This document shows positions 1 to 22,834 of a stretch of DNA of 22,834 nucleotides, piece by piece. Made by a program: the position numbers and the translations under genes. Within the stretch, counting starts at the first letter, position 1. Every line of letters starts with the position of its first letter. Under the pieces are notes generated by a model, which ran no database searches, was not told where the DNA came from, and worked only from the letters and a program-made list of their open reading frames with translations. Source of the DNA: Chthonomonadales bacterium (GTDB taxonomy: Bacteria > Armatimonadota > Chthonomonadetes > Chthonomonadales > Chthonomonadaceae); assembly GCA_038217285.1 (NCBI GenBank), contig JBBQPO010000069.1:1-22834 (forward strand), read 5' to 3'.

Positions 1-1466
1 AAGGAGTAGTCTTCGAGGTAGCCGTTGAGCTTGGCCTGACCGTTGCGATAGGTACGGAGGAGGCGGAGGTGCCCGCTTTCATCGCGCCTGGTCATGTTCG
101 CTTGTAGGAACTCGGCGTTTCGGATTGCGACCTGTCGGAACTCGGCATGGTCCAGCACGGCGGCGACCTCGGCAAAAGCGGCCAGCATCAAGCCATTCCA
201 GGCCGTCAGAACCTTGTCGTCGAGGTGGGGCTTAATGCGTTTCTCCCGCGCTGCGAAGAGGCGTGTGCGGCCGGTGTCCAGGATCGCAGCCGTCTCCTCG
301 ATGGTGAGGCGGAACTGCGCCGCGACCTGCGGGGCGTCTCGCGCGACACGGAGAATATTCGAGCCTTCCCAGTTCCCACCGGACGAGATGTCAAAGAATG
401 TGCCGAAAACTTCGGCGTCACGCTCGCCAAGGATTGTACGCACTTCGTCGCTTGTCCAGACAAAGAACCGGCCCTCTTCGCCTTCGCTATCGGCGTCCTG
501 AGCCGAGAAGAAGCCGCCTTCCTGCGATGTCATCTCTCGGACGACGTACTCTAGAATCTCCTCCGCGACTCCACGATAGAAGGTCTTTCCGGTCGCCTGA
601 TAGCAGCGGATATAGGTCTGGGCCAACTGGGCGTTGTCGTAGAGCATCTTCTCGAAGTGGGGGACCAGCCAGACCTGGTCCACGCTGTAGCGATGAAACC
701 CGCCTCCGAGTTGGTCATAGATTCCGCCGAGCGCCATCTGGTTGAGGGTCTTCTCGACCATGGCGAGGGGCTCTGCGCGCCGACTGTGCGCATGGAAGCG
801 CAGGAGGAAGTCCAGGTTGGCGGGTTGTGGAAACTTGGGGCTGGAGCCGAAGCCGCCGTACTGCCGGTCAAACCGCGTAGACAGGGACGCGAAGGCGTTC
901 TCGAGGACCGTCGGTGTGAGCAGCGAGTCGGAGAGATGGCGGGCGAGATCGTTGGTTTCGTCGAGTTGCGCCAGGAGCTCTCGGCCCATGGTTTCGATCT
1001 CGTGCGGGCGATCCCTCCAGGATTCCGCCACGGCGGTGAGCACACGGGGAAATCCGGGGCGACCGTAATGGTCGGTGGGCGGATAGTAGGTTCCGCCGTA
1101 GAACGGTTTGCCCTGCGGCGTCAGAAACATCGTCATTGGCCAGCCGCCCTGCCCGGTCAGCATCTGCACGGCGGCCATATAGATCGCATCCACGTCGGGA
1201 CGCTCTTCTCGGTCTACCTTGACGTTGATAAAATCCTGGTTCATCTGTCCCGCAATGGCCTCGTTCTCGAAGCTCTCCCGCTCCATGACGTGGCACCAGT
1301 GGCAGGCCGAGTAGCCTACAGAAAGCAGAATCGGCTTGTTCTGCGCCACCGCCGCTGCGAACGCCTCCGGTCCCCAGGCGTACCAATCGACCGGATTGTG
1401 GGCATGTTGGAGCAGGTACGGACTGGTCTCTTGAGCGAGTCTATTGGTGTGAGAAGAGGGCGGCAT
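1..1466 (-). CDS. yyaL: Thioredoxin-domain protein, YyaL/SSP411 (DUF255) family; 3' end runs off the window
   Basis: Hand translation from ATG at 1466 (AGGAG RBS upstream) gives [32 protein letters not shown]...[22 protein letters not shown]. The same frame reads [12 protein letters not shown] at the window edge. It is missing from the ORF track because there is no stop codon in the window. Confidence 0.93.
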
Positions 1467-1497
1467 GGCATACTCCTGATCAATGTTTCTAACACCG

Positions 1498-1527
1498 AGT
1501 GTACCTGCTACTCTCGTGTACGCACAA
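1498..1527 (-). promoter_or_regulatory. Possible sigma70 promoter for yyaL
   Basis: Minus strand TTGTGC-N18-TACACT, about 30 nt upstream of the start codon. The -35 match is weak. Confidence 0.35.
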
Positions 1528-1690
1528 CCCTGTCCTCTTCCGGTGAGTTTACATCGCCCGGCAACGTTACGGGTCGATAATCTCCGTGGCAATCTGACCA
1601 TCGGAAGCGCGAATGGCGTAGATGTTCTAATCTGACTCGCTAACTTCCAGGCAACCTTGCGGGTGGCCAGGGGGAGAAGGTTAAGAAGTT

Positions 1691-2272
1691 ATGTGGTCAC
1701 GCAAAGCGAAAGTGAAATGGATCGTGACGGTGCCTTGCGTTCTCGTCGTGGTGTGGTACTGGTACGATGCTGCCACACGGATGAGCGGATATTATGTCGG
1801 AAAAGCGTGTGCAGTGAATCTGCACAGGATATACTCAGGGCTGGCCCTTTACGCGCAGGACTACGATCAGCAACTGCCGATCGCTTCCGTCTGGATGGAT
1901 CGAACGAAGGATCATCTCCAGAGCGACCGCCGCCCACTGAGCGTATTTCACTGCCCCGCCGTGAGCCAGGGATCGCAGGCTTTTGGCTACGGATTCAATC
2001 GGGTCCTTTCCAGTGCACCGATAAATCGATACCCCAGTGAAACCGTGCTTGTCTTCGATTCACAGAACACACACTGGAATGCGAACAGTGATCCGGTCTT
2101 AGTCGCCTATCCCGTGCGCCATGAACGTAAGTGGCCAAAACCCATGGACAATGCCGTGTGCATCGACGGCCACATGAGACGTATCCGGACAATCGATATT
2201 TTCCCCTTGGCAAGCGGAGGCGCTACCATCAAAGCCAACTCTGCAGACCTGCTGAAGCTCTCAGGCAGATGA
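1691..2272 (+). CDS. Membrane-anchored DUF1559 / H-X9-DG-type protein lacking the prepilin methylation motif
   Basis: N-terminal hydrophobic helix, then CAVNLHRIYSGLALYAQDYDQQLP, VFHCP, YGFN, ETVLVFDS and C-terminal RH...NAVCIDGH, all typical of the DUF1559/H-X9-DG family. Confidence 0.75.
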   Translation: MWSRKAKVKWIVTVPCVLVVVWYWYDAATRMSGYYVGKACAVNLHRIYSGLALYAQDYDQQLPIASVWMDRTKDHLQSDRRPLSVFHCPAVSQGSQAFGYGFNRVLSSAPINRYPSETVLVFDSQNTHWNANSDPVLVAYPVRHERKWPKPMDNAVCIDGHMRRIRTIDIFPLASGGATIKANSADLLKLSGR

Positions 2273-2415
2273 GGCAGGCGCGAATGTCGATACCTTTGAG
2301 CCTATTTTTCGCCGCAACGGTGGTTTTCGTATTCGGGATTCCGCGCTTTGCACCGCATGGCTGGAGTGGAACTGACTTCGGTCACGCTGGTTTAGGCAGG
2401 GATTACGAGGGCTAG
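2269..2415 (+). CDS. Possible 48-aa small membrane protein
   Basis: ATGA overlap with the stop of the upstream gene and a hydrophobic stretch IPLSLFFAATVVFVFGI. No family recognised. Confidence 0.25.
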   Translation: MRQARMSIPLSLFFAATVVFVFGIPRFAPHGWSGTDFGHAGLGRDYEG

Positions 2416-2466
2416 CGGCGTATCCTACATCCATACGAGGCTAACACCGGAAAGTAGGGAGATGGA

Positions 2467-5268
2467 ATGGCGACGGGCAGACCACTATGGGTGACGACAG
2501 ACCAACATGCGCGACTGACGGAGTTGCTCAGCACGGAGCCGGAGGTCAAGGACATTCCGCTGCGGCGCGATATACGTTCGCTGGGACGACTGCTCGGCGA
2601 AATTATGATCGAACAGCAGGATCAGGGTCTGTTCGATACGGTGGAACAGTTGCGTCAGTTGGCGATCCAACATCGGGAAGAGAGCGGCGCAGGACCCGGA
2701 ACAGCCGAGCCTCGGCACGACGCCAACCCCGAACCGCTGGCCCGCGTCGAGCAGATCATCGCCGGGCTGAGTCTGGAGCAGTCGTACCGGGTGACCAAAG
2801 CCTTCGCCGCCTATTTCGAGCTCATCAATCTCGCCGAGGCCAATCATCGCAAGCGGAGGCTGCGGGCCTCTCGGGCGCTCTCGGAGCCAGCCTCCCCCGG
2901 CTCCTTTCAGGGCACCTTGGAGAGGTTGAAGCGCAATGGAGTCGGCGTCGAGGAGGCGCTGGGATGGCTGGGCAAGGTGATGGTAATTCCTACATTTACG
3001 GCGCATCCGACCGAGGTGGCTCGCCGCACCGTGCTGACGAAACGCCGCAACATCGCCCACGAGATCGAACAGATCGACTGGCTGCCCCTGACCAGTGCGG
3101 AAGCGAGCGAGCGGGAGAGCCGAATCGCGGCCAATATCATGGCGCTGTGGCAGACCGACGAAGTGCGCCGCCGCGCCCCCACCGTGCGTGACGAGATTCG
3201 AATGGGACTTGACTACTACTCGAACGTCCTTATCGAGACGCTGCCCCGTCTCTATACGACCATGGCTGCCGCCATCGGCCTTGTATACGGAACGGACATC
3301 GCCGCCTGCGACCTCCCAGCTGTCGTGCGTTTTGGCTCCTGGATCGGTGGTGACCGTGACGGCAATCCGTACGTCACTCCGGAGATGACGCGGCATGCCC
3401 TGCTGCTGGCGCGTCAGGTTATCCTCAACGCCTACCTCACCTCAGTAGAACATCTGATCGAAAATTTGAGCACTTCCGAACGCCAGGTTGCCATCTCGTC
3501 CCGCTTGAAAGCGGCCACTGAGCACTACGGCCAGACCGTTCGTCTGGATGACAGCGACTTCCGGACGCGGGCTGTGGACGAACTCTATCGTCGGTTTCTG
3601 GCCTATGTGCTGCACCGTTTGCGGTGTTCCCTCGTCTCCCCCGGTGCAGGCGACGCCTATCCCGGCGCAGAAGCGTTTGCGGCCGACTTGAAGCTCGTTC
3701 GCGACAGCCTGAGGGAGCACCGGGGCGATCGCATGGTCGTCCTGTTCCTCGACCCTCTGCTGCGTCAGGTAGAGACGTTCGGGTTTCACCTGCATACGCT
3801 CGACGTGCGGCAGCACGCGAAGGTACATGCGGAGGCGGTGGAAGCGTTGTCGGCCGCGGCTCCGCTCCAGGCCGATGCCCCGCAACTTCCGCCGACGCCC
3901 TCGCCCGATACGCGCAACCTGCTCGACACCATGCGGGGGATTGCGGAGTTGAAAAAGACGTTCCCGCCCGAATCGATTCGCACCTATATCATCAGTGGCA
4001 CGACCGGCCTGAAGGATATTCTCTCCGTCGCCTGGCTGGCGGAGGCCAACGGGATTTCGGTGGCAGCACGGACCTTCGGCGAGGAGGCCGCCGATCCGGG
4101 ACTGATGCCAGTTCCACTCTTCGAATCGATCGAGGATCTGCGCAACGGGGCGGAGATATGTCGGGCGCTCTGGACGCACCCGGACTATCAGTCTCGTCTC
4201 GACTCGTGGGGACGGGTGCAGGAGGTCATGCTGGGCTATTCCGACAGCAACAAAGACGGCGGTATGCTGACCAGCACGTGGGAGATATTCAAGGCGCACC
4301 GCGCGCTTCATCAGGTGGCGGTGGAGTGCGGCATCAAGCTGCGACTGTTTCACGGGCGGGGCGGCACGGTGGGGCGTGGGGGAGGGCCGACGCATCGGGC
4401 GATTGCGGCGCAGCCGCCTGGAGCCTTCACTGGCGAGATCAAGATCACGGAGCAGGGCGAGGTTCTCAACTGGAAGTATGCCGACCCGATTGTGGCCGAG
4501 CGCAACCTCGAACTGATGGTAGCGGCCTCTCTGGAGGCGCTGACGCGCTCTGCGGGCTGGGGCGCGACGATAGCGCCGGAGTGGGAGACCGCGCTCGACA
4601 CCCTGTCGCAGGACGCTTTCGACTACTATCGGCAGAATATCTACGACAACGTCGATATTCTGCCCTATTTCGAGCAGGCGACCCCGGTGGAAGAACTGTC
4701 GCATGCCCGTATAGGCTCCCGACCCTCCCGACGCAGTGCCCGGAAGAGTCTCGAAGACCTCCGCGCTATTCCCTGGGTGTTCGGCTGGATGCAGTCGCGG
4801 CAGGTCGTTCCAGCCTGGTTTGGCGTCGGTTACGCTCTGGAGCGCTTCCTGGACGCCGCGCCCGACAATGAGGCCCTGCTGCGCTCCATGATGAAGTTCC
4901 CGCTCTTCGAGGATCTCATTCGCAACGTGGAGACCGGCATGGCGAAAGCCGACTTCACCATCGCCCGTCTGTATGCCGATCTTGTCACGGACGAAGCGCT
5001 GCGGGAGCGTGTCTTCACCATGTTGTGTGTCGAGTTTGATCGCACTCACGCGGCGGTACTGCGGGTCACAGGCCAGCGCTGTCTGCTGGAAAACAATACC
5101 GTTCTCGCGCACTCCATAAGGCGCCGGAATCCCTACGTTGATCCGATGAGCCTCATTCAGGTCGATCTGCTCCGCCGAAAGCGAGAGGGAAGCGCCGACG
5201 AACACCTCGACTATGCCCTCGCAGCGACCATCAACGGCATCTCCGCCGGCTTGCGCAACACGGGCTGA
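2467..5268 (+). CDS. ppc: Phosphoenolpyruvate carboxylase
   Basis: Motifs FTAHPTE, SWIGGDRDGNP, QEVMLGYSDSNKDGG, FHGRGGTVGRGGGP, LRAIPWVFGW and C-terminal RNTG; 933 aa. Confidence 0.98.
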   Translation: MATGRPLWVTTDQHARLTELLSTEPEVKDIPLRRDIRSLGRLLGEIMIEQQDQGLFDTVEQLRQLAIQHREESGAGPGTAEPRHDANPEPLARVEQIIAGLSLEQSYRVTKAFAAYFELINLAEANHRKRRLRASRALSEPASPGSFQGTLERLKRNGVGVEEALGWLGKVMVIPTFTAHPTEVARRTVLTKRRNIAHEIEQIDWLPLTSAEASERESRIAANIMALWQTDEVRRRAPTVRDEIRMGLDYYSNVLIETLPRLYTTMAAAIGLVYGTDIAACDLPAVVRFGSWIGGDRDGNPYVTPEMTRHALLLARQVILNAYLTSVEHLIENLSTSERQVAISSRLKAATEHYGQTVRLDDSDFRTRAVDELYRRFLAYVLHRLRCSLVSPGAGDAYPGAEAFAADLKLVRDSLREHRGDRMVVLFLDPLLRQVETFGFHLHTLDVRQHAKVHAEAVEALSAAAPLQADAPQLPPTPSPDTRNLLDTMRGIAELKKTFPPESIRTYIISGTTGLKDILSVAWLAEANGISVAARTFGEEAADPGLMPVPLFESIEDLRNGAEICRALWTHPDYQSRLDSWGRVQEVMLGYSDSNKDGGMLTSTWEIFKAHRALHQVAVECGIKLRLFHGRGGTVGRGGGPTHRAIAAQPPGAFTGEIKITEQGEVLNWKYADPIVAERNLELMVAASLEALTRSAGWGATIAPEWETALDTLSQDAFDYYRQNIYDNVDILPYFEQATPVEELSHARIGSRPSRRSARKSLEDLRAIPWVFGWMQSRQVVPAWFGVGYALERFLDAAPDNEALLRSMMKFPLFEDLIRNVETGMAKADFTIARLYADLVTDEALRERVFTMLCVEFDRTHAAVLRVTGQRCLLENNTVLAHSIRRRNPYVDPMSLIQVDLLRRKREGSADEHLDYALAATINGISAGLRNTG

Positions 5269-5307
5269 TGTGCCTGGTCGAGGGCCATAATTCCTTCGAA
5301 GAAGGGG

Positions 5308-6126
5308 TCAGTCGTCAGACCACTTGACGCCGCTCGCAACGATCATCGGCACCACTTTCCCACACGGCATATTGCCGAGGGGAGAGCCAATAACTGCGGT
5401 CGGATCTATACACCATTTTCCCTGGTCCGCTGTATTACGAGGTGCAACGAGAACACTGCCACTGATTACCTTGGTAGTGCCGACATGCCAGCTCATGTTC
5501 TTTGCGTGGCCATCCGAGTACCCGATGTTGAACATCCCTGCGTGCATAAGATTCGAATTCGTAAACTCGCCGATTTCCTTCCAACCGTCTATCGAAATCG
5601 AGTAGAACGGATCCGTTTGTGTATCCCCGAACATGAATGTATCGGCAGGCGCCACTATGGAGGCGAGCGTCACACCCGCACTTACTGAAATGAGACCCGA
5701 GGTTCCCGGTTCCAGAAGCCCGCCTTCGCCGTGATTCTGATTCTGAATCGGACCCCAGTTGTAACCCACTCCCAGACACCGCAGCGTTTTGTCGGCGCGA
5801 AAACATCCGGTGTGTGTGTTGTTTGGGCAGTAAAAGATCTGAGCGTCCTTAGTGTATGGCTGAAGCAAGGCAGGAAAATCGATAGAGCGAACGGGGTTCG
5901 CGCTGAAATCGCGTGTCAGGCTTGGCAGCGTTTCATCGTGATCCTGGGCATACATCAAATTGGCGTGAACGGTCTGTTTTATATTGGAGATACAGGTTGT
6001 TCTCCTTGCATTCTCACGTGCATGGGCGAAGACCGGAAACAAGAGTGCAGCGATAACGGCGATGATCGCAATGACAACCAGAAGTTCGATGAGTGTAAAT
6101 GCGTTCGTCTGTGACGGTTTATTCAT
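5308..6126 (-). CDS. Prepilin-type N-terminal cleavage/methylation protein with DUF1559 and H-X9-DG domain
   Basis: [43 protein letters not shown]...[16 protein letters not shown] and [21 protein letters not shown] upstream. Confidence 0.93.
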
Positions 6127-6204
6127 AGTTATGACCCTCCGTGTCTAACAGGTATGTCTTTGCTGAGTTTGATCTCAGATGACCTTTATTCTGGTCATTG
6201 TACT

Positions 6205-6975
6205 CTATGCCGGAGGCAAAAGGCCATGCTGGAGGCACTTCTGCCGAAACGTCTCCATGCCGTGGCGTTGTTCGGGGGTGAGATCGTAGTTCATCACGTT
6301 GAGGAGATAGTCGCGGGAGCGGTCGAGGGGCAGGTTCATGCGTTCCGCCCAGGTCGAGGCGAGTATTTCCAGGCGTTCAAGACCCCAGGCTTTGGCGCGA
6401 GTGAGAATCGCGGTCATTTCCGGAGTCGCCTGGTCGGTCCGCGCCAGCCAACCGGCGTAGACGAAAGGCAGACCTGTCAGGTCGAACCAGCCCTGGCCGA
6501 GGTCGTAGACCGTGGTGTTGGCATGCAGGGCGAACAGTTTGAGGTCGCCGATGATCAGCCCCGCGTCACAGGTGTGAAGCATGGTTTCGAGATAGGGAGG
6601 CTGCGAAACGTACTGAGGCTGCGCGTGGAACTGTTCTGACAGCAGTATCTTTGTGAGCGCCGCCGAAGTGAGGGAGGAGGTATCGAGCGCGACGGTCCGA
6701 ACCTCCGCGAGCGGAACCTGTGAGAAGAGACGGACACTCTTCACGGCACCGTAGGCTGAGATAGAGATTCCCGGCACCAGAGTCAGACCTGGATTCTGAA
6801 AAGCTTCGAAGATCGAGACGTTGGCGACGTCCAGTTCGTCATGGCGCAGCATCTGCGCGAGCTGCGACGGGACCGCATAGGTCAATTCGACATCGACATT
6901 GCACTCTGCGGAGTGGAACCAGTCGACCAGTGGCTTCGCGTTCAGATAGGGGACGCTGCCGATACGCAGTTTCAT
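6205..6975 (-). CDS. mqnA: Chorismate dehydratase MqnA (futalosine pathway)
   Basis: Start reassigned to MKLRIGSVPYLNAKPL (ATG 6975). Motifs GAVKSVRLFS, SSLTSAAL, IIGD and DLGQGWFDLTGLPFVYA; operon context. Confidence 0.9.
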   Translation of the reverse strand: MKLRIGSVPYLNAKPLVDWFHSAECNVDVELTYAVPSQLAQMLRHDELDVANVSIFEAFQNPGLTLVPGISISAYGAVKSVRLFSQVPLAEVRTVALDTSSLTSAALTKILLSEQFHAQPQYVSQPPYLETMLHTCDAGLIIGDLKLFALHANTTVYDLGQGWFDLTGLPFVYAGWLARTDQATPEMTAILTRAKAWGLERLEILASTWAERMNLPLDRSRDYLLNVMNYDLTPEQRHGMETFRQKCLQHGLLPPA

Positions 6976-7010
6976 GCCTTGTTTCCCTCTCGGCGCTTCT
7001 TCTATTCCCA

Positions 7011-7886
7011 TCAGTGCAACAGCAGGCTGTCGAGCAGGACGAAAGCGAAGAGACTGACGCTGACCCAACCGTTCAGGGTGAAGAACGCCATATCCACGCG
7101 ACTCAGATCGTCCGGCTTCACCAGGCTCTGTTCGTAGAGAATCAGCCCGGCCACCACGGCGACACCCACGTAGTAGAGCCCATGCAGTCCCTCGAGCCTA
7201 CCGATGGCTGCCAGCAACACGACCGCCAGCGCATGTAGGAGGCGAGAAACGTTCAGGGCGTTTGGCTTCCCGATGGCTTTCGGCAGGGAGAACAGGGCGG
7301 TGCTGCGGTCGAAATCGTAGTCCTGCAAGGCATAGATGATGTCGAAGCCACCGATCCAGAGCATGACTACGGCGCCAAGCAAAATCGGCACGACACTTAG
7401 CGTGCCTGTCACCGCGATCCACGCGCCAATCGGAGCGATGCCGATCGCGAAGCCGAGGAAGAGGTGGCAGAGGGCCGTGAAGCGCTTGGTGTACGAGTAG
7501 CCTAGAATGGCGCCGAGCGCTACCGGAGATAGGAGCAGGCAGAGTCGATTGAGCTGCCAGGCAGCAGTCTCGAAGAGGACCACGGCGACAATAAGAAAGC
7601 TCCCGACCTGGGCGCGAGAAAGCAGGCCGGCCGGAAGGTGCCGGTTTGCTGTGCGCGGATTGTCCCGGTCGAAATCCGCGTCTACCAGCCGATTGAACGC
7701 CATCGCGGCGCTGCGCGCCCCGACCATCGCCACCACAATCCAGAACAGCGTCAGGCCATCGAAGCCATGTGCCGTGTGCCGGATGGCGAGCAGAAAGCTG
7801 ATGAGCGCGAAGGGCAACGCGAAAATCGTGTGCTCGAACTTGACCATCGCTAACAGGAGACGGGAACGTGAGAGGAAGGCGTTCAT
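7011..7886 (-). CDS. mqnP: UbiA-family polyprenyltransferase, MqnP-type
   Basis: VKFEHTIFALPFA, AMAFNRLVDADFDRDNPRTANRHLPAG, YSYTKRFT and GFDIIYALQDYDFDR; multiple TM helices; GAGGAG RBS before ATG 7886. Confidence 0.92.
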   Translation of the reverse strand: MNAFLSRSRLLLAMVKFEHTIFALPFALISFLLAIRHTAHGFDGLTLFWIVVAMVGARSAAMAFNRLVDADFDRDNPRTANRHLPAGLLSRAQVGSFLIVAVVLFETAAWQLNRLCLLLSPVALGAILGYSYTKRFTALCHLFLGFAIGIAPIGAWIAVTGTLSVVPILLGAVVMLWIGGFDIIYALQDYDFDRSTALFSLPKAIGKPNALNVSRLLHALAVVLLAAIGRLEGLHGLYYVGVAVVAGLILYEQSLVKPDDLSRVDMAFFTLNGWVSVSLFAFVLLDSLLLH

Positions 7887-7891
7887 GGCGT

Positions 7892-8527
7892 TTACTCCTC
7901 CGAAAACTGCCACTGGGGCACGAGAGTCTGTTCGATGCCGAGCTGCTGCAAGATGCGTCCGACAACGTGATCGACCAGATCTGCAATGGTCTGGGGTTTA
8001 TGGTAGAAGCCCGGCGCGGCCGGAAGTATGATGGCCCCTGCCTCGGCAAGATGGGTCATGTTGCGCAGATGGATGAGATTCCAGGGTGTTTCGCGGGGAA
8101 CGAGGATCAGCTTGCGACGCTCTTTGAGGCAGACGTCGGCGGCCCGCGTGATGAGGTCGTCGCTGATACCGTTGGCGATCCGGCCTGCCGTCCCCATCGA
8201 ACAGGGAACGATCACCATGCCGTCATGCCGGAACGATCCGCTCGCAGGCGGGGAGAAGTAGTCCTTTTTGTCCAGGAAGTGCAGGGCAGGGCAGGGATGA
8301 CCGAGCAGCGTCTCCGCGCTCAGGTTGCGTGGGTTGACGACGCGGTCCGTCTCCAGGCTGATGACCTGCAGCGCCTGATCTGAGAGCGCGACATAGATGT
8401 CGGCATAGTAGCGTACGGCCTCTTCGAGGAAGCGGAGGGCGTAGGGCGCGCCGCTGGCGCCGGTAATCGCGACGACCAGTCTGCCGGTGGAGGAGAGGGG
8501 AGCCGCCGCAGGAGTGCTGTTTGCCAT
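7892..8527 (-). CDS. ubiX: Flavin prenyltransferase UbiX (prFMN synthase; MqnM-type)
   Basis: ITGASGAPYA, PASGS, IVPCSMGT, RAADVCLKERR, PRETP and PGFYHKP. Start taken as ATG 8527; the ORF-track extension overlaps the Nudix gene. Confidence 0.95.
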   Translation of the reverse strand: MANSTPAAAPLSSTGRLVVAITGASGAPYALRFLEEAVRYYADIYVALSDQALQVISLETDRVVNPRNLSAETLLGHPCPALHFLDKKDYFSPPASGSFRHDGMVIVPCSMGTAGRIANGISDDLITRAADVCLKERRKLILVPRETPWNLIHLRNMTHLAEAGAIILPAAPGFYHKPQTIADLVDHVVGRILQQLGIEQTLVPQWQFSEE

Positions 8528-8529
8528 GG

Positions 8530-9120
8530 TCAAGTCCCCAGAAAAGCGCGCAGGCGACGCATGCCGTTCGGTATCGTCTTCAAGACCTCCATCGCTTCCC
8601 GCAGCAGGATGCGATCGTGCTGATCCAGTCGATTTTCGCAGTCCAGGCGGCGGAACAGGTCGCGGGCGGTGATGATCCCTGCCGGATCGCTGCGTATCGG
8701 ATCCAGGGCACGCAGACGACCGACATACATGCCCATATAAGAGAAGGCATGCGGGTACTCGCGATTGGGCAGCCGCTCCGTACATTCTATCTTCAAGACC
8801 GCGAACAGTTGGAATTCTGGCTCCAGATAGGCGCACGCCTCTTCGTAGACTTCCCGGTGCATGGCCTCCTCAAGTGTTTCGCCGATCTCAAGACGTCCGC
8901 CGGGAAAACCGAACTGGCCCTTGCGGTCGCGTACCACCAGAATGCGGTCGGCCTGAAACGCGACGATATGCACGGAAGTTACCGGCGCATCGGTCGGCAG
9001 CACGAGGCAGCGCGAGGCTGTGAGGCGAACGGGCTGCTGGCCCCATTGCATCTCCACGACGAACAGAGGTGCGTCGTTTAACGGTTCCGGGTTATTCGGT
9101 TCTAAAACAGTCTCTTCCAA
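8530..9120 (-). CDS. NUDIX hydrolase
   Basis: Nudix box G-RLEIG-E-TLEEAMH-REVYEE preceded by FPG. TTG start 6 nt after the ubiD stop; the exact start is uncertain. Confidence 0.88.
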   Translation of the reverse strand: MEETVLEPNNPEPLNDAPLFVVEMQWGQQPVRLTASRCLVLPTDAPVTSVHIVAFQADRILVVRDRKGQFGFPGGRLEIGETLEEAMHREVYEEACAYLEPEFQLFAVLKIECTERLPNREYPHAFSYMGMYVGRLRALDPIRSDPAGIITARDLFRRLDCENRLDQHDRILLREAMEVLKTIPNGMRRLRAFLGT

Positions 9121-9126
9121 TTTTAC

Positions 9127-10584
9127 CTAAATTCCCAGCTCATTCCAGATCAGGTCCACACGCGCCTTGACGTCGGCGGACATCTCGATCACATCGGGCC
9201 ATTCGCGGTCGAAGCCCTCAGCAGGCAGTTTGCGGGTACAGTCGAAGCCAATCTTCGAGCCGAATCCCAGCGAACGTGAGGAGTGGTCCAGGACGTCGAT
9301 CGGACCGCGCACGATGCAGGTGTCGCGCTCCGGGTCGATGTTGTTGCCCAAACGCCATAGACACTCCTGTACGTTTTGCACGTTCACATCCGCATCAAAT
9401 ACGAAAATCATTTTGGTGAACATCGCCTGCCCGAGGCCCCAGAGCGCATGCATCACCTTGAACGCCTGCCCCGGATAGCGCTTCTTGATGGAGACGAGCG
9501 CGATGTTGTGAAAAATCCCTTCGACCGGCAGATTCATATCCACGACTTCGGGCAGCGTCAGCCGGAGCAGAGGCAGAAACAACCGTTCGGTCGCCTTACC
9601 AAGCCAGCCGTCTTCCATCGGAGGCTGTCCGACAATCGTGCAGGGATAGACAGGGCTGCGACGATGGGTGATCGCCGTAATGTGTACAACAGGATACATG
9701 TCGGCCAGCGAATAGTAGCCGGTGTGATCCCCAAAGGGGCCTTCCATTCGGCGCTCGGTAAGGTCTATCTTACCTTCGATCACGATCTCGGCGTCTTCCG
9801 GGACTTCGAGGTCGACCGTTTTGGCCTTGACCAGATGCACGGGTTTCTTGCGCAGAAAGCCCGCGAACAGCATCTCGTCGATACCTGCCGGGAGCGGTGC
9901 GGTCGCGGCGTATGTCAGAGCCGGGTCTCCGCCCAGCACGATGGCGACCTCGATACTTTGGCCCTTTTCGGCCCGCAAGCGCGCATGTTCTGCGCCGACT
10001 TTGTGCATCTGCCAGTGCATACCGACCGTGCGCCGATCAAACACCTGTACCCTGTACATTCCGACGTTGCGCTTGCCGGTGTTCGGATCGTTCGTGAAGA
10101 CCAATGGCAACGTGATATAACGCCCACCGTCTTGTGGCCAGCAGTGCAGGATAGGGAATAGGCCGAGATCGATGTCATCGCCGGTCAGGACGACTTCCTG
10201 GCAACGCCCCTTGCCGCTGTCGTGGCGCGGCGGCATTTTCGCGAGCACAGCCAGTTTGGGCAAAAATTCACGAGCGGCCCTTAGCATTCCGCCGGGCACT
10301 TCGGGCTTCAACAGGGCCTCGATTTCGCAGGCGATCTCCTCGAAGTCCTGCACACCCAGCGCCATACTCATGCGGCGGCGCGATCCGAAGGCGTTGATGA
10401 TCAGCGGGATCCGACTGCCACGCGGGTTTTCAAACAGCAGAGCCGGACCACCGTCCGGCATCTTCATCACGCGGTCCGCGATCTCCGTTATTTCGAGATA
10501 AGGATCGACTGGCGCGGTGATTCGGCGCAGTTCGCCGGCCTGTTCGAGTTGAGCGATAAAATCTTGAAAATCACGGTAAGCCAT
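9127..10584 (-). CDS. ubiD: UbiD-family prFMN-dependent decarboxylase, menaquinone biosynthesis type (MqnL)
   Basis: Start MAYRDFQDF (ATG 10584, GGAG upstream). Motifs GPALLFENP, WPQDGGRYIT, RNVGMYR, EGPFGDHTGYY and GSKIGFDCT. Confidence 0.95.
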   Translation of the reverse strand: MAYRDFQDFIAQLEQAGELRRITAPVDPYLEITEIADRVMKMPDGGPALLFENPRGSRIPLIINAFGSRRRMSMALGVQDFEEIACEIEALLKPEVPGGMLRAAREFLPKLAVLAKMPPRHDSGKGRCQEVVLTGDDIDLGLFPILHCWPQDGGRYITLPLVFTNDPNTGKRNVGMYRVQVFDRRTVGMHWQMHKVGAEHARLRAEKGQSIEVAIVLGGDPALTYAATAPLPAGIDEMLFAGFLRKKPVHLVKAKTVDLEVPEDAEIVIEGKIDLTERRMEGPFGDHTGYYSLADMYPVVHITAITHRRSPVYPCTIVGQPPMEDGWLGKATERLFLPLLRLTLPEVVDMNLPVEGIFHNIALVSIKKRYPGQAFKVMHALWGLGQAMFTKMIFVFDADVNVQNVQECLWRLGNNIDPERDTCIVRGPIDVLDHSSRSLGFGSKIGFDCTRKLPAEGFDREWPDVIEMSADVKARVDLIWNELGI

Positions 10585-10645
10585 CGTGTTCCTATCTCCC
10601 CTGCAAGAGGTTCCTTCAAGGGTAATACGAACCGTAGTTGCGTCT

Positions 10646-10674
10646 AGTATACCTCTCTCCCCTACGAAAATCAA
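10646..10674 (-). promoter_or_regulatory. sigma70 promoter for the ubiD-nudix-ubiX-mqnP-mqnA operon
   Basis: Minus strand TTGATT-N17-TATACT, about 60 nt upstream of ubiD. Confidence 0.7.
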
Positions 10675-10690
10675 TTGGAGACGTTCCATC

Positions 10691-10706
10691 TGAGAAACAT
10701 TTCACA
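10691..10706. promoter_or_regulatory. CRP/FNR-family-like operator
   Basis: TGAGA-N6-TCACA, one mismatch from the CRP consensus TGTGA-N6-TCACA, located between two divergent promoters. Confidence 0.35.
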
Positions 10707-10718
10707 GAGTACACGCGC

Positions 10719-10747
10719 TTGATTTTGGCCTCCCAAACTGCTATAAT
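10719..10747 (+). promoter_or_regulatory. sigma70 promoter for sbcD
   Basis: TTGATT-N17-TATAAT with an extended -10 TG. Confidence 0.8.
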
Positions 10748-10789
10748 GAACGCATGGCAGGGGAGTTTTGACGGTGAAAAGGGGAGCGA

Positions 10790-12037
10790 ATGACCCAGGA
10801 CGTGCGGGTGATGCATTTTGCCGATACCCACTTCGGTGTGGAGTTGTATGGGCGGCTGGACCCGGCGACCGGAATGAACACGCGCCTTCAGGACTTCAAA
10901 CAGTCGCTGACGGAGGCGATTGAAAAGGCCCTGGAGCTCGATATCCACCTTGCCGTCTTCGCAGGGGATGCCTACAAGACTCGCGATCCGCGCCAGACCG
11001 ATCAGCGCGAATTCGCGGGCTGCATCCGACACCTGACCGACCGGGGAATCCCGGTCGTGCTGCTCGCAGGCAACCATGATATGCCCTCCGTGCGCGGTCG
11101 CGCCAATGCCGTCGAGATCTACCGCACACTTGGCGTCTCCAATGTCCACGTCGTCCACCGACCGGAGCTGACGCTCATTCAGACTGCGGCAGGGCCGGTT
11201 CGTATTGCGCCGATGCCTTATCTGATGAAGGGGATCTCCGTGGCCCGCGAGGATTTCCAGGGCAAGACCCTGGACGAGACGCGCCTGCTGCTGGAAGCGA
11301 AGTACGTCGATTTTATCGGCGATATGGCCGATCAGATTCGCGAGGCCGACGACGCGATTCCCACCATTTTAGTCGGGCATTTCTGGGTCAACGGTGCGCG
11401 GCTCTCGAGTTGGCAGAAGGGCTATCTCAACGATGTTGAGCCCAAAGTCCCGCTCGCCGCTCTAACGGATCCTGCGTTCGACTACGTCGCCCTCGGACAC
11501 ATTCACAAGCATCAGGACTTGAACCCACACGGGCAGCCGCACGTCGTCTACTGCGGCAGTCCTGACCGGATCGACTTTGGTGAGAAGGATGAAGAGAAGG
11601 GGTTCGTACTGGTGCATCTGCGTAAAGGTGGGGCGGAATACGCGTTTATTCCCGTGACCGCCAGCCGTCCCATGCTCGACATCCAGGTCGATGCCGACTG
11701 CGATGAGCCGACCGAGCGCATCGTCGCGGAGATCAGGCGGCACTCGTTGCGCAACGCCATTGTCAAGGTCTCCTATAGTATTGGGCAGGAGCGACAGGCT
11801 CTCGTGCGCGAACGCGAGCTGCGCGAAGCCCTTCAAAACGCCTTTATGACCGTCACGATCGCGCGCAAAGTGCAGCGAGATGTCACCGAGCGCAGCCGCC
11901 AGTTCAACGAGACTCGCACTCCTCGCGAAGCGCTGGAACTCTATATAGAACAGAGCGAGAAGTTGATCCCGCACCGGGAGCGCCTGCTCCAGTTCGCGGA
12001 TCCACTGCTTCAAGCCGTGCAAGAACAGGACGCCTGA
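10790..12037 (+). CDS. sbcD: Nuclease SbcCD subunit D (Mre11-like)
   Basis: Metallophosphoesterase motifs ADTHFG, AGD, AGNHD, VGH, YVALGHIH and YCGSPDRIDFGE. Confidence 0.95.
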   Translation: MTQDVRVMHFADTHFGVELYGRLDPATGMNTRLQDFKQSLTEAIEKALELDIHLAVFAGDAYKTRDPRQTDQREFAGCIRHLTDRGIPVVLLAGNHDMPSVRGRANAVEIYRTLGVSNVHVVHRPELTLIQTAAGPVRIAPMPYLMKGISVAREDFQGKTLDETRLLLEAKYVDFIGDMADQIREADDAIPTILVGHFWVNGARLSSWQKGYLNDVEPKVPLAALTDPAFDYVALGHIHKHQDLNPHGQPHVVYCGSPDRIDFGEKDEEKGFVLVHLRKGGAEYAFIPVTASRPMLDIQVDADCDEPTERIVAEIRRHSLRNAIVKVSYSIGQERQALVRERELREALQNAFMTVTIARKVQRDVTERSRQFNETRTPREALELYIEQSEKLIPHRERLLQFADPLLQAVQEQDA

Positions 12038-12052
12038 TCTGTCGTCACAACC

Positions 12053-14629
12053 ATGATCCCTATCTCCCTCACCCTGAAAAACTTCATGAGCTACGGCCCG
12101 CAGGGCGAAACGCTGCCATTCGAGAACCTGCGCGTCGCCTGCCTGACCGGCGACAACGGCAACGGCAAATCGGCCCTGCTCGATGGCCTCACCTGGGTGC
12201 TCTGGGGCAAGACACGGGTATCGTCCGTCGGGAGTGTGTCGCAGGACGACCTGATTCGCCTCGGGGAGGAGGAGTGCGAAGTTCGGCTGGAGTTTGAGCT
12301 GAACGATCAGCGGTATCGCGTGGTGAAGAAGAGGCGTAAAGGCAAGGCGACGGCTGCGAGCGACTGGCAGTTGGCACAGCGCGACGACGAGGGGATCTGG
12401 AACCCCATCGGCGGCAACAGCCAGGCGGAGACCGGCAGACAGATCGTGCAGCTCCTCAATATGGAGTACGAAACCTTCCTCAACTCTGCGTACCTGCAGC
12501 AGGGGCGGGCCGACGAATTTACGCGCCAGACGCCTGCCAAACGGAAAGGCATACTCGGGGAGATCCTGGGCCTGGACCGCTACGACCGCCTCGAAGCGAT
12601 GGCCAAGGAGAAGTACCGGGAGCGTAAGGAGCAGGTCGATGAGTTAGACGGTGAGATCCGACTGTTAGAGACGCAGGTGGCGCGACGTGTCGGCTACCAG
12701 GAGCAGTCGGCGGAGGCTACCGCCCAACTGGGGGAGGCGGAGGTCCGGCTCGCCGGGTTGACCGCTGTGGTCAAAACCGTGCAGGAGCGTCTGGCAAAAA
12801 TGGATCAGGTCGCCGCTGCCATCGAGGAGGCGCGGTCGGGCTCTCTGCGCATACACGGTGAAATGGGACAACGGGGCCGTGAACTGAGCGACAGGTCGGC
12901 GCGCGTCAAGGCGCTCGAAACCGTTCGCGTACAGCGTGCCGCGATTATCGCGGACTACGACGGACTTCGACAGGCGCGCCAACGGGCGGAGCTTCTGGAA
13001 CCTCAGATCGAAGAGTTTCGTCGGATTAAGACAGAGTACGACACCGCTTTCGCGGCTGTCGAGATGGAGCGGGTTCGCCTTGAAGGCGAGCTGCGGACCT
13101 ATCAGGCCGAGTTGAAAACGGTTCGGCGGCGGAGCGAAGAGTGCGCAGAGCTGGACCGGCGGATCGCGGCCCTGGAGCAGGAGCTCGCAGGCGATCCCGA
13201 AACCAGGGTTGCGCTCCTTCAGGCCGAGGCGGTGAAGCAGGCGGCCCTGGAGGCCTTTAACGATCTGCGGGTGCGGAACGAACGCCTGAAACTTGAAATT
13301 AGCGATCAGGAGGAGTTCCTGAAGATTTTGGCCGCGCCCATCGCGCGGTGCCCGGTCTGCGAAAGCGATCTGGAGGGCGACAAGCGCCTGGAAGTTTTGG
13401 CGCGGCAGAACGAACGGCAGGCCGAGCGTAAGGCAGCGTTGAAAGCGATTGCCGCCGAGGGCCGTGCGCACAAACAGGCCCTGGATATGGCGACCGAATC
13501 GGTCCTGGCCCTCCAGCGGCAGTGCAACGATCTGAGCGCGAAGCAGAGCCGCCTGCAGGAGCAGCAGCGCCAGCGGGACGGATTGCGGCAGCAGGGACTC
13601 GATGCCGAGAGCGCCCAGAAGCAAGCGGAGACGGCTCAGACGCAGTTGGAACGTGGGACCTTTGCGATGCCAAAGCGCATTCACGCCCAACGCCTGAAGT
13701 CGGAGCTGGACGGACTGGCACTGATTCGCCCAGAGTATGAGAATGTCCGGGCCGCGATCAAGCGGTTCGAGGGGGCCGAAAAACGTTACCATCAGTTGCA
13801 GGAAGCGGAGGCGAGTTGGGATCAGGAGATCGCGGAGCAGGCGCGGCTGGAGGCAGTTCTTATCGAGTTGAGGCAGAGCTATGAAGCCGCCTGCCAAAAG
13901 CAAGAAGCGCTGACGGCGAAGCTGGCCGAGGGCGAAGCGGTCAATCGCGAATTTGCCATCGCGGAGAGTGAGCGCCAGACGTGCCAGCAGCAGGTGAACG
14001 ACATCAAGGTGCAGATCGGAACGTTCACAAACTATGTCCGTGGTTGTGATGAGGCGGAGCAGCAGAAGAAGGCGAAAGAGGCCCAACGCAAAACGCTTCA
14101 CCAGGAGCAGTGGCTCTATCATCAGTTGACGGCGGCCTTCGGCAAGAAGGGGATACAGACGTTCATCATCGAGAACGCCATTCCGGAACTGGCCGCCGAG
14201 GCGAACGAACTGCTGGCAAGAATCACCGACAACGCCATGCAGATCTCGTTCGAAACGACCCGACCCGCGCGGTCCAATAGTAATGAGATCGAAACCCTGG
14301 ACATCCGGATTCAGGACGATGCCGGGATTCGCCCTTACGAGCTGTTCAGCGGAGGCGAGGCGTTCCGCGTTAATTTTGCCGTGCGGATCGCGCTCTCACG
14401 TCTGCTGGCGCGCCGGGCGGGAGCGCGTCTTCAGACCCTTATCCTGGACGAGGGCTTTGGAACGCAGGACGGCAAGGGTCGTGAAAAACTGATCGAGGCG
14501 ATCGATAGTATCAAGGACGATTTCGAGAAAATTCTTGTCATAACCCACGTGGATGAACTGAAGGATGCCTTTGCACAGCGCATCGAAATTACAAAGGATC
14601 ACGACGGTTCGCATATTCATATGCTGTGA
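12053..14629 (+). CDS. sbcC: SbcC/Rad50 SMC-like ATPase
   Basis: Walker A GDNGNGKS, Q-loop LQQG, coiled coil with central CPVC zinc hook, signature FSGGE, Walker B LILDEGFG and H-loop ITH. Confidence 0.95.
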   Translation: MIPISLTLKNFMSYGPQGETLPFENLRVACLTGDNGNGKSALLDGLTWVLWGKTRVSSVGSVSQDDLIRLGEEECEVRLEFELNDQRYRVVKKRRKGKATAASDWQLAQRDDEGIWNPIGGNSQAETGRQIVQLLNMEYETFLNSAYLQQGRADEFTRQTPAKRKGILGEILGLDRYDRLEAMAKEKYRERKEQVDELDGEIRLLETQVARRVGYQEQSAEATAQLGEAEVRLAGLTAVVKTVQERLAKMDQVAAAIEEARSGSLRIHGEMGQRGRELSDRSARVKALETVRVQRAAIIADYDGLRQARQRAELLEPQIEEFRRIKTEYDTAFAAVEMERVRLEGELRTYQAELKTVRRRSEECAELDRRIAALEQELAGDPETRVALLQAEAVKQAALEAFNDLRVRNERLKLEISDQEEFLKILAAPIARCPVCESDLEGDKRLEVLARQNERQAERKAALKAIAAEGRAHKQALDMATESVLALQRQCNDLSAKQSRLQEQQRQRDGLRQQGLDAESAQKQAETAQTQLERGTFAMPKRIHAQRLKSELDGLALIRPEYENVRAAIKRFEGAEKRYHQLQEAEASWDQEIAEQARLEAVLIELRQSYEAACQKQEALTAKLAEGEAVNREFAIAESERQTCQQQVNDIKVQIGTFTNYVRGCDEAEQQKKAKEAQRKTLHQEQWLYHQLTAAFGKKGIQTFIIENAIPELAAEANELLARITDNAMQISFETTRPARSNSNEIETLDIRIQDDAGIRPYELFSGGEAFRVNFAVRIALSRLLARRAGARLQTLILDEGFGTQDGKGREKLIEAIDSIKDDFEKILVITHVDELKDAFAQRIEITKDHDGSHIHML

Positions 14630-14644
14630 CGCCGGGGGAGAACG

Positions 14645-15001
14645 ATGAGACGATACTTGGTGCGAACGAATTTAAGGATGGATGCGGGGATGCCGATAAC
14701 CGCGCCGGGGAGCCCGGCTGTCAGCCGTCCCGACCTGAACGAGGAGATCGAAGACCGCAACACAGGCAACGGAAGCGGGTTCATCGTGATCGTGTACGAT
14801 AACGACAAGAACACCTGGCAGGAGGTCACCGGCATCTTGCAGAAGGCGACCGGATGTACGCAGGAGGAGGCGGAGATCGAGACGTGGGAGGTCGACAACC
14901 TGGGCAAATCGGTTGTGCACCACGGTGGCGAGGAAGAGTGCGAACGCGCGGCGGGGATCATTCGATCGATCGGTATTCGCGTCGAAGTCGTGGAAGAGTA
15001 G
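14645..15001 (+). CDS. clpS: ATP-dependent Clp protease adaptor ClpS (variant pocket)
   Basis: FIVIVYDNDKNTWQEVTGILQK...EAEIETWEVDNLGKSVV aligns without gaps to the ClpS core. The start could also be 14678 or 14690. Confidence 0.85.
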   Translation: MRRYLVRTNLRMDAGMPITAPGSPAVSRPDLNEEIEDRNTGNGSGFIVIVYDNDKNTWQEVTGILQKATGCTQEEAEIETWEVDNLGKSVVHHGGEEECERAAGIIRSIGIRVEVVEE

Positions 15002-15014
15002 GGCAGAACAATCC

Positions 15015-17765
15015 ATGTCTGGTTTCGATGACCTTGGCTTCGCGCTCGGCGGACTGCCGGTGGAACGAGAAAAGAATCCGCATTTCGCGCCGCTCGCCCT
15101 AATGGAGCGGCCGGAGGATCTGGCCGACTATCTGCGCAGCAGACGCGACATGTTGGTGCAGCCGCTTCGCGCCGCTCCGACCGCCGGCTCTCTGCCTGCA
15201 CTCAATGGACTTCCGCTGGCACTGCACCTGACGGATCTGATAGATGCGGTGCTGGTACGGCTGTTCACGTTGGCGTGCGGAAGAGCGGGCGTTCAACCGG
15301 CTTCGGTACCTCTGGCCATTGTGGCGACAGGCGGCTATGGGCGGCGGGAGCTCTCGCCCTGCTCCGACATCGACATCACGTTCATCTCCCAGCGTGACGG
15401 GGATCCGACGACCGACCGCCTGATCCGAGAGATGTTTTCTCAGGTGATGGATATCTGTATCGCGCGGTGCGGCCTCGAAGTCGGATACGCCTATCGGCTG
15501 TTTGAAGACTGCGCTTCTCTGGACCACCAGACCGCCAGCGGACTCCTGGACGCCCGGCTCCTGACCGGAAGCAGTCGGCTCTTCATCCAGTTCGAGGACG
15601 CGTTCTGGTCAGGCTTCAATCCGACGGATTTCATTTTTACCAAGATCGAGGAGCGAGAGAAAGCCCTGGCCCGCTGGGGAACGACGCCCCGCGTGGTCGA
15701 GCCGCAGTTGAAAGAGGGGCCGGGCGGAATGCGGGACCTGCAGACGGCGATCTGGATCGCGCAGGCAAGGGGTCAGTGGGTCGCCGCGCGGGTGCGGGGC
15801 CGGCGTGGTTTCGATGTCCTGGCGGAGGAAGGGCAAGTCTCACCCTCCGACCTGAAACGGTTGGAGGCGGCCAAAGAGCTGTTGTTTCAGGTGCGCGGCG
15901 CTCTGCACGCCGTGACCGGGGCGGAACGCGATGAACTCGTGATCACGCGGCAGGAGGATGTCGCCAATCGTCTGGGGTACCGGATTCAGGAGCTGGGTAC
16001 GGATCGAGTGCCGCCGGTCGAACAGTTCATGGCGGACCTTTTTCCGGTGATGGCGGTGGTCCGCAGGGTTGCGGATCAGGTGATGCGCCGGGTGGGGAAC
16101 AGTCGTTTGATATTAGGGATCGGGCTGGACTGCAAACAACGCCAGATCGTTCCTGCCAACGACTCGCTTGAGTCCGACGATCCGGTCTGGCTGCTCTGGG
16201 CCTGTGAACTGACGCAGAAGTACAATCTGATGCTCGGCGAGGCCGTGGAACGCGCGATGGTCTCTCTGGTGGGATGCGGCCCTCTGTTGAAGGACGCGAT
16301 GCAGTCTGCCGAGGTATTTACCCAGATCCTCTCCCATCGTGGCCGCGTCTATCCGACCCTGCAGCGCATGGCCGACCTGGGAATTCTCGGCTGGTATCTG
16401 CCGGAGTTTCAAGCCATCCTGGACCTTATTCCGTACGATCCGTCTCACGATCATACGGTGGGGCAGCACTCGCTGCTTGTCGTCAAGAATCTTGAAGACC
16501 TGCTGCAAGTGGAGGATCCGGAAGAGCGCGTCGAGATGCGCCGGATCTACGAGGAGCTTCCCAATCCGGAGCAGTTGATTCTGGCGGCGCTTCTGCACGA
16601 CAGCGGCAAGGCGTTCCATGAACGTCCTCACTCCGAAGTCAGCGAAGAGATCGTTACCATCGTGTGTCAGCGGCTTGGCTGGTCGGAGGGGGCTTCGGCG
16701 AATGTACGTTTCCTCTGCCTCCAGCACCTCCTCATGGCGGAGACTTCGCGGCTGCGTGACCTGAGTCTCGATGAGACGATTCGCGACTTCACCGCCGTAG
16801 TAGACGATATGGATCGGCTCAACATGCTCTATCTGTTGACCTATGCCGATACACGGGCCGTCGGCTCCGGGGTCTGGACCCAGGTCAAGGGCCGGTTCCT
16901 GCGCGACCTGTGGCGACGATCCGCTGCAGTCTTGAGCGATGAAGAGCCGGTAGGGTATGATGAAGCCACGCTTGCACGGGCGCGGCGCAGGCTGCTCAAA
17001 GATCTTTCGCTGGGAAATCTATCGGAGGCGGACGTCGCGGAGCATATTCAGACCATGCCGCCGCAGTATCTGCTCAACCAGTCGCTCAAGGAGATCGCCC
17101 TGCACATCGGATTTATCCGGAAGCTGCGGGAGGGACAGCCGGTCATCGACTTTATGGATGAGCAGGAGGCGACCTATACGGAGATGACGGTCTGCACGTA
17201 CGACGATCCCCATCCGGGCCTTTTGGCGAAGATCGCTGGCGCACTCTACGCCGCAGATGTCAATATCCATAGCGCACAGGTCGTGACGCGTGTCTATGAG
17301 GAGGAGCGTATCGCGCTCGATACTCTCTGGATAGACTATCATGGCAGGCAGTTGGCGCCCGGTAAGCGGCGTGAAGTGACCGCCACCATTCAGGAAGTGT
17401 TGAACGGTGAACACACGGTGCCGGAGATTTTGTCACGGCGCAAGGAGCGCTCTCATCGCAGTCGTGGACCATCCTATGTGCCGTTCGTACCGCTGACAAT
17501 TCGTTCGGTTCGGAACGATCTCTCGGACACCTACTCCGTCGTGGAGGCGGTCGGGCCTGACGTACCGGGGACGTTCTACAAGGTGGCAGATTCGCTTTCG
17601 CGTTTGGGCTGGAACATCGCCAGTGCGCGGGTTTCGGCCTTTCATGGAGAGGCACGCTGCAGCTTCTATGTGCTCGGCGCGCGGGATCGGCGTGAAACAG
17701 AGGCGCGGCAAGCTCTCGCCGCCGTACTTCCGGGTCTGATCGACCAAAACGAAAAGACCGGTTAA
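15015..17765 (+). CDS. glnD: [Protein-PII] uridylyltransferase / uridylyl-removing enzyme
   Basis: NTase motif GGYGRRELSPCSDID, LKEGPGGMRDL, HD domain HDHTVGQH...LLHDSGK, and two C-terminal ACT-like domains (DPHPGLLAKIAGAL, DVPGTFYKVADSL). Start taken as ATG 15015. Confidence 0.92.
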   Translation: MSGFDDLGFALGGLPVEREKNPHFAPLALMERPEDLADYLRSRRDMLVQPLRAAPTAGSLPALNGLPLALHLTDLIDAVLVRLFTLACGRAGVQPASVPLAIVATGGYGRRELSPCSDIDITFISQRDGDPTTDRLIREMFSQVMDICIARCGLEVGYAYRLFEDCASLDHQTASGLLDARLLTGSSRLFIQFEDAFWSGFNPTDFIFTKIEEREKALARWGTTPRVVEPQLKEGPGGMRDLQTAIWIAQARGQWVAARVRGRRGFDVLAEEGQVSPSDLKRLEAAKELLFQVRGALHAVTGAERDELVITRQEDVANRLGYRIQELGTDRVPPVEQFMADLFPVMAVVRRVADQVMRRVGNSRLILGIGLDCKQRQIVPANDSLESDDPVWLLWACELTQKYNLMLGEAVERAMVSLVGCGPLLKDAMQSAEVFTQILSHRGRVYPTLQRMADLGILGWYLPEFQAILDLIPYDPSHDHTVGQHSLLVVKNLEDLLQVEDPEERVEMRRIYEELPNPEQLILAALLHDSGKAFHERPHSEVSEEIVTIVCQRLGWSEGASANVRFLCLQHLLMAETSRLRDLSLDETIRDFTAVVDDMDRLNMLYLLTYADTRAVGSGVWTQVKGRFLRDLWRRSAAVLSDEEPVGYDEATLARARRRLLKDLSLGNLSEADVAEHIQTMPPQYLLNQSLKEIALHIGFIRKLREGQPVIDFMDEQEATYTEMTVCTYDDPHPGLLAKIAGALYAADVNIHSAQVVTRVYEEERIALDTLWIDYHGRQLAPGKRREVTATIQEVLNGEHTVPEILSRRKERSHRSRGPSYVPFVPLTIRSVRNDLSDTYSVVEAVGPDVPGTFYKVADSLSRLGWNIASARVSAFHGEARCSFYVLGARDRRETEARQALAAVLPGLIDQNEKTG

Positions 17766-17814
17766 CAATCCGTTTGTCAACGAACTCATTCCCCATTTCA
17801 GGAGGTCTTTACTC

Positions 17815-18252
17815 ATGGGAACCAGACGCTTTAGTGTGACGACCTACATTCTGGTCGGTATCTCTCTCGTGGCGCTCTATTTTGTCGGCAAGACCGTCAA
17901 TCCACCGCCGGTAGGTCCGGCCAAGGAGATTACACCGGTGCAGCCGTCGGCGGCCGCAACCTCTGCCCAGTCGATGAAGCGTCAGCAGGAGGAAGAGATG
18001 CGGGCCAAGGAGCAGGCGAAGATGGTGAGAGAGTACGCGGCCCACTCGAAAAAGACGACGATCGTTTCGAAGGGGATCCCGTTCAATCCTTCGGGCATGG
18101 ATACTGGTAACGAATATTGGCAGCGCTACGGCGACGGCAAGAAGGGTGTCGATGCGATGCAGTTGAAGGTAAAGAAGGCGCTGGAAGACCAGAAGAATAC
18201 GGCTCCAGTGGCCCAAAAGCCTGCTCCCGTCCCGGTGATGCCGGGGCCATAG
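17815..18252 (+). CDS. Hypothetical single-pass membrane protein
   Basis: AGGAGG RBS, N-terminal hydrophobic helix, Pro-rich linker and charged helix; followed by a hairpin. Confidence 0.75.
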   Translation: MGTRRFSVTTYILVGISLVALYFVGKTVNPPPVGPAKEITPVQPSAAATSAQSMKRQQEEEMRAKEQAKMVREYAAHSKKTTIVSKGIPFNPSGMDTGNEYWQRYGDGKKGVDAMQLKVKKALEDQKNTAPVAQKPAPVPVMPGP

Positions 18253-18286
18253 GCTCCGTCTTAACGCCGCTCTGTTCGAAAAACCT

Positions 18287-18319
18287 GGCTTTTCCTGTCT
18301 CTCTCGGACAGGAAAAGTC
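18287..18319. terminator. Hairpin / probable intrinsic terminator
   Basis: GGCTTTTCCTGTCT-ctctc-GGACAGGAAAAGTC forms a ~14-bp stem shortly after the stop at 18252; there is no classic U-tract. Confidence 0.6.
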
Positions 18320-18371
18320 TGCGTGTAAGAGGCTCTCAATCAGGTCGGGCTAATTTTTTTCACCGGAACGC

Positions 18372-18400
18372 TTGACAAACGGGTGGAGATATGTTAAAGT
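18372..18400 (+). promoter_or_regulatory. Strong sigma70 promoter for the surface-protein gene
   Basis: TTGACA-N17-TAAAGT with extended -10 TG and an upstream T-tract (UP-element-like). Confidence 0.7.
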
Positions 18401-18648
18401 CATTCGGCCTGTGGATGTTCGTCCGATGGGGTAGTGTGACTGCGACGATCCTGGGACGACCGTGACATCCCCACCATAGCTTCACTAGATTTTTACCGAC
18501 GCCGGTAGTCTTACTGCCTGCGTCCGGTGTCTACCTGTCTCATCTCGATTCTTCCGCTCTCCAGCGTTGTGTTTCGGGTTGAGTTCGCGCGGGTTGCAGA
18601 CGGGCTGTGAAGACGTACTATCGTTCCGATTCAATTAAGGGAGGCGAA

Positions 18649-20337
18649 ATGATGAAAAGGATGGCTTGCGCACTGGCGCTCGCTGCGGGAACCGGGCTGA
18701 CACTGGGTGTCGCCACGCGCACCGCTCTGGCACAACCGAACCCCGCGACGGCAGTATCGGGCTTGAAACTGAGCGTTATACCGCTCGGTTCCGTCAACGC
18801 CGATTCGCCTGTCGCGCTGGATGTCAACTTTCGGGGCGGCAAAGTACGCAGCGTCGAAGTCTATCTCGACGGAAGTCGGATTGCGAAAGAGACCATCAAC
18901 ACCGTCGATTCGCACGGTGTGATCTCCTTCAAACTGCCGGCGTCGCTGCTTCCCGAGGGCGCGCATGAAATCATGATCCAGGCGACCGACAAGGATGGCA
19001 GCACCGCGACGACCACGACCCGCCTCCGCATCAATGCGGCTGAGCAGGAGACCGCGGGTCATTTCCTGACTCCGAAGCGCAACGCAATGGTCAAAGACTT
19101 TGCGCCGATCGAAGTCAAACTCGACGACAGCATCAAAGACGCCTACGTCGTGTTTTTCCTAGATGGCGCGTTCCTATCCGCGCGCAACTACTCTCCCTAC
19201 ATCTATTCGCTCGATACCTCCAAGTACAACAACGGCAGCCATACGGTCAAAGTCGAAGTTTGGGATAGCTCGGGAGCCAGTCTGCTCAAAACTCTGACCA
19301 TGCCGATGCGCATCACCAATCCCGGCGGACTTACGACGAACCAGAAAACTACTACCGAATTGAGACCCGTGAGGCCGAACCTTCCTGAAACCAACCTGCT
19401 TGCCCAGAGCAGTCTGCCGGTCACGAGCCTCAATGCGCCGTCCGCCTCTGGGCTGGCTCATTCGGGCGCGCTGGCGCTCAACAGCCTGGGTGTGCGCTCC
19501 GGTCTGGAACCGCGTACCGGCTACACGGCGGTCAAATCCACGTTCGCGGTGCCGGGTATCTCGGTCAGTGGCACTGTCGATAACGGGATCAACCTGCTGG
19601 ATCCGGGAAGCGATCTGGCGCGGTCCGAGAGTGGGAACGCCTCTGGCTCTCGTGCCAGCGTGGCGGCTCCGAAAGCGAACCTGAACGCAACGGCACGTGT
19701 GGGGAATGCGGATGGTCATCAGCCCGTCCGTGTCACGCCCCAGACCTTCGTCACCCCGATCTTCCCTGGCGTCCTGGCGGAACCCTCCGATCTGAATGCG
19801 TTGAACGCCGAGTCGACTCGGGTCGCAAGGCAGACTGTCAACGTTCGACGTGCCGGCAATGTGGCCGCGCGACCGAGTACGCGACTGGACGGCGCGACAA
19901 CGCCCGTCACGGCCCACGCGGTCTCGGCACCGAAGGCCACCCGAACGCATATCGGCACCCGGTCGATGCATAACGCTCATGTGAAGACCTTCGACGTGGC
20001 CTTCGATAACACGCAGATCGCCTTCGATGTGCCGCCGCGTATAGAGAATGGTCTGCCTCTTGCCCCATTCCGTGCTATCTTCGAGCATTCCGGCGGAACC
20101 GTGAAGTGGTATAACGAGAGCAAGACGGTTCGTGCCATCAACAACAGCAAAGAGATCGAGATTCACATCGGTGATAACGAGGCGACAGTCAACAACCAGA
20201 AGGTCAAGCTGTCTGCCAAAGCCTACATCGATCGCGGACGGACCATCGTTCCGCTCTCCTTCGTTCGGGACGCCATGGACGTGAAAGTGTCCTACGACGC
20301 CCACACCGGCCATGTGCTGATCGAAAGCAACAAATAG
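18649..20337 (+). CDS. Secreted protein with N-terminal Ig-like domains and C-terminal copper amine oxidase N-terminal-like (stalk) domain
   Basis: GGAGG RBS before ATG 18649; signal peptide ending ALA-Q; Ig-like motifs VEVYLDG...LPEGAHEIMIQATDKDG and VFFLDG...PYIYSLDTSKYNNGSHTVKVEVWD; C-terminal FDVPPRIENGLPLAPFRAIFE and AYIDRGRTIVPLSFVRDAM. Confidence 0.85.
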   Translation: MMKRMACALALAAGTGLTLGVATRTALAQPNPATAVSGLKLSVIPLGSVNADSPVALDVNFRGGKVRSVEVYLDGSRIAKETINTVDSHGVISFKLPASLLPEGAHEIMIQATDKDGSTATTTTRLRINAAEQETAGHFLTPKRNAMVKDFAPIEVKLDDSIKDAYVVFFLDGAFLSARNYSPYIYSLDTSKYNNGSHTVKVEVWDSSGASLLKTLTMPMRITNPGGLTTNQKTTTELRPVRPNLPETNLLAQSSLPVTSLNAPSASGLAHSGALALNSLGVRSGLEPRTGYTAVKSTFAVPGISVSGTVDNGINLLDPGSDLARSESGNASGSRASVAAPKANLNATARVGNADGHQPVRVTPQTFVTPIFPGVLAEPSDLNALNAESTRVARQTVNVRRAGNVAARPSTRLDGATTPVTAHAVSAPKATRTHIGTRSMHNAHVKTFDVAFDNTQIAFDVPPRIENGLPLAPFRAIFEHSGGTVKWYNESKTVRAINNSKEIEIHIGDNEATVNNQKVKLSAKAYIDRGRTIVPLSFVRDAMDVKVSYDAHTGHVLIESNK

Positions 20338-20369
20338 GACGTCGTTCTGAGCGAACGTTCTGAGAATCC

Positions 20370-20408
20370 AGCCGCCCTGCCCGTGATCTATGATCGGGCA
20401 GGGCGGCT
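20370..20408. terminator. Probable bidirectional terminator between convergent genes
   Basis: Perfect 14-bp inverted repeat AGCCGCCCTGCCCG-N11-CGGGCAGGGCGGCT. Confidence 0.75.
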
Positions 20409-20447
20409 ATTATTGTGGCAATCCGACCGGATCGTCGGTGTCCGCGC

Positions 20448-20804
20448 CTATTTCGATGGGGTCGGGGCCGCAGGAGTGGAAGACGCCTCCGGCTTGGCTT
20501 CCTTCGCCGCGACAGCAGGCTTCGTCTCACCAGAGGTTTCGGAGGAGGCTGCGGCCGGTTCCGCCTTGTCGGTCTTCTCCGACTTGTCCGCTTTGTCGGA
20601 ACTGTCGGATTTCTCTGTCTTTTCGGGAGGACGCGAATCGTTGATGTACCATCCGGTGCCTTTGAACACGATTCCCACGGGATAGAGAAGGCGTTTCACT
20701 TTCTCGCCACACTGCGGACAGATGGAGATCGCATCGTCCTTCATATTCTGGAATACGGAGAACTCGTATTTACATGCGGTACACTGATAACCGTAAGTCG
20801 GCAA
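20448..20804 (-). CDS. FmdB-family zinc-ribbon protein (CxxC_CXXC_SSSS)
   Basis: MPTYGYQCTAC...CPQC...GIVFKGTGWYIND followed by a low-complexity tail. TTG start with AGGAG/GAGG upstream. Confidence 0.9.
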   Translation of the reverse strand: MPTYGYQCTACKYEFSVFQNMKDDAISICPQCGEKVKRLLYPVGIVFKGTGWYINDSRPPEKTEKSDSSDKADKSEKTDKAEPAAASSETSGETKPAVAAKEAKPEASSTPAAPTPSK

Positions 20805-20861
20805 ATTTCACCTCATCTCCTTTTGTAAAGGGCATGCACATAGTGCTGCGCCCGAAGAACT

Positions 20862-20891
20862 ATTATAGCCAATCACGCCAACTAGATGCAA
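20862..20891 (-). promoter_or_regulatory. sigma70 promoter for the FmdB-family gene
   Basis: Minus strand TTGCAT-N18-TATAAT. Confidence 0.65.
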
Positions 20892-20918
20892 CCGGCGCAC
20901 GGCGGGAGTTAGAACCCT

Positions 20919-21302
20919 ATGTTTGCGAAATATCTCGGTTACGCGCTGCTCGCTGCCGTTCTGGGCGGCGGTGCCTATATCTCCTACCTGAAACGGCGGT
21001 TAGACGTCGCCATTCGCATGCTGACGGAGGAGCGCACACGGCAGCGCAGTATCTCCGCGTCGTATGGACGGATCACCGAACAGTGGTTTCCGCTCATGGA
21101 GAAATATCCCTACGATTCGGCGAATTTCCGGTTCCTGGGCACACCTGTCGATGGCGTCCAGTTCGAAGAAGACAAAATCGTGTTCATAGAGTTCAAATCG
21201 CGGAAGGCGGAGTTGTCCACCGTACAGCGGCGGCTGAAACAGATGATCCAGGCCGGAAAAGTGACCTGGGAAGAGTACCATTTTTCCGAGGAGGACCGGT
21301 GA
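20919..21302 (+). CDS. Membrane-anchored Holliday-junction-resolvase-like PD-(D/E)XK endonuclease (Endonuc_Holl type)
   Basis: N-terminal TM helix and helical linker, then GRITEQWFP...FRFLGTPVDGVQF...IVFIEFKS...LSTVQRRLKQMIQAGKVTWEE. Confidence 0.85.
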   Translation: MFAKYLGYALLAAVLGGGAYISYLKRRLDVAIRMLTEERTRQRSISASYGRITEQWFPLMEKYPYDSANFRFLGTPVDGVQFEEDKIVFIEFKSRKAELSTVQRRLKQMIQAGKVTWEEYHFSEEDR

Positions 21303-22519
21303 ATCGAAACGCTCTACGCGAGCTGTTAAACCGCGCGGACGGCACTCTGAAGATCGTCGGCCTGATGTCCGGAACCTCGGCGGATGGGATCGACGCCGCC
21401 CTTGTCGAGATCGGTCGTGATAACGACGCGGTCTCCTGGCGTCTGTTGGCCTTCGAGTGTGTGCCGTGGGAACCGGATCTGCGAGAGGCCATTCGGACGG
21501 GCTTTCAGCGCGAGACCTCCCTCCCCTTTCTCCTTGCGCTAGATTCACGCCTCGGATCTGCATTTGCCGGTGCGGCGATCCGCGTTGTTCGTGCCGCTGG
21601 AGTGGACATAAGCGAGGTGGATGCCATCGCTTCCCACGGGCAGACCGTCTGGCATCAGCCGGAACCCTTCCCCGTCGGCGCAGGGTGGGGGACAGGAACG
21701 CTGCAGTTCGGGGACGGGAATATCATTGCGGCACAGACGGGATGCGTCGTCGTCTCGGATTTCCGCAGGGCGGATATGGCTCTGGGCGGGCAGGGGGCGC
21801 CGCTGGTGCCGTTCGTCGATTATGCTCTCTTTGCGGCTTCCGCCGAGGGGCGGATCGTGTTGAATTTGGGCGGTATCGCCAACATGACATGGCTGCCGGC
21901 AGGCGCGGCGAGTGCGGACGTCCGCGCGTTCGATACAGGGCCGGGAAACATGGTCCTGGATGCGATTGCCTTTCACCTCTCCGGTGGGTGTGACGCATTC
22001 GACCGTGGTGGAGCGCTCGCAGCACACGGCGAGGTGAATCATAAACTGCTCCGCAGGCTACTGGAACACCGATATTTCGCGCTCCCTCCTCCGAAATCCA
22101 CCGGACGGGAAGATTTCGGAGCGCACTACGCCGCTGAGCTCATTGCACTGGCGCAAAAGGCGGGATGCTGTGGGGCCGATACGATGGCAACCGCGACAGC
22201 GTTGACGGTGGAGACCGTAGGGCGAGCCTACGACCAGTGGACACTCCCGAATGGCGGCGTCCATACCATCATCCTGGGCGGAGGGGGCGTCCAGAATGCG
22301 ACCCTTGTCCGGTGGCTGGGCGAACGGCTGGCCCCTGCGCAACTGACGACACACGCGGCGTTCGGTCTGCCGGACGACGCGAAAGAGGCGGTCGCCTTCG
22401 CCATTCTGGCCTATGAAACGCTTAACGGCAGGTCCGCGAATATGCCTTATGCGACCGGAGCCACCGGCCCGGCGATCCTTGGTAAGATCGCGCTGCCCCC
22501 ACCTGCGCCCGCGAGTTGA
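21299..22519 (+). CDS. anmK: Anhydro-N-acetylmuramic acid kinase
   Basis: GLMSGTSADGID, SHGQTVWH, DFRRADMALGGQGAPLVP, NLGGIAN, FDTGPGN, PPKSTGRE and KEAVAFA. The GTG start at 21299 overlaps the upstream stop (GTGA), with GAGGAG before it. Confidence 0.96.
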   Translation: MNRNALRELLNRADGTLKIVGLMSGTSADGIDAALVEIGRDNDAVSWRLLAFECVPWEPDLREAIRTGFQRETSLPFLLALDSRLGSAFAGAAIRVVRAAGVDISEVDAIASHGQTVWHQPEPFPVGAGWGTGTLQFGDGNIIAAQTGCVVVSDFRRADMALGGQGAPLVPFVDYALFAASAEGRIVLNLGGIANMTWLPAGAASADVRAFDTGPGNMVLDAIAFHLSGGCDAFDRGGALAAHGEVNHKLLRRLLEHRYFALPPPKSTGREDFGAHYAAELIALAQKAGCCGADTMATATALTVETVGRAYDQWTLPNGGVHTIILGGGGVQNATLVRWLGERLAPAQLTTHAAFGLPDDAKEAVAFAILAYETLNGRSANMPYATGATGPAILGKIALPPPAPAS

Positions 22520-22560
22520 GATTGACTCGCGTCGGCAAGAAACGACTTCAAAAGAAAGAC

Positions 22561-22590
22561 TTGACAAATCGCTCTCTCCGCGTCTATAAT
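22561..22590 (+). promoter_or_regulatory. Consensus sigma70 promoter for purA
   Basis: TTGACA-N18-TATAAT with upstream A-tracts. Confidence 0.85.
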
Positions 22591-22620
22591 TTGAAAAGTG
22601 TGCAGCCAGGCCCAGGAATG

Positions 22621-22643
22621 GATAGCCGTTGCTATCTTTTTTT
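22621..22643 (+). terminator. Putative attenuator hairpin in the purA leader
   Basis: GATAGC-CGTT-GCTATC followed by T7, about 30 nt downstream of the -10 box. Confidence 0.5.
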
Positions 22644-22759
22644 CCGTTTGGGAATACATCACTTGCCTCCGAATCCCCTCGCACGTCACCTGGCAGAGGG
22701 AAAAGGGAGGTTCGTTCGCCCCGTGCGACGAGCCTTGCTACGGGGACGGAGGGCGACTG

Positions 22760-22834
22760 ATGGCAAACATTGTGGTTGTGGGCGCGCAGTGGGGCGACGA
22801 AGCCAAAGGTAAGATCGTGGACTACCTGGCGGCC
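22760..22834 (+). CDS. purA: Adenylosuccinate synthetase, N-terminus only (truncated by window)
   Basis: Hand translation gives [33 protein letters not shown]; matches the PurA P-loop QWGDEGKGK. Confidence 0.93.

Follow-up and report, generated by a model that had tools for sequence, protein, structure and literature searches.

According to the accessible parts of three reports, prenyl diphosphates are hydrolysed by Nudix enzymes (NudB, NudF, NudI and NudJ of Escherichia coli, plant NUDX1, human NUDT15 and NUDT18), and the PAP2 enzymes PgpB and YbjG are reported as prenyl-diphosphate hydrolases as well (PMC12359138; PMC6058358; bioRxiv 10.1101/2023.11.29.569174). As available, the preprint describes NUDX1 of Arabidopsis and rose and human NUDT15 and NUDT18 as converting prenyl diphosphates into monophosphates (bioRxiv 10.1101/2023.11.29.569174), and the excerpts of the other two name NudJ and its relatives as sources of dimethylallyl monophosphate (DMAP) for prenylated FMN (prFMN) (PMC12359138; PMC6058358). 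For E. coli, the idea of Nudix enzymes feeding DMAP to UbiX was already in print (Wang et al. 2018, Cell Chem Biol 25:560, as cited in the accessible part of PMC12359138), and the earlier note on this DNA, which called the source of DMAP poorly defined, thus overstated the gap. Because E. coli Nudix enzymes are known to make DMAP, the Nudix protein of the menaquinone operon considered here would represent a known route in a dedicated form.

The window, which is the whole 22,834-nt stretch of DNA analysed, carries on its minus strand the genes mqnL/ubiD, Nudix, mqnM/ubiX, mqnP and mqnA, identified by Pfam and NCBIfam profiles and by reading the sequence (Table 1), and this is the order that the earlier note had described. 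The bacterial group bearing the operon consists of soil bacteria. The UbiD protein scored 633.4 bits against TIGR03701 'menaquinone biosynthesis decarboxylase' (cut-off 495.9), which identifies it as an MqnL equivalog, and its gene is the only UbiD-family gene of the assembly. UbiX reached 202 bits with TIGR00421 (cut-off 108.9) and 208.9 bits with NF004685 (cut-off 188), its top PDB relative is UbiX of P. aeruginosa (E 2e-54, 54% range match), and the genome gave no second UbiX match. The mqnP product passed TIGR01475, a broader UbiA-like model (304.4 vs 180.8 bits), and stayed below the cut-offs of the MqnP exception models NF041586 (309.1 vs 430 bits) and NF041584 (284.3 vs 420 bits); we call it MqnP-like because of the context it shares with mqnA, mqnL and mqnM. 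MqnA scored 192.4 bits against PF02621 (gathering score 26) and matched none of the NCBIfam models.

Table 1. Coordinates of the operon genes and associated features in the window
Feature	Position	Strand	Description
mqnA (chorismate dehydratase family)	6205..6975	-	256 aa from MKLRIGS start; PF02621
mqnP-like UbiA-family polyprenyltransferase	7011..7886	-	291 aa; PF01040; TIGR01475
mqnM/ubiX flavin prenyltransferase	7892..8527	-	211 aa; TIGR00421
Nudix hydrolase gene	8530..9120	-	196 aa, TTG start; PF00293; proposed DMAPP diphosphatase
Nudix box	8830..8898	-	residues G75 to A97, GRLEIGETLEEAMHREVYEEACA
mqnL/ubiD	9127..10584	-	485 aa; prFMN-dependent menaquinone-pathway decarboxylase; PF01977/PF20695/PF20696
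sigma-70-like promoter match	10646..10674	-	TTGATT-17-TATACT, 9/12 consensus match only

The genes are tightly spaced. Between the TAG of ubiD and the Nudix TTG lie 6 nt, and between the Nudix TGA and the ubiX ATG 2 nt, both spacers having been given correctly before; the TAA of ubiX is followed after 5 nt by the mqnP ATG, and the TGA of mqnP overlaps a candidate ATG of mqnA (the alternative start at 7011), with 35 nt to the MKLRIGS start, so that this spacer is at most 35 nt. The 6-nt spacer rests on the TTG start being right, which is supported by the conservation of residues 19-26 among orthologs (consensus LFxVxMxWG) and by the confident strand that residues 20-26 form in the structure model; the TTG is also the sole in-frame Nudix start upstream of residue 20. 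All five genes had further been placed behind one promoter, a part of the claim that is only weakly checkable. A sigma-70-like match sits some 60 nt 5' of the ubiD ATG, and none of the six terminator-like matches falls in the spacers between the five genes, all of them lying inside or outside coding regions. The region holds four sigma-70-like matches, the tabulated one included, vs 1.8 +/- 1.0 in shuffled sequences, and the terminator-like count is near its shuffle value of 3.7 +/- 2.2.

The Nudix gene is real, functional and under purifying selection, with a dN/dS of 0.036-0.168 that is similar to that of its operon neighbours. Its product scored 42.8 bits against PF00293 (gathering score 21.1), the AF2 model (pLDDT 90.4) has the alpha/beta/alpha Nudix fold together with an additional N-terminal beta-hairpin and C-terminal helices, and Foldseek returned a probability of 1.00 against many Nudix structures. 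The Nudix box reads G75-RLEIG-E81-TLEEAMH-R89-E90-V-Y-E93-E94-A-C96-A97 and contains the catalytic core G x5 E x7 R E U x E E (G75, E81, R89, E90, V91, E93, E94), and G74, G75, E81, R89, E90, E93 and E94 are invariant across 17 orthologs and four divergent ones from a family outside the order (f14). The terminal x-G-U of the box is absent, being replaced by A95-C96-A97 in the window and by EEAxA or EEVRT among relatives. The translation therefore bears out the description of a box that keeps its catalytic glutamates and ends in ACA instead of xGU, the end being variable in the family (EEAxA), and this deviation lowers membership of the canonical box, not of the fold.

No substrate-fixing feature was found in the Nudix sequence (NCBIfam, profile search) or in its fold (Foldseek), and all NCBIfam Nudix equivalogs scored far below cut-off, including those for MutT 8-oxo-dGTP diphosphatases (TIGR00586, 29.1 vs 97.9 bits; NF008044, 25.3 vs 148 bits), for ADP-ribose/ADP-compound pyrophosphatases (NudE NF008736, 18.2 vs 169 bits; NAD diphosphatase NF001299, 19.9 vs 158 bits) and for RNA pyrophosphohydrolases (YtkD TIGR02705, 33.4 vs 154.4 bits; RppH PRK00714, 23.8 vs 139 bits). 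One explanation would be that the protein is a housekeeping Nudix enzyme, acting on dinucleoside polyphosphates, RNA 5'-pyrophosphates or (d)NTPs, whose gene was inserted beside ubiX in an ancestor and is transcribed with its neighbours while playing no part in making menaquinone or prFMN. The top NCBIfam match, YtkD, points in this direction even at a score far below cut-off, and so do the best solved relatives in the family-profile search, which are the Ap4A hydrolase 3i7u (E 3.9e-13 across profile residues 37-166), BsRppH and the Ap6A hydrolase Ndx1, with NUDT18, NUDT15, NUDX1 and NudJ ranking below the Ap4A hydrolase and BsRppH; Foldseek likewise gave a generic picture led by BsRppH and then 3i7u. 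Similarity to the Nudix enzymes that hydrolyse prenyl diphosphates (NudB/F/I/J, NUDX1, NUDT15/18) was weak and not above that to other Nudix enzymes, and the former are a functional group without a defining sequence signature. On the other hand, the subfamily shows invariant residues of its own beyond the Nudix box and has a narrow range of lineages, which is unusual for a core housekeeping enzyme, and the assembly, which holds only five Nudix genes, has four others for such roles. Weighing these points with the linkage described below, we consider the housekeeping explanation rather unlikely.

The earlier note had asked whether Nudix homologs are recurrently linked to ubiX, ubiD or mqnP, and inside the lineage they are. 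Nudix, ubiX and mqnP follow each other on the same strand in 34/34 Chthonomonadaceae loci with downstream DNA, the Nudix-ubiX gap being at most about 400 nt in 33 of 34 and 1.0 kb in the other (L050), and ubiD lies upstream of Nudix in 29/34 loci with upstream DNA. The five loci that lack upstream ubiD form one clade of the UbiX tree, in which Nudix is still found with ubiX and heads the operon (e.g. L051). Orthologs were detected in 20/24 other Chthonomonadaceae genomes (E <= 2.3e-56) and in 0/16 genomes of two sister families of the order, and in 4/5 loci of f14 an ortholog at 35-40% identity lies directly 5' of ubiX and retains the subfamily signature (W26, G27, Q29, V31, L33, S49, H51, R120, Y128, D145, P146, R153). 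The subfamily is thus small and restricted to Chthonomonadaceae and one other Armatimonadota family. JGI names many of the orthologs MutT 8-oxo-dGTP diphosphatase and others 'YjhB'.

Outside these lineages the linkage did not recur. Flanks reaching 3-3.5 kb from ubiX held no Nudix in 94/94 other Armatimonadota loci, where Pfam was run on 342/342 same-strand flanking ORFs, nor in 79/79 other metagenomic ubiX loci, giving 0/173 together; the regex and the HMM each recovered only 3/4 unrelated Nudix genes in a control. In the rest of the phylum, the site adjoining ubiX is mostly occupied by pathway genes, namely ubiD and, in six loci, a ubiE/menG methyltransferase. The missing Nudix-ubiX link in these loci suits a housekeeping enzyme, as does the occurrence of unrelated genes between ubiD and ubiX elsewhere (two DUF4058 genes in L117, FemAB in L152) and the lack of Nudix in two Chthonomonadaceae members, of which one, 98% complete (G016), has proS-ubiX-mqnP-mqnA and the other, 75% complete (G022), has ubiD immediately before ubiX. 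Nevertheless, adjacency to ubiX has survived divergence to 35-40% identity and has persisted where the locus lost ubiD, and another phosphohydrolase fills the same slot in a strictly complementary distribution.

This replacement, newly found here, concerns the two sister families, where a PAP2 phosphatase occupies the Nudix slot as ubiD-PAP2-ubiX-mqnP in 15/15 genomes. Orthologs of this PAP2 occur in 15/16 sister-family genomes, and 24 other Chthonomonadaceae genomes gave no strong match (0/24; one weak match, E 7.5e-6), nor was an ortholog found in the genome of the window; such a complementary distribution is typical of non-orthologous displacement. The slot PAP2 scored 68-90 bits against PF01569 (gathering score 27.2) in 5/5 proteins scanned, and motifs PSGH and SRx5Hx3D are present in 6/6, the strict C1 regex in 2/6 with a K..RP variant visible in the others. 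The nearest NCBIfam models of three slot proteins are undecaprenyl-diphosphatases, below cut-off (32-47 vs 229-250 bits). The slot PAP2 is an integral membrane protein whose catalytic loops are predicted by the positive-inside rule to face outward, with 0-1 K+R in the loop that holds the C3 His/Asp vs 5-6 in the TM1-TM2 loop, and an outward active site would fit poorly with cytosolic DMAPP. PgpB and YbjG work in the periplasm, according to the available text of PMC12401180.

The PAP2 in this slot also bears on the alternative raised in the earlier note, that the Nudix enzyme is an FAD pyrophosphatase (FAD to FMN and AMP) that boosts FMN for UbiX. The gene does adjoin that of the FMN-using UbiX, and nucleoside-diphosphate-X compounds are the typical substrates of Nudix enzymes. 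PAP2 enzymes, however, strip terminal phosphates from lipid and prenyl (di)phosphates and would not be expected to split FAD, so a diphosphate-to-monophosphate step fits better. Moreover, riboflavin kinase yields FMN directly and FAD is made from FMN, so that no FAD hydrolysis is needed to obtain FMN; none of the ADP-sugar or NAD(H) type equivalogs matched above threshold, and the motifs near the box that presumably mark NADH, CoA or ADP-ribose subfamilies were not seen in the translation. We regard this alternative as very improbable.

Another explanation is that Nudix acts on a different substrate, a prenyl diphosphate or a lipid-linked phosphate, that is connected with the membrane prenyltransferase MqnP, for example in trimming or regulating the polyprenyl-diphosphate pool, and that the sister PAP2 has the same role. 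The closeness of the membrane-embedded slot PAP2 to undecaprenyl-diphosphate phosphatases would agree with this, mqnP shares the operon in all loci, and NudB, NUDT15/18 and NUDX1 accept C10-C15 prenyl diphosphates, as stated in the accessible text of PMC6058358 and bioRxiv 10.1101/2023.11.29.569174. Yet it was immediately 5' of ubiX that Nudix remained when the operon was rearranged, and a membrane-leaflet substrate would not be shared by a Nudix of 196 aa that is soluble and a PAP2 that faces outward. UbiA-family enzymes such as MqnP also require the donor diphosphate, and a dephosphorylated polyprenyl donor would hinder MqnP. A role at the MqnP pool is thus improbable in our view.

Because the Nudix and PAP2 families both include known prenyl-diphosphate hydrolases, the supply of DMAP from DMAPP for UbiX is the best reading of Nudix function, and we give it an even chance. 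What the sequences show are the identities of the genes, their close spacing, the purifying selection, the lasting adjacency to ubiX and the PAP2 replacement in the sister families; the substrate (DMAPP), the product (DMAP) and the use of DMAP by this UbiX are what we infer. The 196-aa Nudix protein would work in the cytoplasm as a diphosphatase, its gene being co-transcribed with those of MqnL(UbiD), MqnM(UbiX), MqnP and MqnA. IspH of the MEP pathway, for which the assembly holds two genes, would make dimethylallyl diphosphate, and the Nudix protein would cleave it to dimethylallyl monophosphate and phosphate. The monophosphate would serve UbiX as prenyl donor for prFMN, which would enable the genome's only UbiD-family enzyme to decarboxylate prenylated naphthoate toward menaquinone. 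As for the donor, DMAP-specific PaUbiX excludes the beta-phosphate via F181, and UbiX of E. coli O157, with His there, takes both DMAP and DMAPP. The window UbiX has His at this position, as in the O157 enzyme, which by its sequence would be compatible with DMAPP; among Nudix-linked UbiX proteins the residue varies (F 18, H 14, M 1, Q 1) and is therefore not diagnostic. The DMAP reading is weakened by this DMAPP-compatible residue, the generic fold and sequence relatives, the outward PAP2 and the 0/173 loci elsewhere.

Compared with known systems, the closest solved structures by profile and fold are 3i7u, the Ap4A hydrolase of Aquifex aeolicus, and 4jzu, RppH/YtkD of Bacillus subtilis (TM 0.5-0.78 and E about 1e-7 in Foldseek), which share about 20% identity with the Nudix protein and, unlike it, are encoded without ubiX linkage. 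NUDX1, NUDT15 and NUDT18 are small MutT-like Nudix proteins among its solved relatives, NUDT18 being the top single-sequence match (E 3.2e-6) and NUDX1 ranking 18th in Foldseek, but the likeness covers only about 50 residues in the region of the Nudix box and is no better than that to Ap4A/RNA hydrolases; they are also eukaryotic and C10-preferring, and the Nudix protein adds its hairpin and helices. The nearest named relatives of the slot PAP2 are YbjG, PgpB and SepP, whose motifs KxxxxxxRP, PSGH and SRxxxxxHxxxD it has and whose models it matches at 41-47 bits (cut-offs 229-250); the known enzymes have periplasmic C55-PP as their substrate, whereas the slot PAP2 is encoded within a menaquinone operon. 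The prFMN chaperone LpdD and the prFMN maturase PhdC are small extra UbiD/UbiX-linked genes that aid an active holo-decarboxylase, but in the available descriptions their binding or oxidation of prFMN follows the UbiX step, whereas Nudix would precede that step and act on the prenyl donor, and their folds are unrelated to Nudix. E. coli NudB, NudF, NudI and NudJ belong to the same superfamily and, as far as the accessible sources go, have the same proposed reaction, DMAPP to DMAP and Pi for UbiX; the operon Nudix scored 18 bits, below cut-off, with NudI and NudE-type models and E 9.6e-8 with NudJ (3dku) by profile. The four E. coli proteins are promiscuous housekeeping enzymes whose genes lie apart from ubiX and ubiD, whereas the operon Nudix is a separate, lineage-restricted subfamily located between ubiD and ubiX of a futalosine-pathway operon, and if our reading is right, it would be a dedicated DMAP-making variant encoded together with the maker and the user of the cofactor.

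The five genes from ubiD to mqnA lie head to tail on the minus strand, with spacers of 6, 2 and 5 nt in the order ubiD-Nudix-ubiX-mqnP, and mqnP and mqnA either overlap by 1 nt or stand 35 nt apart, depending on which ATG is chosen for mqnA. Because of this tight spacing, they are likely to form one transcription unit. A scan of the spacers between the five genes, at a level near the shuffle background, gave no terminator-like site, and a sigma-70-like match lies about 60 nt 5' of ubiD, the count of such matches being near the shuffle background. The 6-nt spacer depends on a TTG start of the Nudix gene, which we accepted because no other in-frame start codon occurs before residue 20, residues 19-26 are conserved in orthologs, and residues 20-26 form a confident beta-strand in the model. 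The genes flanking the operon (PEP carboxylase, a protein with DUF1559 and an N-terminal methylation motif, and divergent sbcD and sbcC) lie outside the pathway. The sbcD and sbcC genes are divergent from the ubiD promoter region and have a strong promoter-like match of their own (10/12, extended -10 TG), and the 272-aa protein encoded directly 3' of mqnA is of a type common in Planctomycetota, found here in an Armatimonadota genome. The genome as a whole contains one UbiX, one UbiD, five Nudix genes and two IspH (LytB) matches that are full-length and exceed the curated cut-off.

Coordinates of the operon genes and associated features in the window and its genome
Feature	Position	Strand	Family evidence
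ubiD/mqnL	9127-10584	-	TIGR03701 'menaquinone biosynthesis decarboxylase', 633.4 bits (cut-off 495.9)
Nudix gene	8530-9120	-	PF00293, 42.8 bits (cut-off 21.1)
ubiX/mqnM	7892-8527	-	TIGR00421, 202 bits (cut-off 108.9)
mqnP-like UbiA-family gene	7011-7886	-	
mqnA	6205-6975	-	PF02621, 192.4 bits
DUF1559 protein gene	5308-6126	-	N-terminal prepilin-type methylation motif and DUF1559 start
sbcD + sbcC	10790-14629	+	Metallophos (415 aa); AAA_23/SMC_N/SbcC Walker B (858 aa)
sbcD/sbcC promoter-like match	10719-10747		
IspH (LytB) match	C33:6000-6827		292.7 bits
IspH (LytB) match	C28:8220-9044		259.8 bits

The earlier note had read in the Nudix product a box with its catalytic glutamates kept and its end altered, and this is borne out: the box is GRLEIGETLEEAMHREVYEEACA, with the catalytic G, E, RE and EE intact and the terminal G-U replaced by C-A. 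Outside the box, the family keeps W26, G27, Q29, P30, V31, T48-S49-V50-H51, D65-R66, R120, Y122, Y128, Y132, D145-P146-A147-G148, R153 and F156 invariant. The dN/dS of the gene was 0.036-0.168 (in comparisons with three orthologs of the same genus and a fourth at 69% identity) and that of its operon neighbours 0.03-0.19, ratios that are rough because dS is saturated (>1). The gene is real, constrained and lineage-restricted. Its AlphaFold model is confident (pLDDT 90.4, pTM 0.84), with a Nudix core, an N-terminal hairpin and three C-terminal helices, and Foldseek against the PDB returned many Nudix structures at probability 1.00, headed by BsRppH and the Aquifex Ap4A hydrolase, with the geranyl-diphosphate hydrolase NUDX1 at rank 18. 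A single-sequence PDB search placed human NUDT18 best (E 3.2e-6), followed by Ndx1, NUDT15 and NUDX1; the prenyl-diphosphate hydrolase identity of NUDT18, NUDT15 and NUDX1 was considered as a substrate clue and rejected, because the family-profile search ranked Ap4A and RNA hydrolases first (Ap4A hydrolase at E 3.9e-13, then BsRppH and Ndx1, with NUDT18, NUDT15 and NUDX1 at about 1e-9 to 1e-8 and NudJ at 1e-7). Every NCBIfam Nudix equivalog scored far under its cut-off, and a search of the ESM Atlas gave generic NUDIX clusters only; though the Nudix fold was found, none of the Foldseek, phmmer/profile PDB, NCBIfam or ESM Atlas comparisons assigned a substrate. The prediction of a UbiX-Nudix complex scored 0.00, which we counted neither for nor against binding.

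Linkage of the Nudix gene to ubiX, ubiD and mqnP in relatives, which the earlier note had named as a test, does recur in kin genomes. In 35 Chthonomonad loci from one genome per GTDB species, the operon genes were located by tblastn with the five proteins of the window. In all 34 with downstream DNA (L055 ends inside the Nudix gene), the first pathway gene 3' of the Nudix gene is ubiX, on the same strand, at a distance of less than about 400 nt in 33 loci and of 1.0 kb in L050. The mqnP gene follows ubiX in 33 of these 34, with none within the available DNA of L034. Upstream DNA is present in 34 loci (a contig end cuts L052 short), and in 29 of them ubiD lies 5' of the Nudix gene. The other five, which lack ubiD there (L040, L042, L045, L051 and L054), form one clade in a UbiX tree and were thus counted as one event; in it the Nudix gene remained with ubiX, and in L051 it heads the operon, with divergently oriented glycosyltransferase genes on its 5' side. 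A set of 20 loci from the same genomes agrees (ubiX and mqnP 20/20, ubiD 18/20). L046, from a MAG assigned to the cultured species Chthonomonas calidirosea, shows the arrangement too. Identity across the linked loci ranges over 52-91% for Nudix and 69-92% for UbiX, and since the genomes are kin, the counts speak of persistence through divergence, not of independent recurrence. Of the 24 other genomes in the window's family, Chthonomonadaceae, 20 have a Nudix ortholog (E <= 2.3e-56), and two genomes of the family are without one: G016 (98% complete) has the order proS-ubiX-mqnP-mqnA, and in G022 (75% complete) ubiD is followed after 166 nt by ubiX.

The Nudix homologs are similarly confined in databases. 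A word-indexed search of 5.8 billion proteins gave 140 matches at E <= 1e-3 among 278 candidates, and the 120 among the matches listed are all at least 53% identical to the Nudix protein and carry generic names only ('MutT' or 'YjhB, NUDIX family'). Of the 1707 general Nudix matches in a profile search of 1.84 billion representatives, only 8 reached E <= 1e-30 and 72 reached E <= 1e-10; more distant homologs (P0130-P0134) have about 30% identity. Where each GTDB species is represented by a single genome, 36 Nudix loci were confirmed; 35 of them are titled Chthonomonadaceae, Chthonomonadales, Chthonomonas, Armatimonadota or only 'bacterium', and the remaining one is a weak archaeal match at 28% identity. 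One ortholog sequence, P0083, stands under two NCBI accessions labelled Chloroherpetonaceae and Chthonomonadaceae; a mistake in binning or labelling probably lies behind one of these MAG assignments.

UbiX was present in 115 of the 151 sampled Armatimonadota genomes, and we took 100 of the 102 UbiX loci outside the window's family beyond those seen earlier, leaving out G084 and G168 (the latter belonging to the window's own family). One of the 100 was a locus of the sister family f3 (L075), discussed below; among the other 99, four have a Nudix gene directly 5' of ubiX, all in f14, a family of the same phylum and not of the same order. The f14 Nudix proteins, at 35-40% identity to that of the window, retain the subfamily signature residues; in a fifth f14 locus (L101), ubiX directly follows ubiD. 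The Nudix-ubiX link thus lies deep inside two Armatimonadota lineages. The UbiX FastTree was tried for counting Nudix gains and losses; because its support is poor (0.5-0.86) and it does not place the f14 loci as sister to the main family, it gives no verdict on one gain versus transfer. The family HMM, run over all 4011 six-frame ORFs of the 100 loci, found Nudix only in the four f14 loci, and the PAP2 HMM matched only L075. A Pfam scan covered all 342 ORFs that flank ubiX on its own strand and have 100 aa or more, not counting ORFs that coincide with genes identified by tblastn, and gave no NUDIX, PAP2 or other phosphatase family. The ubiX neighbours in other Armatimonadota are ubiD, a ubiE/menG-type methyltransferase (L111, L115, L123, L136, L149 and L154), mqnC further down the operon, and unrelated genes. 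A radical-SAM MqnC-like gene (CofH_C + Radical_SAM) often lies between mqnP and mqnA (L098, L100, L104, L105, L107, L108, L118, L119, L154 and L161), and this variable placement of the ubiE/menG and MqnC-like genes indicates that the late-Mqn operon is modular across the phylum. In one Armatimonadota genome, the ribonucleotide reductase gene beside ubiX carries an intein with a LAGLIDADG domain (L139:1336-4131(-)).

Among metagenomes, scanned with a diverse UbiX alignment, we considered the best 80 of at least 594 confirmed loci. A Nudix gene was present in L166, whose UbiX is 84% identical to the window's, and the other 79 had no Nudix-box ORF and no HMM match within 3 kb. In two unrelated loci among the 79, a convergent DedA(VTT)-PAP2 fusion gene lies immediately 3' of ubiX (L213:3594-5255(-) and L237:3662-5767(-)), with an additional LssY_C domain in L237. 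Four further Nudix genes in the window's genome served as a control: the regex and the HMM each recovered 3 of them, which implies a miss rate of about a quarter for unrelated Nudix genes. The main rival explanation, that an incidental housekeeping Nudix gene happens to stand beside ubiX, draws on these surveys: convergent Nudix-ubiX pairing was seen in 0 of 173 other loci, G016 and G022 dispense with the gene, and the ubiD-ubiX gap accepts unrelated genes too, namely two tandem DUF4058 genes (L117:1738-3438(+)) and a FemAB-family gene (L152:4129-5301(-)).

What bears on this rival from the other side is the same position in the sister families. No Nudix ortholog was found in the 16 genomes of f2 and f3. 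There, ubiD is separated from the series ubiX, mqnP and mqnA by a gene for a protein of about 220 aa, and this protein is a PAP2 phosphatase (5/5 scanned match PF01569, E 7e-19 to 2e-25). By tblastn, the arrangement also occurs in G028, G030 and eight further genomes, and the PAP2 gene holds the ubiD-ubiX position in 15 of 15 ortholog-bearing genomes (L057-L061, L065, L075 and L246-L253; genomes within G025-G040). It is present in 14/14 f3 genomes and in one of two f2 genomes (the miss being a 64%-complete genome), and absent from the 24 of Chthonomonadaceae but for one weak paralog match (E 7.5e-6); the window's genome has no ortholog among its three other PAP2 genes, the best match reaching 34% identity over 67 residues. 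A shared place in the operon, phyletic patterns that complement each other and two phosphohydrolases of unrelated fold are together the usual signature of non-orthologous gene displacement. The known PAP2 relatives PgpB and YbjG act in the periplasm (PMC12401180). The slot PAP2 spans the membrane several times, and its catalytic loops are predicted to lie on the outer side (the C3 His/Asp loop has 0-1 K+R, the first inter-helix loop 5-6 and the C-terminal tail 2-6), a crude estimate from a hydropathy window and charge counts, and such an outward-facing active site would be hard to square with cytosolic DMAPP.

UbiX/UbiD systems are widespread, and some characterised UbiX enzymes require DMAP, for which we know of no dedicated biosynthetic enzyme in bacteria; in E. 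coli, several Nudix hydrolases are credited with forming DMAP as a side activity, with ThiM as the other proposed source. To our knowledge, the only phosphorylated small molecules of the late pathway are the polyprenyl diphosphate of MqnP and the FMN and DMAP(P) of UbiX. As for the choice of donor, the window's UbiX has His at the position of F181 of P. aeruginosa UbiX (PaUbiX), and the column reads F 18, H 14, M 1 and Q 1 in Nudix-linked UbiX, T 5 and H 2 in PAP2-linked UbiX, and T 43, F 29, S 10 and others in unlinked UbiX, a pattern that gives no sign of special DMAP dependence in the linked enzymes. Researchers have found that PaUbiX is DMAP-specific, the beta-phosphate being blocked by F181, that DMAPP is needed by A. 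niger UbiX and, in those authors' hands, E. coli UbiX, that E. coli O157 UbiX with His at this position takes both donors, and that PaUbiX F181H is still DMAP-specific, which shows that this position alone does not decide the donor (Marshall et al. 2019, PMC6541611). The residue, variable and uncorrelated with the neighbour type, was rejected as a predictor of donor. Regarding supply, Nudix hydrolases of E. coli are named as sources of DMAP for prFMN (Wang et al. 2018, as cited in PMC12359138), ThiM can form DMAP from prenol (PMC12359138), the products of NudB are IP and DMAP, and the PAP2 enzymes PgpB and YbjG are farnesol-forming phosphatases on FPP in E. coli (PMC6058358), and NUDT15 and NUDT18 hydrolyse prenyl diphosphates to monophosphates (bioRxiv 10.1101/2023.11.29.569174). 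MqnP, MqnL and MqnM were predicted and named by Ravcheev and Thiele (PMC4746308), and the words Nudix and phosphatase are absent from that text. In the literature that we covered on UbiX/prFMN, DMAP and futalosine/Mqn genes, a scope to which Wang et al. 2018 does not belong, we found no Nudix or PAP2 gene described in a ubiX/ubiD or mqn cluster.

Nudix and PAP2 enzymes have one documented common substrate class, prenyl diphosphates, and one documented common outcome, the monophosphate. The genome makes DMAPP by IspH, and it has a single UbiX, a single UbiD and no more than five Nudix genes. The most economical reading is therefore that of the earlier note, in which the Nudix enzyme would turn DMAPP into DMAP and UbiX would use the latter as donor for prFMN; we give it about an even chance. 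The proposed reason why the gene is kept beside ubiX is that prFMN in these organisms would serve the menaquinone pathway alone. The hydrolysis of FAD to FMN, which the earlier note had offered as an alternative, is weakened, because PAP2 would be an unexpected replacement for such an enzyme and FMN is in principle not limiting. What holds the DMAPP-to-DMAP reading back is the His at the F181 position, the outward PAP2, the unrelated genes in the gap, the two family members without the gene and the lack of convergent pairings. The broader proposal is more tentative, and we consider it somewhat improbable on balance: in the order Chthonomonadales, the place between ubiD and ubiX in the late futalosine operon would be dedicated to DMAP supply, and two phosphohydrolases unrelated to each other would have come to occupy it, PAP2 in the sister families and, in Chthonomonadaceae and one other Armatimonadota family, a Nudix subfamily private to these.

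If the broader proposal is true, the conversion of DMAPP to DMAP would be a committed, genetically encoded step of prFMN and menaquinone synthesis and not a by-product of promiscuous housekeeping, committed DMAP formation would have its first genomic sign in a co-evolving hydrolase encoded within the operon, and an accessory enzyme would be added to the still unproven late futalosine pathway. If the Nudix enzyme is an ordinary nucleotide hydrolase, the finding shrinks to a conserved but incidental gene insertion. The swap between Nudix and PAP2 offers two independent proteins for testing the DMAP-supply idea, and the slot PAP2 is worth a separate study, above all of its topology and substrate. 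A co-expressed DMAP-forming enzyme could also raise the prFMN loading of UbiD-type (de)carboxylases in biocatalysis. The enzyme family, the proposed reaction and the link to prFMN are already known from E. coli; what is new is a private Nudix subfamily fixed within a futalosine-pathway prFMN operon, its order-wide alternation with a PAP2 gene, and the resulting testable pair of candidates, Nudix and PAP2, for a committed DMAP-forming step.
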